Assembly: GCA_044359815.1 (NCBI GenBank)
Contig: JBIKLL010000002.1
Coordinates: 32,001-96,000, forward strand
Direction: 5' to 3'
DNA: 64,000 nt
Source: Pseudobdellovibrionaceae bacterium
GTDB taxonomy: Bacteria; Bdellovibrionota; Bdellovibrionia; Bdellovibrionales; Bdellovibrionaceae
Both the position numbers and the translations under genes were made by a program. The notes beneath the pieces are model-generated. The model was not told the origin of the DNA. It did not search any database and was given only the letters and a program-made list of their open reading frames with translations. This document shows, piece by piece, positions 1 to 64,000 of this stretch. Numbering within the stretch: the stretch's first letter is position 1; every line of letters begins with the position of its first letter.

Positions 1-1960
1 CATCAGAAATAAGCATTTTCAGGACTTGGTGAATTTTGGATGAAGAATTTGTCTTTACCAAAGCCTGGTATCTGAACATTCCCCGCAGTTTTGAAATCGG
101 TGCTTCAACAGGTCCCAGAAATTCAACATCACCAAATTGCTGAATGTATTTTGCCTGCAGATTTTTAAACCTTACAGACATAAGTCTGGAAGTTTCAATC
201 ACCTTATTCAATTGAGTGCTCTGAATCCTGATGCCGACCAATTTACCCAGCGGCGGGTAGCTTAGCATCGCGCGATTTTCAATTTCCTCGGCGGCGAAAC
301 CTTTAAAATCATTCGCAAGAGCATACTTCAACGCCGGATGATCAGGATTATAAGTTTGAATAATAACTTTACCACTGGATCCTTGTGACAAATCCCGGCC
401 GGCTCTGCCTGCCATTTGTTGCATCAACTGAAAACTTCTTTCGGTGGCTCTGAAATCTGGCAGATGGAAACCAACGTCAGCCAAAATAATTCCAACCAAA
501 TTAAGTTTTGGGAAATCCAAACCCTTGGCAATCATTTGAGTGCCAACTAAAATTTGTGTTTGGCCTGATTCCATTTCTGAAATCAATTGCTCCAAGTCTT
601 TGCGGTTTTGAATTTCATCGCGGTCAGCACGGGCGACTTTGATATCGGGAAACAAAGATTTTAAATCGGTTTCTACCAGCTCGGTACCAGCGCCAATGGG
701 GCTGAGTTCACCATCACGGCAAGATCCGCATTCCAATTTATAGCGTTTTGAAAATCCACAATAATGGCACAACAATTCTGTACGGTGATGCAGGCTCAAC
801 GAAATATCACAATTGGGACATTCCTCGATATAACCGCAACCTTGGCACAATACAAACTGGGCACTGCCCCTGCGATTTAAAAACAAGGCTACCTGCAAAT
901 TATTTTCCAAAGTATTTTTAATCGCATCATACATAGGAATGCTTAGCCATTTTGGCAGATTTGGGTCCACATGAGCCTTGTTTTTAAAATCAACGATCGA
1001 CACTTCGGGCGCTGGAATTTGATTTACCCTTGATGGCATTTCAGACAACAAATATTTTTTAGTAATTACATTGTTCCAAGATTCAAGGCTGGGAGTGGCT
1101 GAACCCAATACAATTGGAATATTAAAATTTCTGGCCAACATAACTGCGCAATCTCTGGCGTTGTATTTTAATTTTTCATCCTGCTTATAGGATTGCTCGT
1201 GCTCTTCGTCGACGATAATCAATCCCAAATCATTCATCGGACAAAATAATGCCGACCTGGCGCCGATTAAAATCTTTTTGTTGCCCTCGGTGACTTCCCA
1301 CCAAAAATCTGTTTTTTCACGGGGAGTCAGCTGCGAATGTATCACTGCAATTTGATCACCGAATCGCGAATAAAACCTTTGCACCAGTTGTGGGGTCAAT
1401 GAAATCTCTGGCACCAATACCAAGGCTTGTTTACCCCTGGCTAAGGTCTTTTCGATCATTCGCAAATAAACTTCGGTTTTGCCAGAACCAGTCACGCCAA
1501 ACAGCATCTGCACAGCAAATTGTTCCAGTTTATCAAAATCTCTTAAGACGTTCTGTTGTTCGGAGGTCAATTCGGGTTTGGCTTTTACGGATTTATCAAT
1601 TTCGGCTAAAACTTTTTCTGATGATTTAATTTTTTTAGTGCTTTTTTTGGCCGGAGGAAAAAATCCACTAACAACCATACCCACCGGATAAAAATAATAA
1701 TCAGCAATCCATTTTGCCCAGCTTAAATATTTTTCAGACAGTAAAATTCCATCCTGAAATGGTTCTTTGATTGATTTAATTTTTTCTTTGACCAGATCAC
1801 TGGGGTTTGGTTCTTCCTCGATCAAAATTCCTGTGGCAGATCGTTTTCCCAATGGGACAACAACCCTTTGGCCTTTGACCAAAGGTTCGCTCAATAAAGA
1901 TTCTTGGTAAGTTAATAACTCACCGATAGGTGCGTCGACCGCGACTTTCCAATATTTCAT
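1..1960 (-). CDS. priA: Primosomal protein N' (replication restart helicase), 3' end runs off the window
   Basis: Not in the ORF track. Manual minus-strand translation from ATG at 1960 (MKYWKVAVDAPIG) gives Walker A FGVTGSGKTEVY, IIVDEEHEQSYKQ, a Cys-rich zinc module and ILVGTQMIAKGLDFP. Confidence 0.95.
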   Translation of the reverse strand, partial: MKYWKVAVDAPIGELLTYQESLLSEPLVKGQRVVVPLGKRSATGILIEEEPNPSDLVKEKIKSIKEPFQDGILLSEKYLSWAKWIADYYFYPVGMVVSGFFPPAKKSTKKIKSSEKVLAEIDKSVKAKPELTSEQQNVLRDFDKLEQFAVQMLFGVTGSGKTEVYLRMIEKTLARGKQALVLVPEISLTPQLVQRFYSRFGDQIAVIHSQLTPREKTDFWWEVTEGNKKILIGARSALFCPMNDLGLIIVDEEHEQSYKQDEKLKYNARDCAVMLARNFNIPIVLGSATPSLESWNNVITKKYLLSEMPSRVNQIPAPEVSIVDFKNKAHVDPNLPKWLSIPMYDAIKNTLENNLQVALFLNRRGSAQFVLCQGCGYIEECPNCDISLSLHHRTELLCHYCGFSKRYKLECGSCRDGELSPIGAGTELVETDLKSLFPDIKVARADRDEIQNRKDLEQLISEMESGQTQILVGTQMIAKGLDFPKLNLVGIILADVGFHLPDFRATERSFQLMQQMAGRAGRDLSQGSSGKVIIQTYNPDHPALKYALANDFKGFAAEEIENRAMLSYPPLGKLVGIRIQSTQLNKVIETSRLMSVRFKNLQAKYIQQFGDVEFLGPVEAPISKLRGMFRYQALVKTNSSSKIHQVLKMLISD

Positions 1961-2760
1961 CTAAACTTTGAATAAAATTCTTCGATTTTTTTTCTTTGCT
2001 CGGATGCAACCAAAGGATCAATTTTGAAAGTCCCTTGTTTGATCAATCCAGCTATGTCTTTACCTTTGCCAAGCACATTCAGTGTTCTGATTCTGGTTGT
2101 ATTGCTTTCCCATTTAATGACTCTTTCAGATGGGTAACTCATCCCTCTGGCAAATTGCGAATATTTACTGACGTTCAGCTCCAGACCATCACGGATTTTA
2201 ATTTTGCGAACAAAATATGAATCTTGTTCAACCCACAGTCCACTGATGCCCGGGCTTTGACTGGGATCAAAATACAAAAACTGAGGCAACCCTGAAAGCT
2301 TTGAGTATCTAACAAAAGGTTCAAAATTTATTTCACCGGTTTTATTGTTTTTATAGGGACGCTTTTGCAGAACATTTTTGGGTAGCAGTCTAAAATCCTG
2401 ACCCAATTTAACAAATTCCTCGGGACTTTTTGCATGAAAAAAGGGTTCAAAAAACACAGACTCAGAATCTTTTTTAAGTTCAGAATATCTAACGCCATTT
2501 CTGTAGATAAAATTAGCGTCGACTAAACCCTTAAGGTTTTTAGTTCCGGAAACATGCACAGACATGTTGTTGTTATCAATGATGTACCAAGTTTCCTTTA
2601 ACGACACGGTTTCTGTTTCGGTTATTATTTCCACATCCAGATTGATTTCATAGGGTGGTTTTCCCGATTGTTCGGCAACCCTGCCTATTACGTAGCTGGC
2701 TCTGGGAATAAATGCTTGTGCAGAATTGATAATTACAAAAAATAGTCCAATAAAATTCAT
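1957..2760 (-). CDS. Hypothetical exported protein
   Basis: 267-aa ORF with signal peptide (AQA-F). Its stop overlaps the priA start (ATGA) and it lies 2 bp from galU. Confidence 0.75.
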   Translation of the reverse strand: MNFIGLFFVIINSAQAFIPRASYVIGRVAEQSGKPPYEINLDVEIITETETVSLKETWYIIDNNNMSVHVSGTKNLKGLVDANFIYRNGVRYSELKKDSESVFFEPFFHAKSPEEFVKLGQDFRLLPKNVLQKRPYKNNKTGEINFEPFVRYSKLSGLPQFLYFDPSQSPGISGLWVEQDSYFVRKIKIRDGLELNVSKYSQFARGMSYPSERVIKWESNTTRIRTLNVLGKGKDIAGLIKQGTFKIDPLVASEQRKKIEEFYSKFR

Positions 2761-2762
2761 AC

Positions 2763-3644
2763 CTAAATCCTTTTCAATAATTTCTTAATGTAATCCTCAA
2801 GAGGCTTTTTTAAATCGGGTCTCTTAAGTGCAATCTCGATATTGGCAATTAAATATCCTAGCTTATCACCAGCATCAAATCTGTTGGACTGCAATTGGGT
2901 GGCTATGACTGTGCCTTTATGTGCTTGTTGGTTAATGGCATCTGTCAGCTGAATTTCTTGATTTTTGCCTGGCTTAGTTTCCTTCAAGAGATTAAAAATC
3001 TGCGGGTTTAATACATAGCGCCCCGGCAATGCCCAACGGCTTTTTGTTTCATTGGCAGCAGGCTTTTCAATCAAATTTGTGACTTTAAAAAGCGAATCTT
3101 TCCATTCGGTAACCTCGGCAATACCGTATTTGCTCACGCTATCATCGTCTACGGTCATTAATGGGATGGTGGATTCTTGGTATTTATTAAATACTGAAAT
3201 CAACTGAGCTGTCGCATTGGCCGATTGCCCATCGTTTTGAAAAATCTCATCCCCCAACAGCACCGCAAAAGGTTCCGAACCAATAATTTTTTCTGCGCAC
3301 AAAACGGCATGACCTAATCCCAAAGGATTTTTTTGTCTGACACTTATGATGTTGACGTTATCCCTGATTTTTTTGAGCAAATTCAAAAGCTCTAGGCGGT
3401 TTTCAGATTCCAGCTTGCTTTCCAACTCAAATGAAACATCAAAAAAATCTTCGATGGCTGTTTTGCCGCGTCCTTGAATTAAAACAATGTCTTCAATCCC
3501 GGCTTTCAGGGCTTCTTCGACTACATAAAATATAATCGGGGCATCTACGATTGTGAGCATTTCTTTGGGAATGGTTTTAGTAGCTGGCAGAAACCTGGTT
3601 CCAAGTCCTGCTGCTGGGATGATTGCCTTACGAATTTTACTCAT
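2763..3644 (-). CDS. galU: UTP--glucose-1-phosphate uridylyltransferase
   Basis: KAIIPAAGLGTRFLPATKTIPKEML, LGLGHAVLCA, EIQLTDAI motifs. Confidence 0.96.
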   Translation of the reverse strand: MSKIRKAIIPAAGLGTRFLPATKTIPKEMLTIVDAPIIFYVVEEALKAGIEDIVLIQGRGKTAIEDFFDVSFELESKLESENRLELLNLLKKIRDNVNIISVRQKNPLGLGHAVLCAEKIIGSEPFAVLLGDEIFQNDGQSANATAQLISVFNKYQESTIPLMTVDDDSVSKYGIAEVTEWKDSLFKVTNLIEKPAANETKSRWALPGRYVLNPQIFNLLKETKPGKNQEIQLTDAINQQAHKGTVIATQLQSNRFDAGDKLGYLIANIEIALKRPDLKKPLEDYIKKLLKRI

Positions 3645-3689
3645 AGATTGGTTTTCCCAAAACCTAAGTCATGTGACAACCCTAAAACT

Positions 3690-3704
3690 GTCTCAAAATG
3701 AGAT
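3690..3704. promoter_or_regulatory. Palindromic candidate operator GTCTCA-N3-TGAGAT
   Basis: Lies in the divergent galU/lipoprotein intergenic region; the same motif recurs at 26328 and 50299. Confidence 0.45.
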
Positions 3705-3767
3705 TTTTGGCCGCATTCAACAGTTCTTGTTTTGGTGTCGCAGATTGTTACGTGTTACACTCTAAGG

Positions 3768-5090
3768 ATGGGGAAATTCAAAGTTTATTCGACCAGAGTT
3801 TTGTTACTTTTGATTTGCATTGTGTTGATTGTTCCTGTTTTTCAAAACTGCGGAAATCCTACTCTGGATGAAGAAGCCTCATTGGAAGTTGGAACAACCA
3901 GTGACCCCAAAATATTATCGACCGAAGCTAAACATTTTCCCTATGAATTGTCGATCAATCAAGTAGCCTATATGTCTTGCCCAAATACAGCAGGTTCCAG
4001 CGGAGTTCATTCTTCTACTTTTACCTTCAAGATTGGCGGCTATGATGTGACTGGCACCCCGACAACCGCGCTGGGGATGAAAGAAGGCGGATTGCGTATC
4101 AATCCCAGTTATTTCAGTGAACTCAATGCTCAGTTTGCAAATCTGCCTCAAAGCTCAAAGGATGGTAAATTTCTGGAAGCCCTGTCTTCTGGTGTTTACA
4201 CTAAAACCACAGGACTAGAGGTCGCTCTCAGAAGCACTCAGTTGGGTTTGCGAACCATGGTTTATGCCAGAGGCAGCTCCCCTGAAGATCAAATTGGCAA
4301 GTTTTTACCCATACTCAGTGATTCGGGAGTAGCCAGCGCACTGATCGAAAAAGCAAAAACTAATTCAACAGGTTACACGAACTATTTTCCCAATGTTTCA
4401 GAGCAGATTCTAAAACATTTTGAAAGCGGGATTTCCATACCCGTTGGTGAAGGCTCTGATGAAAGTGTTTTCAGAAGCGAGCTTTCAAACACAATGTTAG
4501 TGACTGGATTTGCAGACACAGCTGTGGCCTCGGCAACCAGTTATGGTAACGAGCCTTTCACAAAAGACAAAACATCCAAAGATTCAATGCTTGGAACTGG
4601 ATTTGGGTTTACGTTTTCAAGACCTGGCGGAGTGAATTTTTCTAATTATCCAGCCAGGACAATTTCAAATATTCAGGAATTCGATCTGTCACCTGCCAGA
4701 CCCCAAGCTGTTGCTGCAAATTGGAATTGTTCATTGAAACTCAAAATTGTGCGCGAAACAGATCGGTTGATGCCAGTCTATGTTACCAGCTCTACCAAAA
4801 AAGAAGCTTGTCCCTTTGAACCAGTGGCAGCTCAAGCATCTTCTACTGCAAAAGCACAAATGCAAGTCCTAAGAAGATTTTTACCAGCTGAATACTGGGA
4901 CATTAATTTGACTGACAAATGCGTGGTCCCCAGAAACGGAACCAATCTGTGTTACGCTGGAAATGTTGATCCCATTGTCTATGACAGTTATTTTTTCCCA
5001 ACCGCGGTTCAAGCGGGGCAATACACTGGTTGCAGCGTCAGTGGCCAATATGAATGCGCGCATTATGTGACCGTCTGTTACAAGAACTAG
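3768..5090 (+). CDS. Hypothetical lipoprotein (FQNC-type signal) with Cys-rich C-terminus
   Basis: Likely start ATG 3768 (MGKFKV). Hydrophobic stretch ending VPVFQNC; several Cys in the C-terminal part. Confidence 0.75.
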   Translation: MGKFKVYSTRVLLLLICIVLIVPVFQNCGNPTLDEEASLEVGTTSDPKILSTEAKHFPYELSINQVAYMSCPNTAGSSGVHSSTFTFKIGGYDVTGTPTTALGMKEGGLRINPSYFSELNAQFANLPQSSKDGKFLEALSSGVYTKTTGLEVALRSTQLGLRTMVYARGSSPEDQIGKFLPILSDSGVASALIEKAKTNSTGYTNYFPNVSEQILKHFESGISIPVGEGSDESVFRSELSNTMLVTGFADTAVASATSYGNEPFTKDKTSKDSMLGTGFGFTFSRPGGVNFSNYPARTISNIQEFDLSPARPQAVAANWNCSLKLKIVRETDRLMPVYVTSSTKKEACPFEPVAAQASSTAKAQMQVLRRFLPAEYWDINLTDKCVVPRNGTNLCYAGNVDPIVYDSYFFPTAVQAGQYTGCSVSGQYECAHYVTVCYKN

Positions 5091-5126
5091 TTGTCAATAT
5101 CTGGAAATTTAGATTCAATTTATCTT

Positions 5127-5978
5127 ATGAAATTTGCTGTCATCATTGGAATTTTTTTGTCGCAATCATTATCGGCTTATGAAGGCGCTGTCAGCCGAGC
5201 CAATGGCGGAGTCGGTGCCGCCGTGGTCGAGGCCGGGGAAACTCCATTTCAAAATCCTGCTGGAATTGCCCATTTAAGAGGTTACCGCTTTACCAGTGGG
5301 TATTCGGTTTTTAATGAATCAGAAGCAATCAAAAATTCGTCATGGGCGTTTTCTCTGACTGAAAACACGAAGGACACCGTAGTGCCCACATCGCTTTCGT
5401 ATTACCAAACCAAACATGAGGAAATTGATCAGCTCCAAAACGAATACTTGATCCGCGAAATCCGATTAGGGTTTGCAAATTTTTTCAAAAGAAAATGGTC
5501 TTTTGGATTAGGGGTTAATTTTAACGAAAATCGATACCGTGAAAAGTCATGGACACAAACTAATTTGGTTGCAGGAATGCTGTTTGCCCCTTCACCAAAA
5601 ATTGGATTTGGAATGTTTATTAACAATCTGGTTCCGCCAAAATCCGAGGTTCCAGAGGTTGTCAGACAGAAACAGATTTCAAGCTTTGGGACTACGGTGA
5701 ATTATTTGAAATACATCCGCATAAAAGCCGATATCCGTTCTGCCGAAAACCTGAATTTTGGCAAGCCCACTATTGGGGGCGGAATTGAGACCTATATGAA
5801 TGATTGGGTGATTTTTCGAATCGGAGCTCAAAAAAACTATCAGCTTAATCAGGAGTTTTATTCTACAGGTCTCAGTTTTGATGGCCCAAGGTTTGGACTT
5901 CATTATGGGTTTTTGATGTCACCCGAAGACACCAGGCTCACCAGCCATGCCATTGACTTAAGCTTGCCGCTTTGGTAG
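5127..5978 (+). CDS. Outer-membrane beta-barrel, FadL/PorV-like
   Basis: Signal peptide followed by GAVSRANGG..A....E....NPAGIA, an N-terminal motif typical of FadL/PorV/TraF barrels. Amphipathic strands and terminal Trp. Confidence 0.65.
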   Translation: MKFAVIIGIFLSQSLSAYEGAVSRANGGVGAAVVEAGETPFQNPAGIAHLRGYRFTSGYSVFNESEAIKNSSWAFSLTENTKDTVVPTSLSYYQTKHEEIDQLQNEYLIREIRLGFANFFKRKWSFGLGVNFNENRYREKSWTQTNLVAGMLFAPSPKIGFGMFINNLVPPKSEVPEVVRQKQISSFGTTVNYLKYIRIKADIRSAENLNFGKPTIGGGIETYMNDWVIFRIGAQKNYQLNQEFYSTGLSFDGPRFGLHYGFLMSPEDTRLTSHAIDLSLPLW

Positions 5979-6002
5979 ACCCTCTAAAAAACGGAGAGTG
6001 TC

Positions 6003-6131
6003 ATGGCTTCTAAAACTAAAGCAACTGAACATAAAAGACTGAGAAGAGATAAAAATATGGGTAAAAAGCGTAAAGCAAAAGCCCGTAACAATGGAAGCAC
6101 CAAAAGCGAAAAAGCTTTGTTTGGCGACTAG
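6003..6131 (+). CDS. Small (42 aa) highly basic hypothetical protein, absent from the ORF track
   Basis: GGAGAG RBS then ATG. MASKTKATEHKRLRRDKNMGKKRKAKARNNGSTKSEKALFGD*. Fills the gap exactly; its stop overlaps the tonB stop (CTAG). Confidence 0.7.
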   Translation: MASKTKATEHKRLRRDKNMGKKRKAKARNNGSTKSEKALFGD

Positions 6132-7243
6132 TTAGCTCCTACTTTTCTTCTGAGGGTGGTTGGCTTTTCTTGAACGCCGCCCTTTAGATCCCATTTAAAT
6201 GGGATTTCAACCCAACCCTCTTGTCCTGGATAAAATCTCCATTCCTTTAATGCCGCTAACGTTTTGCTGTCCAATTCACGGTGACCAGTTGAATTCACTA
6301 ATTCAAATTTTGCGGGAACTCCTGATTTTGTAATGTACGCTAAAAGTGTGATATCGCCCTGACGTTTTCTGAGTCTGTCATCAACCCCATACATTGGTTT
6401 TTTGTTTCCAGGCATTTGCCTTAGGTCTTCCAGTGCTCTGACATTGGATTTACCCTCGTAAGCATTTAGGCCATTGCCGCCTTCGCCCTCGAACTTCTGC
6501 TTTTTGGCATTCTGAGCAGCCAAGGCAGTCGCCATCTCAGAGTCTCTTTTGGCTTTTAAGGACTTAGCTTTATTATCCAAATCTTGATCATCTTCAACCA
6601 CCAGCTGTTTCAAGGCATCAAATTCTTGATCAATATTTTTCATTTCTTTATCAGATTGTTCTGATAAATCCTGACTGGCCTTTAAGATTTTTGAATTTTC
6701 TTGGTGATCGACTTCATCAAAATCATTTTCGATTTCTTGAGCTTGCAGATTTTCAGGTACCAAGACCTTAGTTTCACCTAAATCATCATCTAACATGGGA
6801 ACTTCTGATTCTGAGTCCAGATCATAAGTTTCAACAGGTTTTGATTTATAGTTTTTGTCTTTGATCAATTTAACCGCAGGTTCTGTGATTAATTTCGGGC
6901 TACTTCTGTGAACTCTTGTTGGCTTATTTTGAGCAATATTTTTGGCTTTTTTAACAATGACTTCTGATCGGTCATTAAGCCGAGTATTATTAGCAACAGG
7001 AACATCAGCGGTCGAATTGTCCACGGCAGACGATTCTGCTTTTTCAATCGGCTTTTCGCCTGGTGCTGCAATGGGTGCTGCTGTTGCCAATTTAAATTCG
7101 ATTTCAATGATCTCTGGTTTTGGCTTTAGCAGAGTGTAGTAGGTCAGGCCAATTACAATTGCTACATGCAGAATTGCTGACAATCCTACGAATCCAATTG
7201 TACGTCCTTTGCCGGCACCTGCCGTGCGAGTCTGAATATGCAT
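6128..7243 (-). CDS. TonB-family energy transducer
   Basis: N-terminal TM with S-x3-H (SAILH), long charged linker, C-terminal TonB domain (QGDITLLAYITKSG...STGHRELD...WRFYPG). Confidence 0.85.
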   Translation of the reverse strand: MHIQTRTAGAGKGRTIGFVGLSAILHVAIVIGLTYYTLLKPKPEIIEIEFKLATAAPIAAPGEKPIEKAESSAVDNSTADVPVANNTRLNDRSEVIVKKAKNIAQNKPTRVHRSSPKLITEPAVKLIKDKNYKSKPVETYDLDSESEVPMLDDDLGETKVLVPENLQAQEIENDFDEVDHQENSKILKASQDLSEQSDKEMKNIDQEFDALKQLVVEDDQDLDNKAKSLKAKRDSEMATALAAQNAKKQKFEGEGGNGLNAYEGKSNVRALEDLRQMPGNKKPMYGVDDRLRKRQGDITLLAYITKSGVPAKFELVNSTGHRELDSKTLAALKEWRFYPGQEGWVEIPFKWDLKGGVQEKPTTLRRKVGAN

Positions 7244-7402
7244 CTGTTACCTCGCATAAATGCATAACAAGAATTGGGCCTAAGTAAGCTGCGTCCCTTT
7301 AGCTTATTGACAGTCCAAGACTGTAGAATCTTCATTGGTGTAAGGATTGTGGTCACGTCAGTTGTTAAAAAGCGACGATTTTTGCTGTATAGACAGAACC
7401 AA

Positions 7403-8530
7403 TTATTCTTGTAGCTTCTGAATCAAGTTTGCTGGCACTGAGCCTTTTTTAACAGCCTCAGAAAGCGCTTTGTGATCTGCATGCCCAACCATTTTCTGAG
7501 ATTTCTCCCAAGACAAACCGGCATAGTCTTTCACATGGTGAACTCTGAATTCTAAATTTCTTTTGTATGTGGCTTCCAAATGCGCCGCTGACAGTTTGCC
7601 GTCTGAGACAGCTTTTTTTATAGCTTCGACAGCGATTTGTTGGCTTTCGGGTTCATTACAATACAACAACATGTCGGCCCCGGCTTGCAATGCTCTGACT
7701 GGGATAAAATCCTTGGCATAGTGTTTTGCCATGGCCTTCATATCCAGATCATCAGTGATGACCATTCCGTTAAATCGCAGTTCATCCCGTAAAATATTTT
7801 TCAGAAATTTTTCTGACAATGTAACTGGCCAGTCTGGATCGATATTTTTAAAGCGAATGTGTGCTGTCATTACAAAATTAGCCTTAGATTTAAAAGCTTT
7901 TTTAAATGGAATCATCTCGGTATTTCTGAGCCGTTCCAGGTCGGCCTCTTCAATGGGCAAATCCTCATGGGAATCAATCAAGGTATGACCGTGTCCTGGA
8001 AAATGCTTAATACATGGCAGTACTCCGGCTTTCAGCAAACCTCTGATCAATGCAGAACCGTGTTTTGCAACCAGCTCAGGATCTGAACCCACAGAACGAT
8101 CACCAATGATTTGGTTTTGAGGGTTAGTAAAAATATCCAAGCAAGGAGCGAAATCCACATTGATTCCCACAGCCGCTAGCTCCAGACCCAAAGATTGATA
8201 AGCTAAAAAAGAAACTGTGGGAGAATCCAAATCCCCATAGGCTTTCAGCGCAGGCCATTCTGTGAATGGATTTTTTAGCCTAGCGACCCGGCCACCTTCC
8301 ATATCTATGGCCACAATAAATGGAGCTTTAGATTTCATTTGATGTGACAACTGATGCAGTTCTTGAGTCAGCTCAAAAACTTGTCTGGGGTCTTTGACGT
8401 TTCTGGCAAATAAAGTCACTCCAGAAATATTGTTGTTTAAAATAAATTTCTTTTCATCTTCTGTTAACGACAGTCCCGAAATACCTATACAAATATGTCC
8501 GCCAATGGCTTCAGTGATGTCAGACAACAT
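7403..8530 (-). CDS. nagZ: Beta-N-acetylhexosaminidase (GH3)
   Basis: IDMEGGRV, KHFPGHG...DSH, ITDDLDM motifs. Confidence 0.92.
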   Translation of the reverse strand: MLSDITEAIGGHICIGISGLSLTEDEKKFILNNNISGVTLFARNVKDPRQVFELTQELHQLSHQMKSKAPFIVAIDMEGGRVARLKNPFTEWPALKAYGDLDSPTVSFLAYQSLGLELAAVGINVDFAPCLDIFTNPQNQIIGDRSVGSDPELVAKHGSALIRGLLKAGVLPCIKHFPGHGHTLIDSHEDLPIEEADLERLRNTEMIPFKKAFKSKANFVMTAHIRFKNIDPDWPVTLSEKFLKNILRDELRFNGMVITDDLDMKAMAKHYAKDFIPVRALQAGADMLLYCNEPESQQIAVEAIKKAVSDGKLSAAHLEATYKRNLEFRVHHVKDYAGLSWEKSQKMVGHADHKALSEAVKKGSVPANLIQKLQE

Positions 8531-9309
8531 TACTTCCCCTTTTCCTTGTACGATTTAGAGACTGGATTTTCCTGCCCCAATGGTACGGCACCAAACAGTG
8601 AAGTCAAAGTATCTGTTGGAATCGGTAAATTCAAAGTTGCCTCAGATGATTGATGTACCAGCTCACTCTGCAAACTGAACGAAGGTGATTTGGTTGATAT
8701 GACTTCGCCTTTTTCAGTAACATAGCTTATGAATTTTACATCCTTGAAATCATTAATCACTCGGTATGCTTGAATTGAATTAACGGCTTCCATTTTCTGA
8801 ACCACTGCCAACCCCTGATAAATTTCTGCGTCTTCTTCAGCAATGGCCTTGTAATCAAATTTTGTTTCCGGTTTAAAGCCAGTTTTGCTTTTTAAAATCA
8901 AGTAGGTCAAAAACGTGCTCAAAAAACTGCCCTTAGGAAGATCCTTTGAAATCTTTTTGTCTTTACCGGATCCGTCCTTGATTGTGGCCGTCATTTTTTG
9001 ATTTTTAAAACTGGCATCTATGGCTTTTGCTGATTTACCTACTAACGTTGTGTAGCTGTAGGAAACCGGAGATAACTTTTCATCAGCAATGGCCTTTAAG
9101 CTTTCAGCCACGTTGCCACCCAGTTCATTGGTTTTTAAAAAACTGGTAGCAATAAATTGCTTTTTTTTGGGATCAAACTCATAGCGATTTACCGAATATC
9201 CAACATGGGCACCACCAGAACTGATTTTGAAATACCCTTCAAACAAAACCTCTGCCCGCAGTTGAAAGCAACTTAAAAAGATTGGTAAAAACAATGTCCA
9301 TCTGACCAT
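8530..9309 (-). CDS. Hypothetical exported protein
   Basis: 259-aa ORF with signal peptide; stop overlaps the nagZ start. Confidence 0.75.
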   Translation of the reverse strand: MVRWTLFLPIFLSCFQLRAEVLFEGYFKISSGGAHVGYSVNRYEFDPKKKQFIATSFLKTNELGGNVAESLKAIADEKLSPVSYSYTTLVGKSAKAIDASFKNQKMTATIKDGSGKDKKISKDLPKGSFLSTFLTYLILKSKTGFKPETKFDYKAIAEEDAEIYQGLAVVQKMEAVNSIQAYRVINDFKDVKFISYVTEKGEVISTKSPSFSLQSELVHQSSEATLNLPIPTDTLTSLFGAVPLGQENPVSKSYKEKGK

Positions 9310-9403
9310 AGTCTGGAACTCCCGCTGCGAGGTTGGTAGATAAAAGTCTGACTTTGTAAAGCTGAACTGTCAAAGACTCAGAAGTCGAGTTTTAATATAA
9401 CAA

Positions 9404-11539
9404 GTGCCTATGAAAAATAAAAACCCCATCAATAAACAAAGTGGCCAAGTAGCGTTGTTTGTTGCTTTGATATTTCAAGTTCTGTTTGTCTTTTTTGCGA
9501 TGATCATCAATATCGGATTACTTGTTCATCATAAAATTAATTTGCAAAATTCTGTCGATCTGGCTGCTTATTATGGTGCGATGAAACAGGCAGAAACTTT
9601 TAATGCTTTGTCACACATCAATTATCAAATCAGACAAGCATACAAATTATTGATGTTCAGGCATCACTCAATTGGAACTGCTGGCTATCAAGGCGACAAG
9701 ACTCCCTTTGATTTTTCAACCAAAAGAATCAAAATCGAAACCGATGAAGAAATTAAATATCCAACTGTGTTTTGCATGGGATACGAACCCGTTAGTGGAA
9801 TTGCCGACAACGAAAACTATTGCAAAGAAGCTTACGGCCAAAACAATATAACCCTGCCAGCAAAACCTGATTTACTGGGCGGAATTGCCAGATTTGGATT
9901 TTTAGGTTTTTACAATGTGATCCGAGGAACATCTATAGCCGCGAATTTGGCTGCCAAAAGAGGATGCGAAAGAATTTCTCAGATGAACTATTATGCGTTG
10001 GCCAGATTTATTGTTGCCTACAAGCAAGACATTGCAAATCGTAAAAAAGTTTTTTTGAAATTGGCGAACGAAATTTCCAAAGACAACCCCAGGGATATCG
10101 AAGGCACTAATATCAAAGAGGGTATGTTTCGCACACTGGTAAGTAATTTGACCTCTCAAAACGCTGGGCCATTAAAATCGGCCTATGGCGAAAAAGGCGA
10201 CGGGGCCGGAGCAAGCAAAGTGAATTTTGAAATTCAGAATTCCTTGTCATTGGCCGACTGTGGATCAAAAGGCAGCGAATTTGAACCCCCCGGCTGGTTA
10301 ACGGAACAGCTGTTCTGGAATCCATTTTGGTACGAAGATGCAAATTGCAGCGGCGAAACTGCAATTTCTTGGATTCCGCAGGTAATTAACTATCCGGCCA
10401 ATGCGCCCAGAAATATCGGGGACATTGTTACCAGACAATTTGTGGAACAAGTTAACGACTATCTGATGGAGCCCCCACCAGATAATGCCGAACTGAGGCT
10501 TTATCATTCGTCCATGGGGTTTGAGAAAAATCCATGGTGCATGTCTTATATGGGAGTCACTGCTACTACAACCCCATCCATTCCGTTTTCGCCAGGTTTT
10601 ACTGTCACACTGAAAGCCACGGCATATGCTAAACCCTTTGGCGGCAAACTGGGCACTTGGTACGGATCGACTTGGCCCAATGGTGCGCAGACCTCATCGA
10701 TGACTCCTGAAATCACAGAAAAACCTGGGCCGGTTCGCCGAATCCCTGGCGAAGACATCGATCCCAATAGGTTCAGACAAAATAATTCCCATGTTGATCA
10801 CAGTATTGCCAGATACCCTGGTGATGTCGCAGGAGTCAGATCAAATCTGACATTGGCATATCATCACCGTGCGATCTTCAGTAACGGAATCATAAAGCTT
10901 GGATGGTGGGATCATTTATTTTCAGAGGAAATCGGCAAATCTGGTTCCAGTAACGATCCTTTGGCGTGGGACGCAGATACAAATGCCGCTCCGTTTATGC
11001 GTGATATGGAAATCGAAGCCATCGCCCCGAACCTGTTTGATGTGGCCAATTACTCGATTGAAGCTGACTGGTACGATAATTACCTGGTCAAAATCAGAAG
11101 GGGATATGCTGCCGAAATCAACACTGTTGTCAGAGGGGATTTGGGTTACCGCGAAAATGCTAATGACAATTTAACTAAGAAATTTTCCATCAAAGATCAG
11201 CTTAATCACGTAGCTAACCCTAGCAAAACCAGAACTGACATCGCAAACAAACTGACTTACACTCTGACAAACTTGGGATCATTGTTGACCAGTTGGCAAG
11301 CACCTAGTCCCGACAATTACGTTCTGGATAGCGATCGCTTTGGTAAATGCCCAGAACCCGTCAAAGAAGAAGACGCACCTGATATGAACGCTCCTGGTAA
11401 TTGCAAAAAGGGAGCAAGGGTCGGTTACAGTGTAAAGTTAGTTTCAGAAGATTATCTGAAAAATCAAAGTTCATTAGAGATCGGCGGATCCGGGGCATCT
11501 GGTATTATTAAAAACAAACCTACACTGAGCGCCAAATAA
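9404..11539 (+). CDS. Large TadG/TadE-like pseudopilin-domain protein
   Basis: N-terminal GQVALFVALIFQVLFVFFAMIINIG...KINLQNSVDLAAYYGA matches the Tad N-terminal prepilin-like pattern. Start may be 9410. Confidence 0.75.
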   Translation: MPMKNKNPINKQSGQVALFVALIFQVLFVFFAMIINIGLLVHHKINLQNSVDLAAYYGAMKQAETFNALSHINYQIRQAYKLLMFRHHSIGTAGYQGDKTPFDFSTKRIKIETDEEIKYPTVFCMGYEPVSGIADNENYCKEAYGQNNITLPAKPDLLGGIARFGFLGFYNVIRGTSIAANLAAKRGCERISQMNYYALARFIVAYKQDIANRKKVFLKLANEISKDNPRDIEGTNIKEGMFRTLVSNLTSQNAGPLKSAYGEKGDGAGASKVNFEIQNSLSLADCGSKGSEFEPPGWLTEQLFWNPFWYEDANCSGETAISWIPQVINYPANAPRNIGDIVTRQFVEQVNDYLMEPPPDNAELRLYHSSMGFEKNPWCMSYMGVTATTTPSIPFSPGFTVTLKATAYAKPFGGKLGTWYGSTWPNGAQTSSMTPEITEKPGPVRRIPGEDIDPNRFRQNNSHVDHSIARYPGDVAGVRSNLTLAYHHRAIFSNGIIKLGWWDHLFSEEIGKSGSSNDPLAWDADTNAAPFMRDMEIEAIAPNLFDVANYSIEADWYDNYLVKIRRGYAAEINTVVRGDLGYRENANDNLTKKFSIKDQLNHVANPSKTRTDIANKLTYTLTNLGSLLTSWQAPSPDNYVLDSDRFGKCPEPVKEEDAPDMNAPGNCKKGARVGYSVKLVSEDYLKNQSSLEIGGSGASGIIKNKPTLSAK

Positions 11540-11660
11540 AATTATGGGGAATAAACAGAAGCGCCCTGCTGTACAAGAGCTGTGCAGCTTAGCTAGACCT
11601 TGGGCCAGATCAAAATTGCAAAGCTACAGCCTTAGCTGAAAAATCTTTAAGCTAACCAGA

Positions 11661-12254
11661 ATGATAAAATATTTATTTCTGATAATGTTGGTTTCAAATA
11701 ATGCTAGTGCATTCAAAGACGGTGCTTGGAATTTAGGTATTGGATACTTTGGCCAAAACCAATTTGGCAAAATCACAAAGGACATCACAGGTAAGGCATC
11801 ATCTTCAGGAACATTCACGCTGCCCTTTATCGTGCGCTTTGATGGCGAAATTAAGGATGATTATTTTATGGCAGTACGACTTGAAGCTGGCTTGCTGGGA
11901 CGCCAGATGACAGGCGGCGGAACAGTTAATATTTATCATTTATATTTTCCAGTGGGCGGCAATATCAGTCTGCCAAACAATCAAATTTTTGAATGGTATG
12001 GTGGACTGGGTATTATGACTTCTTACTTTAAAGGACCCGGTGGAACTCAGGTTTTGGATAACGGAAACTCTACCTCAACATTTGCTTTGCCTTCGTCAAC
12101 AACCTCGAGCCGAATTTACACCATTGGCGCAGGATGCGGAGTTTATTTTGAAAAAACCGATCTAGGATTCACATTGGATTTATTATTAGAGGGCCCTTTG
12201 GGTGGCAAAAAAACTGCGATGGACACATTGATGTCTTTGGTGATTCAACTATGA
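11661..12254 (+). CDS. Small outer-membrane beta-barrel-like protein
   Basis: Signal peptide (ASA-F), Gly/aromatic-rich alternating strands; stop overlaps the next start (ATGA). Confidence 0.6.
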   Translation: MIKYLFLIMLVSNNASAFKDGAWNLGIGYFGQNQFGKITKDITGKASSSGTFTLPFIVRFDGEIKDDYFMAVRLEAGLLGRQMTGGGTVNIYHLYFPVGGNISLPNNQIFEWYGGLGIMTSYFKGPGGTQVLDNGNSTSTFALPSSTTSSRIYTIGAGCGVYFEKTDLGFTLDLLLEGPLGGKKTAMDTLMSLVIQL

Positions 12255-12982
12255 AAATTATAACACTGCTTTTGTTTTTCTCTTTAAGTGCCGAAGCGTT
12301 TACCTTGATTGGGGCTGGGGGTAAAGGTTGGCGAAGAAATGATATCGCTTTCAGCTACGACATTTCAGAATGTCCTAATTTTAATATTGAACCAGTGCTC
12401 ACACAGGCATTTGCCATTTGGAACAATATCCCTGGATCAAATTTGAAACTGAGTCTTGCTGGTGCAACCACCAATCGAATAAAGGATCCTCCAACAATTT
12501 TTTGTGAAACTGATTTTAGCACCTACGGCAGCATTAATAACATTCCAGGAGTTGCATTGGATCCTTCCGAGGATTCAGAAGGTTACATTGATGGTGGCTT
12601 TGTGGTTCTAAATGCATCTGCAGGACAAGCCAGTATAAATAATTTTGATCCAACCTTGCTGGCAGTGATTCTGGCCCACGAAATTGGACACGCAATTGGC
12701 TTAGGTCATACCAGTGATCAGAATGCCTTGATGTATTTTGATGCCAGCTACAAAACCTCATTGGGACTATCACAAGACGATATTGATGGAGTGACCTATC
12801 TGTATCCACGGGATGAATTGAGTGGTGACAAACCTTTTGGTTGCGCGCGAATTGAAAATATAAACAATAATAACAATTCACGAATGATTTTATTGTTACT
12901 GTTGTTACCATTATTGGCGGCAATAATTTTGCGAATGGCCCGTGCTAAGCGAAAACTTTTTGGACGCACTGTCAATATTTAG
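12251..12982 (+). CDS. Matrixin-family (M10) zinc metalloprotease with C-terminal membrane anchor
   Basis: HEIGHAIGLGH zinc motif, ALMY Met-turn, LSQDDIDGV; C-terminal GC-linker-TM-basic tail. Confidence 0.88.
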   Translation: MKIITLLLFFSLSAEAFTLIGAGGKGWRRNDIAFSYDISECPNFNIEPVLTQAFAIWNNIPGSNLKLSLAGATTNRIKDPPTIFCETDFSTYGSINNIPGVALDPSEDSEGYIDGGFVVLNASAGQASINNFDPTLLAVILAHEIGHAIGLGHTSDQNALMYFDASYKTSLGLSQDDIDGVTYLYPRDELSGDKPFGCARIENINNNNNSRMILLLLLLPLLAAIILRMARAKRKLFGRTVNI

Positions 12983-13082
12983 CGGCCGTTAGTGACTGAA
13001 ATCATTCAATTTTAAAAAAACCTCTTAATTTTTTTTGCTCAAAACATTTGCTTATCATGCAATTCTCTCTTGAAATAATCAG

Positions 13083-13655
13083 ATGGAAATTAATTTTACA
13101 AACTTTACGGGCACCCAAGTTGATTCAAAATTATGGCTATGCAAAGAGCTTGAAGCCACGATGTTGGACAAAACTCTTTTAAAAATTTGGATTTTAGGTT
13201 CTTCATACAGTTTATTGGCTCAACAGCTGTTAACCCGTGAAAGGATTTCTATCAGTTTGATCAGGTCTTTTGATTTGGATAAATCAGCTGTCGAGTTTTC
13301 AAACAAATTTTTGGAAACTTGGGTTTGGAAGGATTGGTCCTTCAGAGCTTTTCATTTGGATGCTAATAAATTGAAATTTAATGAGACTGCTTTTGGCGGG
13401 GAGCCTGATCTGGTCATTAATGCTAACGTTGAAAAATTCGCATCCAGAAATTGGTGGGATAATATACCTTCAGGAAAACTGGTGGTGTTGCAAGGTCGCT
13501 TGGAAGATAACAGTGACTACGTTTTCAAGAATCCAAATTTAACTGCTATAAAAAATGAATTTGCTCTGGAAAAAGTTCTATTTGAGGGAACAAAAACCTT
13601 TACCTTCGCCCAGTACAGTACAACTCGATGGATGTTGATCGGTACCAAGTACTAA
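13083..13655 (+). CDS. Class I SAM-methyltransferase-like protein, possibly degenerate
   Basis: Rossmann-like pattern IWILGSSY...IRSFDLD...DANKL...DLVIN...LVVLQ...RWMLIG. Confidence 0.55.
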   Translation: MEINFTNFTGTQVDSKLWLCKELEATMLDKTLLKIWILGSSYSLLAQQLLTRERISISLIRSFDLDKSAVEFSNKFLETWVWKDWSFRAFHLDANKLKFNETAFGGEPDLVINANVEKFASRNWWDNIPSGKLVVLQGRLEDNSDYVFKNPNLTAIKNEFALEKVLFEGTKTFTFAQYSTTRWMLIGTKY

Positions 13656-13822
13656 GAATCTTAGTTTGAGTCGCAGATTTTTTATTCGATATTTGTGACC
13701 TAAACAGTGTTTTATGAGATATTTCCTCAAGTACTGATATCCTCTGATTTAAACCCTTTAAAAACCAGGTAAGCTATTGATATCTAGTATGTTTTCTGCA
13801 TCCCTAAATCGGTGGGGGTAGC

Positions 13823-14497
13823 ATGCAAACAAAGAATTTAGTCCTATTTTTGGTTTTCACTCAGATTAACCTGATGGCCTTCAATGCCACAGCTCAGGAT
13901 CAGACTTCTGATACAAAATTTATTGAAGTCTCAGATGATTATGCTCCGCCGATGGGTTTTGCCTTTGGATTTCGGCAATTACAAATAACCCATCATCATG
14001 AGAAATCTTATACATTAGATTCCGATGGTCCTACTAGGTATTATGAAGGAACAAGCGCTCTTTATGGACTAAAATTTTCCTATGATTCATTACCATCAAG
14101 TGGATGGGGCTGGAACATAGGACTTTCTTTTTTAACATACTCTGAGTACGGATCAGGTGAAAGCACTGTCCCTGAGTTTAATATATTATATAGAGTTTCA
14201 GAGAAATTTAAGTTTTATGGCGGAGTAAATACTTGGTCTATGATCAAAGATGCAAAGACCAAGGGTGACTATTTTCTGGGTATGGGGCAACAGATAGGAG
14301 TTATATTTAATCCGACTCCTATAGTTTCTTTTTCGCTCGGATACACCAGACTGGTAACTACATATAGAAATATGGATCACTATCAACCTCCAATGACTCT
14401 AACAGAAGGCTCTACACCAAGTGATCCAAAGTACTTCGGAAGAAACACTGAAATTTCGGCAGGTGGAGTTTCAGGCGAAATCACTTTTTATTTTTAA
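13823..14497 (+). CDS. Outer-membrane beta-barrel-like protein
   Basis: Signal peptide, aromatic/Gly-rich strands, C-terminal ITFYF beta-signal. Confidence 0.65.
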   Translation: MQTKNLVLFLVFTQINLMAFNATAQDQTSDTKFIEVSDDYAPPMGFAFGFRQLQITHHHEKSYTLDSDGPTRYYEGTSALYGLKFSYDSLPSSGWGWNIGLSFLTYSEYGSGESTVPEFNILYRVSEKFKFYGGVNTWSMIKDAKTKGDYFLGMGQQIGVIFNPTPIVSFSLGYTRLVTTYRNMDHYQPPMTLTEGSTPSDPKYFGRNTEISAGGVSGEITFYF

Positions 14498-14514
14498 AAA
14501 ATTTTTGGACGGCT

Positions 14515-14997
14515 CTAATCAGAATTTCTGCAATAAAAGTTCAAAACTTCCCAACCTTGTTTGCGAAAAAAGCTGCTTTTAATTACAGAACTTCCAAGAT
14601 TTACCAGATAGGTCTTATTAGTTTTTTGAACCAACTGCAGCAGCATTCTTGATTGTTTGTTTGGACTCAAAAAAAACTGGGTTTCGTAAAATCTTTGGAT
14701 TGAATATTCATCATTTGAAAACCAATCAGCGCTAAGCAATTCTGATTCAATCTCTGCTTCTTTAAATTCCAAATAAGATCCTTGCGAGTCTTCCAATGAT
14801 TTGGCCAAATCCTGCAGTTTTTTTTCAAAAAATCCAAGGTTTGAAAAACTGACCCTAACTTTATCTTGAAAAGCCGATTCAACCTGAAATGCCAAAACCC
14901 CTCTGGAATCATAGCAAAGCAAAGTTTCAGCATTCGTCGCTAAAGCCAAGTTTGAATAAATCGTCAATATCGATAAAATTATTCTTACCATCATCAT
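14515..14997 (-). CDS. Hypothetical exported protein
   Basis: Likely start MMMVRI at 14997; signal peptide (ALA); one Cys near each end. Confidence 0.6.
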   Translation of the reverse strand: MMMVRIILSILTIYSNLALATNAETLLCYDSRGVLAFQVESAFQDKVRVSFSNLGFFEKKLQDLAKSLEDSQGSYLEFKEAEIESELLSADWFSNDEYSIQRFYETQFFLSPNKQSRMLLQLVQKTNKTYLVNLGSSVIKSSFFRKQGWEVLNFYCRNSD

Positions 14998-15060
14998 ACC
15001 CACTAAATAATAAAATTTTTTGAGGTTTATAATGAACAATCTTTCCGTTTACAACTTTTT

Positions 15061-15188
15061 TCCGCCACTCCCAAAATACACTCTAACGAGGCGAACAAGA
15101 ACTTGCGACTGAGGCGAGGTTACTACCACGTCGCAAGGAAGCAAGTTTGCAGTTCAACAATGTTAGAGTGTATTTTCGGAGTGGCGGA
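15061..15188. repeat. Palindromic element E1 whose arms include the tRNA-Ser 3' end
   Basis: 15061-15087 and 15162-15188 form a 27-bp inverted repeat with 1 mismatch, beginning TCCGCCA; nested inner stems. Confidence 0.85.
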
Positions 15189-15313
15189 GAGAGAGGGATT
15201 GACTCGGGCTCATGCCCTCGTCCCCTCGCTTCGCTCGGGGCTTACGCTCAAAATTAGCCTCCTGCTAATTTTGTCGAACCCAAGGGTACGAACCATCACC
15301 ATATCCGCCACTC
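15179..15313 (-). repeat. Duplicated tRNA-Ser 3' end with a ~74-nt hairpin insertion in the T-loop, followed by a degenerate inverted copy
   Basis: 15179-15200 is identical to 15440-15461 (22 bp). An insertion at 15201-15274 separates GGGATT from CGAACCC and contains CAAAATTAGC-ctcct-GCTAATTTTG. Confidence 0.8.
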
Positions 15314-15449
15314 GAAAAAACCCCAAAGACAAGGCGCAGAGATAGTGAAAACCGAGGCAGTTCAAAGCGCCAGTGGCGCTTTGATTGATAAGTCGCAGGT
15401 TTGAGCTATCGAATGCAACGATGTATTTGGGGTTTTGTCGAGTGGCGGA
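15304..15449. repeat. Palindromic element E2 fused to the tRNA-Ser CCA end
   Basis: 15304-15327 and 15426-15449 form a 24-bp inverted repeat with 1 mismatch; inner hairpin TCAAAGCGCCA-g-TGGCGCTTTGA. Confidence 0.85.
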
Positions 15450-15532
15450 GAGAGAGGGATTCGAACCCTCGAAGCCCGCGAAGGCTTGCCAGTTTTCAAG
15501 ACTGGTGTATTCAACCGCTCTACCATCTCTCC
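15443..15532 (-). tRNA. tRNA-Ser(UGA)
   Basis: GGAGAGATGGTAGAGCGGTTGAATACACCAGTC-TTGAAA-ACTGGC...GAGGGTTCGAATCCCTCTCTCTCCGCCA. 90 nt, long variable arm, anticodon TGA, encoded CCA. Confidence 0.97.
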
Positions 15533-15603
15533 GAGATCGGTTTTATGTGTTTTGCCCACTCGGATCAACGGAATTTTTGGTTTTTTTCTAGACGCGGATG
15601 CGC

Positions 15604-16905
15604 TTAAGACTTCTTAATCTCGGATTTTCCGCTCATATAAGGCCTTAAAACTTTGGGAACCTCAATGGAGCCATCTTCCTTTTGATAGTTTTCCAAAATA
15701 GCGATCAAAGTTCTGCCAACTGCCAAGCCACTGCCATTAATAGTGTGAACAAACTGTGGCTTTCCGCCACCACCGGGCCTGAATCTGATCATGGCTCTGC
15801 GGGCTTGAAAGTCTTCAAAATTCGAACACGAACTGATTTCACGGTAGGAATCTGTTCCTGGCAAATGAACTTCCAGATCAAAACATTTTGCAGCTCCAAA
15901 ACCAATATCACGACTGCATAAGAGCATTCTTTTGTAGGGAAGCTCCAAATCCTCTAAACATTTCTCAGCATGCAAGGTCAGTTGTTCGTGCAATTGATAG
16001 GACTGTGATGGATGCGAATAAATCATCAGCTCAACTTTGTGAAACTGATGCTGTCTGATCAAACCTTTTGTGTCACGACCGTGCGATCCGGCTTCCGATC
16101 TAAAACAAGGTGAAAAAGCCGCAAATTTTTGTGGCAACATGGATTCTTCTAATATTTCATCACGGTAGTAATTTGTAACTGGAACTTCCGCAGTAGAAGC
16201 TAAAAAATAATCAGTTTTTTCCAAATGAAACACGTCTTCGACAAATTTTGGGAACTGTCCCGTTCCTATATACGAATTTGTATTAACCATGTAAGGGGGA
16301 ATCATTTCCACGTAGCCATGTTTTTGGCTGTGTAAATCCATAAAATACTGAATCAGTGCTCGTTCTAACTGTGCTGCGCCACCTTTTAAAAACGCAAAAC
16401 GTGTTCCGGTGACTTTCCCAGCTCTTTCAAAATCGATTATCCCCAGCTGCTCACCAATGTCCCAATGCTCTTTGGCCTTAAATGAAAATTTTCTGGGTTG
16501 GCCGATTTTTTTAATTTCAACATTGTCTTCTGCCCCTTTACCCTCGGGGACCTCGGCATTTAGTTGATTAGGAAGCGTTAGCAGAATTTTATTAACTTCT
16601 TGATCGACCTCAGAAGCCTTTGCTTCCAATTCTTTAACCTGCCCCGACAGCTTGCCCATTTCGCCTAACAAACTGCTGGCGTCTTTACCCTCACGCTTTA
16701 ATTTCGCAATTTCACCACTGGCTTTATTTTGCGACGCCTTGGCTGTTTCAGCGGCGGTGATAAATTCTTTGCGCTTTTTATTTAAAGCAAGAACTTCATT
16801 CAATCCATCGGTGGGGTATCCACGCATTTGCAAAGTTTTTTTGTATGCCACCAGGGTTGGTGATTCTGAATCACCTTTATTTTCAAGCAGTTTGATATCA
16901 ATCAT
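15604..16905 (-). CDS. serS: Serine--tRNA ligase
   Basis: N-terminal coiled coil, [42 protein letters not shown]. Confidence 0.98.
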
Positions 16906-16917
16906 TGAGTTGCCTTT

Positions 16918-17226
16918 TTAAGGAGCCATTAAGATGTACATTCTTAAAAGCAACCCAACCAAAACGCAAATTAAATCAAAAAGCAAAACCTGCAAAATAG
17001 ACCAATTCCAAAGCAATCTCATAACCAGACTGGTTACCACTACCATTATGAAAACAAAGGCAAAGTTACCGAAAGTCATCATTTCTTGCATGATCAAGGC
17101 CACCGTGTAGGCCAGCATAAAAGAAGTGAAGGATTTTAATGAAACTCCAAAAATTGATGTTGTGGACCGCTTTACGCCATCTTGCATCTGCGATGCGATT
17201 CGCTCTACCTTATCAGTGATTCCCAT
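16918..17226 (-). CDS. Small hypothetical membrane protein (about 3 TM)
   Basis: Likely start MGITDK at 17226 after a GAGGGGG RBS; hydrophobic C-terminal two-thirds. Confidence 0.75.
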   Translation of the reverse strand: MGITDKVERIASQMQDGVKRSTTSIFGVSLKSFTSFMLAYTVALIMQEMMTFGNFAFVFIMVVVTSLVMRLLWNWSILQVLLFDLICVLVGLLLRMYILMAP

Positions 17227-17262
17227 AAATCCCCCTCTTTCAATAGACTGACACAAAAAAAT

Positions 17263-20163
17263 TTACCTGCCAAGGGTCGTAATTTTTGATTCGATTTCGT
17301 TTTTGTCAGGAGCATTGGGTGACAATGCTAAATATTTATTAAATGCCGCCGCGGCTGCACGCCCATCACCTCTGGCTTCAAAAATATACCCCTGTTCTTT
17401 GTAAACTTCTGGCAAACCCGATTCTTGCGCGGCTGCTATATTGATCATGCTTTCGGCGATATCAGGACTTCCGGCAAATCGGTAACATCTGGCTATATTG
17501 ACGTAAATCATCGCTCCTTGGGGTCTGATTTTAATGACCTGCTGATACTCCTCCGCACATTTTTGGTATTGCTTTTGAATAAAATAAATCTGTGCTGTCA
17601 GCAAATAGGGATCGGCCAAATTAGGATTATTTTTTTTCTCTTCCTTTGCAGCCGACAATGCCAGATTCAGATCACCGGCATCCATGGCGGCCTTACCAAT
17701 ATAATAATTTAACTTGGGATACATTGGATTAATTTTACCAGCTCGTTGAAACTGCATAATTGCTTGCTTGTATGAATTTGCTTCCAGATGAACCAATCCC
17801 GCTCTGATCAGACCTTCTGGATCCGAAGGATCAATTAATGTGGCTGATAAAAAATAACTCAAAGCTTTGTCCCTCAATCCTTGGGCGTTCAGGCTTTCAC
17901 CAATGCCTAACAAAGCTTTTTTATTTCTGGCTTCGACCTGCAAAATTTGGCCATAAATTGTTTGAGCTTCTTTGTATTTAGATTGCTCACGATACATTTC
18001 AGCCAAAGCAATTCTGAATTCTATGGTGTAAGAAAATTTGTTAATTAAATCTTTCATGTAAACAACACCGGTTTCTAGCCCTTGAAACTGGGTCAGAATT
18101 TTTCCATAAACTACTTGAGCGTCTTGATTAGTGCTGTCTAATTCCAAGGCTCTGACAACATATCTTTGCGCCTGCGGAAACTCATTGTTTGCAGCATGAG
18201 CTTTTGCCAATAATACCAAGGTTTCGGTGTCATTTTCATAAAGCTTCAGTGATCTTTGCAAAAACCCAATGGCTGACTTTACGTTATTTCGACGAAATTC
18301 AATTAAGCCAAAACCTTTCAGCACTTCCGAATTATTCGGAAACAATCTGGCAGCTTTATTTAAAATCTGTACCGAGTTACCATAATCATATCTGGCGGAT
18401 AAATAATCCGCCTGCAGAATATAGGCTTGGGTTAATTTAGGCTCAGCTTTTATTGCCAAATTCAACCATCTGATAGCTTCTTGCGATTGGCTTAACGTCC
18501 ACAAACAACGGGCAGCCTTCATCGCCGCCACTCCGTTTTTTTTATTCATTTCATAAGCAGCCTTGTATTGCCCTTGCGCTGCCAAACAGTTTCCTGTTCT
18601 GGCAAACTGATCACCCAGAAAAATCAAATCATTGTTTGAACCGCTATATTCTTGATTCACATCCGCACCCAGCTTTGCCAAAATTTCTTTGTATTTTGGT
18701 TCGGCTGGATTTAATTCAAAGGCTCTTTTTGCTGACTGTTTTGCTTGTTCCAGGTTTTTTCTTTGAAACCAAATTTTAGCCAACTGATAATGCCCTCTGG
18801 CTTCTACCAAAGAAGGCACAGAGCTTTTTATACCCACAGCCGCTATCAAGGTTTTAAGGGCATCATCGTCTTTGTTAAAATGCTCAGACAACATCACGCC
18901 ATATTCTAGCAATGCTCTTTTATGGGATGGATTGTAGTTTAAAGCTCTCATTAATGAATTTATTGCTTTTGACTTTTCATCGACCTTTGAAAAATAAATC
19001 CCGGTATCAACAATTGGTTTGATCCATTCTGGCCACAGCTCGCTGGCCTTTTGTGAATACAAAGCAGCAGTTCTAAAATCACCTTCCTGCGCTACCAGTT
19101 CCGCTTTCAGCCAATACAAAATCGGTGCTGTCGAAAATTTTCTGTCTTCCAATGTGTGCTCAACCACGCCCTTGGCTTCTTTAAATTTACCTAAAATCTC
19201 AAGCCTTATCACATCACAATAAGTTCCATTAACTCCCACAGGATCCAGATTTCGTGCAGTTTGCGTCACCGCTAAAACTAATTTTTGTTCTTCAGGCGAT
19301 TGGGCAGAAAACTGCCAGAGTTCTTTGTAAACCAAACACAAAGTTCCAAACGCATCCAGATTATGATTAGTGCCTTCAATCACACTGATCAGCAGACTCT
19401 GTGCTTTTTCATAATTTTCTGTAGTGTCCTTAACAAAATACTGCACAGCTTTTCCAACCAAATCTTTAACCTGTTCAGGTTTTAGATGGGCTTTGCCAGG
19501 AAGCTTTGGCCCCAGCAGTCTAACGGTGTTTCGATTACCAGTTTTAATTTTTTTAGGAGTTGTAAAAACCGTCAGAATCACAGCTCCCAGAATCATAAAT
19601 CCTGCCGCCATAAACAGTCTGCTCAGATCTGTTTTTTGTTTTCTTTTCGGTTTGGATTTTCTGGTTTCGACATAAGTTGCTGGTTGTTGTCTGGGTTTTG
19701 GTTGATGCTTGGGCTCAGGCGACATCGGAATTTCGGCTTCATCAATAAAAACTTCGGTGGCATTTCCTCCGGATGATTGCGATTGATCTTGAGTTGATAT
19801 CTCAGAGTCAATTTTTGAAATCGAAACTTCCTGAGCCGTTGACTGATTAATTTCCTCATCAATTTTGTTAAGCAGAATTTCCGATTTGGTTTGGTTAATA
19901 TTTTCGATGTTTTGTTCGATAACTTCAGATGGAAGGTCAGGTTGTTTAATTTCATTCAATGCATTTATAAGCGCATCGTAAAATTCAGATTTAGTCGAAA
20001 TATCTATCCATTTGCCATCAGGAGAACGACGAACTTTCTCATCACCCTGCAAGGCCCCTTGATTAATCATCCTCAGGATTGCATCTGTTGGGTAAGGGCC
20101 CAGCAATTTTCCCTTTTTGGTGATAACATCCCAAACAATTGAAGTGTGTTTTGTATCGCTCAT
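17263..20163 (-). CDS. Membrane-anchored TPR protein with N-terminal GYF_2-like domain
   Basis: W.V....G...GPY....I..MI..G.L...W pattern, acidic linker, single TM (LFMAAGFMILGAVILTVF), then many TPR repeats. Confidence 0.82.
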   Translation of the reverse strand: MSDTKHTSIVWDVITKKGKLLGPYPTDAILRMINQGALQGDEKVRRSPDGKWIDISTKSEFYDALINALNEIKQPDLPSEVIEQNIENINQTKSEILLNKIDEEINQSTAQEVSISKIDSEISTQDQSQSSGGNATEVFIDEAEIPMSPEPKHQPKPRQQPATYVETRKSKPKRKQKTDLSRLFMAAGFMILGAVILTVFTTPKKIKTGNRNTVRLLGPKLPGKAHLKPEQVKDLVGKAVQYFVKDTTENYEKAQSLLISVIEGTNHNLDAFGTLCLVYKELWQFSAQSPEEQKLVLAVTQTARNLDPVGVNGTYCDVIRLEILGKFKEAKGVVEHTLEDRKFSTAPILYWLKAELVAQEGDFRTAALYSQKASELWPEWIKPIVDTGIYFSKVDEKSKAINSLMRALNYNPSHKRALLEYGVMLSEHFNKDDDALKTLIAAVGIKSSVPSLVEARGHYQLAKIWFQRKNLEQAKQSAKRAFELNPAEPKYKEILAKLGADVNQEYSGSNNDLIFLGDQFARTGNCLAAQGQYKAAYEMNKKNGVAAMKAARCLWTLSQSQEAIRWLNLAIKAEPKLTQAYILQADYLSARYDYGNSVQILNKAARLFPNNSEVLKGFGLIEFRRNNVKSAIGFLQRSLKLYENDTETLVLLAKAHAANNEFPQAQRYVVRALELDSTNQDAQVVYGKILTQFQGLETGVVYMKDLINKFSYTIEFRIALAEMYREQSKYKEAQTIYGQILQVEARNKKALLGIGESLNAQGLRDKALSYFLSATLIDPSDPEGLIRAGLVHLEANSYKQAIMQFQRAGKINPMYPKLNYYIGKAAMDAGDLNLALSAAKEEKKNNPNLADPYLLTAQIYFIQKQYQKCAEEYQQVIKIRPQGAMIYVNIARCYRFAGSPDIAESMINIAAAQESGLPEVYKEQGYIFEARGDGRAAAAAFNKYLALSPNAPDKNEIESKITTLGR

Positions 20164-20300
20164 TGAGTCCTACTTTGGAACCACGCTGCCCTTATATTGG
20201 AACCACTGCGCTGAGTGTTAATGTCTTTATAATTAATATACCCAATCTAAATTGTGGCACCAAGATTGCTATACATCAAGTCGATCATGGGGGATCAAGA

Positions 20301-20720
20301 ATGAAATCATCAAGAATTACATTTGGAAGTAAGAAAATAGATCGTTCAACGGTCAGAAATATTCTGATCGGGATTTATGTTTTGTGCGTTTTGGGGCTCT
20401 CAGCTACGGCTCGTGCTGATCAACAGTACATGCCAGTTAAGCCTTCAGATAAGTGGAAAGTCGCTGAATATCGCGGCACCGCTGCTTTAACAACAGATGG
20501 CAAGAGCTATCTGATTGTTTCTGAAAATGAAGCTTATTTGCTGAACTCAAATAAAGATCTTAGCCAGTACAATGGTTTACTGGTTAGGGTTGTTGGATTA
20601 GGAGCTAATGTCGAAGCAGGAAAACAGCAAGAAGAATCCTTGGTGCCCCTCACTGAGGACGAAATACAACCTGAAAAGCCTGTTTTGAATGTGTTAGAAA
20701 TCTCAGAGGATCTTTACTGA
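20301..20720 (+). CDS. Hypothetical exported protein (small beta/OB-like domain)
   Basis: Likely start MKSSRI at 20301 after GGGGGA; signal/TM ending ARA-D. Confidence 0.65.
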   Translation: MKSSRITFGSKKIDRSTVRNILIGIYVLCVLGLSATARADQQYMPVKPSDKWKVAEYRGTAALTTDGKSYLIVSENEAYLLNSNKDLSQYNGLLVRVVGLGANVEAGKQQEESLVPLTEDEIQPEKPVLNVLEISEDLY

Positions 20721-20736
20721 TTCTTTGAGAGTTGAC

Positions 20737-20834
20737 GTTCCAGCCCAATCCCCTCCGGGCTGGGACATTAACTATAAAAATAACAAGCTTAGAAGCCTCG
20801 TCGATCTTCCCCTCCAAGACGAGGCTTTTTTTTT
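20737..20834 (+). terminator. Tandem hairpins with CCCCTCC loops ending in a U-tract (intrinsic terminator, possible sRNA)
   Basis: GTTCCAGCCC-aatcccctcc-GGGCTGGGAC and AGAAGCCTCGTC-gatcttcccctccaa-GACGAGGCTTTT followed by a T-run. Confidence 0.75.
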
Positions 20835-22083
20835 ACCCAATTCGTTTTGTTTGAGCGCCTAATTTTTTAAGTTTTTCTTCAAGCTTTTCATATCCACGAT
20901 CTAAATGATAAATCCTGCTGACTGTGGTTTCACCTTTTGCAGCCAATCCTGCCAATACTAAACTGGCGCTGGCTCTTAAATCTGTAGCCATAACAGGCGC
21001 GCCGACTAATCCACCGACTTTTCCACGTATGACTGCGACTCGGGATTTGGGTGTGATGTCGGCTCCCATTCTGCAAAGTTCTGGTACGTGCATAAAACGA
21101 TTTTCAAAAACAGTTTCGGTAATCACACTGCTGCCTTCTGCAATGGTCATCATTGCCATATACTGAGCCTGCAGATCCGTAGGAAACAATGGAAATGGTT
21201 GAGTTGTAATATCAACGCCCTTCCAGCCCTTGTTTTTATGTACGATCACAGCGTTAGATTCCTCTGTGATTTTAATTCCAGCTTCTTTCATCTTAAGTGT
21301 TAAGGACTCAACATGATCTGGAATGGCGTTGATCACCCTGACCTCACCACCAGTCATTGCACCGGCTATCATCAAAGTTCCTGCCTCGATTCGATCTGGC
21401 ATAATTTTGTGTTCAGCAGGATTTAATTTACTGACTCCTTCAATAACAATGATCGAAGTTCCATGGCCTTTAATCTTAGCGCCCATTTTTATTAGGCACT
21501 CTGCCAGATCTACGATTTCAGGTTCTTTAGCTGCATTTTCAATCACAGTGGTTCCCTGAGCTAGCGCTGCCGCCATCATCAGATTTTCGGTACCACCCAC
21601 CGTGCAAGATTCGAAAACAAAGTTACTGCCTTTAAGTTTACCTTTTGCGTGCACGTAACCGTCTTTCAATTCGATTTCTGCGCCTAAGGCCTTCATAGCA
21701 TCTAAATGCAAATCAATGGGACGGGTTCCAATGGCGCAGCCACCAGGCATGGAAACAACAGCTTCGCCATATTTTGCCAGTAAAGGACCTAAGCATAAAA
21801 TACTGGCTCGCATTTTTCGAACCAAATCATAATGGGCTTCAAAATTTTTAGGCTTTTTAACTTCGACGATAAATTTATCAGAATCTCGACGACAATCGGT
21901 GCTGAGAGTTTTTAATAAATCGCTGGTTGATTCAATGTCCTTCAGATCAGGAACATTTGTAAATACATGTTTGCCTTCAGCCAATAATGTTGAAAACAAA
22001 ATCGGTAGCGCTGCATTTTTGGCTCCACTGACTTGAATTTCACCATTCAAAGCCACTCCACCTTTGACAACTATTTTATCCAT
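20833..22083 (-). CDS. murA: UDP-N-acetylglucosamine 1-carboxyvinyltransferase
   Basis: SGAKNAALP, RKMRAS, PGGCAIGTRP, FPTDLQAQ, ATDLRASA. Confidence 0.98.
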   Translation of the reverse strand: MDKIVVKGGVALNGEIQVSGAKNAALPILFSTLLAEGKHVFTNVPDLKDIESTSDLLKTLSTDCRRDSDKFIVEVKKPKNFEAHYDLVRKMRASILCLGPLLAKYGEAVVSMPGGCAIGTRPIDLHLDAMKALGAEIELKDGYVHAKGKLKGSNFVFESCTVGGTENLMMAAALAQGTTVIENAAKEPEIVDLAECLIKMGAKIKGHGTSIIVIEGVSKLNPAEHKIMPDRIEAGTLMIAGAMTGGEVRVINAIPDHVESLTLKMKEAGIKITEESNAVIVHKNKGWKGVDITTQPFPLFPTDLQAQYMAMMTIAEGSSVITETVFENRFMHVPELCRMGADITPKSRVAVIRGKVGGLVGAPVMATDLRASASLVLAGLAAKGETTVSRIYHLDRGYEKLEEKLKKLGAQTKRIG

Positions 22084-22095
22084 AAATTTGCCTTT

Positions 22096-22932
22096 TTAAA
22101 GAGATGCAAAAATAAATCTATCTTGACCAGAATAGTCTTTTTTTATCTGAATGGATCTAAAAAAATTTAAATTTTTAAAAAATTCTTTCACTTCTGGACC
22201 CTGCTTATAGCCGATTTCAAAAATCAAAAGCCCTTTAGGTTTCAATAATTTTGCAGATTCTGTTGCCCAAGTTTTTATAAGAGCCAATCCATTATCATCG
22301 GCAAACAGTGCAATGTGAGGTTCGTATTTTCTGACATGAGGGTCGACTTCGGGATCCGTGACTGCAATGTAAGGGGGATTAGCCAGAATCAAATCAAACA
22401 TTTGATTAAATAAGCTGGCTTTAAATTCACTATTTAAAATTTTAACATTGGAAATCCCAATTATTTTCTGATTTTTTTGTGTCACTAAAAAAGCTTGTTC
22501 GGACTTTTCGATCAATATTCCCTGGCTGGCTTGAACCTGCTTAGCAACACTAAGTCCAATACAACCCGAGCCGGTACCGATATCCAAAAAACTGGGATTG
22601 AGTTTTGTTTTTAAAAACTCTATGGCTTCTTCAACCATGATTTCAGTTTCAGGTCGGGGAATTAAAACATGTTCGTTCACAACAAAAGAATTCTTATAAA
22701 AATATTTTTCACCCAAAATAACTGCTAAGGGTTTGCCCGTAAAACGTAGGTTCAAATATTCTGACAAAGTTTCTTGGTCACTGGCTGATAAGTTTTTATT
22801 AGGATTTAAAATAATCTGCGATTTCGAGAGCCCAGTGACCTTTTCTATCATCAAATAAATTTCAATTTCTTCTATAAATTTATACTCAGAAATCTGAGCC
22901 TTAGCCCATTGAATAAAGCTTGTAAGCTCCAT
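22096..22932 (-). CDS. prmC: Release factor glutamine methyltransferase
   Basis: VLIPRPETE, LDIGTGSGCI, NPPY; directly downstream of prfA. Confidence 0.95.
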   Translation of the reverse strand: MELTSFIQWAKAQISEYKFIEEIEIYLMIEKVTGLSKSQIILNPNKNLSASDQETLSEYLNLRFTGKPLAVILGEKYFYKNSFVVNEHVLIPRPETEIMVEEAIEFLKTKLNPSFLDIGTGSGCIGLSVAKQVQASQGILIEKSEQAFLVTQKNQKIIGISNVKILNSEFKASLFNQMFDLILANPPYIAVTDPEVDPHVRKYEPHIALFADDNGLALIKTWATESAKLLKPKGLLIFEIGYKQGPEVKEFFKNLNFFRSIQIKKDYSGQDRFIFASL

Positions 22933-22935
22933 TTA

Positions 22936-24018
22936 TTAAACCGACTTGCTTTGATTTTTTAAAGCTTCTGCCTGGAAATGCGCGATCAACGGATCAATTA
23001 TGATTTCAAAAGATCCGCCCATAACATCAGGTAGTTGATGAACAGTCAGTCCGATTCTGTGATCTGTGATACGAGTCTGAGGGAAATTGTAAGTTCGAAT
23101 TCTTTCGGATCTGTCACCAGTTCCAATCTGCTCTAGTCGTACGTCAGAGGCTTCCTGACGAGCTTTTTCTTCCTCAAGTTTTAATAGTCTTGAGTACATA
23201 ACCTTAAAGGCTTTTTCTTTGTTAGTCGTTTGGGATTTGCCCTCTTGGCAATGCACTATGATTCCAGTTGGCAGATGTGTCAGCCTGACTGCAGACTCGG
23301 TTCGGTTAACAGATTGGCCACCGGCTCCACTGGCTCGCATAACATCAATTCGAATTTCATTGGGGTTAATTTTGACATCGACTTCATCCGCTTCTGGAAT
23401 GACTGCCACAGTAACCGTCGATGTATGAACTCTTCCAGCAGCTTCGGTCTTAGGGACTCTTTGAACCCTGTGAACACCGCTTTCGTATTTTAACTTGCTG
23501 TAAACCTTTTCCCCGGAAATTGCGGCTACAATTTCTTTATAACCACCGACATTGCCTGGCGAAACTGATAAAACTTCAACCTTCCACCCTAAGGTGCTGC
23601 TGAAATGAGAATAACCTCTGAACAATTCATCGGCAAACAAACTGGCTTCATCACCACCAGCTCCTGCGCGGACTTCCAGAATAATATTTTTGTCATCATT
23701 AGGATCTTTAGGCAGTAGCAAAATCTTGAGCTCGTCTTCGATAGTCGCGACACTTTTTTCAAGCTCGCGGTTTTCTTCCTTAGCCATTTCCCTCAGTTCA
23801 TTATCGCTTTCGTCCTGAGTGATTGCCCAATTGTCTTGGATTTGCTTTTTTTTGTGTTTGTAGTCTCGATAAACAGTAACAACCTTTTCCAAATCAGAAA
23901 GCTCTTTCATTAGCTTTCTGTATTCAGATTGGTTTGAAGCTACGTCAGGTCTTTGTAATAATAAATTAACCTGTTCGTATCTGGATTCGACGCTGTTTAA
24001 TTTATCAAATATGCTCAC
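22936..24018 (-). CDS. prfA: Peptide chain release factor 1
   Basis: [12 protein letters not shown] (PxT), [21 protein letters not shown]. Confidence 0.97.
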
Positions 24019-24260
24019 TTCTTAGCGTATTTTTTCTTGAATCTGTCGATGCGTCCTTCAGTATCTAGGACACGTTGTTTACCAGTAAAAAATGGATGTG
24101 AAGCGCTGGAAATCTCAACCTTGATCAGAGGATATTCTTTACCGTCTTCCCACTTTACTTTTTCTTTTGAGTCCATTGTTGATTGGCTTAAAAAAGAATA
24201 GTCACAAGAGACATCCTTAAAAACTACGTTTCGCACTTTTGGGTGAAGTTCTTTTTTCAT
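24015..24260 (-). CDS. rpmE: 50S ribosomal protein L31, zinc-free (type B)
   Basis: MKKELHP...[29 protein letters not shown]; no CxC/CxxC motif. Confidence 0.95.
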
Positions 24261-24380
24261 ATTATCCTCATCATCAAATTATTATGATTGTTCTAAATAT
24301 TAAGCATGCATTGTTACCATAAGTATCGGAAATCTGTAAAGAATTATAAATTTACAGATTTCCTCAATTATTACAGCAAG

Positions 24381-26087
24381 TTAGCTGCCGCCACCGCTCA
24401 TGCTGGTCAGAAAGGCTTGGTTGGTTTTTGCCTGTTGAATTTTATCAGTCAAAAATTCCATAGCATCAACGACATTCATTGGTGCTAATACTTTTCGTAA
24501 AATCCACAAACGATTCAGATCCGCTTTTTCGATCAACAAATCTTCTTTTCGAGTTCCGGATTTATTAATGTCCATACAAGGGAAGATTCTTTTTTCCATC
24601 AGCTTTCTGTCCAAATGAATTTCAGAATTACCTGTTCCTTTGAATTCTTCGAAAATCACTTCATCCATTCTGGATCCAGTGTCGATCAATGCAGTTGCGA
24701 TAATCGTCAAGCTTCCGCCTTCTTCGATATTCCTAGCTGCACCAAAAAATCTTTTTGGTTTGTGTAAAGCATTTGAATCCACACCACCAGACAAGATCTT
24801 GCCGCTTGGTGGAACGACTGTGTTGTAGGCTCGAGCTAAACGAGTGATTGAATCTAACAAAATAACCACATCATGTTTGTGCTCAACCAGTCTCTTGGCT
24901 TTTTCCAATACCATTTCGGCAACCTGTACGTGGCGTGTAGGTGGCTCATCAAATGTTGAACTGATAACTTCGCCCTTCACAGATCTGAGCATGTCAGTAA
25001 CTTCCTCTGGTCGCTCGTCGATTAATAAGACAATCAGTTTTACCTCGGGGTGATTGACCGAAATTGCATTGGCAATATTTTGCAATAAAACTGTTTTTCC
25101 CGTTCTGGGTGGAGCAACAATTAAAGCCCTTTGACCTTTACCCAGTGGGGCCATCAGATCCACAACTCGGGTCGTGAAGTCCGTTGGATTGTGTTCAAGC
25201 TTTAAACGTTCATTGGGATAAAGCGGTGTTAAGTTATCAAATAAAATTTTATCTTTAGCCGCTTCTGAACTTTCGAAATTTAGCGAGTCTACTCGGGTTA
25301 AAGCAAAATACCTTTCACCCTCTTTAGGTGGGCGAACTGTGCCCGTAATTGTATCACCTGTTCTGAGGCCAAATTTTCTGATCTGTGAAGGTGAAACGTA
25401 AATGTCATCTGGACCTGGCAGATAATTGTAATCAGGCGATCTCAGAAATCCGTAACCATCTGGCAGAATTTCTAAAACACCTGAGCCGTAAATATCACCC
25501 AATCTGGCAGCACGTTTTAGAATTTCAAATACCATGTCCTGTCTGCGAAGACCGGCTGCATTTTCAATTTTCAATTTAATGGCAAGCTCAGTAAGCTGTT
25601 GGATGTTTTTTGTTTTTAGATCCTTAGAGCTTAACCAAGTTTTTTCCTCTTCGCTCAGATTAATATCTGCTAAATCAACCTCTGGCTCGTTAGAAGCTTG
25701 TTGGACAGGTGGCATTGATTCAGATTCATCTTGATAATGCTTGTTGCGATCGTTTCTGTCGTTTCTGAAATCCCTTCGATTGTTATTGTTTCTGAAATCA
25801 CGATTGTTGCGTTTATCAAAATAACGATGGCGGTTGTTAGTGCCTTCTCGATTATTAGTGTTGTTTTCTCGTCTGGGAGCTTCTTCACGAACTTCGGTTT
25901 TTTGTGCTGGAGGCACCGCTGCTGCTTGAGGTTTTGTAGTTTCAGCTGGTGTTGATGCTTCCACTTTGTGTTCTGGTGATTCTGATTTTTCGGATTTAGA
26001 TTCTGAATCTTTTTTGGAAGTTTTGGTTTCTACAACTTTTTTAGGCTTCTTTTTTGAACCTTCGACTTCTTCTTTTGAGTCTGACAA
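24381..26087 (-). CDS. rho: Transcription termination factor Rho with long N-terminal extension
   Basis: TTG start with [52 protein letters not shown]. Confidence 0.98.
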
Positions 26088-26327
26088 GCTTTGCTCCTTG
26101 ATATTTGTGTTAAAAATTTGTTTTAGGTAAGTTTAAAATTATAAAATCTGTTTTAAAAAATTTGTTTTCCGCTTAAAAATTAACTTTAAATTAAGTTTTG
26201 AATTGAAAAGAAAAACCCAATTAAGAGAAATTCTGATTAAGTAGAGTATGTTTGAGCACAGGACTTTTGTCAAACACATATAGATTTAAATGTGGGCAAT
26301 TAAGAATGCATTTTAAGTATCAAGAAA

Positions 26328-26344
26328 TGTTTCATTCTGAGACA
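26328..26344. promoter_or_regulatory. Palindromic candidate operator TGTTTCA-N3-TGAGACA
   Basis: One mismatch from TGTCTCA-N3-TGAGACA; lies in the divergent rho/PilZ intergenic region. Confidence 0.45.
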
Positions 26345-26601
26345 GTTCGATGGAAGGTTTTTTGGTATGAGTTGGTTTCTGAAAATCATTATACTGTGGA
26401 CCGCGACAATCGAGTGACTCAGAATGGGATAAGCTGTTGATATTTTTGGTATTTTTTTGATTTCATTGATATAAAGATCTAAGGGCAATTGCGGAATGTA
26501 CACAGACTGCTCAAACAAACCCATATTCAGACTTTAAACGGTAAAGTTCCTAAATGCTTATACCGAATAAGGAATCTGAACAATTGGGAAAGGAGCATTT
26601 T

Positions 26602-26967
26602 GTGGAAACAACACAAACACCAGCACCAAGAACACCACTATTTATCGATGTTGAGTTTCGACGAAACTACGCACGTGAAAATGGTAAAGGGACCTTAAGA
26701 AATATCAGTATTACTGGTGCTTTTTTAGAGTTCACCAACGAAAACTTTAGAAACGGCGAGAAAGTATTTTTGAAGTTTCGCGTGGCAGGCCGAGAAAGAA
26801 CCATTCAAGCAATGGTTGTTTGGTCTAACGAAAAAGGATCAGGAATTAAATTCTTACCTTCAAACAACAGAGATGTGCAGATTGTTGATGATTTAATTTA
26901 TTTCGTTGAGTCCAAGCGTGGTGGCACCAAAGATATCTTGGATCAAATCTTTAAAAAAGTAGCTTAG
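26602..26967 (+). CDS. PilZ-domain protein
   Basis: GTG start after AAGGAG; PAPRTP and NISITG (D/NxSxxG), VVW...GIKF. The RxxxR motif is incomplete. Confidence 0.82.
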   Translation: METTQTPAPRTPLFIDVEFRRNYARENGKGTLRNISITGAFLEFTNENFRNGEKVFLKFRVAGRERTIQAMVVWSNEKGSGIKFLPSNNRDVQIVDDLIYFVESKRGGTKDILDQIFKKVA

Positions 26968-26996
26968 ATTTATTTTAAATTTCGAATCCAGATTTT

Positions 26997-27025
26997 TGGC
27001 CAGCTATAATTGCTGGCCATTTTTT
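26997..27025 (+). terminator. Intrinsic terminator
   Basis: TGGCCAGC-tataatt-GCTGGCCA followed by a T-run, between convergent genes. Confidence 0.7.
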
Positions 27026-28338
27026 TACATTCCGACTTGTGTATCGCTAAATGCTTGCGACATTTCTCGTTGCTGTTTACGTTTTCGGTACATCAAAATT
27101 CCTACTGCAAACAAGGCAATACCACCAGCGGCACCTAGGTAAACTAAGTCATCACCCATTCCCATGCCTTCGGTCTTTTTAGTTTTCTTAGCCATTGGCG
27201 GAGGTGGAGGTGGATTAAGTGCTTCAGCCGGAGGTGGCGGCGGAGGCAAATCGATCGGTGGAGGTGGAGGTGCTGAAGCTTCCATCGGTGGAGGAGGCGG
27301 CGGCATTTCTGGCATCGGAGGCGGAGGTGGCGGCATTGAATTAGCACCAGTCATTCCGGCAGCTGTGCCCATTGATGGATCAGCTGGCATAGAATTTTGT
27401 GCTATCTCTGTTGCTTGAGCTGGAGCTGCTTTCCAATATCTGAGCTCGGTACCAGCAGGGATTTTACCTTTTGATTCAACCATATTTGTTGCCCAGATTT
27501 CTTGCCAAGCATTGTCGTATCCCAAAAGATCCTTAGAGATATTTCTAATATTGTCTCCGTCTTTTGAAACATAGACTTCTGGAACCATTCCCAGATCTTC
27601 ATAATAAGTCAGGATCTTGGTGCGATCATCTGCCCTGACGGGGGAATTATAATAAATTTTATTTCCAGGCTTTGGTTTTGAAATAGATGGGTTAGCTTTT
27701 TTAATGTCTCTCCATCTGTCTTCAGAGCCATAAATCATTTTTGAAATTGATTTGTAAGAATCACTGGGTCTGGCTACATAAACAGCATTCAGCAATTGTC
27801 CGCCACGTTCGAAGGGAGTTGATTCCACCTTCTTGAGCGAAGCTTTTGGTTTTGGAGGCTCATCAAACGAAGGAGCTGCTGCAACTTCGGGAGCTGGTTC
27901 AGATGGTGGAGTCAATTCAGGTGGAGCATCAGTTGCCGGTGATCCTGGATCGACAGCCGAGAAACTGTCAGCCGGTGGTGTATCAGCAATTAAAGGCGGA
28001 GCATCTGCAGGTGGAGTGTCCGTCAAAGGAGCTTCTGCAACCAGATCATTTGGTGGAGGCTCGGAATCAGTGGGTGGAGCTGGAGCTTCTTCAGCAGTTG
28101 GAGGAGCTGATTCGCCAAGTGTGTCTGAGAGTGTTGCACTGTCATTAGCTGCTTGGTCCGCTGCTGCCGTTGCATCATCGACCCCTTCAACCTGTTCTAG
28201 GTTTTCAGTGCCCTCAGTGAGAGCTACGTCCCCTTCTTCTACGACTTCAGTACCATCTTCTGCCGTTTCCGCAGATGTACAACTGATTGTTGTAACCAGT
28301 GCTGGTATGATTGCCAATAATAGGATTATTTTTTTCAT
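27025..28338 (-). CDS. Pro-rich lipoprotein with two LysM-like domains and a C-terminal TM
   Basis: Lipobox-like TISC; YVARPSDSYKSISKMIYG..RWRDI..AN and YVSKDGDNIRNISKDLLG...W.EI; polyproline tracts; TM followed by RKRK. Confidence 0.75.
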   Translation of the reverse strand: MKKIILLLAIIPALVTTISCTSAETAEDGTEVVEEGDVALTEGTENLEQVEGVDDATAAADQAANDSATLSDTLGESAPPTAEEAPAPPTDSEPPPNDLVAEAPLTDTPPADAPPLIADTPPADSFSAVDPGSPATDAPPELTPPSEPAPEVAAAPSFDEPPKPKASLKKVESTPFERGGQLLNAVYVARPSDSYKSISKMIYGSEDRWRDIKKANPSISKPKPGNKIYYNSPVRADDRTKILTYYEDLGMVPEVYVSKDGDNIRNISKDLLGYDNAWQEIWATNMVESKGKIPAGTELRYWKAAPAQATEIAQNSMPADPSMGTAAGMTGANSMPPPPPPMPEMPPPPPPMEASAPPPPPIDLPPPPPPAEALNPPPPPPMAKKTKKTEGMGMGDDLVYLGAAGGIALFAVGILMYRKRKQQREMSQAFSDTQVGM

Positions 28339-28460
28339 GCCACTCTTCCTTGATGTTGCGTCTAGAACTTTCTGTTCCTTCTTTAAATTAGATCATAGTT
28401 GAATATTAATGCAAACCATTAAAGGTCCTGACTGATTTAGAGTTTGGGTATTTAGTCTAG

Positions 28461-28919
28461 CTATTTGTTAGTTTTGGTATCTGATTTTAGTATAGAAAAA
28501 GTCGTGCCCACCTTGATGCCATTATTTTTAAACCAATTTTTGTTCATTTCTAAAACGAACTGGGTGGGAAACTGGCTAGGGTAGCGAGGCACATCGACTT
28601 GCAATTCAGAAGTCACTGGAATCATTTCTAGAATTTCAGTCAGTTTTTTATTTTTATCAAAATATCCGATCGACAAAGGTATGAAAGTATTTTTCATCCA
28701 AAAAGTGTGAAAATCTTCTTTATCGAAAATAAAAAGCATTCCCGAATTGGCTTCAAGCTTTTGCCTGAACATCAATCCTTGCTGTTGGGCCTTGGGAGTA
28801 TCTGCTATTTCAACAGTAATGATTTTATTTCCTAATTTAATTTCTCCTGTTTTAAATAAATTTTCGTTAGCTGTTGCTGACGTGCTGACTGCGATTAATA
28901 ATATCCAATGCCAAACCAT
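28461..28919 (-). CDS. DUF192-family protein
   Basis: VEIADT...GLMFR...GMLFIF...FWMKNTFIPLSI...VLEMN. Likely start MVWHW at 28919. Confidence 0.9.
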   Translation of the reverse strand: MVWHWILLIAVSTSATANENLFKTGEIKLGNKIITVEIADTPKAQQQGLMFRQKLEANSGMLFIFDKEDFHTFWMKNTFIPLSIGYFDKNKKLTEILEMIPVTSELQVDVPRYPSQFPTQFVLEMNKNWFKNNGIKVGTTFSILKSDTKTNK

Positions 28920-29790
28920 ACCTAAGTCCTTTGGTTGAAACACTTAATTTCTGCTGTGCAAATTTATCTAATAAATAACTTAAAATAGTTGCTCCAGCAA
29001 AAATAATATCAGCTCGCCCTTTGTCTATACCAATTTCAATTGTTTGCTGTGGATTTAACAATTGCAACTGCTGAGTCTTGCTTTGAAGCCATTCAGCAGA
29101 AAACTGATATCCATTGATTTTATCAAAATCAAAAGTTCCAATTTCAGCTCTGGCTAATTCAGTGGGCGTGCCTGCAACCGCAATTAATTTTCGTTCTGAT
29201 GTATCAGTGATCTTTTGGAATGCAGCTGAGAACAAACTATCTAATGTTGATCGTATTTTTATTGGATCCCTGTTTTTCAGATCTGCTAAATCTAATTTTT
29301 CAGTTAAATTCACAGCACCAATTGGAACGCTGATAGAAAATTCGATACTGGCGCCCTTGCCTAAAACAATTTCAGTTGATCCACCGCCAATATCAATGAT
29401 TGCCAGTTTTCCATGGGACAGAAAATCCGCAGCAGCACCCAGATATGTTAGCCTGGCTTCCTCGGATCCAGAAATAATTTGTACCGGTATCTGTAATAGT
29501 TGGCAGATATTGATTAAAGGTGATGGATCTGAAACTTTTCTGGCGGCTGCGGTTGCTACCGCAGTAATAATATCAGGTTTAAATTTATCAATTTGGATTT
29601 TGAACCTAGCCAAGGTTTCTTGGGCGCGAATAAGGGCTTGCGGATCAAAGCTTTTTTGAGACTCTAGATTTTTACCCAGCCGAACAATTTCTACCTGATC
29701 ACTCAGAGTCTTCAAGATTCCATTACTGTCTGTTTCAGCCACCAGACACAAAAATGAGTTTGATCCCAGGTCTAAAGCTGCCAGTTTCAT
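28867..29790 (-). CDS. Ppx/GppA-family phosphatase (short form)
   Basis: AALDLGSNS, ATAAAR, ISGSEEA, DIGGGSTE, GRADII, GLRYG. Confidence 0.9.
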   Translation of the reverse strand: MKLAALDLGSNSFLCLVAETDSNGILKTLSDQVEIVRLGKNLESQKSFDPQALIRAQETLARFKIQIDKFKPDIITAVATAAARKVSDPSPLINICQLLQIPVQIISGSEEARLTYLGAAADFLSHGKLAIIDIGGGSTEIVLGKGASIEFSISVPIGAVNLTEKLDLADLKNRDPIKIRSTLDSLFSAAFQKITDTSERKLIAVAGTPTELARAEIGTFDFDKINGYQFSAEWLQSKTQQLQLLNPQQTIEIGIDKGRADIIFAGATILSYLLDKFAQQKLSVSTKGLRYGLALDIINRSQHVSNS

Positions 29791-31223
29791 TTGGAGCTAA
29801 GCTTTTGGATCAGGATTTTATTAACCAAATCAGGGTTGGCCTGTCCCTTGGATAGTTTCATCACAGCTCCAACAAAAAATCCTAAGACTTTTGTTTTTCC
29901 AGCTTTATATTCTGCGACCTGACCGGCGTTTTCGGATAAAACCTGATCTATGATTTTTTCGATAGCACCACTATCAGAAATCTGCATTAAAACCTTTTCA
30001 GAAATAATTTCTTGTGCTGATTTTCCGCTTTGCCACATTTCACTGAAAACAGTTTTGCCAATTTTTCCACTGATTTTACCGTCTTCGATGAGCTGAATCA
30101 GTTTTCCCAAGCTGCTGGCAGTTACGGGACTTGATTTAATCTGCAGATTTGAAGCTTTCAATTCACGAATCAACTCTGTCATTACCCAATTAGAAGCAGA
30201 TTTTGCATTACCACATTCTTTAAAAACAGCTTCAAAATATTCTGACAAACCCAATTCAGAAGTCAAAATTTGGGCATCATATTCAGGTAAACCCAATTCA
30301 CTGATAAATCTGTTTTGTTTTGCCTCGGGCAGTTCGGGAAGTTGGCTTTTTATTTTCTGAATATATGCTTCATCAATTACTATAGGCAATAAATCTGGAT
30401 CCGGAAAATACCGATAGTCTTGAGCGTCTTCTTTGGTTCTCATGCTGAAAGTTCGATTTTTATCAGGATCCCAAAGCCTGGTTTCTTGAATTATTTTTTG
30501 ACCTGACTCTATTAAATCAATCTGACGATCAATTTCGTATTCTATGGCTTTTTCAACAAACCGAAATGAATTTATATTTTTAAGTTCTACCTTTGTGCCA
30601 AATTTTTCGATACCTGTTTTTTTGACACTGACGTTGCAATCACACCTGAGGGATCCTTCCTCAAGATTTCCATCGCAAACATCCAAATACTGCAAGATTT
30701 GTCTGATGGTTCTGGCATATTCGGCAGCTTCTTGAGGAGTTCTGATGTCAGGTTCAGATACAATTTCAAGTAACGGAATTCCGGCCCTATTATAATTTAA
30801 CAAAGTGTATTCACCATGGTGAGTAGATTTACCCGCGTCTTCCTCCATGTGTGCTCTGGTGATACCTATGGTTTTTGATTTACCATCTAATTTAATATTA
30901 ATTTTGCCGTTTTCACAGATAGGTAGCTCATACTGTGAAATCTGATACCCCTTAGGTAAATCAGGATAAAAATAATTCTTGCGGGCAAATACAGATTTTT
31001 TACGAATATTGCATCCTAGAGCTAATCCAGTTTTTACTGAATACTCAATTGCGCGCATATTCACCACAGGTAAAGTTCCTGGCATTCCCACAGTCACAGG
31101 AGAAATGTTTTCGTTATCGCCAGCATCAAAATTAGTCGGGTCAGAACAAAACATTTTAGATTTTGTTTTTAGCTGAGCATGAATCTCAAGTCCAATGACA
31201 GCGTCATATCCCCTAAAAGACAT
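29787..31223 (-). CDS. gatB: Asp/Glu-tRNA amidotransferase subunit B
   Basis: VIGLEIHAQL, RKNYFYPDLPKGYQISQ, YRYFPDPDL; start MSFRGY at 31223. Confidence 0.97.
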   Translation of the reverse strand: MSFRGYDAVIGLEIHAQLKTKSKMFCSDPTNFDAGDNENISPVTVGMPGTLPVVNMRAIEYSVKTGLALGCNIRKKSVFARKNYFYPDLPKGYQISQYELPICENGKINIKLDGKSKTIGITRAHMEEDAGKSTHHGEYTLLNYNRAGIPLLEIVSEPDIRTPQEAAEYARTIRQILQYLDVCDGNLEEGSLRCDCNVSVKKTGIEKFGTKVELKNINSFRFVEKAIEYEIDRQIDLIESGQKIIQETRLWDPDKNRTFSMRTKEDAQDYRYFPDPDLLPIVIDEAYIQKIKSQLPELPEAKQNRFISELGLPEYDAQILTSELGLSEYFEAVFKECGNAKSASNWVMTELIRELKASNLQIKSSPVTASSLGKLIQLIEDGKISGKIGKTVFSEMWQSGKSAQEIISEKVLMQISDSGAIEKIIDQVLSENAGQVAEYKAGKTKVLGFFVGAVMKLSKGQANPDLVNKILIQKLSSK

Positions 31224-32685
31224 TTGGAGTCCTTTGGTTATTAAATGTTTTTTCAAACGAATACGCTATTTGCAAAAGCTTTTCCTCTTGAAAATGACCG
31301 CCCGTAAGCTGAATACCAATGGGCAATCCGGATTCAGAAAAACCGTATGGCAGGCTCATCCCAGGTAGGCCTGCTAAATTTGTTGAAGTCGTAAAAATGT
31401 CATTTAAAAACATTGCTAATGGGTTAGCGATTTTATCCCCGATTTTAAACGCTGGAGTTGTAGATACCGGGCTTAAAATCACATCGCATTCTTTTAATGC
31501 ATCTACCATTTGATCCCTCAGAAGTCTTCTGACCCTGCAGGCTTTTAAATAATAAGCGTCAAAATATCCTGATGATAAGCAATAGGTCCCGATCATAATC
31601 CGTCTTTTAACCTCTTTGCCAAAGCCTTCAGCTCGAGTAGATCCATAGAAATTCTCAAGATCCAAATCAGCCAAGTTTTCAAAATGACTGCGGTGACCGT
31701 ATTTTACACCATCATAACGGGCTAAATTACTGGAAGCTTCGCTGGCAGCAACCAGATAATAAATTGGCACTGCAAATTTGGTTAAAGGCACTGATAGTTC
31801 TTTGATCACAGCACCATTTTTCTGAGCCGTTGTGATCGCTGATTGAAATACCTTTTCAACATCTTTATCCACAGCACCTGATGTGTATTCTTTTATAATT
31901 CCAATTTTAAGTCCCTTAAAATTTTCTTTCAAATTTTTCGAAAATTGAGGAACGGGCTTTTGCGAAGTAGTTGAGTCCAATTCATCATGTCCACAAATGC
32001 TTTCCAGACAGAGTGCTGCATCGGTAACTGATGAAACCATCGGACCCGCTTGATCCAATGAAGAGGCATAAGCAATCACTCCGTACCTACTGACACGTCC
32101 GTAAGTTGGTTTGATTCCGACCACTCCACAAAAATTTGATGGCTGTCTGATGCTACCACCTGTGTCGGTACCAATGGATCCCGCAACCAATCGGGCGGCT
32201 TGAGCCGCAGCCGAACCACCGCTGGATCCACCAGGCACGTAGCCTGTGTTCCAAGGGTTTTTCACAATGCCAAAGGCAGAGGTCTCATTGCTGGATCCCA
32301 TGGCAAATTCATCTTGATTTAGTTTTCCTAAAACTAATGCCCCTGATTTTTTCAATCTTGCCACTACAGTTGAATCATAGGGCGGTATAAAATTACCCAG
32401 CATTTTAGAGCCAGCAGTTGTTTTGATGCCCTTTGTGCAGAGCATGTCTTTGATGCCAAAAGGAAGACCCACTAAAATTCCAGGCTCTTTCCCGCTAGAA
32501 ATTTCCTGATCCAGTTTTTTTGCCTGATCAATTAGTTTTTCGTTATAAGTTATGATGGAATTTAATTGCTTATCCAGTTTCTGAGCTCGATTCAGAAAAA
32601 ACTCAGCCACTTCTTGGCAAGAAATTTTTTTGTTTCGAATTGCTGAGTTGATTTGTGAAAAATCGGATTTAAGCAGATCCATCAT
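31213..32685 (-). CDS. gatA: Asp/Glu-tRNA amidotransferase subunit A
   Basis: Amidase signature PGGSSGGSAAA, GTDTGGSIRQP, SSNLARYDG. Confidence 0.97.
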   Translation of the reverse strand: MMDLLKSDFSQINSAIRNKKISCQEVAEFFLNRAQKLDKQLNSIITYNEKLIDQAKKLDQEISSGKEPGILVGLPFGIKDMLCTKGIKTTAGSKMLGNFIPPYDSTVVARLKKSGALVLGKLNQDEFAMGSSNETSAFGIVKNPWNTGYVPGGSSGGSAAAQAARLVAGSIGTDTGGSIRQPSNFCGVVGIKPTYGRVSRYGVIAYASSLDQAGPMVSSVTDAALCLESICGHDELDSTTSQKPVPQFSKNLKENFKGLKIGIIKEYTSGAVDKDVEKVFQSAITTAQKNGAVIKELSVPLTKFAVPIYYLVAASEASSNLARYDGVKYGHRSHFENLADLDLENFYGSTRAEGFGKEVKRRIMIGTYCLSSGYFDAYYLKACRVRRLLRDQMVDALKECDVILSPVSTTPAFKIGDKIANPLAMFLNDIFTTSTNLAGLPGMSLPYGFSESGLPIGIQLTGGHFQEEKLLQIAYSFEKTFNNQRTPNVF

Positions 32686-32690
32686 TTATC

Positions 32691-32972
32691 CTAAACAACA
32701 GGGGGAACAGTAAATAAATTGCCAGTTTTTTCAGGCGCGTTGGCCAACATTTCATCAGTCGAATAAGACTTTTTGTCTTCGTCGGGGCGCCAAAAGGCTT
32801 CAATGTCAGTTGGTGTCACAAGAGGTTCAATGTTGTCTGTTTTAATTTCAGAAACTTGTTCAAAATATTTTAAAATGCTAGATAATTGGTCGGCATATTG
32901 GCTGGATTCCTCATCGGTGATTTTGAGTCTGGCCAATTTTGCAATGTGTGAAACATCTTTTTTGTCGATCAC
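32691..32972 (-). CDS. gatC: Asp/Glu-tRNA amidotransferase subunit C
   Basis: GTG start after GGAGG; HIAKLARL...LANAP...F.VP.V. Confidence 0.93.
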   Translation of the reverse strand: MIDKKDVSHIAKLARLKITDEESSQYADQLSSILKYFEQVSEIKTDNIEPLVTPTDIEAFWRPDEDKKSYSTDEMLANAPEKTGNLFTVPPVV

Positions 32973-33025
32973 AATTGTCCTCCGTGTTGATATGGAATTT
33001 TGCAAAATCTATGGATAAAGGCTTG

Positions 33026-35071
33026 ATGAGTAAAAGTAAAGAGAAACCATCTGAAAAATCAATATCTTCAGATATCATAAATAAACACGAAGAATTAAAA
33101 AAACTTATTAGGGAACACGATTATAATTATCATGTCCTGGATAAGCCGATGATTTCTGATTATGCCTTTGATCAATTATTTCAAGAATTGCTGGAACTGG
33201 AAACCAATAATCCAGGATTAGGTTTAATGGATTCGCCTTCTCAAAGGATTGGTAGCCAACCATTGGAAGCCTTTAATAAGGTTGAACACCGCACCCCAAT
33301 GTTGAGTCTGTCAAACAGCTATTCCCCAGAGGAAATTTTAAAGTTTGATGAAAGGGTGAAAGCTTTTTTGAAATCCGAAGAGCCCCTTCAGTATTATTGT
33401 GAACCCAAGTTTGATGGTTTAGCTTTGGAACTGGTTTACGAAGAAGGCTTGCTGGTCAGAGCCCTTACCAGAGGTGATGGCAATGTTGGTGAGGACGTCA
33501 CTCTGAATGTAAAGACCATCAGAACTATCCCACTGGTACTGAATATGAAAACTGCACCGAAGCTTTTTGAAGTACGTGGTGAAGCTCTGATGTTCAAAGA
33601 AGATTTTAAAGAACTGAATGAGTCCCAAGAAGAGCTAGGTCTGCAAATATTTGCCAACCCCCGAAATGCAGCGGCTGGTACTATACGCCAATTAGATTCA
33701 GCCATCACTGCCAGCCGACCATTGAAGTTTTTTGCTTACGCTATTGGGGTTACTGATGATTTGAATTTTAAATCACAGATGGATTTAGGGGAATTTTTTC
33801 TGAAGGCTGGGCTTCCTGTTGTCGAGAAATTTAAAAATCAAAAGCTCAGAATGATTTGCAATGGGCCCACAGAAGTTATCGAATTCTATCACTCCATAGA
33901 AAAAATTCGTGAATCCCTGCCGTTTGAAATCGACGGAGTTGTTGTTAAGGTTAACAGTCTAAGGCTGCAAGACGACCTGGGGTTGGTAGCCAGAAGCCCC
34001 AGATGGGCAACAGCTGCAAAATACAAACCGGCTGAAGCCAGAACAGTGATTGAATCCATTGATGTTCAAGTCGGTCGTACAGGAACGCTAACACCCGTTG
34101 CCGTTATGAAGCCTGTGAAAGTTGGCGGGGTCACTATAACGAATGCGACTCTGCATAACCAAGAAGAAATTGATCGCAAAGATGTTAGGGTCGGGGACGC
34201 CGTTATTGTTCATCGAGCGGGTGATGTTATCCCAGAAGTTGTGTCTGTGATTTTGTCTGAACGTCCGAAAAATTCTACTCCCTTTAAGCTTCCCAACCAT
34301 TGCCCGGTTTGCGGCGAAAAGGCGGTGCGGTTCGAGGAAGAAGTGGCTCTTAGGTGCGTGAATTCAACCTGTCCTGCGATTTTAAAAGAATCGTTGAAAC
34401 ATTTTGTGTCCAGAAGGGCCATGAACATAGACAAGGTTGGAGACAGATTGATTGAAACTTTGGTTGATCAAAAACTGGTGAAATGTTTTTCTGATTTATA
34501 TAAATTAAAATCAGATCAACTGTTGGCCCTGGATCGTCAGGGTGAAAAATCCGTTCAGAATGTTTTGTCCAGCATCAAAAAAAGCCAGCAGACACAGTTA
34601 TCACGGTTTATCCATGCACTAGGTATACGTTTTGTTGGCGAACAAACTGCAAAATTATTGGCTGCACATTATGGGACCATGGATGAGTTTTTAGGATCTA
34701 CCGAGGAAGAATTATTGAAAGTTCCCGAGGTCGGACCAAAAGTTGCCAAGGCCATTTTGGATTGGATTAGAAATCCCAAAAATAAAAAAGAAGTTAACGA
34801 GCTTTTAATAAGCGGTGTTAAAATCATCACTGTTTCCAAAAAGCAGGATGGTCCTTTTAATGGAAAAAGTTTTTTGATCACTGGAACCTTACCCGTTAAA
34901 CGAGATGAAGCTCAGGATTGGATTGAAAAAAATGGTGGAAAAATCTTGAGCTCTGTTTCATCAAAGCTAGATTTCTTAGTGGTCGGAGACGATCCGGGCT
35001 CTAAGTTAATTAAAGCCCAGTCTTTAGGTTTAAAAATTATTTCTTGGGATGAACTGAAAAAAATGATCTAG
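33026..35071 (+). CDS. ligA: NAD-dependent DNA ligase
   Basis: EPKFDGLA, FANPRNAAAG, VGRTGTLTP, Cys4 zinc finger, HhH motifs, C-terminal BRCT. Start at 33026 or 33011. Confidence 0.98.
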   Translation: MSKSKEKPSEKSISSDIINKHEELKKLIREHDYNYHVLDKPMISDYAFDQLFQELLELETNNPGLGLMDSPSQRIGSQPLEAFNKVEHRTPMLSLSNSYSPEEILKFDERVKAFLKSEEPLQYYCEPKFDGLALELVYEEGLLVRALTRGDGNVGEDVTLNVKTIRTIPLVLNMKTAPKLFEVRGEALMFKEDFKELNESQEELGLQIFANPRNAAAGTIRQLDSAITASRPLKFFAYAIGVTDDLNFKSQMDLGEFFLKAGLPVVEKFKNQKLRMICNGPTEVIEFYHSIEKIRESLPFEIDGVVVKVNSLRLQDDLGLVARSPRWATAAKYKPAEARTVIESIDVQVGRTGTLTPVAVMKPVKVGGVTITNATLHNQEEIDRKDVRVGDAVIVHRAGDVIPEVVSVILSERPKNSTPFKLPNHCPVCGEKAVRFEEEVALRCVNSTCPAILKESLKHFVSRRAMNIDKVGDRLIETLVDQKLVKCFSDLYKLKSDQLLALDRQGEKSVQNVLSSIKKSQQTQLSRFIHALGIRFVGEQTAKLLAAHYGTMDEFLGSTEEELLKVPEVGPKVAKAILDWIRNPKNKKEVNELLISGVKIITVSKKQDGPFNGKSFLITGTLPVKRDEAQDWIEKNGGKILSSVSSKLDFLVVGDDPGSKLIKAQSLGLKIISWDELKKMI

Positions 35072-35262
35072 ATATGATCAATATTGATATCGCGAGCCAT
35101 AACGGTTTTACGTCCGTCTTCTTTGGCATTATCGATACCTTTTGAGCAAAGTGCTTCGATTGCTTTGCTGAGTACATCAATAGTCTCAGATGATGTATTC
35201 ATTGAGCCTTTTTCTTTGATGTATTTCTTAACTTTACTTGTCACAACTAATACGTCAGCCAT
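35068..35262 (-). CDS. Bacterial histone-fold protein (Bd0055/HBb-like singlet)
   Basis: MADVLVVTSKVKKYIKEKGSMNTSSETIDVLSKAIEALCSKGIDNAKEDGRKTVMARDI. Helix-loop-long helix with the A...GRKTV...D histone signature; strong AAGGAGGA RBS. Confidence 0.92.
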   Translation of the reverse strand: MADVLVVTSKVKKYIKEKGSMNTSSETIDVLSKAIEALCSKGIDNAKEDGRKTVMARDINIDHI

Positions 35263-35354
35263 GTTTCCTCCTTATGTCCAGGCGCCTGATGGTTTTTAAA
35301 ACCATTTCCACAAAAGGTTGTCACAACACGCTTATATTTACAATGGGATTCAAT

Positions 35355-36824
35355 TTAACGGGTTTTGCGCTCTGAGCTAGACTTCTTTCTGGGCTTACCA
35401 AGAGACCCAAAAGACTTTTCTCCATCAAAAATTTGAAGCGACGCCCTGCGCTGATTGTTGTCGCCAGGCTCAATCCACACAAAAGTTTTTGAATCGATCA
35501 TTTTTGTGCATTCAACGTCAGTAAAAGCCGGCGACCAAGTGCCGCTGTTCAAATGTTCAACTGCCCCAATCATTTCATGTCGTGATTTATGTGTGTGCCC
35601 GTAAACAATTCTGTTCACTTTTGTGATCGTGCCAGCCATTGATAATATTCGTTCATCGGGCTCTTTGTATGAAGACACCATCGACACTACAGATTTCGAA
35701 TAAAACAGAAAAAACGGCAACAGTATAAACAATGGGATAAATGCCCAAAAAAATGGTAAATCAAAAAAATTCTGAGCAAAAAGCATCAACTGAAAGATCA
35801 CAAAAAATCCAATAAAAATCAAAAAAGCCCTATCAAGCCACAACTCCCGAGCAATCATAAAAGGATTGTTGGTGGCCGGTTCAACAAAGAGTTCCTTAAG
35901 TTCCCTAACCATTCTGGGCTCTGCATTTGATTTGTGAGCAATATAATTAATTTTATCTTCGATCTTCAATGGATCACGAATAGGGGAATTCCATTTCTCG
36001 GTGAAGCCTTTCATTAGGGTGACCACGGCTCCAAAAAACCAATCCCATATTAACAATGGCTGAGCCCGCCAAATATATTTAATAAAGAATGCGACGTATT
36101 CGCCCAAACTCATAATGTAATTTGAATCCACATGGGGATTAAAAAATCCCATGCCGTTTAAAATATACCTGCAAGCCAAATTTCCAAAGGGCAGTCTGAT
36201 AGATTTAAAATTATAGCCTCGTATAAAGGGATGCACTGGATCTTCGCAAATACAATAAGGGTCGTATTGATTGCCATGTTCAATCAAAGTGTCTTTGTTA
36301 CTAATATAAAACCATTCGCAAAATCTGACTCTGGATTTTTCTTTCTCTTTCAAATCCAATGCATTGACTATGGATTCCTGAACTTCTGAATAATGTAGCT
36401 CAAGATCGTGATTGCCAAAAACAAAGACCAGTTTATGGCCTCGTTTTACAAAATCACTAAGAGCTTTAAACCAAATCGGATGATCTTTGATAATTGCATC
36501 AATCTTGTATTTTGAGCGCTCAGGGCGTGGATACAGTCCACGAATTTGTTCAAGCCATGTTACCCTAAAGGTCGGATGTTCCGGTATTGTGGTAATGGAA
36601 TCAAAATCAAAAATGTCTCCATTTAATATTAGTTCGATGGGATCAGTGCCAGCGCGTTTTTCCAGATGAAATAAAAAATCGCTGAAGGCCTGATCAAAGA
36701 AAAAATCCGCGGATTTATATTTCTTCCACAATGGAAACTTAGGATTCAGAGGTTCTGCCTCACATAAATGCAGATCGCTGACTATTGCTGTGAAATCTGC
36801 CTTAAGAAATTCATTGTGGGCCAT
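35355..36824 (-). CDS. Calcineurin-like metallophosphoesterase with internal TM hairpin
   Basis: SDLH, LNGDIFD, GNHD, EHG, GHTH motifs; two hydrophobic helices before GHTH; start MAHNEF at 36824. Confidence 0.85.
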   Translation of the reverse strand: MAHNEFLKADFTAIVSDLHLCEAEPLNPKFPLWKKYKSADFFFDQAFSDFLFHLEKRAGTDPIELILNGDIFDFDSITTIPEHPTFRVTWLEQIRGLYPRPERSKYKIDAIIKDHPIWFKALSDFVKRGHKLVFVFGNHDLELHYSEVQESIVNALDLKEKEKSRVRFCEWFYISNKDTLIEHGNQYDPYCICEDPVHPFIRGYNFKSIRLPFGNLACRYILNGMGFFNPHVDSNYIMSLGEYVAFFIKYIWRAQPLLIWDWFFGAVVTLMKGFTEKWNSPIRDPLKIEDKINYIAHKSNAEPRMVRELKELFVEPATNNPFMIARELWLDRAFLIFIGFFVIFQLMLFAQNFFDLPFFWAFIPLFILLPFFLFYSKSVVSMVSSYKEPDERILSMAGTITKVNRIVYGHTHKSRHEMIGAVEHLNSGTWSPAFTDVECTKMIDSKTFVWIEPGDNNQRRASLQIFDGEKSFGSLGKPRKKSSSERKTR

Positions 36825-36882
36825 ATCCTTCATTATATTTATGTTTGATGATAAATGAATACTTTTGTGATAATAATTTTCT

Positions 36883-38169
36883 ATGCTCAAATTGAATTCA
36901 ATACCAAGACCAATTGCCATAATAGGTATGGGCCTGTCGGGTGAAGCCAGTCTTAAATTTTTAATCGAATCTGGAGTTCCGAGGAATGAAATCATCACCT
37001 TTGATGATCGGGGAATTGGTGCAGATGTCTCGGATCGAAATCAAATGGCTGCAATTAAAATCGGATGCATAGTTTTATCCCCAGGCGTTGCAATAAAATC
37101 AGATTTTGTACAAGGCCTACTGAGTGCTGGTGCCAAACTACTGTCCGAAGTTCAACTAGCATATGATTTAATCACTTCAGAAAAACTGATTGCAGTTACT
37201 GGGTCGTTGGGAAAGAGCACGACCACCAGCATGATTGGACAGGCGGCCAAAACTCAGGACCCCAATTGTTTTGTGGGTGGAAACTTGGGCCTGCCATTTA
37301 TAGAATATTTTCGTCATCTGATAAAACATCCAGATAAAAAGGCTCGGTTTATTGTACTGGAGCTTTCAAGCTTTCAGATCGAAGCTCTGCAAAACTTCAG
37401 AACCGATTGTTTGGTTTATACTTATTTGAGTAAAAATCACTTAGATCGCTACACTTCTGTGCAAGAATACTATGATTCCAAGTGGGCACTGACCCAATGG
37501 AACAAGGGCAAGATTTTTGTTAACCAAAAGGGTGGCGATCTGTTGGAGTACATAAAAAATAGACCCGAGGCAGTTTCAATAGTAAACATGGATTCTGCCG
37601 AAGGATTGCAAAAGTTTGGAATCTCTAAATTAAATGTTTTTGGAAAACACAATCTACAAAACGCAGCCCTGGCGTGCGAAGTCGCAAAATTTTTCGGTTG
37701 GAGCAATCAAGCATTCGAAGCCATTGCCAATTACAAGGGATTGAAGCACAGGCTGGAAACGGTCGCCGAAATTGGCGGAAAATTATTTATTAACGACAGT
37801 AAAGCCACTTCAATTGAATCAGTGCTGGCGGCGATTCACAGTCTGCGCGAAACATCCAGGCCACTACGAGTTTTAGTGGGTGGCAAGGACAAGGGTCTTG
37901 ATTGGACCCTGCTGGCTCCATTTGCAAAAACGAAAATTCAGTTTTATTTTTTTGGAGCTGACGGTGAATTTGTGAAACAAAAGTCAGGACTGAATGGATT
38001 AGTTTATAAAAAACTTTCTGATTGCTTAAGCTCCATCAAACCCATGATTCAAAAAGGCGATGTGATATTACTGGCTCCCGGTGGGACCAGTTTAGACGAA
38101 TTTAAATCATTTGAAGACCGGGGAGATTTTTTTAAATCTTGGGTTTTTACATTTCAAAATGAGCCTTGA
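36883..38169 (+). CDS. murD: UDP-N-acetylmuramoyl-L-alanine--D-glutamate ligase
   Basis: GMGLSG, SPGV, VTGSLGKSTTT, GGNLG, ELSSFQ, NHLDRY, HRLE, NDSKAT, S.DEFKSFEDRG. Confidence 0.93.
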   Translation: MLKLNSIPRPIAIIGMGLSGEASLKFLIESGVPRNEIITFDDRGIGADVSDRNQMAAIKIGCIVLSPGVAIKSDFVQGLLSAGAKLLSEVQLAYDLITSEKLIAVTGSLGKSTTTSMIGQAAKTQDPNCFVGGNLGLPFIEYFRHLIKHPDKKARFIVLELSSFQIEALQNFRTDCLVYTYLSKNHLDRYTSVQEYYDSKWALTQWNKGKIFVNQKGGDLLEYIKNRPEAVSIVNMDSAEGLQKFGISKLNVFGKHNLQNAALACEVAKFFGWSNQAFEAIANYKGLKHRLETVAEIGGKLFINDSKATSIESVLAAIHSLRETSRPLRVLVGGKDKGLDWTLLAPFAKTKIQFYFFGADGEFVKQKSGLNGLVYKKLSDCLSSIKPMIQKGDVILLAPGGTSLDEFKSFEDRGDFFKSWVFTFQNEP

Positions 38170-40147
38170 TGACATAAACTGTATTCACATCAACAATGGC
38201 TAATTGGGAATTTATAAATTCATTTTGGCTTGAAAGCATACTGACTGTATGCAGCCCGGTTGGAACATTGAACAAAATAAATCCACCACCAGGTACTGGC
38301 CGATCAACTGCCTCACCACTGGAGTCAAAGAACACAACATTATCCTGAATGTGCTCTTGCAATTGTGGTAAATAAAGTTCGTATTTATCCTGAGGTACAA
38401 ATCCAACAATCACACCAGTTTGCGGTATCTGGTTGATACGTCGGCTGGTGATCATTTTTTGCAACCAAGAATCTTTGATCAATGGAATATTGAAGCTATC
38501 GTGATTTTCCAGGTACGACATTCGAATCACATTGTAGGTCGGATCTTGAGGCGTTATTTCAGCAACACTCCATCGATGCAGATCTGGGAAAAATTGTTCA
38601 GACAATCCCTCGACAATCACTGGTTCTATAAAATTCTGAAACGTTACTTCTGCCACCTGACCAGAACCTTCAAAAGCATCAAAAACCTTAATGCTCATTT
38701 TGTTTTTAGTCAGCGTTCCCTTAAGCTCAACGGGTGAAACCGTATCAGCTTGCACAGGAATGTTTGCGTGCGAAAAATAATTGCCTGCTGTTTTTGCTAA
38801 CAACTGATAAACACCCTCAGGAAGATCTAAAACAGCAAAGTATCCTGAATCGCTAGTAGCTTTCAAAGTTGGATCCGGAAACAACATTTGATTAAAATAA
38901 ATTATTTTTGCTGAAGGATGTCCCTCTACTTCCACACTGATTCCAGAAACGATTTTACCGTCTTGTTTTACCTGTCCCCAGATGACAGAGCCATTGGGTT
39001 CATATTCAGATTGATAGCCAAAATCGGTGGCTATCATTTTTAATGAATCAATCATTTTTTTGCGAAACATAGGAACGTCAGCGTGTTCACCACTGGCAAA
39101 TATCGATAAGCTGGGTAAATAATCCGGTGCATTTTTACGCTTTACTTCATTAGCTTCAAAGTGTCCTACAGAAAAACTGTTGGGATGAATCCCAGGTAAA
39201 TTGAAAGTACCTAATTCATCTGAAACATCTTTACTGCCAGTGGCAGAGTAATAATGATTTGCTTTAACTTTTCTGTTGGGATTATCAAACTGTGAAATGG
39301 TTGTTGAATAGTCATTTTTGGCTTTTTTGATTGTGATTTTGTATTGCCCCTGATTGGATTCCGACAATCGCAACGTTCCTTCACCGACAGGAAATCCATT
39401 TTCGTTCAAAAGTTTTGCCACCAAGAATCCACTTTTGTTGTCTACATTGATCACAAATTGATTTGTCTTTCGGTCCCAAGAACCTAATTCTTTATAGACG
39501 TCATCTTCCTTGTGCCTGACTTCGATCGTCGAACCTTTAACAAAGGGCAGTCCTTCAGTTACAACTATATTACCAGTCAATGTCTGCTTACCCCGCCCCT
39601 GATCGTACTGTGGCTTGATTTGCTGGGGCTGCACAACTAATTGTTGAGCCACTGCTTCAGAAGCAGCTTGCTGGACCGATTCGGGTTCTTCAGAGGAAAT
39701 GGAAATCGATTTATTCATTCTTTGCAGTTCTTCGATTCTCATTTTCTGGGCTCTGTTCAGATTAAGGTCTGACAAATCGATTTGTCCTGCATTCACAATA
39801 TCCCTAGTAGATTCATAGGAAATTTTGACTTCTGGAATTTCTATTTTTCTGGAACGGATGTCAGTCACTGTTAGAGTCTGGTCAGAAAAACTTTGTAAAT
39901 CGATTTTTGATTCAGTGGATTTATCCAGATTTTCAAACTCTGGATTGATCGGTAAAGATTCTTTTTTTAAATGCTCAAACAATAGCCTTGGGGGATCATT
40001 TTTATTGGTCAAAATTTCCAGTGGTTTAGATATCCATTTGATTGTCAGATGGTTAGTCTTGGCTGGATAGGCTGCCGCCAACCCCAACAGACACAAGGCT
40101 AAGCCGTGACTATTAATATTATGATATTTGAACAAACGAATAACCAT
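38147..40147 (-). CDS. Large hypothetical envelope protein with carboxypeptidase-regulatory-like beta-sandwich repeats
   Basis: N-terminal TM; repeats such as IWGQV...GISVEV...TSDSGYFAVLDLPEGVYQL and GGFILFNVPTGLHTV. Confidence 0.7.
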   Translation of the reverse strand: MVIRLFKYHNINSHGLALCLLGLAAAYPAKTNHLTIKWISKPLEILTNKNDPPRLLFEHLKKESLPINPEFENLDKSTESKIDLQSFSDQTLTVTDIRSRKIEIPEVKISYESTRDIVNAGQIDLSDLNLNRAQKMRIEELQRMNKSISISSEEPESVQQAASEAVAQQLVVQPQQIKPQYDQGRGKQTLTGNIVVTEGLPFVKGSTIEVRHKEDDVYKELGSWDRKTNQFVINVDNKSGFLVAKLLNENGFPVGEGTLRLSESNQGQYKITIKKAKNDYSTTISQFDNPNRKVKANHYYSATGSKDVSDELGTFNLPGIHPNSFSVGHFEANEVKRKNAPDYLPSLSIFASGEHADVPMFRKKMIDSLKMIATDFGYQSEYEPNGSVIWGQVKQDGKIVSGISVEVEGHPSAKIIYFNQMLFPDPTLKATSDSGYFAVLDLPEGVYQLLAKTAGNYFSHANIPVQADTVSPVELKGTLTKNKMSIKVFDAFEGSGQVAEVTFQNFIEPVIVEGLSEQFFPDLHRWSVAEITPQDPTYNVIRMSYLENHDSFNIPLIKDSWLQKMITSRRINQIPQTGVIVGFVPQDKYELYLPQLQEHIQDNVVFFDSSGEAVDRPVPGGGFILFNVPTGLHTVSMLSSQNEFINSQLAIVDVNTVYVIKAHFEM

Positions 40148-40167
40148 ATGACTACCTTCCATGGTAT

Positions 40168-40635
40168 TTAGAAGGGTCGAAAATCGTCAATTACGTTCTT
40201 TTCTTCGCGACTTTGGGCAAGAGCGGCTTTGAACTCATTTATTAGTTTTTTTGTGATGTTAGCGTCTTCTCCAACTTCAACATATTGCCCCTGAGATCTT
40301 CTTTCAACTATGGTGACTATGCGAACTTCGTAGGGGCGACGTTCACCCAGTATAGTAAATATCGAATACAATCTTTCTGCAGATTTCTCTGGATTAAAGT
40401 TCGGGTCTGGCTTTCTGGAAAAATAGGGTGAATAGAATTCGCGCTGATTATCAGACATTTTACGAGGCTCGCCCCCCGAAACAATGTTGATAGATTTCCG
40501 GATAACTCCCACCGATCGATTAATGTCAGAGACCTTCATCCCGGTGGCGCATCCAATGATACTTAAGAAACTTATTAATATTAAAAACCTAAAAATAATC
40601 TTCAAATGTATAAAGTCGCCCTGGCTTTTGCTCAT
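40168..40635 (-). CDS. Hypothetical lipoprotein
   Basis: Hydrophobic stretch ending IIGC. True start is probably downstream (e.g. TTG at 40605). Confidence 0.7.
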   Translation of the reverse strand: MSKSQGDFIHLKIIFRFLILISFLSIIGCATGMKVSDINRSVGVIRKSINIVSGGEPRKMSDNQREFYSPYFSRKPDPNFNPEKSAERLYSIFTILGERRPYEVRIVTIVERRSQGQYVEVGEDANITKKLINEFKAALAQSREEKNVIDDFRPF

Positions 40636-41263
40636 GCAACCATTTTGCTACCTTTACTGCGCCTTTTGCAAATACCTGTCGATTTAATGCCGTATGTGAA
40701 AACTCAATTATTTCGCTTTCCGACATGGCGTAAACATTGTGAATGCCAAAAATGCCTCCACCTCTAACGCCAACAGGTTGTTTTGATTTAGAACTCTTAG
40801 GTAGGGCTTTTTGCAACATCAGTGCAGTTCCTGATGGATTATCCTTTTTTTGATTATGGTGAAATTCCACAATCTGAAAATCAAAATCGCTCAGGTAGTT
40901 AAAAACTTGCATGGCTTTTCTGAGTGCAGCGACACCCAAGCTCATGTTGGCTGAATAAAAAACCCGCTTGGTTTTTGCAGCAGCCGATATTTTCTTAAGT
41001 TGGGTTTCGTTAAAACCTGTGGTTCCAATTACCAGTCCCACGTCTAGATCTTTTGTCTTTTGCAACAGCTGCATAGTGAACTGGGGATTACTAAAATCAA
41101 TGATCACATCAGCTTCAAACTGTCCCTTAAAAGTCTTTGCAAGATTAGTTCGTCCTATTTGATGGGTCACTTGAAACGAAAAATCTTTGGTTCTTGATAT
41201 AACATCCAGCTCGCGCCCCATTTTACCAGACGCACCTGAAATTGCGATTTTGATTCTACTCAT
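40589..41263 (-). CDS. dapB: 4-hydroxy-tetrahydrodipicolinate reductase
   Basis: GASGKMG, IDFS, IGTTG, E.HHNQKKDNPSGTA, FAKGA. Confidence 0.94.
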   Translation of the reverse strand: MSRIKIAISGASGKMGRELDVISRTKDFSFQVTHQIGRTNLAKTFKGQFEADVIIDFSNPQFTMQLLQKTKDLDVGLVIGTTGFNETQLKKISAAAKTKRVFYSANMSLGVAALRKAMQVFNYLSDFDFQIVEFHHNQKKDNPSGTALMLQKALPKSSKSKQPVGVRGGGIFGIHNVYAMSESEIIEFSHTALNRQVFAKGAVKVAKWLHEQKPGRLYTFEDYF

Positions 41264-42105
41264 AACAGACCTCGCTTGTTCAGTTCTGCTTTAATTTTCA
41301 TCGCAGAGGTTTCGGTTGATTCAACCAATGGTAATCGCAATTCAGCGCTACTGATGATTCCCATAAGCTGAAGCATTTTTTTAACTGGTATAGGATTCCC
41401 CTCGCTAAACATCATTTCGATTAATTCGCGATTAGTTCTGATGCGCTGATTTTTGATTTCTTTAGGAATCACATGAGAAGCGACGCTGATACAGCCGTGT
41501 CCGCCAACTTGCATGAATTCCTCGTAAGTTAAATCATCACCTGACAGCAGAATAAAACTTTCTCCACATTGGGCAGAAATCTGTTTTGCAAATTCAATAT
41601 TTCCACTGGCTTCTTTGATTCCGATTATCTGAGGGTGCTCAGACAGTTTTTTGATTGTTTCAATTTCCAAGGCAGTGATTGTCCGACCAGGTACGTTGTA
41701 AAGTATGGATGGGATATTAACTGAACTGGCGATTGTTTTAAAATGTTCAAACAAGCCTCTTTGTGGTGGCTTATTGTAATAGGGAACCACTAACAGCAAA
41801 GCATCCGCCCCCCAGGCTTCGCATTCCTTAGAAAACAACACAGTATTTGCTGTGGAATTAGATCCTGATCCTAAAATTAAGGGAAAATTTTTGGGAACTT
41901 TTCCTTTGATAAAATCAAAAATTTCTTTAACTTCACGCTTATCCAAATTGGGACTTTCAGCAGTTGTTCCATTGACGACAAATCCATCGATTGAATTTTT
42001 AAGCTGAAAATCGATCAATTTTTCTAGCGATTGAAAATCAATTTTATTGTTTTTGAATGGCGTTATTAAGGCTGTAAAGACACCTTTAAATTTATTTAAA
42101 TCCAT
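41260..42105 (-). CDS. dapA: 4-hydroxy-tetrahydrodipicolinate synthase
   Basis: TALITPF, GTTAES, PYYNKP, LYNVPGRT, GIKEASG. Confidence 0.96.
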   Translation of the reverse strand: MDLNKFKGVFTALITPFKNNKIDFQSLEKLIDFQLKNSIDGFVVNGTTAESPNLDKREVKEIFDFIKGKVPKNFPLILGSGSNSTANTVLFSKECEAWGADALLLVVPYYNKPPQRGLFEHFKTIASSVNIPSILYNVPGRTITALEIETIKKLSEHPQIIGIKEASGNIEFAKQISAQCGESFILLSGDDLTYEEFMQVGGHGCISVASHVIPKEIKNQRIRTNRELIEMMFSEGNPIPVKKMLQLMGIISSAELRLPLVESTETSAMKIKAELNKRGLL

Positions 42106-42844
42106 AATTTAAGCTTTTAACTATCCGCGCGGGTCCCTTCAAAACGGGTATATCACCTTTGCCAGTAAAGTGAACTGCTAAATTTCCGCCGGGCATTTGG
42201 ATTTTAATTTTTCGTTTCTGAGGATTTTTTAATTTGCAGGCGAACGCTGCTGCTATGGCTCCAGTCCCACAAGCTTGGGTAAAATCTTCAACCCCTCGTT
42301 CAAAAGTTACAGCAAAAACTTTTTTGCCCCTTACAGATATAAAAGTCACGTTTGCGTTCTCAGTCTTTCGAAGCTTTGCTGCCATTTTTTTATCTGGTTT
42401 AGCCCAAACCACACAATGGGGAACCCCTGAATTAATTTTCGCAAATAGATCGGTAGTTTTGATAAGCTTAACTGAATAAGGCATTTTGACCTTTGGATTG
42501 CGCTCATCTGATAGATTTGCCTGAACTAGCCCCAGTTGACTTCTGAATGTGATCTTTTGTTTTTTCTTTATTTTTTTGCTGAACAGGTGGGTTACCGCCC
42601 GCGAAGCATTTCCACACATTTCAGCCTTGGACCCATCAGAATTATAAAAGTCCCATTTGAAATCCGCAGTTTTGTCTGCCAACAGAAAAACGCAACCATC
42701 AGTCTTAAGTTTTTTGCAAATACTGATGATAAATTTCTGTTTGTTAAATTTCGGTATAAGGTTTTTTTCAAAAAAAGGTATTACTGAAAACGTATTGCCA
42801 CAAGCATCTGTTTTAAAAACCTCAATCTTCATTTTCTTCGTCAT
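42092..42844 (-). CDS. dapF: Diaminopimelate epimerase (divergent)
   Basis: GNTF, YNSDGSKAEMCGNA, GVPH, ERGVE..TQACGTGA; both catalytic Cys present. Start may be 42832. Confidence 0.92.
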   Translation of the reverse strand: MTKKMKIEVFKTDACGNTFSVIPFFEKNLIPKFNKQKFIISICKKLKTDGCVFLLADKTADFKWDFYNSDGSKAEMCGNASRAVTHLFSKKIKKKQKITFRSQLGLVQANLSDERNPKVKMPYSVKLIKTTDLFAKINSGVPHCVVWAKPDKKMAAKLRKTENANVTFISVRGKKVFAVTFERGVEDFTQACGTGAIAAAFACKLKNPQKRKIKIQMPGGNLAVHFTGKGDIPVLKGPARIVKSLNYGFK

Positions 42845-43031
42845 TATTTTCTTCAGCCTCCCAATCCTTGTTTTTATTCAAGGACCGCCTTTGTTCGGCT
42901 GGCTTTGCCAAGCTGGGTTTGCCTCGGCCAATAGTGGGTGGCTCCAATGGAGGTAAAGGATTGCCCTTAACCCCACAGGATAAATTTAATAACATGTACA
43001 GAGCTAAAAAAATTTGTATCAGCTTAATCAT
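42822..43031 (-). CDS. Small lipoprotein of LptM/YifL/LppL type
   Basis: LSC-GVKGNPLPP resembles the CGxKGPLxxP motif; lies immediately upstream of dapF. Confidence 0.7.
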   Translation of the reverse strand: MIKLIQIFLALYMLLNLSCGVKGNPLPPLEPPTIGRGKPSLAKPAEQRRSLNKNKDWEAEENNDEENED

Positions 43032-43942
43032 TTTTTAATATTGTTATATTTTTTTAAAAAGGATTCAACCTCTGATACCCTCGTACACAAAAAGGGTTCG
43101 CTCAGATATTTTCTGAAATTCCTGGGTGTCATGGACTTGCAAAGCGAGACATATTTGAGAGCAGATCCTTCTGAAGGATCCTTTTTATCCAGTTGAGCCC
43201 GCCATTTCCAATAATGCACTTCGGGAAATCCGGGATCTAATTTAATGGCTAAGTCTGTGGTTTCAATGGCTTTGGAGAATGAGGAAGACTTAAACAAATA
43301 CTCAGTTTCCGCAGTCAGCCAAAATAAAGCCAGTTCAGATTTTTTATGATCGATGGGTTTTGACATCAAGTATTTATTAAAGTTGCCCATACACAGGGCT
43401 ACCTGCCCAACCAGCAGATTTACTTGGTCAGAAAAAACAGCATATTCAGATATTTTTTCAAGCTTTTCGTTGGCCCTGTCACATTCTGACATCAGAATCA
43501 ATGTTCTGGCCCATTGGATTTCAATGTCTAAATTATCAATTTCGGTTTTTTGAGACTCTGCGATTTTTTCAAGTGCACCTCGGGGGTCTGTCGCAATCAA
43601 AGCCAATCCAATTTCAAACTGTGACTGAGACTTATCGCTTAAAAAATGGGAAGCTATTTGTTGAAAAACTGTCTGCAGCTCTTTGTGCGCCCCAGATTTT
43701 TTGCCTTCCTTTTTTTGCGCCATCAACAAAATCCTAAGCGCTTGCCCACGAGCCCCCTGCAAAAACAGATTCTGAGCTTTTTCTATGACGTCTTTGTAGG
43801 TTTCAGTTTTGACTTCGCTATTAGCCCAAGCTGCATTGATCAGGATGTGATTTGCAAAGCCGGCTTGAGCTAAACTGCAGAAAATAAAAAGGGCCACAAT
43901 AAATGTGACCCTTTTAAAATTATTCAAATGACTGAAACGCAT
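43028..43942 (-). CDS. Exported TPR-like protein
   Basis: Signal peptide; helical repeats (AIKLDPGFPEVHYW). Confidence 0.7.
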   Translation of the reverse strand: MRFSHLNNFKRVTFIVALFIFCSLAQAGFANHILINAAWANSEVKTETYKDVIEKAQNLFLQGARGQALRILLMAQKKEGKKSGAHKELQTVFQQIASHFLSDKSQSQFEIGLALIATDPRGALEKIAESQKTEIDNLDIEIQWARTLILMSECDRANEKLEKISEYAVFSDQVNLLVGQVALCMGNFNKYLMSKPIDHKKSELALFWLTAETEYLFKSSSFSKAIETTDLAIKLDPGFPEVHYWKWRAQLDKKDPSEGSALKYVSLCKSMTPRNFRKYLSEPFLCTRVSEVESFLKKYNNIKK

Positions 43943-43943
43943 C

Positions 43944-44519
43944 CTACTTTTTAACAAAAGATTTTAATTGCGCAACTACTTGTCCAATTTGTGAAGGAAT
44001 AACTGATTTAACCATGCCGCCAACAGGAATCAATTTAGGATTAATCCATTGTTCAACAATTGAATTATCAGATTTTTGCTTAACTTTGAAATAGATTGTC
44101 TGAAAGGTTCCCGCTGGAACTGTTACCGAAGCTTCTTTTGATTCGATAACTTCAATTTCGCCGCCCTCAGGTGGTTTTTGTTCTTGTCCATTGCAAACCA
44201 TTTTTTTAATGGCACCTGTGTTGGGATCCATAGAAACATCACAGCTTTGCTCCTGGCCTAAAATGTTTACTGTTTGGTTCAACACAACCTCTGCCGCAGT
44301 GACAGATTTAATCGACATCACCATAGTTGCAGGTATAAATCCCGCAATCGTCATGTCATAAGTTGCTGATTCGCCTTCCTTGAACATAGGCTCGCCAGCA
44401 GCAAGCGTTGATGAAAACTGTTGTGCAACAGCATCAACGACAGCCATTGATTCAAAGTTTGCATTTGCGGTCATTCCTATCACTAACGCTATAAGCGCAG
44501 TTGCTAATTTAGAAAACAT
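43944..44519 (-). CDS. Hypothetical exported beta-rich protein
   Basis: GGAGGG RBS, signal peptide (ANA), VTVPAGTF motif. Confidence 0.75.
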   Translation of the reverse strand: MFSKLATALIALVIGMTANANFESMAVVDAVAQQFSSTLAAGEPMFKEGESATYDMTIAGFIPATMVMSIKSVTAAEVVLNQTVNILGQEQSCDVSMDPNTGAIKKMVCNGQEQKPPEGGEIEVIESKEASVTVPAGTFQTIYFKVKQKSDNSIVEQWINPKLIPVGGMVKSVIPSQIGQVVAQLKSFVKK

Positions 44520-44599
44520 ATTCCCTCCTGTTTTGGTCCACTGAATGTGGTATTAGGGGAACATCATTTCATTGATAAAAAAAGTGTCAAAGAAAAAAT

Positions 44600-46888
44600 T
44601 TATTCCATCAGACGTGACAGATCATTAACCAAAACTTGACGCGGTTTGCTTCCGTTAGCCGGTCCAACCACACCCTCGCGTTCAAAAGTCTCTATCAGCC
44701 TGGCTGCGCGGGGATACCCTAGGCTAAATCGCCTTTGTATTAGGGAAGCGCTGATTTCCCGTTGGCTTGCTGCCCATTGTAAGATCTCATCATATCTTTC
44801 ATCGTATTCTTCCTCGGATGAGTCACCATCAAAACCCAGAGAATCAGATCCTGAGCTGCCTTGCTCCATTGCCTTGATTGCAGTCAGATCAAATTGCGGC
44901 TCGGCCTGATCTGACCAGAATTCAGTCACAGCTTTAATATCAGAGTCTTTTAAAAATGGTCCGTGGTGCCTGACTAACTGAGAATTTCCCGGGCTCTTAT
45001 AAAGCATATCCCCTTGGGCCAACAGTCTTTCCCCACCTGTTTCATCCAAAATAATTCTGGAATCCATACCCGAGTTAACTTTGAAACTGATCCTTCCAGG
45101 TATGTTGGTTTTGATCAATCCTGTTACGACTTCTTTACGAGGACTCTGCATAGCTAGTATCAAGTGTATGCCGCAAGCTCGAGCCATTTGGGCCAATCGG
45201 ACAACTGCAGATTCAACATTAGCTTTATCCACCGCCATCAGATCGCCAAATTCCTCAACCACAATCACTATGTAAGGCAATTGATTGAAATAATATTGTT
45301 CGCCTTTTTTGCCAGGAGTGTTTTCAAATTCTTCATTAGTAGCTTCGTGCTGTTTCAGTTCATCAGCAGTCAGTTTGGACACAGATTCATTAAAAGCTTC
45401 CAGACCGCGAGCCGAAAATCGACTCATAGATCGATAGCGTTTTTCCATTTCCTTAACGGCCCACTTAAGCGCAATAACAGCTTGTTTTGGATCTATCACA
45501 ATAGGCATGGCTAAATGGGGAACTTCTTCAAATGCCGCTAGGTCTACCTGTTTAGGGTCTACCAAAATTAATTTTAAGGTTTTTGGAGAATGCTTAAACA
45601 ACAAACCTGTTATTGCAGACACAGTGAACACTGATTTGCCAGAACCCGTAGTGCCCGCAACCATCAGATGAGGGATTTTTCTGAGATCAACAATTTTTGG
45701 ATCACCGTTAGCCTGTTTGCCCAAAGCCAACGGCAGCTTCATTTCGTCTTTCCAAAATTCTTCCTCTGCCAATAGGTCCTTCAGATAAACTGTTTCACGT
45801 TGCAGGTTAGAAGTTTCAATTCCAACCACGTCACGACCTGGGATCGGAGCAATTATTCTGAGCGATTCACTGCTTAGCGCCAGTGCTAAATCATCCTCAA
45901 GTTCAGTGATTTTGCTGACCCGAACATTGGCTTCTGGTTTGAATTCAAACATCGTCACTGCGGGACCTGGTTTTGCCGCAACGACTTCACCCATCACGGA
46001 AAACTGTGACAACTTGTCGGTTAACAGATCGGCTTTTTTGCGAATCTCGCGCTCGTCTAGCTTAATTCTGCTTGCGGGCGGGTCTTCGATCAAACCAAGC
46101 TTTGGCAGTTCCCAGTTTTCAATCTTAGTCTGTATTTTGGTTTTCAGAGTCACTTTGCGCCGCTGATTGGGTTCAATATTTATTGGCTCGACAAACTGTT
46201 CTTGAATATTTGGCTTAACGGTTTTCACTTCACTCAATGGAAAGTCTGGCTGTTTTTCCAGAGGTCTTTCGATCGGTTTAACTTGAGGGATATTGACGAT
46301 TGATTTAGCAGATTTTGGTTTTTGAATTTTTATAAATTTTATCGATTTAAATTTCCCAAAAACAGAGGCTAATAATCCAGAGAATGAACCCTCAAAAATC
46401 ATTAGCAAACATACTGAAAAAACGCCCCAAACAAATATTTGTGCTCCGATTTTATTTAAGAATAACACCAGAATCTTTGCAACAGCCCACCCAGTGACTC
46501 CACCAATTAAAATATGATCTTGCAGAATTCTTTGTTCAGGCAAATAAATCGAACTGGCTGTGCTGATTAAAACCGTGAATACCACAGTCCATCCCAGCTT
46601 GTTGCCAAGGTTTTCATTTTTGCTTTTCAATAATCCAATGACTCCAATCCAAAAAAACACACACACCGAGATCCAGGCAGAGGCACCAAAAAGCTGCAAC
46701 AGGGCATCACTTAAAAAGCTTCCCACATAGCCACAAAGGTTTTTGGGTGAGCTCATAATATTACCAATTGAGTTGATGGAAGGATCCTTGGGGTTGTAAC
46801 TGATCAATGAAGCTGAAACAAAAATAGTCGAAGCAATAATTACTAGGCTAAAAATATCGGACTTTACTCGGTTGAAAAGCTTACTCAT
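44600..46888 (-). CDS. ftsK: DNA translocase FtsK
   Basis: N-terminal TMs, PHLMVAGTTGSGKS, RLAQMARACGIHL, GERLLAQGDML, gamma domain S.SLIQRRFSLGYPRAARL; start MSKLFN at 46888. Confidence 0.96.
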   Translation of the reverse strand: MSKLFNRVKSDIFSLVIIASTIFVSASLISYNPKDPSINSIGNIMSSPKNLCGYVGSFLSDALLQLFGASAWISVCVFFWIGVIGLLKSKNENLGNKLGWTVVFTVLISTASSIYLPEQRILQDHILIGGVTGWAVAKILVLFLNKIGAQIFVWGVFSVCLLMIFEGSFSGLLASVFGKFKSIKFIKIQKPKSAKSIVNIPQVKPIERPLEKQPDFPLSEVKTVKPNIQEQFVEPINIEPNQRRKVTLKTKIQTKIENWELPKLGLIEDPPASRIKLDEREIRKKADLLTDKLSQFSVMGEVVAAKPGPAVTMFEFKPEANVRVSKITELEDDLALALSSESLRIIAPIPGRDVVGIETSNLQRETVYLKDLLAEEEFWKDEMKLPLALGKQANGDPKIVDLRKIPHLMVAGTTGSGKSVFTVSAITGLLFKHSPKTLKLILVDPKQVDLAAFEEVPHLAMPIVIDPKQAVIALKWAVKEMEKRYRSMSRFSARGLEAFNESVSKLTADELKQHEATNEEFENTPGKKGEQYYFNQLPYIVIVVEEFGDLMAVDKANVESAVVRLAQMARACGIHLILAMQSPRKEVVTGLIKTNIPGRISFKVNSGMDSRIILDETGGERLLAQGDMLYKSPGNSQLVRHHGPFLKDSDIKAVTEFWSDQAEPQFDLTAIKAMEQGSSGSDSLGFDGDSSEEEYDERYDEILQWAASQREISASLIQRRFSLGYPRAARLIETFEREGVVGPANGSKPRQVLVNDLSRLME

Positions 46889-47016
46889 CGTGTAATAGTT
46901 TATTAAGAATCCTAGGCGGTTGAGTAGCCCAGATCCTGCCCATGCTTGACTTTGGTCGTTAGATATCAAAAAACCAGGCCTCTGTAGGTGTGTAAGGTGA
47001 GTGGGTGCGTTCAATT

Positions 47017-47652
47017 ATGAAAATAAACGAAATGTTTTATTCAATTCAGGGCGAAAGCAGTTTTGTTGGCTACCCAACCTTTTTTGTCCGCACGACAGGC
47101 TGCAATCTCAGGTGCACTTATTGCGACACCCAGTACGCTTATTATGAAGGTTCAGATTTAGAAATCGACGCAATTGTTGATTCAGCCGTAAAGTCTGGCG
47201 CAAAACATGTGTGCTTAACGGGCGGCGAACCTTTGTTACAAAAAGATATTTATCAGCTGATGAAAGCTTTGTTGCAAAAGCAATTTGTGGTTTCACTAGA
47301 AACTTCGGGGTCAAAATCAATTGCTGAGGTTCCAGAAGATATAAAAATTATTTTGGATGTCAAAACTCCAGATAGTGGTGCCGCAGATTCTTTCTGGGCA
47401 GAGAACTTGAAGTTCATTCGGCCCAGTACCGAATTCAAATTTGTCGTCTGCAGTGAGAGGGATCTTGAATGGTCAGAAAACTTCTGTCGTCAACATCAAA
47501 TCTTCGGCAAAAACATGGTTTTATACAGCCCATCATACGGAAAAATGGACGCAAGGTGGTTGGCAGAAAAAATTTTGCAGCAAAAATCAGAAGCACGCTT
47601 GCAATTACAGCTACATAAATATATCTGGTGTTCTGAAACGCGCGGAGTTTGA
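47017..47652 (+). CDS. queE: 7-carboxy-7-deazaguanine synthase-like radical SAM enzyme
   Basis: FYSIQGE, GCNLRCTYCDT, TGGEPL, LETSG, QLHKYIW. Confidence 0.88.
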   Translation: MKINEMFYSIQGESSFVGYPTFFVRTTGCNLRCTYCDTQYAYYEGSDLEIDAIVDSAVKSGAKHVCLTGGEPLLQKDIYQLMKALLQKQFVVSLETSGSKSIAEVPEDIKIILDVKTPDSGAADSFWAENLKFIRPSTEFKFVVCSERDLEWSENFCRQHQIFGKNMVLYSPSYGKMDARWLAEKILQQKSEARLQLQLHKYIWCSETRGV

Positions 47653-47707
47653 AATAGTGTCGCGTGAATCAAAACCAAAAATATAAACAATCTGAAGCAG
47701 GAGAGCC

Positions 47708-48007
47708 ATGACACCAAATCTAAACCACTCTGAAAATCTTTTCGTAGCAAATCTTCAATCGGTCAGCTTGGAAAAGCTGGTAAAGAGTAAGTTAGAGGTT
47801 TTATTTCAACAACAACAAGAAGCTCAGGTTGAGCTTAATGGTTTGTACAACATAGTTCTTGAACAGGTTGAGCGCCCATTGCTGGAAATCGCTTTACGGG
47901 CTTACAATGGCAATCAGGTTAAGACAGCTCAAATGCTTGGTATCAATCGCAACACACTTAAGAAGAAAATTGACAACTACAAGATCCGCGTAAAGAAAAT
48001 GAATTAA
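47708..48007 (+). CDS. fis: Fis-family DNA-binding protein
   Basis: LYNIVLEQVERPLL...GNQVKTAQMLGINRNTLKKKI helix-turn-helix. Confidence 0.88.
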   Translation: MTPNLNHSENLFVANLQSVSLEKLVKSKLEVLFQQQQEAQVELNGLYNIVLEQVERPLLEIALRAYNGNQVKTAQMLGINRNTLKKKIDNYKIRVKKMN

Positions 48008-48112
48008 TTTATTAAGCGACTCCGGTTTTTACATCGGCGGGTGCTCCATGTGTTTTCAACTTGATTTGTCCCGCAAAAATTTGATTTTTGTTGCTATTGA
48101 TTAGAGGGGAAA

Positions 48113-49528
48113 ATGGCACAAAGGGTACCTCCACACAATCACGAGGCTGAACAAGCAATCTTGGGAAGCCTTCTCATTGAACAAAACGCTTGGGATCAAG
48201 TCTCTGACAGCATCACTGCTGAAGATTTTTATCGTCCTGGTCACAACAAATTATACGCCACAATCAAAGAGCTTCATAACAAAGGTGAACCTGTTGATTT
48301 AATCACGCTGACTAACCATTTGCAGTCTAAGGGTGAGTTGGATTCTGTGGGTGGGGCCGGTTATTTGGTTGAATTGGTCAACAAGACTATTTCATCAGCT
48401 AACATCATGTACTATGCAAAAATCGTCAAAAACAAATCCACTTTGCGAAGATTGATTTTCGAAAGCTCCAAATTGATCGAGAGGGCCTACAGCGAAGAGT
48501 TTGATGAAATCGATGTCTTCCTGGATGAAGCTGAAATGGCTTACTATAAGCTCAATGAGGGGCAACAAACACAGGGCCTAGTTGGCTCGATGGAAATCGT
48601 TAAAGCCAGTATCGTAAAAATCGAAGAACTTTATAAAAACAGATCCGAGATCACTGGAGTCCCAACGGGATTCGCTCAATTGGATCGAATGACTTCAGGA
48701 TTACAGGCTGGAGATTTTGTGATCGTAGCAGCCAGACCTTCCATGGGAAAAACCGCGTTCAGTTTGAATCTGGTGCAAAATATAATTGCCAATCCCAAGA
48801 TGACGGCAGCTTACTTTTCATTGGAAATGAGTCGTGAGGCCGTGATGATGAGGCTTCTGGCCGCTGAAGCCAATATTAATTTAAAAGACATTCGTTCAGG
48901 CAAGCTTAACGATTCTGCATGGCCAAAACTGATAGCTGGTGCCAGCAAGCTGAGCGAAGCAAAATTATTTATTGATGAATCGGCCGCGATCAGCCCTTTT
49001 GAAGTCCGATCAAAATGCCGCAGACTAAAGGCTCAACACGGTTTGGATATTATCATCATAGATTATTTGCAGATGATGGATTTGAAACAACGGGTGGAAA
49101 GCCGCGAAAGAGCAGTGTCTGAGATTTCCAGAACCCTGAAGGGCCTTGCTAAAGAACTTAAGATTCCTGTGGTGGCATTAGCCCAGCTTAATCGGGGAGT
49201 TGAAGGCCGTTCAGATCGCAGACCTATGCTTTCAGATTTACGGGAATCAGGATCGATTGAACAAGATGCTGACGTTATCATGATGCTCTATCGAGAAGAT
49301 TATTACGATAAAGAATCGGCAGAAAAACAAGGTTTAGCAGAAGTCATCATTGGCAAACAAAGAAACGGTCCTACCGGCACCGTGAAATTAAAATGGGAAG
49401 CTGAGTTTGGTCGATTCAGAGATGCTGACCCTGAGGGTTGGGCTCCGCCTCCGCCGCCTCCGCAACCACAATATGGTGGTGGCGGTGGATTCAAACCAAA
49501 AAACTTTGCCCCAGGCGCCGGCGCTTAA
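48113..49528 (+). CDS. dnaB: Replicative DNA helicase
   Basis: PPHNHEAEQAILG, AARPSMGKT, IDYLQ, QLNR, DLRESGSIEQDAD, KQRNGPTG; Pro/Gly-rich tail. Confidence 0.98.
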   Translation: MAQRVPPHNHEAEQAILGSLLIEQNAWDQVSDSITAEDFYRPGHNKLYATIKELHNKGEPVDLITLTNHLQSKGELDSVGGAGYLVELVNKTISSANIMYYAKIVKNKSTLRRLIFESSKLIERAYSEEFDEIDVFLDEAEMAYYKLNEGQQTQGLVGSMEIVKASIVKIEELYKNRSEITGVPTGFAQLDRMTSGLQAGDFVIVAARPSMGKTAFSLNLVQNIIANPKMTAAYFSLEMSREAVMMRLLAAEANINLKDIRSGKLNDSAWPKLIAGASKLSEAKLFIDESAAISPFEVRSKCRRLKAQHGLDIIIIDYLQMMDLKQRVESRERAVSEISRTLKGLAKELKIPVVALAQLNRGVEGRSDRRPMLSDLRESGSIEQDADVIMMLYREDYYDKESAEKQGLAEVIIGKQRNGPTGTVKLKWEAEFGRFRDADPEGWAPPPPPPQPQYGGGGGFKPKNFAPGAGA

Positions 49529-49539
49529 ATCTTTTTAAA

Positions 49540-49627
49540 TAGCTAGCCATTTTTTGTGTAGCCGAAAATAAATAATAAAATTCTAAATTCAATTTTTATT
49601 TTCAGCGGCACAGAAAAGGGCTAGCTA
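49540..49627. repeat. Long imperfect palindrome between convergent genes (probable terminator or decayed element)
   Basis: 49540-49572 and 49595-49627 match at 28 of 33 positions as an inverted repeat. Confidence 0.7.
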
Positions 49628-49640
49628 GGATTTGTAGGTC

Positions 49641-50150
49641 CTATCGCATTGATAGGTTTTTACGATTTGATTTGATGCTGTCATCAGCCAATTCAACACC
49701 CAGATCCTTGAGTTTTTGTTTGATGGCTGTGTTTTTAGAACAAACACTTAAAATTGATTTTTTATTAATCTGAAATTGAGCTTCGTCGCCACCTTGAAAA
49801 GTAGTCGCAGCAGTCACGATATCAACCATAGCATCCAAATTGTTAATTGATTCATTTAATGTTGCATTGGCATCAGTAATATTTTTATTGGGCAGATAGT
49901 AGAAACCTTCTGATGAAAATATAGTTCTGGAGTTATCTTGCTTCATCAAATAGCCATCTACTGAAAACACAGGACCGTCTTTGCTGATCAAATTAATTTT
50001 ACCCTTCAAGTTTTCAGAATTTTCAGCGATAAAATTCAAACATTTAACCATGGACTTTTCATGGTCTTTTGCGGACTCTGTTGCCACTGCGAAAGCACTG
50101 GTTAATGAGGTCATTGCGAAAAGTGTGATTTTAAATATTTGTGTTTTCAT
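49641..50150 (-). CDS. Hypothetical exported protein
   Basis: Likely start MKTQIF at 50150; signal peptide (AFA); two Cys. Confidence 0.65.
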   Translation of the reverse strand: MKTQIFKITLFAMTSLTSAFAVATESAKDHEKSMVKCLNFIAENSENLKGKINLISKDGPVFSVDGYLMKQDNSRTIFSSEGFYYLPNKNITDANATLNESINNLDAMVDIVTAATTFQGGDEAQFQINKKSILSVCSKNTAIKQKLKDLGVELADDSIKSNRKNLSMR

Positions 50151-50298
50151 ACCTTTTGTTAATGCAATCTGTTTGCCAGTCGAAATCAAAACCTTAGCCT
50201 AGGTTGATGTAAATATTGTTGCCAGATGTAGTTAAAAGACTGACACCTAGTCAATATGAGACAAACATTAAGTCCTGATTTTGACTGGGGATTAACCG

Positions 50299-50317
50299 AC
50301 GTCTCAGAATGAGACGT
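50299..50317. promoter_or_regulatory. Perfect palindrome ACGTCTCA-GAA-TGAGACGT (candidate operator)
   Basis: Divergent intergenic region; a half-matching copy TAGTCA-ATA-TGAGAC lies at 50248-50262. Confidence 0.55.
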
Positions 50318-50344
50318 TATTTTAGTATAACAAAGGAGCCATGG

Positions 50345-50536
50345 ATGGCTGGTAAAGAGTTGGTAGATAAACTGATTGCTGCTTCGGGATTGCCTGAAAA
50401 TACATTTAAAAAAATTCTGGCAGAGTATTTAAATAAAAAAGGTGTTCTTATGGAACACCTTACTTTGGATGATTTTAGAGAATTGGCAAAAGAACTGCTT
50501 GATGAGGTTCTTTTATCCAAAGAACAGGCTCACTGA
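50345..50536 (+). CDS. Small helical hypothetical protein
   Basis: AAGGAG RBS, start MAGKEL; 63 aa. Confidence 0.65.
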   Translation: MAGKELVDKLIAASGLPENTFKKILAEYLNKKGVLMEHLTLDDFRELAKELLDEVLLSKEQAH

Positions 50537-50976
50537 GCCCGTTCAACCACAACCTGAACTGTAGCTGTTTGACCTTCGCCAAATTTCACAGTTGCCTTAT
50601 GAGTCCCTAAAACCTTGATCTGCTCATCTAAATGAATGTCTCTGCGATCAACAGAAAATCCAGCTTTTTCTAATTCCTTAGAAATATCAGCTGTTGTTAC
50701 TGATCCGAATAATTTATCTGAATCTCCAGCAGACAATTTAAATTTAACGCTGACACCACCCATTTTATTAAGCAGTTCTTGTCTTTCGGCTACGGCTTTT
50801 TTTCGTTTTGCTTCAGCAACGCGATTAAGGTGTTCATATTCCTTGACCCGTTTTTCTGTAGCTTCCACAGCCAATTTTCGAGGAAACAAAAAGTTTCTGG
50901 CAAACCCAGCTGCTACGGCAACCAAGTCTCCTACTTTTCCAACTTCCTTAACGTCCTTTTGTAAAATCACTTTCAT
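50530..50976 (-). CDS. rplI: 50S ribosomal protein L9
   Basis: MKVILQKDV..VGKVGD...GFARNFLFP, KLFGSVT. Confidence 0.97.
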   Translation of the reverse strand: MKVILQKDVKEVGKVGDLVAVAAGFARNFLFPRKLAVEATEKRVKEYEHLNRVAEAKRKKAVAERQELLNKMGGVSVKFKLSAGDSDKLFGSVTTADISKELEKAGFSVDRRDIHLDEQIKVLGTHKATVKFGEGQTATVQVVVERAQ

Positions 50977-50979
50977 AAT

Positions 50980-51882
50980 TTACCTCTTACTTTCCGAATG
51001 CGAGGCTCTAATCACGCCCCAACGTTTTCTAAAATCAATCCAGTAATCAATGACACCGATCAAAGCAATCACTGGAAAAAAGTTTCCTACTATAAACACA
51101 TAAAACACTGCTCTAAAAAATCCGCCCGTTCTGAGCCATGCTAAAAACCACTCTGACACCGCAATGCCTTGAAAAAAATAAATCGCTGCCACGATGTTAA
51201 ATAAATTGGTCGCGGATATTGCCACATTAGGCGGAATGCCCTTAAAAAAGCTCAAGAAAAAACTGATTAACACCAGAAATATAAAAAAATCTGGCGCTTT
51301 AAATTGTATCAGTTGTTCCTTCATAATGTTTCTGGGATACAAAGTCCCCATAACCTTGCACAAACGCGGGGTCATAATTTCTGCTGTCACTAACGATATT
51401 CCAATCAAAATACATAAAAATGACCACAATTGCTGTGATAAAACAGTGATAGTCATTTCGATGCTCTCGATATTTTTGGGATTATTTGTTGGTAAAAATT
51501 GTTTTACCAATTCACCCACTGTTTGATGCAAATTGCTGCCAATGGATTTAACTCCCAAAAACAGTGACACATAAGCAATCGAACCTAAAACAAGACTGAC
51601 CAGTAATGTATTTATCAAAATACCCATTCTGAATCTAACACTCAGTTCACGGTGCAAATAAACCGCAGCCCACATTACAATCGTAACTCCAGCCAGTGGA
51701 TACAATTTCAAATACAGTAAAAAAGAAGAAATAATTGCGCCAGCAAACAAATATCCAGCGGAACCATAGGTTTCACGTAACAAACGTAAAAAAGGTGTTC
51801 CTAAAAACACAAATACGTTTGTTAAAAACGCTCCTAGTACGGATAAGGTAGCATAATTAAATGCTTCTTTGAGGCTCTTCAT
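50980..51882 (-). CDS. DUF2232/YybS-family membrane protein
   Basis: Multi-TM protein with YFFQGIAV and IGVIDYWIDFRK; typical position upstream of rplI. Confidence 0.8.
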   Translation of the reverse strand: MKSLKEAFNYATLSVLGAFLTNVFVFLGTPFLRLLRETYGSAGYLFAGAIISSFLLYLKLYPLAGVTIVMWAAVYLHRELSVRFRMGILINTLLVSLVLGSIAYVSLFLGVKSIGSNLHQTVGELVKQFLPTNNPKNIESIEMTITVLSQQLWSFLCILIGISLVTAEIMTPRLCKVMGTLYPRNIMKEQLIQFKAPDFFIFLVLISFFLSFFKGIPPNVAISATNLFNIVAAIYFFQGIAVSEWFLAWLRTGGFFRAVFYVFIVGNFFPVIALIGVIDYWIDFRKRWGVIRASHSESKR

Positions 51883-51888
51883 TAAATA

Positions 51889-52329
51889 TTACATTCCTGA
51901 ATGGGCAGCTGCCATTGCTTGTCGTTTAGCAAGAGCTTTAGCTTCACGTTCTTTTTCACGTTGAGCTGTGTCTTGAAGACCCTTTTTGTACGATTCAACA
52001 AATTTTGATAATGGAATCCTGTTGTCCAAGCGTGTGTGCATAAAGCGCAAAACCTTGTCGTTGATTCTCATGATCCTTTCAAGCTCGGTTACAGCGCCAG
52101 AAGAAGCCTGAAATGTAGAGTGAAAATAAATTCCCTTTTTGCTTTTTTCAATGGGGTTCATCAAATTTCTCTTACCCCAAGTTTCCAAAGTATTAATAGA
52201 CCCGCCAAAAGATTTGATAGTGTCTTGGTTTTTTCTGAAAATGTTTTTTTGCTCGTCCAAAGTTGCATCAGGGTGCAAGATCACTACAACTTCATAATTA
52301 TTTAAAACGACTTCGGCGTTTTTGCTCAT
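51889..52329 (-). CDS. rpsF: 30S ribosomal protein S6
   Basis: YEVVVILHPD, WGKRNL..PI.K...G.Y, ELERIMRINDKVLR. Confidence 0.95.
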   Translation of the reverse strand: MSKNAEVVLNNYEVVVILHPDATLDEQKNIFRKNQDTIKSFGGSINTLETWGKRNLMNPIEKSKKGIYFHSTFQASSGAVTELERIMRINDKVLRFMHTRLDNRIPLSKFVESYKKGLQDTAQREKEREAKALAKRQAMAAAHSGM

Positions 52330-52335
52330 TAGGTT

Positions 52336-52380
52336 TCCTTTCGGTTAAAACCGGTCTTTGTATTGTAAGGCCAGTAAGGA
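52336..52380 (-). promoter_or_regulatory. Putative S6:S18 ribosomal-protein leader RNA
   Basis: Minus strand UCCUU-ACUGGCCUU-loop-AAGACCGGU-uuuaaCCGa-AAGGA. The outer stem sequesters the SD and the bulge carries CCG. Confidence 0.6.
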
Positions 52381-52456
52381 TGGTTATTTAATTTGAGGCT
52401 AGTTACCATGGACCAGGACTATTCTCAAGGAACTAATCAGATTATTATTTGATAAT

Positions 52457-53155
52457 ATGGCACTTTTTTTAGAAATCGTAGAGGGCCCAAATAGGGGGTC
52501 ACAACACCGCCTGAAAAGGGGATTTAAGATAGGCAGGACACAGGGTGATATCCAAATCCCTGATCCAAAAATATCCAGTGTTCACGCCGAGATAAGGCAA
52601 TCCGCCGATGGCTTATTGGCCATTCATGACTTGCAGTCTTCCAATGGAATCAGGCTCAACGGTCGTAAAGTAGCCAGTTTAAATCTGATTCCAGGATCTG
52701 TGTTTTCAATAGGAAAAACTGTGGTCCTTGTAGTTGAAAAAGCCCCAACAGGGGCTCCAAAAGTCATCGAAAATACCGTACAAAAAACCTGGATTGAAGA
52801 CCTAAAGATTTTATTAAAAAAATCTAAAATCAGAAATGAAGAATCCAAAGAACGAGTCCATGCATTTAATCCGCCCCTTGTAGTGCAATTTGTGATGGGC
52901 CCACAGGCAGATCATAAAATGATGTTAGGGTTTGGCCCCAGAAAATTTGGATTTGGCTCAATGGATTGCGAATTGCTGGATCCTGCAGCGCCTTTTGAAA
53001 GCTTTGAAATCGTACCCACGGAAACAGGTGCCATGATCAAATCCAATGACAACGCCGTGCTTTTGAATGAAAAAAGTTTTCAACAGGAGTATCTTCGCCC
53101 TGGTGACGAAATTAAAGTTGGGCAAACCGTTATAAGGATACTTGAGCATAAATGA
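52457..53155 (+). CDS. Tandem FHA-domain protein
   Basis: First domain canonical (IGRT, ISSVHA, DLQSSNG); second degenerate (LRPGDEIKVG). Confidence 0.85.
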   Translation: MALFLEIVEGPNRGSQHRLKRGFKIGRTQGDIQIPDPKISSVHAEIRQSADGLLAIHDLQSSNGIRLNGRKVASLNLIPGSVFSIGKTVVLVVEKAPTGAPKVIENTVQKTWIEDLKILLKKSKIRNEESKERVHAFNPPLVVQFVMGPQADHKMMLGFGPRKFGFGSMDCELLDPAAPFESFEIVPTETGAMIKSNDNAVLLNEKSFQQEYLRPGDEIKVGQTVIRILEHK

Positions 53156-54027
53156 CAAAAACAATTCCCGTCCAATCAGGACAATTTAAAAGTTTTGATG
53201 ATTGTTCCATTTTCTACGAAGTCCGCGGCGAAGGTGAACCTGTCGTGTTTATCTATGGTATCGCTTGTTTAATTAATCATTGGCATCATCAACTGGATTA
53301 TTTTTCCAAAGGATACCAAGCAATTTCTTATGATCTGAGGGGACACCACAAAAGTTTTAATAAAAACACCAAAGTTGATTACTCTTTGATGGCCTTGGCA
53401 CATGACCTGCCTTATTTGTTAAGAGAACTGGGATTGAAACAAGCACATTTTGTTGTTCATTCATTTGGTGGACAGATTGCACTGAGGGCCTACGATGAGT
53501 TTCCTGAAATTTTTAAGAGCTTAACTTTGATCAACGGATTTGCGTCAAATCCCATCAAGGGAATGTTTGGATTAAACCTTGCTGAACCATTGTTTCAAAT
53601 TATCAAAGAAATTCATTCTCTGAGTCCCAACGAAATTTCAAAGATTTGGAAAGGCGCTATCGACAATCCATTGTCTATGTGGCTGTCTGGGGTTTTAGGT
53701 GGCTTTAATCTGAAGCTGACTGATTTTAAAGACATTGAGATTTACGCAAAAGGTGTTTCAAATATTTCTCTGGATGTGTTGATTCCATTTTTTGAGGACA
53801 TGATGAAGTACGACGGCACTGCCGCTGCCAAGAAAGTTAATGTTCCCACACTGATAATCAGTGGAGATCGGGATTTAGTGACGCCCATAAAGTTTCAGCA
53901 CAATTTGCATAAAATGATTAAAAACTCGGAGCTGTTTATTGTTCCTTATGGCTCCCATTGCACTCAGCTGGATTTTCCTGAATATACAAATTTTAAAATT
54001 GATAATTTTATAAAAAAAGGCTCGTAG
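53152..54027 (+). CDS. Alpha/beta hydrolase
   Basis: DLRGH, VHSFGG nucleophile elbow, GDRDLVTP, GSH. Confidence 0.9.
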   Translation: MTKTIPVQSGQFKSFDDCSIFYEVRGEGEPVVFIYGIACLINHWHHQLDYFSKGYQAISYDLRGHHKSFNKNTKVDYSLMALAHDLPYLLRELGLKQAHFVVHSFGGQIALRAYDEFPEIFKSLTLINGFASNPIKGMFGLNLAEPLFQIIKEIHSLSPNEISKIWKGAIDNPLSMWLSGVLGGFNLKLTDFKDIEIYAKGVSNISLDVLIPFFEDMMKYDGTAAAKKVNVPTLIISGDRDLVTPIKFQHNLHKMIKNSELFIVPYGSHCTQLDFPEYTNFKIDNFIKKGS

Positions 54028-54044
54028 TTGTACGAGCCTTTTTT
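54013..54044. terminator. Bidirectional intrinsic terminator
   Basis: AAAAAAGGCTCGTA-gttg-TACGAGCCTTTTTT between convergent genes. Confidence 0.85.
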
Positions 54045-54064
54045 GAATTGCTTATGATTTTTAT

Positions 54065-55708
54065 TTATCTGAAAGCTATTTTGCTGACATCAAAACCATA
54101 ACCCTGGATTGAATCATCTGAAGTGAAAACTATCTTAACATAGCTTCCTTTAAAAACTGGTGAAAAACTATCATCATTTTCGCCGTGCATTTGTCCTAAT
54201 AAATTTCCGGCCTCGTCATAGAAGCTTACGAAATCATAATTTTTTTCAGTCTGAAATCTGGAAAAATAAATTGAAATTTCAGTAGCTCCTGGTACCGACA
54301 GCTCAAATGTCTGACTGGTTTTAGCTAAGTAAGGATGGGCCGTAGAGGCAACCTGTTCAACGGTTTGCCAGTTGGCTGGATCATTAAGATCAGGCTGTGG
54401 TGCTTGATTCATCAAAGCCGCATAGGCATCAACAATTCCGCCAGACAGTACACGTCTTTTGATTGTGCTGAGGGGCCTAGCTGTGCTGACGATTCTGTTT
54501 TTAATATCAACTGCTGTTAAAGCTGAATCATAGGCCAACATCAACGCTGCTACACCAGAAACATGTGGAGTCGCCATCGAAGTCCCTGACCATGAATCAT
54601 ATTTGCCTTCGTTTACTGAAGAAAACACTTTCACCCCAGGTGCTGCCACGTGAACTGATCTTTTACCGAAGTTGGAAAAATTGGCCAGATCACCTTTGTT
54701 ATCAATAGCTGCTACTGAAATGACGTTTGCAACATCGTAGGACGCTGGATAACCAGGAATAATATCGTTGTTAGATGAATTATTTCCGGCTGCAGCGACA
54801 AACAACGTTCCTGCGGCGTTTGATCGTTCAATGGCTTCTTTCAGTAACTGCGATTCACCGCCACCGCCCCATGAGTTGCTCAAGACCTTTGCGTTCATTT
54901 TGACGGCATAATCAATTGCTTTGATTGCGCCCTCCAAGGTTCCGCTGCCATCACCATTTAAAAATTTAACACCCATGATTTTTACGTTCCAATTAACTCC
55001 TACGATGCCAGCGGCGTCTCCACCTTTTGCACCAATAGTACCTGAACAATGCGATCCATGTCCGTGATCATCAAATGGATCCCCGTCACCGGTGTCGCTT
55101 GAAAAATCATATCCGTGAATGTCATCAACAAAACCATTTCCGTCGTCATCAACACCAGGTTGACCAACAAGTTCAGCAGAATTGGTCCAAACGTTTTCCC
55201 TCAGGTCAGGGTGGTTGTAATCAATCCCTGTATCGATCACTGCTACCAAGACATCGCTTGAACCTGTAGTCAGATCCCAGGCTTTTTCAACATTGATATC
55301 CACACCTTCGGTACCGTTTTGGACTCCATCGGTCTGGCCAACATTTTTTAATCCCCACAATTTTGAATAATCAGGATCATTAGGTACAGCGTTGGTTCTG
55401 TATATATAGTTTGGTTCAACCAGCAAAACATTTTTATTTTGCTTGAGTGCACTCATCGCATAACTGGACAATTCAATCTTAGGTCGCTGAACCACCAAAA
55501 TATTTCTGCCAGGAATGACTGATTTAATCATCGAATTAATTTCAGGTGCAAAAGCCCCAGAAGTTACATTTGTGATTGGCCCCTTAAGCTTCACCAAGTA
55601 TTCACCGGGAACTGCTTCGGGCTCATATTTCGCTATTGCATTTAAAGAAAACAAAACTAAAGCATAGCTCCCCAGTCTTGTCCATTTGATACGTCCTTGT
55701 TGTTTCAT
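54065..55708 (-). CDS. Secreted S8 subtilisin-like protease with C-terminal CUB-like domain
   Basis: Catalytic triad VAVIDTG, HGSHCSG, GTSMATPH; prodomain; F.TE..YDFV...FTSD.S....GF at the C-terminus. Confidence 0.93.
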   Translation of the reverse strand: MKQQGRIKWTRLGSYALVLFSLNAIAKYEPEAVPGEYLVKLKGPITNVTSGAFAPEINSMIKSVIPGRNILVVQRPKIELSSYAMSALKQNKNVLLVEPNYIYRTNAVPNDPDYSKLWGLKNVGQTDGVQNGTEGVDINVEKAWDLTTGSSDVLVAVIDTGIDYNHPDLRENVWTNSAELVGQPGVDDDGNGFVDDIHGYDFSSDTGDGDPFDDHGHGSHCSGTIGAKGGDAAGIVGVNWNVKIMGVKFLNGDGSGTLEGAIKAIDYAVKMNAKVLSNSWGGGGESQLLKEAIERSNAAGTLFVAAAGNNSSNNDIIPGYPASYDVANVISVAAIDNKGDLANFSNFGKRSVHVAAPGVKVFSSVNEGKYDSWSGTSMATPHVSGVAALMLAYDSALTAVDIKNRIVSTARPLSTIKRRVLSGGIVDAYAALMNQAPQPDLNDPANWQTVEQVASTAHPYLAKTSQTFELSVPGATEISIYFSRFQTEKNYDFVSFYDEAGNLLGQMHGENDDSFSPVFKGSYVKIVFTSDDSIQGYGFDVSKIAFR

Positions 55709-55825
55709 CAATTCCCTCCATTGGAATTACCTCAAAATCGTATCAACCAAAATTATTCAGGGGCACTAATTAAAGGTCTAGATCAATTCTATTTTTTAAT
55801 AGTAGAAATGATTTTTTAAAATGAA

Positions 55826-56023
55826 CTATGAGACTTTTTTTGACTGTTCAAAGTTAAATGACAGTTGTTCGGGACTTGAGTGTTCTTTTAATTTTTCAGA
55901 AGGGGTCTTTACCTCAACACCATAGGCTTGTTTGATTAAGTATTTGATAAAAGCTTCTTGGGTCGCAGTACTGGATCCAGGTTTAAACCCAGCTTCGCTC
56001 ATAATTTCACCGACTTTTTTCAT
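55826..56023 (-). CDS. Small hypothetical protein with C-terminal QLSFNF motif
   Basis: AAGGA RBS, 65 aa, free-standing in an intergenic gap. Confidence 0.65.
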   Translation of the reverse strand: MKKVGEIMSEAGFKPGSSTATQEAFIKYLIKQAYGVEVKTPSEKLKEHSSPEQLSFNFEQSKKVS

Positions 56024-56199
56024 AACAAGTTCCTTTTTTGTGTATGAAGTTGTCGGATTAATTAGATGAATTCTTGATGAAGAACCAATGAGGACTACTG
56101 TTAAGTAAACCTTAAATGCTGCGTTTAAAGGTTAAAAAAAATTAATATGTTTCAAATCTTTTGCTCCCTAGGTCTGAGCTCTGGTCCTGCTTGCAATGG

Positions 56200-59100
56200 T
56201 TAAAGGGTGTGCTCGGGTGCTCGGCCGTTTGAAAGGTGATCGACTTTTTCGAAAGCCATTTTGATTTCTTTATTTAATTTATGGGTTTTCCTGAATCGCT
56301 CTGTCATCAAGTAAAAACACGGAACTACAAACAAGGTCAAAACTGTAGACAGTAAAACTCCCCCAATGATGGTGATTGCCATGGGTTTAAAAACTTCTGA
56401 TCCATCACCTGTCGCCACAGCTGAGGGAATAGCCGCTGCAATGGTTGCCAGTGAGGTCATTAGGATCGGACGCAATCTGATAGGACAGGCTGTCAACAAG
56501 GCTTCTTTGACAGGCAGATCCTGTTTTTCCCTGACCTGGTTTGTGAATTCCACCAACATAATGGAATTCTTTTTAACAATTCCCATTAAAAGCAAGATTC
56601 CAATCATTGAATAAATATTTAAACTTTGGAAAGTTCCGGCCAGCGCAAACAAAGCCCCCGAGATTGCAAAAGGCAAAGCCATCAAAACCGTGACTGGATC
56701 GATAAATGAATTAAATTGTGAAGCTAAAACCATATAAGAAATAATAAATCCCAAAACTAGAGCTAATAATAAATTACTAAAGGTAGCCTGCATTTCTTTG
56801 GAGCTGCCTTGATTTTTAAAAACATAGCCCTCAGGCAGAATGGCTTTGGCTTTTGTTTCAACAAAGCTCAAAGCATCTTGTTGGGAAACCTTAGGGGCTA
56901 AATTAGCATAAACAGAAATGGCTCTAGATCTATCGACTCTTGAGATCTGTTGCAAACTGTCGCCTTGATCGACTTTTACAACTCTGGATAAAGGCACCAA
57001 GTTCCCTCTGGCATTGCTGATTAATAATTTGTTGATTTCGTCAGTTCTGACGTTTTCTTTTTCCAATTGCAGTCTGATATCATATCGTCGTCCACCGGAT
57101 TCATAATCTCCAACTTTAACCCCACCAATCAGTGAATTAATTGTTTGCCCAATGGATTCAATACTAACCCCATGCATGGCTGCAGAAATTCGATCAGGTT
57201 TTACCTGAACCTCGGGCATACCCATCAGATAATTGGAATCCACATCCACCATCATTTTGCTGTTTTTCATTTCCTCCATGATTTTTTGAGTGCTATCCCA
57301 CAGTGTACCCCAGTCTGCTCCGGTTATCAGAAACTCAATGGGCATGCCTCGCCCCTGGGAAAATCCTCGCATCGATAAATCCTGCATGCGCGCTTTTGCG
57401 TCTTTGATCTTAGAAATTTCTGTGCGCGCATAATTCATAAAGCTTTGCTGTGACATTTTTCTGTCCGCCTTGGGAACTAAGGTCACAAAAAACATTGATG
57501 TATTGCCTTCACCAGCGCCGCCACCAAAACCACCCACAGCCGCGTAGACTTGCTTGATTTCTTTCTGCGAATAAAGCCAGTCCTCAACATCCTTTGTGAC
57601 TTTGTCGGTGTACTGAATGCTGGATCCAACTGGAGTCTGCATGCGAATCAAAAACAAACTTTGATCCTGTGCCGGAGTGAATTCTTTGTTTACAAATTTA
57701 ACCGTAAAAAATGAAAGGACCATAAACACAATAGAGCCAATGACAACTTTGCCTCGGTGGGGCAGCAAAAAAACCAGCCATTTTTTGTATGAAACTTCCA
57801 TGGCACGCATAGAAGCCTCAATCCATCTGCCCAAACGAGTTGTGCGTTCGTGTGAAGCCGTGAAGGATGACGCCCTCATTGGCGTTATCGTCAAAGCTTC
57901 AAGCAACGAAAACAATACAGCCAAGGAAATTGTAACTCCAAATTGTAAAAAGAATTTGCCAATAATGCCCTTCATAAATGCAACTGGTAAAAAGATCGCG
58001 ATAACGGCAACAGTTGCTGCCAATGCCGCGAAGGCAATTTCACGAGTGCCCATAATTGCTGATTCAACCTTGCCCTTTTTTAATTGCTGGTATCTGAAAA
58101 TATTTTCCAAAACCATGATCGCATCATCAACCACGATGCCAATTGCCAGAGTCAAACCCAGCAGTGAAAAAGTATTCAGCGTAAAATTAAAAACATACAT
58201 CCCAATAAAAGCACCCATGATTGAAGTCGGGATGGACAGCAACACATTAAAAGTAGCGCTCCAGCTTCCCAGAAAAAGCAAACACACAATGCTGGTTAAT
58301 AAAATTGCTAACAGTAAATGTTTTTCCAGTTCTTTGATTGAATATTTAATAAATCGGGTTGAATCAAAATTCACTTTCAGTGAAACGCCTTCAGGCAAGC
58401 TCTTTTGAAATTCATTAACAACCTTTGTGACGTTTTCTGCGACTTCGACTGCGTTTGAGCCTCTTTGCTTGACGATTCCCAATCCAATGGCTGATTCACG
58501 GTTAAACCTGGAAATTCTGCGAATGTCATTCAGACCTTCTTCTATGCGAGCGACATCTGAAAGCTTTAACATATTGGTGGGATCTTGAACGGCTAGGCCT
58601 GCACGTTTTGAAATATTGATGGTCCCAAATTCTTGAATTGATTTGGCCTCTCCCATTGTTCGCACATTGTAGGCCTCTTTGCCTTGTTCGATCAATCCAC
58701 CGGGCAGTTCACGGTGTTCGCTCTGAATGGCCGATATAATATCGTTAACAGCAATATTATATCTGTCCAATTTTTCAGGCTGCACCCAAACCCTCAATGC
58801 GGGGTCTACATACCCACCTAAAAAAATCTGTCCTACGCCAGGAACTGTAGTGAATTTATCACGAACAGAATTTCTGGCGTATTTCATTAAAAATTCCGGA
58901 TCATTTTTATTGTAACTGAGCGCTAGCCACATTATCGGCTGATCTTCCGGATTGAATTTTGTAATCACAGCAGGATCAATGTCTTTGGGTAAGCGCCGCT
59001 GAGCTTGAGCCACTTTTGTTTGAACTTCTTGCAGAGCCACATCGATATTTTTATCTAAGTCAAACTCAAGAGTTATCGAAGCTGAACTTTGTTTTGCACT

Positions 59101-59346
59101 AGAGCTGATTGATTTCAAACCTTCAACAGTCATCACTGCGTCTTCAATAGGATCTATCACAGAGGTTTCCATGACTTCTGGTGCGGCTCCTTCCAATGAA
59201 ACTGTCACAGTTAAAACCGGAAAGTCCACATCTGGCATTTGGCTTACGCCCAATCTGGTAAAGCTGATCCAACCAAACAAAATTATAGATGCCATTAGCA
59301 TCCAAGCCAGTACGGGATTTTTAATTGATACGTCTGAAATTCTCAT
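56200..59346 (-). CDS. RND efflux permease (AcrB/AcrD/AcrF family)
   Basis: Start MRISDVSIKNPV at 59346; MPDVDFP, GIVVDDAI, GIVKKNSI, RLRPILMT. Confidence 0.95.
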   Translation of the reverse strand: MRISDVSIKNPVLAWMLMASIILFGWISFTRLGVSQMPDVDFPVLTVTVSLEGAAPEVMETSVIDPIEDAVMTVEGLKSISSSAKQSSASITLEFDLDKNIDVALQEVQTKVAQAQRRLPKDIDPAVITKFNPEDQPIMWLALSYNKNDPEFLMKYARNSVRDKFTTVPGVGQIFLGGYVDPALRVWVQPEKLDRYNIAVNDIISAIQSEHRELPGGLIEQGKEAYNVRTMGEAKSIQEFGTINISKRAGLAVQDPTNMLKLSDVARIEEGLNDIRRISRFNRESAIGLGIVKQRGSNAVEVAENVTKVVNEFQKSLPEGVSLKVNFDSTRFIKYSIKELEKHLLLAILLTSIVCLLFLGSWSATFNVLLSIPTSIMGAFIGMYVFNFTLNTFSLLGLTLAIGIVVDDAIMVLENIFRYQQLKKGKVESAIMGTREIAFAALAATVAVIAIFLPVAFMKGIIGKFFLQFGVTISLAVLFSLLEALTITPMRASSFTASHERTTRLGRWIEASMRAMEVSYKKWLVFLLPHRGKVVIGSIVFMVLSFFTVKFVNKEFTPAQDQSLFLIRMQTPVGSSIQYTDKVTKDVEDWLYSQKEIKQVYAAVGGFGGGAGEGNTSMFFVTLVPKADRKMSQQSFMNYARTEISKIKDAKARMQDLSMRGFSQGRGMPIEFLITGADWGTLWDSTQKIMEEMKNSKMMVDVDSNYLMGMPEVQVKPDRISAAMHGVSIESIGQTINSLIGGVKVGDYESGGRRYDIRLQLEKENVRTDEINKLLISNARGNLVPLSRVVKVDQGDSLQQISRVDRSRAISVYANLAPKVSQQDALSFVETKAKAILPEGYVFKNQGSSKEMQATFSNLLLALVLGFIISYMVLASQFNSFIDPVTVLMALPFAISGALFALAGTFQSLNIYSMIGILLLMGIVKKNSIMLVEFTNQVREKQDLPVKEALLTACPIRLRPILMTSLATIAAAIPSAVATGDGSEVFKPMAITIIGGVLLSTVLTLFVVPCFYLMTERFRKTHKLNKEIKMAFEKVDHLSNGRAPEHTL

Positions 59347-59413
59347 AGAAGAATGCTTCCTTGAATTAGCTTTGTTGACAAGCTCTAACACCAAAATTAA
59401 TCTTCAGAGCTGG

Positions 59414-60217
59414 ATGAAAAATCTGCTTTCGGTATCATTATTTTGTTTTTCAATTATCAGCTTCGCTTTCGATTTAAATGCAAGAACTGCAGATTCAGTT
59501 TCAATTAAAGTGAATGATTTGAAATCTGCCGGTTCCAGTGCATTGAAAGCCAGTGCCATTAACGAACTTTCCACTCAGAAAATTAACAGCCGACTGGAGT
59601 CCGCCAGTGTAACCCAAGCTGATCTGTTGGTTTTGCAGGATCCTGGGGCAAAACTGAATGAAAATTCCTGGAAGGTTTCAGCCTCAGTTCTGTTACAGAA
59701 AATGAAACCACTAGGTGTTTTTAAGTCTAAAACAGATTTGGTTTTTAATTTTGATTCTTTGGATTCCACCCCAATGCCGGCAATTGAACTGGGTGTCGGC
59801 AGAAATTTAAAATTTAAAAACTATCCTTTTAAAATTTCTGCCTCAGCTCAAGCGGCCTATGCTGTCCAATCAACTCAGACTTATTTTAAAACAGGGTTGT
59901 TGGTTGATAACTCAAGACTGATCATGCAATCAGGGACTGCGGGATTAAATCTGTTACTCAGTAACCCCTGGTTAAACAAAGTTGAATTAGAATTGGGATG
60001 TGGACAGGGAAATTTTAATTATTCCCACCAGGCCAAACAAGATTATGCCAGTTTTAGCGAAGACCTTAAATATACGTTCACTAGTTTGGGCCTGGTTTAT
60101 TCTGTAACAAATTCTTGGGGAGCCTTTTTACGTTTAGAAAATAAAGATCAAACTTCTTCTAGCTCTCTGGCAATCCAGCAGCAAACACAGTCTTTGGGAA
60201 CCAGATTTATATGGTAA
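59414..60217 (+). CDS. Hypothetical outer-membrane beta-barrel-like protein
   Basis: Likely start MKNLLS at 59414 (the longer track ORF overlaps the RND gene); signal peptide; amphipathic strands ending LGTRFIW. Confidence 0.65.
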   Translation: MKNLLSVSLFCFSIISFAFDLNARTADSVSIKVNDLKSAGSSALKASAINELSTQKINSRLESASVTQADLLVLQDPGAKLNENSWKVSASVLLQKMKPLGVFKSKTDLVFNFDSLDSTPMPAIELGVGRNLKFKNYPFKISASAQAAYAVQSTQTYFKTGLLVDNSRLIMQSGTAGLNLLLSNPWLNKVELELGCGQGNFNYSHQAKQDYASFSEDLKYTFTSLGLVYSVTNSWGAFLRLENKDQTSSSSLAIQQQTQSLGTRFIW

Positions 60218-61644
60218 AGTTATTTCTGTTGCTAGTAATGACTTTGACTGCGGCCGAACCAGCGAAAGACGCTTCTGTTAAATCAAAAGCAACTATGTCA
60301 TTGAGCCAGAAAAAAGTTGCCGAGATGGTTATTGCCCAAGGCCCAAGGGCTAAAGAGATAGAAAACAAATATCAGCAAAGCAGATTACCATATATTGAAT
60401 CATTGGCTACCTGGGATTGGACCTTGAAAGCTGATTCGGGTTTTGAAAAAGACAATACAGAAACTTTAGCCAGTCCCGCCCTGAATTATCAAAGGTACAA
60501 ATCAAATCTGAGTCTGGGTAAAAGTTTTTTTACTGGCACTAATGCGCAATTAATTTTTTCAAGAACTTCGCAAAAATCCGATCAATTAACGACTAACCCA
60601 CAGCTGACAGCTGATTTGATGACTTTGGAAATCACTCAAAAACTTTGGAATAACGGCTTTGGATATGGTGATCGTGCAAGGGTTGAAAGTGCCGAAATGA
60701 ATTTCAAGGCTCAACAGATATTGAGGGCAAATGAATTGCAGGATTTAGTATTGGAAGCTGTAAAGTTGTTTTGGAAAACCTATGTTTCACAGGAACAAAT
60801 GCGTCAGGCACTGGGTGCTCGGGACAGATATGAAAAACTGGTCACAGCGGTCAAAAGAAAAAGTGGCCTGGGTTACACCAGCCCCGGCGAATTATTTCAA
60901 GTTCAGGCTGAGTTGCAAATTCGCATCCAGAAAGTCAAAGCAACTTCACAAGATTATTTAAAAAATCTTGATCAATTAAATACTTTGTTGGGTTTACCCA
61001 CATCCACTGAAATCGATTTCGAAATACCCAAAGAAATTCCTGCCATTCCTAAACTGAAGGATGTCGCCATTGATGAGCTCAGATCAATAAAGTCTCAGAA
61101 ACTAAAACTTGAGGCTTCAAAAGCTGACTTAAGTTTAGCCGAGAGCCAATCAAGACCTAGTATAGATTTAGTCGTTAAATCCAGCAGCACTGGAGTTGAC
61201 GAAAGCTCAACGGCTTCTTATGCCGAAATGACGGATGCTCAAAAAAACAAACTTTATACTGGCGTGGCCTTTGAGTACAAATTTGGATCTGGGCTAAATT
61301 CTGAAAAACCTTTTGCAAAAAAAGCAGCTGTCAGCCTGGAGGAATCCAAATTGAATCGTTTTAAACAAGAGGCCATTGATAGTTTGCTCAATATTGAACG
61401 TAAAGTTTCTGCTCAGTATGCTGAGGCTTTGTCGTTTCAGGAACAAAAATCCCTCAGGCAAAAAGCTTATCAAGAGCTGAATAGATCATACAATCAGGGT
61501 CGAACGGATATTTCACGATTGATTGAATCAATGAATGCTTTGTTTGATTCCGAGGTCTCGGCAGTGACTTCATTGGGGAACTACGAAATTTCATTGAATG
61601 AATGGGCAGCTGCCAGAGATGAGTTGATTCCGAATATTAATTAG
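60211..61644 (+). CDS. TolC-family outer-membrane efflux protein
   Basis: Signal peptide, two alpha/beta repeats (LEITQKLW, SRPSIDL, YNQGRTD), adjacent to the RND gene. Confidence 0.82.
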   Translation: MVKLFLLLVMTLTAAEPAKDASVKSKATMSLSQKKVAEMVIAQGPRAKEIENKYQQSRLPYIESLATWDWTLKADSGFEKDNTETLASPALNYQRYKSNLSLGKSFFTGTNAQLIFSRTSQKSDQLTTNPQLTADLMTLEITQKLWNNGFGYGDRARVESAEMNFKAQQILRANELQDLVLEAVKLFWKTYVSQEQMRQALGARDRYEKLVTAVKRKSGLGYTSPGELFQVQAELQIRIQKVKATSQDYLKNLDQLNTLLGLPTSTEIDFEIPKEIPAIPKLKDVAIDELRSIKSQKLKLEASKADLSLAESQSRPSIDLVVKSSSTGVDESSTASYAEMTDAQKNKLYTGVAFEYKFGSGLNSEKPFAKKAAVSLEESKLNRFKQEAIDSLLNIERKVSAQYAEALSFQEQKSLRQKAYQELNRSYNQGRTDISRLIESMNALFDSEVSAVTSLGNYEISLNEWAAARDELIPNIN

Positions 61645-61671
61645 TTCTAGGGGATTGTGCGAGGGGAAAAA

Positions 61672-62634
61672 ATGAAAACAGTCAGCGTAATACTGAGTTT
61701 GTTACTGATAGCCAGTTGTGCATTTAAGGACAATGAGGGTAAAGATGAAGCCAACAGAGAAGACCTGGAAAGGCTTCAAGATTCCAGGGCAAAGCTTGAG
61801 CCCATCAAGGGCACTTGGATTGGTACATTGTCTCGTTCTGGCAAAAGAATTTCAGTCTCTTTGCGGATTGAAGAGTATTTATCCCAAGACCGACGAAATG
61901 ACAGCGGTAATATCGTTTTTAATGCTGACCCCAGTGCCACATTTTATTCAACCAAGGACGCCAGCTACGCACCTGAAACCTTGCTAGGACAATACAGTCC
62001 TGAAAACGGCGAATTGATTTTTATTAAAGCACCTACAACAAATCCCAATGCTGACGATATTGAATCGATGAACTTAGTTTTTGATGGAACTAAGCTTTCT
62101 GGAAACTTGAAAGCCCGGGGATATGTGGTTGGGACTTTGGAATTTTCAAACAGAATCACCACCAATGATTCAGCTGAAGATTTATTTGATGAATACAACA
62201 GATTACTCAAGCTTCAGTACAAGCCTTTGTTAGGATCATTCAGAGGACTGATCAAAGAAACAAACAATCCCCGAGCTAAACAGTATTTTGTATGTGTTGA
62301 GCTTTACACTTATGAAGTTCCAACATCTAACGGCAAGACCCAAGCTGCGTTAGGAGCTTCCTATGTTCGCGAAGACGACAGAAATGGTGGATTTTTTAAA
62401 ATATTAAAAGCTAACTATAATATCAGAACTGTTATTCCACAATTGAGCATGACTTCGCAGTTTCAAGATCAACCAAGGCCTAACCAGTACCAGGTTGAAA
62501 TGAATCTAGTTCCAACCTTTAGATCTGAAAATAAAATTCAATCTTTGGAAGGCACACATATTAATAAATTGTATGGGATTGTTTCAAAAATAAAACTGGA
62601 GCCCTTTAATCGACCTTGCCCACGCCCGAACTAA
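61672..62634 (+). CDS. Hypothetical lipoprotein
   Basis: GAGGGG RBS, lipobox IASC; two apparent beta-rich modules starting GTWIGTL and GSFRGLI. Confidence 0.75.
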   Translation: MKTVSVILSLLLIASCAFKDNEGKDEANREDLERLQDSRAKLEPIKGTWIGTLSRSGKRISVSLRIEEYLSQDRRNDSGNIVFNADPSATFYSTKDASYAPETLLGQYSPENGELIFIKAPTTNPNADDIESMNLVFDGTKLSGNLKARGYVVGTLEFSNRITTNDSAEDLFDEYNRLLKLQYKPLLGSFRGLIKETNNPRAKQYFVCVELYTYEVPTSNGKTQAALGASYVREDDRNGGFFKILKANYNIRTVIPQLSMTSQFQDQPRPNQYQVEMNLVPTFRSENKIQSLEGTHINKLYGIVSKIKLEPFNRPCPRPN

Positions 62635-62640
62635 AATTAG

Positions 62641-62856
62641 GGTGACGGAATTTAATTAATTAATAGAAGAGTTATTTTTCCTGCATATTATTTTTAAAAA
62701 TTCACATATTTATTTTTATTAAAAAGGGTTCTCCGCGGAGCCAGGATGGCGGGGGCAAAGCCCGAGCGGATGAAGCACGAGCTGTAACCCTTTTTAATAA
62801 AAATAAATATGTGAATTTTTAAAAAATAATTATTCTATTAATTAAATTCCGTCGCC
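62641..62856. repeat. Long palindromic element E3 with GC-rich core
   Basis: Perfect 40-bp inverted repeat 62691-62730 / 62786-62825 around a 55-nt GC-rich loop. Outer arms 62641-62668 / 62833-62856 include the sdhB 3' end. Confidence 0.9.
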
Positions 62857-63633
62857 TTGGACAGCTTCGCGCTTGAAGATCGCAGAGGACAGTCTTTCGC
62901 GATTCATTTTTGCTATGTTGGCCAGTGAAATCCCCTTGGGGCAGGCCGCTGAGCAAGATCCGGTCGAAGTGCATGCACCAAAGCCCTCTTGGTCCATGGT
63001 GGCAACCATGTTTTCTACTCTTTCAAATCTTTCAACCTGACCTTGAGGAAGCAAAGCCAGATGGGAAACCTTGGCTGATACAAACAACATTGCAGAAGCA
63101 TTTTTGCAACTGGCCACACAGGCTCCGCATCCAATGCATTCTGCCGCTGAAAACGCTGCATCGGCATCGGGTTTTGGTATGGGCAAGCTATTGGCATCTT
63201 TTGCATTACCTGTATCAACAGAAATAAATCCGCCCGAAGTAATGATTCTGTCAAAAGCTGATCGGTCTACCATCAGATCTTTGATTACTGGAAAGGACTG
63301 AGCCCTCCAAGGTTCCAAGGTCAGGGTTTCACCGTCTTTAAAAACTCTCATATGCAGCTGACAGACAGTGGTGTGTTTTTGTGGGCCATGAGCGTTTCCA
63401 TTGATCATAAATCCGCAACTTCCGCATATTCCTTCGCGGCAATCATGATCAAAAGCAATCGGTTCTTCACCCTTTAAAACCAAGCCTTCGTTGACCTGAT
63501 CAAGCATTTCTAAAAAACTGGAGTCTTCTGAAACCCCCTTAGCATCATAATTAACAAACTTGCCTTCTGATTTGCCGGTTTGTCGCCAAACTTTCAAAAC
63601 TAGATTTAATAATTTTCCGCCAGTTCCACCCAT
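62842..63633 (-). CDS. sdhB: Succinate dehydrogenase/fumarate reductase iron-sulfur subunit
   Basis: [31 protein letters not shown]. Confidence 0.95.
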
Positions 63634-63641
63634 TCAATTCC

Positions 63642-64000
63642 TCACTTATAGCTTCTGGTAGCCAGTTTAACATTTTCAAATTTTAATTCTTCTTTGTGCA
63701 GTTTCGCCTTTTGATTTCCTTGATTCTCCCAGGCGGCAACATAACAGAAATTTTGGTCATCACGCTTAGCTTCATTATCTGGTGTTTGGTATTCTTCCCT
63801 AAAATGTCCACCGCAAGATTCTTTACGCTCAAGAGCATCCAAACACATCAGCTCACCCAATTCTAAAAAGTCCGCAACACGACCCGCTTTCTCAAGCTCA
63901 GGATTGACACCCTTTGCAGTGCCTGGAATTTTAATATCATTCCAGAATTGCTCTTTCAGTTTCGGAATGATTTCCAGCGCTTTTTTCAACCCAACTTCGC
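63642..64000 (-). CDS. sdhA: Succinate dehydrogenase/fumarate reductase flavoprotein subunit, C-terminal part (gene extends beyond the window)
   Basis: DALERKESCGGHFREEY...RSYK; directly upstream of sdhB. Confidence 0.92.
   Translation of the reverse strand, partial: EVGLKKALEIIPKLKEQFWNDIKIPGTAKGVNPELEKAGRVADFLELGELMCLDALERKESCGGHFREEYQTPDNEAKRDDQNFCYVAAWENQGNQKAKLHKEELKFENVKLATRSYK

Follow-up and report, generated by a model that had tools for sequence, protein, structure and literature searches.

Introduction

A 64-aa open reading frame that runs into the end of the DNA ligase gene ligA raises the question of whether it encodes a bacterial histone and, if so, of which kind and with what function. 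The sequence belongs to a lake-water Bdellovibrionaceae assembly (125 contigs, 91% complete), and the whole stretch of 64,000 nucleotides analyzed here, with a G+C content of ~40%, is referred to as the window. The initial annotation, made from the letters alone, had proposed a histone close to Bd0055 (HBb) of Bdellovibrio bacteriovorus. That identification is right, and the gene is a further member of a family typical of this predatory group and described in 2023-2024, so that its kind is already known; PMC10627809, PMC11317129 and PMC11390915 have reported the family together with its structure, DNA binding and distribution across Bdellovibrionota.

The histone gene and its sequence signals

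The features of the locus are collected in Table 1. The reading frame quoted earlier was recovered with the same sequence and position; its ATG is at 35262..35260 on the minus strand, and the near-perfect Shine-Dalgarno sequence described for it is present. The ligA TAG occupies 35069..35071, and the histone stop is read from the opposite strand of 35068..35070; the two therefore overlap in CTAG, as had been noted. The junction is spanned with 0 differences by contigs from other lake-water metagenome runs (X3 record 3, 34660..35917; X5 record 15, 34932..35543); therefore, it is not an artefact of a single assembly. The statement that no terminator separates the two genes holds because there is no spacer between them. 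A terminator scan past the histone stop returned one weak site ~100 nt on, within ligA (34968..34949, minus strand), a yield not above that of shuffled sequences, and a stricter scan of 275 nt found none.

Table 1. Features of the histone locus and of other genes in the window.
Feature	Position	Strand	Description
Histone gene	35068..35262	-	64 aa and TAG stop; Bd0055/HBb ortholog, 'bacterial dimer' alpha3-histone type (very probable); from ORF list, PDB match, Pfam and model
Shine-Dalgarno AAGGAGGA	35266..35273	-	3 bases 5' of the histone ATG; sequence reading
CTAG common to both convergent stops	35068..35071	.	histone TAG (-) and ligA TAG (+); zero spacer
Promoter-like TTGTAA-N14-TG-A-CAACCT-T	35314..35343	-	-35-like hexamer, extended -10 TG and weak -10 hexamer; 51 nt before the histone ATG
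ligA, NAD-dependent DNA ligase, convergent neighbour	32939..35071	+	710-aa ORF; Pfam adenylation, OB, zinc-finger, HhH and BRCT domains
547-aa upstream gene, calcineurin-like phosphoesterase domain	35355..36998	-	Pfam Metallophos E 1.7e-6; same strand as histone
FtsK	44600..47014		
Fis-family HTH_8 protein	47708..48007		99 aa
DnaB	48113..49528		

The histone probably has its own promoter, along with a strong ribosome-binding site, in the 92-nt spacer that separates it from the end of the phosphoesterase gene. The -10-like hexamer of the candidate promoter, at 35320..35315, matches only 2 of 6 consensus positions. The bipartite pattern occurs in 38 of 81 upstream regions (the window counted), compared with an average of 0.025 over 200 shuffles; since it was drafted after viewing the same related sequences, this is a descriptive count. 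A consensus sigma-70 scan of 34700..35700 gave 0 sites, where 2.1 were expected, and hence none at the promoter-like motif. A palindrome specific to the window, ATGGTTTT-T-AAAACCAT, folds in the 5' UTR, but the stability of the 66-nt leader does not exceed that of its shuffles (z 0.42). An Rfam search of the entire window matched one tRNA only (15446..15532), with no match near the histone gene. One RNA-library run, the freshwater-sediment metatranscriptome X24 (0.06 of sampled words), was alone in containing part of the stretch. Its sole contig, 259 nt over 35295..35543, reaches from the spacer into the 3' end of the phosphoesterase gene and leaves the histone coding sequence uncovered, and the run is uninformative on histone expression.

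Relationship to Bd0055 and to histone profiles

The protein is identical at 52 of 64 residues (81%, gap-free) by BLASTP to the B. bacteriovorus locus with the Bd0055 sequence. The best PDB matches, 8FVX and 8CMP, extend over residues 1-64 with an E value of 1.4e-28. The general profiles are marginal: Pfam CBFD_NFYB_HMF gives 21.7 bits, just above its cut-off of 21.4 and over residues 28-60 only, while NCBIfam archaea_histone (29.8, cut-off 50) and Pfam Histone (16.4 bits, cut-off 26.4) stay below theirs. Therefore, the assignment rests on the specific HBb match. The closeness to Bd0055 stated in the initial annotation is borne out along the full length, in the fold and in a neighbourhood shared with named Bdellovibrio genomes. 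With 81% identity over 64/64 residues the protein falls in the 'bacterial dimer' group, a category defined through sequence clustering with HBb in the available part of Schwab et al. 2024 (PMC11390915). The computed pI is 7.86 versus 8.85 for Bd0055. Such genes had been said to be usually called hypothetical. Annotation names taken from the 90% cluster to which the Bd0055 sequence belongs do include hypothetical protein, but also histone H3/H4, histone-like protein and NFYB/HAP3 subunit.

Predicted structure and key residues

The AlphaFold model (pLDDT 85.8) has a helix at 2-19, a loop at 20-24, a helix at 25-48, a loop at 49-55 and a single turn at 56-58, in agreement with the helices and loops first read from the sequence. 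With alpha2 of 24 residues and alpha3 of one turn, the modelled chain is a histone fold with truncated alpha3, in line with the 'bacterial dimer' group, in which alpha3 is cut to 3-4 residues and alpha2 is shorter than its nucleosomal counterpart. The top five Foldseek matches in the PDB are all HBb/Bd0055 entries (TM 0.74-0.81), followed by HLp, HTkC, and archaeal and eukaryotic histones. The homodimer model has a score of 0.89 (best of 3 controls, 0.00). Of proteins solved as one-chain pairs, 20 of 30 reach this mark, compared with 1 of 23 single-chain proteins. Since a dimer of 81% identity has already been solved, the score shows likeness and not independent proof, and may reflect the model's memory of that dimer. 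Contact agreement is at least 98% and partner pLDDT at least 92, and the lowest-error pairs link L1 with L2 (22-24 with 53-54) and alpha2 with alpha2 (31/35/38/39).

The ten main DNA-contact residues, as ranked for HBb in published simulations (PMC11317129), are all kept: N22, R57, S9, T53, T8, S24, K10, K12, K52 and K16. The D49-R51-D58 clamp and the dimer-core residues V11, L31, I35, L38 and I59 are kept as well, and the RKTxxxD signature reads R51-K52-T53-V54-M55-A56-R57-D58. Nine of the DNA contacts (K16 untallied) and D49, R51, D58 and I59 are invariant in 81 sequences, in which an N-terminal M-A-(D/E)-V-L-V-V is almost invariant; the window has the ADVL version. Position 48 is Glu in the window alone among the 81 (Ala 65, Ser 9, Asn 3, Gln 2, Thr 1). 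This Glu48 may be lineage-specific, at a position that controls tetramerisation in archaeal histones. A nucleosomal histone would have His at the alpha2 end and a three-turn alpha3, in place of which Glu48 and one turn are found. The dimer-dimer residues of the FtF histones (R49, N53 and R55 in HLp numbering) are likewise absent except for R51, the equivalent of R55; by alignment, N45 and D49 replace R49 and N53.

Conservation and gene neighbourhood

A close 64-aa ortholog is present in 38 of 40 relatives. Of 301 genomes sampled across the phylum, 266 gave a histone-fold match, and species-representative genomes contain at least 282 confirmed relatives. All 81 orthologs begin with Met and 80 are 64 aa long. 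The median dN/dS against orthologs is 0.074 for the 49 of 80 pairs with defined dS, the remaining 31 being saturated. Across 80 loci the identity is 78-86% for the histone, 51-66% for ligA and 49-69% for the upstream gene. An identity of ~80% and a dN/dS of ~0.07 fit a sequence-independent, dosage-critical architectural role.

Metallophosphoesterase, histone and convergent ligA follow one another in a conserved order, which named Bdellovibrio genomes share. Comparison of related loci, as had been suggested for ligA, placed the convergent ligA within 2.5 kb of the histone in 67 of 80 and the same-strand phosphoesterase upstream in 61 of 80. The true ligA start is probably ~25-30 codons inside the listed ORF, because matches in relatives begin near residue 41-51. 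The C-terminal half of the phosphoesterase is hydrophobic when its sequence is read by eye. The initial annotation had the histone embedded among DNA-metabolism genes, which is true of ligA, its conserved convergent neighbour, but not of the other immediate neighbours (the membrane metallophosphoesterase, a Mur-ligase-family gene and gatCAB). Fis, FtsK and DnaB, described as nearby, are all present but none is adjacent to the histone.

In relatives, a terminator is found in 33 of 40 histone-ligA spacers of 30-140 nt. This terminator, usually bidirectional, has been lost in this genome.

All 6 genomes checked have dnaA 39-49 kb from the histone and on its strand; here it is ~49 kb away, on the same contig. 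Such a position would fit high expression.

Proposed function and alternative explanations

The reading frame is a conserved coding gene that sits in the ancestral genomic position; its product has the truncated histone fold and retains all the published DNA-contact and clamp residues. It very probably encodes the main histone of this bacterium, an ortholog of Bd0055/HBb in the 'bacterial dimer' branch of the alpha3-truncated histones. Bd0055 is 12th of 2,125 proteins by abundance and top in the nucleoid fraction, and its deletion was never obtained (PMC10627809); HBb is a dimer which bends DNA and binds genome-wide independently of sequence (PMC11317129). By analogy, the function is most likely that of an abundant, sequence-independent DNA-binding dimer which bends or coats DNA, and orthology with B. 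bacteriovorus suggests histone-based chromatin in this organism. Two chains would form an antiparallel histone-fold handshake dimer, each end of which would pair L1 of one chain (N22, T23, S24) with L2 of the other (K52, T53). Without archaeal or face-to-face tetramer residues (E48 is not His; N45 and D49 stand at HLp R49 and N53), the dimer should not wrap DNA in the manner of a nucleosome. The favored mode, with some reservation, is that separate dimers bend DNA by ~80-90 degrees as HU does, after PMC11317129. The same genome has four HU/IHF-family genes; therefore, the histone is one nucleoid protein among several.

In an unlikely but still serious alternative, each dimer attaches end-on to straight DNA by a single L1-L2 site, and the dimers polymerise around it as a sheath, with about one dimer per 2.5 bp, that protects the genome rather than bending it. 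The sheath would be held by N-terminal tail exchange and by contacts between a basic ridge and an acidic underside. Several results for Bd0055 speak for it: a crystal structure solved with 35-bp DNA, a ladder pattern in EMSA, a load of more than 60 dimers per 147 bp measured by ultracentrifugation, and DNA ends without FRET (PMC10627809). The near-invariant N-terminal stretch is consistent with such a sheath, and the extra acidic E48, D44 and D3, with the lower pI, would if anything strengthen the acidic face. However, solution data for HBb favor separate dimers that bend DNA: the protein compacts DNA in tethered-particle assays, supports circularisation by ligase, gives no MNase protection and has a second DNA interface, at T8-S9-K10 (PMC11317129). 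Removal of the four N-terminal residues left the FRET behaviour unchanged in vitro. Bending and coating may both occur, at different protein-to-DNA ratios. The two published Bd0055 binding modes conflict, and the available part of bioRxiv 10.1101/2025.09.24.678257 still calls the in vivo role unknown and reports that Bd0055 fails to compact the E. coli chromosome.

It is very improbable that the fold serves off chromatin, as a subunit of a specific transcription factor or a partner of DNA ligase and not as a global nucleoid protein. Some databases do label members of the cluster 'NFYB/HAP3 family transcription factor subunit', the association with ligA is widely kept, and the available part of Schwab et al. 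(PMC11390915) allows that not every prokaryotic histone-fold protein need organise the genome. However, the histone converges on ligA with a terminator usually between them in relatives, so the two form no operon, and DAP-seq of the ortholog gave whole-genome binding without a motif (PMC11317129). The contact residues touch only the DNA backbone. A structural role also agrees with the extreme degree of conservation and with how abundant the ortholog is. That the frame is no gene, but arose by chance antisense to the ligA end or lies on a contaminant contig, has next to no probability. A window of 40% G+C does contain many chance ORFs of 40-90 aa, and the assembly has 125 contigs and is 91% complete, but this reading is refuted by the match to a solved protein, the dN/dS, the start and length of the orthologs, a synteny as in named Bdellovibrio genomes, dnaA at its conserved distance on the same contig and the identical junction in independent runs.

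Other histones in the genome and significance

The genome has three histone types: the HBb-type histone, a ZZ-finger protein (G000:C51) and an HLp-like protein (G000:C99). The last is a 65-aa histone most like the DNA-wrapping tetramer HLp; it keeps HLp R49, N53, R55 and F63, and its orthologs in relatives have Lys-rich N-terminal tails. A three-histone chromatin in this uncultured lake-water bacterium, in which a bending dimer of the HBb type acts with G000:C51 and G000:C99, is a tentative proposal and somewhat doubtful. If G000:C99 wraps DNA as a tetramer and is co-expressed with the dimer, a single Bdellovibrionia bacterium would have both a bending and a wrapping histone; FtF histones are placed in the sister class Bacteriovoracia in the available part of PMC11390915.

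The value of the HBb-type gene is confirmatory, as it shows the family nearly unchanged in a freshwater relative that is uncultured and far lower in G+C. The phosphoesterase-histone-ligA order, the dnaA distance of ~40-50 kb, the common promoter-like motif, the lost bidirectional terminator and the third, HLp-like histone gene may be of use to work on bd0055 regulation and on histone diversity in predatory bacteria.

Comparison with known systems

The closest known system is Bd0055/HBb of B. bacteriovorus HD100 (PDB 8FVX, 8FW7, 8CMP, 9EZZ, 9F0E), which shares the length and the 81% identity, an alpha2 that falls one turn short of its archaeal counterpart, the one-turn alpha3, the DNA contacts, the clamp, the S9-K10 motif, the neighbours and the dnaA distance. 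The two differ by twelve substitutions, including A48E (unique in 81 sequences), S45N, L14Y, Q20S and V60N, and in host G+C (~40% in the window versus a reported 50.5%). The stop that overlaps the ligA stop also sets the window apart from most relatives, which have a terminator-bearing spacer.

HLp of Leptospira perolatii (PDB 9QT0-2), an FtF tetrameric alpha3 histone, shares the truncated alpha3, an RKTV-type L2 and non-specific backbone binding (Foldseek TM 0.68-0.76 at 38% identity; sequence E 5.6e-6). According to the available part of PMC12701072, HLp tetramerises through R49, S52, N53, R55, T61 and F63 and wraps ~60 bp, whereas the window histone differs at the first and third of these positions. 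The archaeal HMfA, HMfB and HTkA are more distant (sequence E 0.03-0.1; Foldseek TM ~0.48) and share the handshake dimer, the L1-L2 grip on DNA and the RD clamp. They differ in having His where the window has Glu48, a longer alpha2 and an alpha3 of three turns instead of one. The sprocket arginine is absent in the Bd0055 family (PMC10627809). Without it and the tetramer His, and with the short alpha2 and one-turn alpha3, no hypernucleosome is expected. HU and IHF have an unrelated fold and are functional analogues, being small, abundant, dimeric and sequence-independent DNA benders, and HBb resembles HU in tethered-particle assays (PMC11317129). Since HU/IHF-family genes are also present in this genome, the histone supplements HU rather than taking its place.

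Identity and fold

The 64-aa sequence quoted in the initial annotation is identical to that of the ORF found on the reverse strand (see table). Its proposed closeness to Bd0055 was borne out by BLAST. The full-length PDB-chain matches are both depositions of Bd0055/HBb (8FVX/8FW7, E 1.4e-28; 8CMP/9EZZ/9F0E, E 1.6e-28), and BLASTP against the Bdellovibrio bacteriovorus locus encoding the Bd0055 sequence gives 52/64 identities with no gaps. Generic profiles match far more weakly. The expected Pfam match to CBFD_NFYB_HMF is over the cut-off (21.7 vs 21.4 bits) but covers residues 28-60 only; Pfam DUF1931 and Histone are both under their cut-offs, and NCBIfam archaea_histone scores 29.8 against a cut-off of 50. 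Therefore, the database naming is uneven. The Bd0055 sequence belongs to a 90% cluster whose entries go under the names hypothetical protein, histone H3/H4, histone-like protein, CBF/NF-Y/archaeal histone domain protein and NFYB/HAP3 subunit; the expectation that pipelines call such genes hypothetical holds for some members but not for those with histone or NFYB/HAP3 names. The exact window protein is a recorded singleton cluster without a name, on 5 contigs.

The AlphaFold2 model (44 aligned sequences, mean pLDDT 85.8) has two helices (2-19 and 25-48) joined by loop 20-24, and after them loop 49-55 and one turn at 56-58. This agrees with the helix and loop parsing made from the sequence and gives a histone fold with a truncated alpha3. 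The top five Foldseek matches in the PDB are HBb/Bd0055 entries (TM 0.74-0.81, E 2.5e-6 to 1.9e-5), followed by Leptospira HLp, archaeal HTkC, and then archaeal and eukaryotic histones. The proposed dimer model scored 0.89, while the highest of its three controls was 0.00, with contact agreement of at least 98% and partner pLDDT of at least 92; this mark is reached by 20/30 proteins solved as one-chain pairs and 1/23 solved as single chains. Error is lowest for the L1-L2 pairs (22-24 with 53-54) and for the antiparallel alpha2 pairs (31, 35, 38, 39). Since an 81%-identical dimer is already solved, the pass indicates likeness to that dimer and is no independent proof.

The window histone is unremarkable within its family, which was characterised in 2023-2025, and it occurs in a clade where it is expected. 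Both the initial observation and its interpretation were right; the side observations are minor leads.

Coordinates of the features discussed (G000, source genome; C33, C51 and C99, its contigs; L numbers, fetched loci)
Feature	Position	Strand	Remark
Histone ORF, 64 aa	35068..35262	-	ORF reading
Shine-Dalgarno AAGGAGGA	35273..35266	-	read from sequence
Promoter-like TTGTAA-N14-TG-A-CAACCT	35343..35314	-	in 92-nt spacer after upstream gene
rho	24381..26087	-	Rho_N domain begins at residue 156
FtsK	44600..47014		
Fis-family HTH_8 protein, 99 aa	47708..48007	+	between radical-SAM gene and dnaB
DnaB	48113..49528		
dnaA	G000:C33:116053-116541 (outside window)	-	48.8 kb from histone, same contig, same strand
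C51 histone-fold gene, 158 aa	G000:C51:2230-2406; L002 1198..1674	+	C-terminal histone fold
C99 histone-fold gene, 65-aa singlet	G000:C99:38513-38707; L003 1480..1677, also L095 1501..1698	+	HLp match

Distribution and conservation

The source assembly is 2.95 Mb in 125 contigs and 91% complete. The window has a G+C content of 40.4%, and its DNA is present in lake-water metagenome runs. Among at least 282 confirmed relatives (species-representative genomes), the best 80 loci have a histone 78-86% identical to the window histone (median 83%). They come from Bdellovibrio isolates or MAGs labelled Bdellovibrionales, Pseudobdellovibrionaceae or Oligoflexia, with older labels such as Proteobacteria. 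Identity over these 80 loci is 51-66% for ligA and 49-69% for the upstream gene. The histone medians are dN 0.127, dS 1.85 and dN/dS 0.074 (49/80 pairs with dS defined).

A histone-fold match was found in 40/40 relatives and a full-length ortholog (at least 66% identity) in 38/40; the other two, genomes G014 (72% complete) and G036, have the longer paralog type only. An even phylum sample gave a match in 266/301 genomes, in 247/273 high-quality genomes and in 37/37 of the source's own family, with 0/7 genomes matching in each of two families. A Bd0055 homologue has been reported in 67% of Bdellovibrionota genomes (Hocher et al., PMC10627809).

DNA-binding residues and mode

The residues described for HBb are DNA interface one (K12, T23, S24, A25, K52, T53, R57), a second interface (T8, S9, K10), the main DNA contacts in simulation (N22, R57, S9, T53, T8, S24, K10, K12, K52, K16), the clamp D49-R51-D58 and the dimer core V11, L31, I35, L38 and I59 (Hu et al., PMC11317129). 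The window histone keeps all of these but A25, where it has the Ser found in 11/81 sequences (the 80 related loci plus the window). Bd0055 with A48H, S45F and I61L combined is a DNA-wrapping protein (Hocher et al., PMC10627809). The window histone has E48, N45 and I61; therefore, it has no archaeal state at these positions. Position 48 is Ala in 65 of the 81 sequences, Ser in 9, Asn in 3, Gln in 2, Thr in 1 and Glu in the window alone. The computed pI is 7.86, vs 8.85 for the B. bacteriovorus protein.

By orthology, the protein would be an abundant DNA-binding dimer without sequence preference. Two modes have been described: an end-on sheath along straight DNA (PMC10627809), and single dimers that bend DNA by ~84 degrees over 36 bp in an HU-like manner (PMC11317129). 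Bending at physiological occupancy is favoured here and seems fairly probable; a continuous sheath on the DNA instead of bending is rather unlikely. In a 2025 preprint the in vivo function of Bd0055 is still described as unknown (bioRxiv 10.1101/2025.09.24.678257).

Fis, FtsK and DnaB are encoded near the histone, as had been noted. The source genome also has four HU/IHF-family genes; with these and the small Fis-family gene present, the proposed histone-based chromatin is to be read as a histone in addition to the usual bacterial set. A 182-aa ORF at 49641..50189 (-) has a borderline match to the MksE condensin subunit (27.6 bits vs a cut-off of 27) and could belong to an MksBEF condensin locus adjoining dnaB.

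Genomic context

The predicted synteny with ligA extends across relatives: in 67/80 related loci the 2.5 kb downstream of the histone contain a convergent ligA, and in 5 of the 13 loci without a detected ligA the sequence on that side is shorter than 2.5 kb. A metallophosphoesterase gene is upstream on the same strand in 61/80. Five relatives with complete or near-complete genomes, spanning two families, have dnaA 39-48 kb from the histone on the same strand; the dnaA-proximal position is conserved (39-49 kb) in 6/6 genomes checked. If oriC adjoins dnaA, as we presume for Bdellovibrio, multi-fork growth would raise the histone gene dosage. The main texts of PMC10627809 and PMC11317129 do not mention synteny, the ligA neighbour or the origin.

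The ligA ORF (710 aa) has adenylation, OB, zinc-finger, HhH and BRCT domains, as in NAD-dependent ligases. Its stop TAG is at 35069..35071, and 35068..35070, read as the complement, gives the histone stop; the convergent genes have CTAG (35068..35071) in common, with no spacer. The junction is real and not a quirk of a single assembly, since lake-water metagenome contigs from other sequencing runs cross it with 0 differences (X3 record 3, 34660..35917; X5 record 15, 34932..35543). A 151-nt metagenome contig (run X4, record 9) aligns to 35198..35263, at the histone 5' end, with 6 differences and diverges upstream; judged from this, a related strain or species with another histone leader occurs in the same kind of sample.

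The near-perfect Shine-Dalgarno precedes the ATG by a three-base spacer. The promoter-like pattern TTGTCA-N13-15-TGn-(A/C)AA..CT occurs in 38/81 histone upstream regions vs 0.025 in shuffles, a count that is description only because the pattern was composed after viewing the same sequences. The motif usually ends 28-39 nt ahead of the ATG. It looks like a -35 box and an extended -10 with a poor -10 hexamer; a consensus promoter scan found nothing at this motif. The window leader is ~15 nt longer and contains a palindrome, ATGGTTTT-T-AAAACCAT (35289..35305), absent from the other 80; the stability of this leader is not unusual.

The histone-ligA spacer is 30-140 nt in 40 of the 67 loci having ligA, 1-18 nt in three, and zero in the window. 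Of the 40 spacers of 30-140 nt, 33 have a hairpin and then a U-run, read on the histone strand; 25 of the 33 also have an A-run ahead of the stem, and this suggests a shared two-way terminator. Most relatives have the hairpin and U-run, whereas the source genome has overlapping stops without such a terminator, as the initial annotation had it. Since there is no spacer or terminator, mutual read-through would occur unless Rho acts: transcription of the histone would continue, antisense, over the end of ligA that codes for BRCT, and transcription of ligA would continue over the histone gene. In the Rho encoded in the window, some 150 extra N-terminal residues precede Rho_N.

Additional histone-fold genes

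The source genome has two histone-fold genes besides the window histone. The C51 protein has a Cys/His-rich N-terminal half, in which Pfam recognised no ZZ domain; its histone fold is C-terminal and shares 56% identity with the window histone. Long forms resembling this protein occur in many relatives. Its layout is the same as that of the ZZ histones (Bd3044 type), which include the second B. bacteriovorus histone (PMC11390915).

C99 orthologs (55-63% identity) are present in 6/40 relatives. In four of the five compared, the N-terminal tail appears to be longer and Lys-rich, as judged from open frames with unmapped starts. The closest solved relative of the C99 protein is HLp (PDB 9qt0, E 5.7e-9), a tetrameric DNA-wrapping histone of Leptospira perolatii with tetramer positions R49, S52, N53, R55, T61 and F63 (PMC12701072). 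At these positions the C99 protein has R, A, N, R, H and F, and all five of the compared orthologs retain the R, N, R and F. Since R, N and R match HLp R49, N53 and R55, the C99 protein keeps the three residues given in that paper as conserved among face-to-face (FtF) histones.
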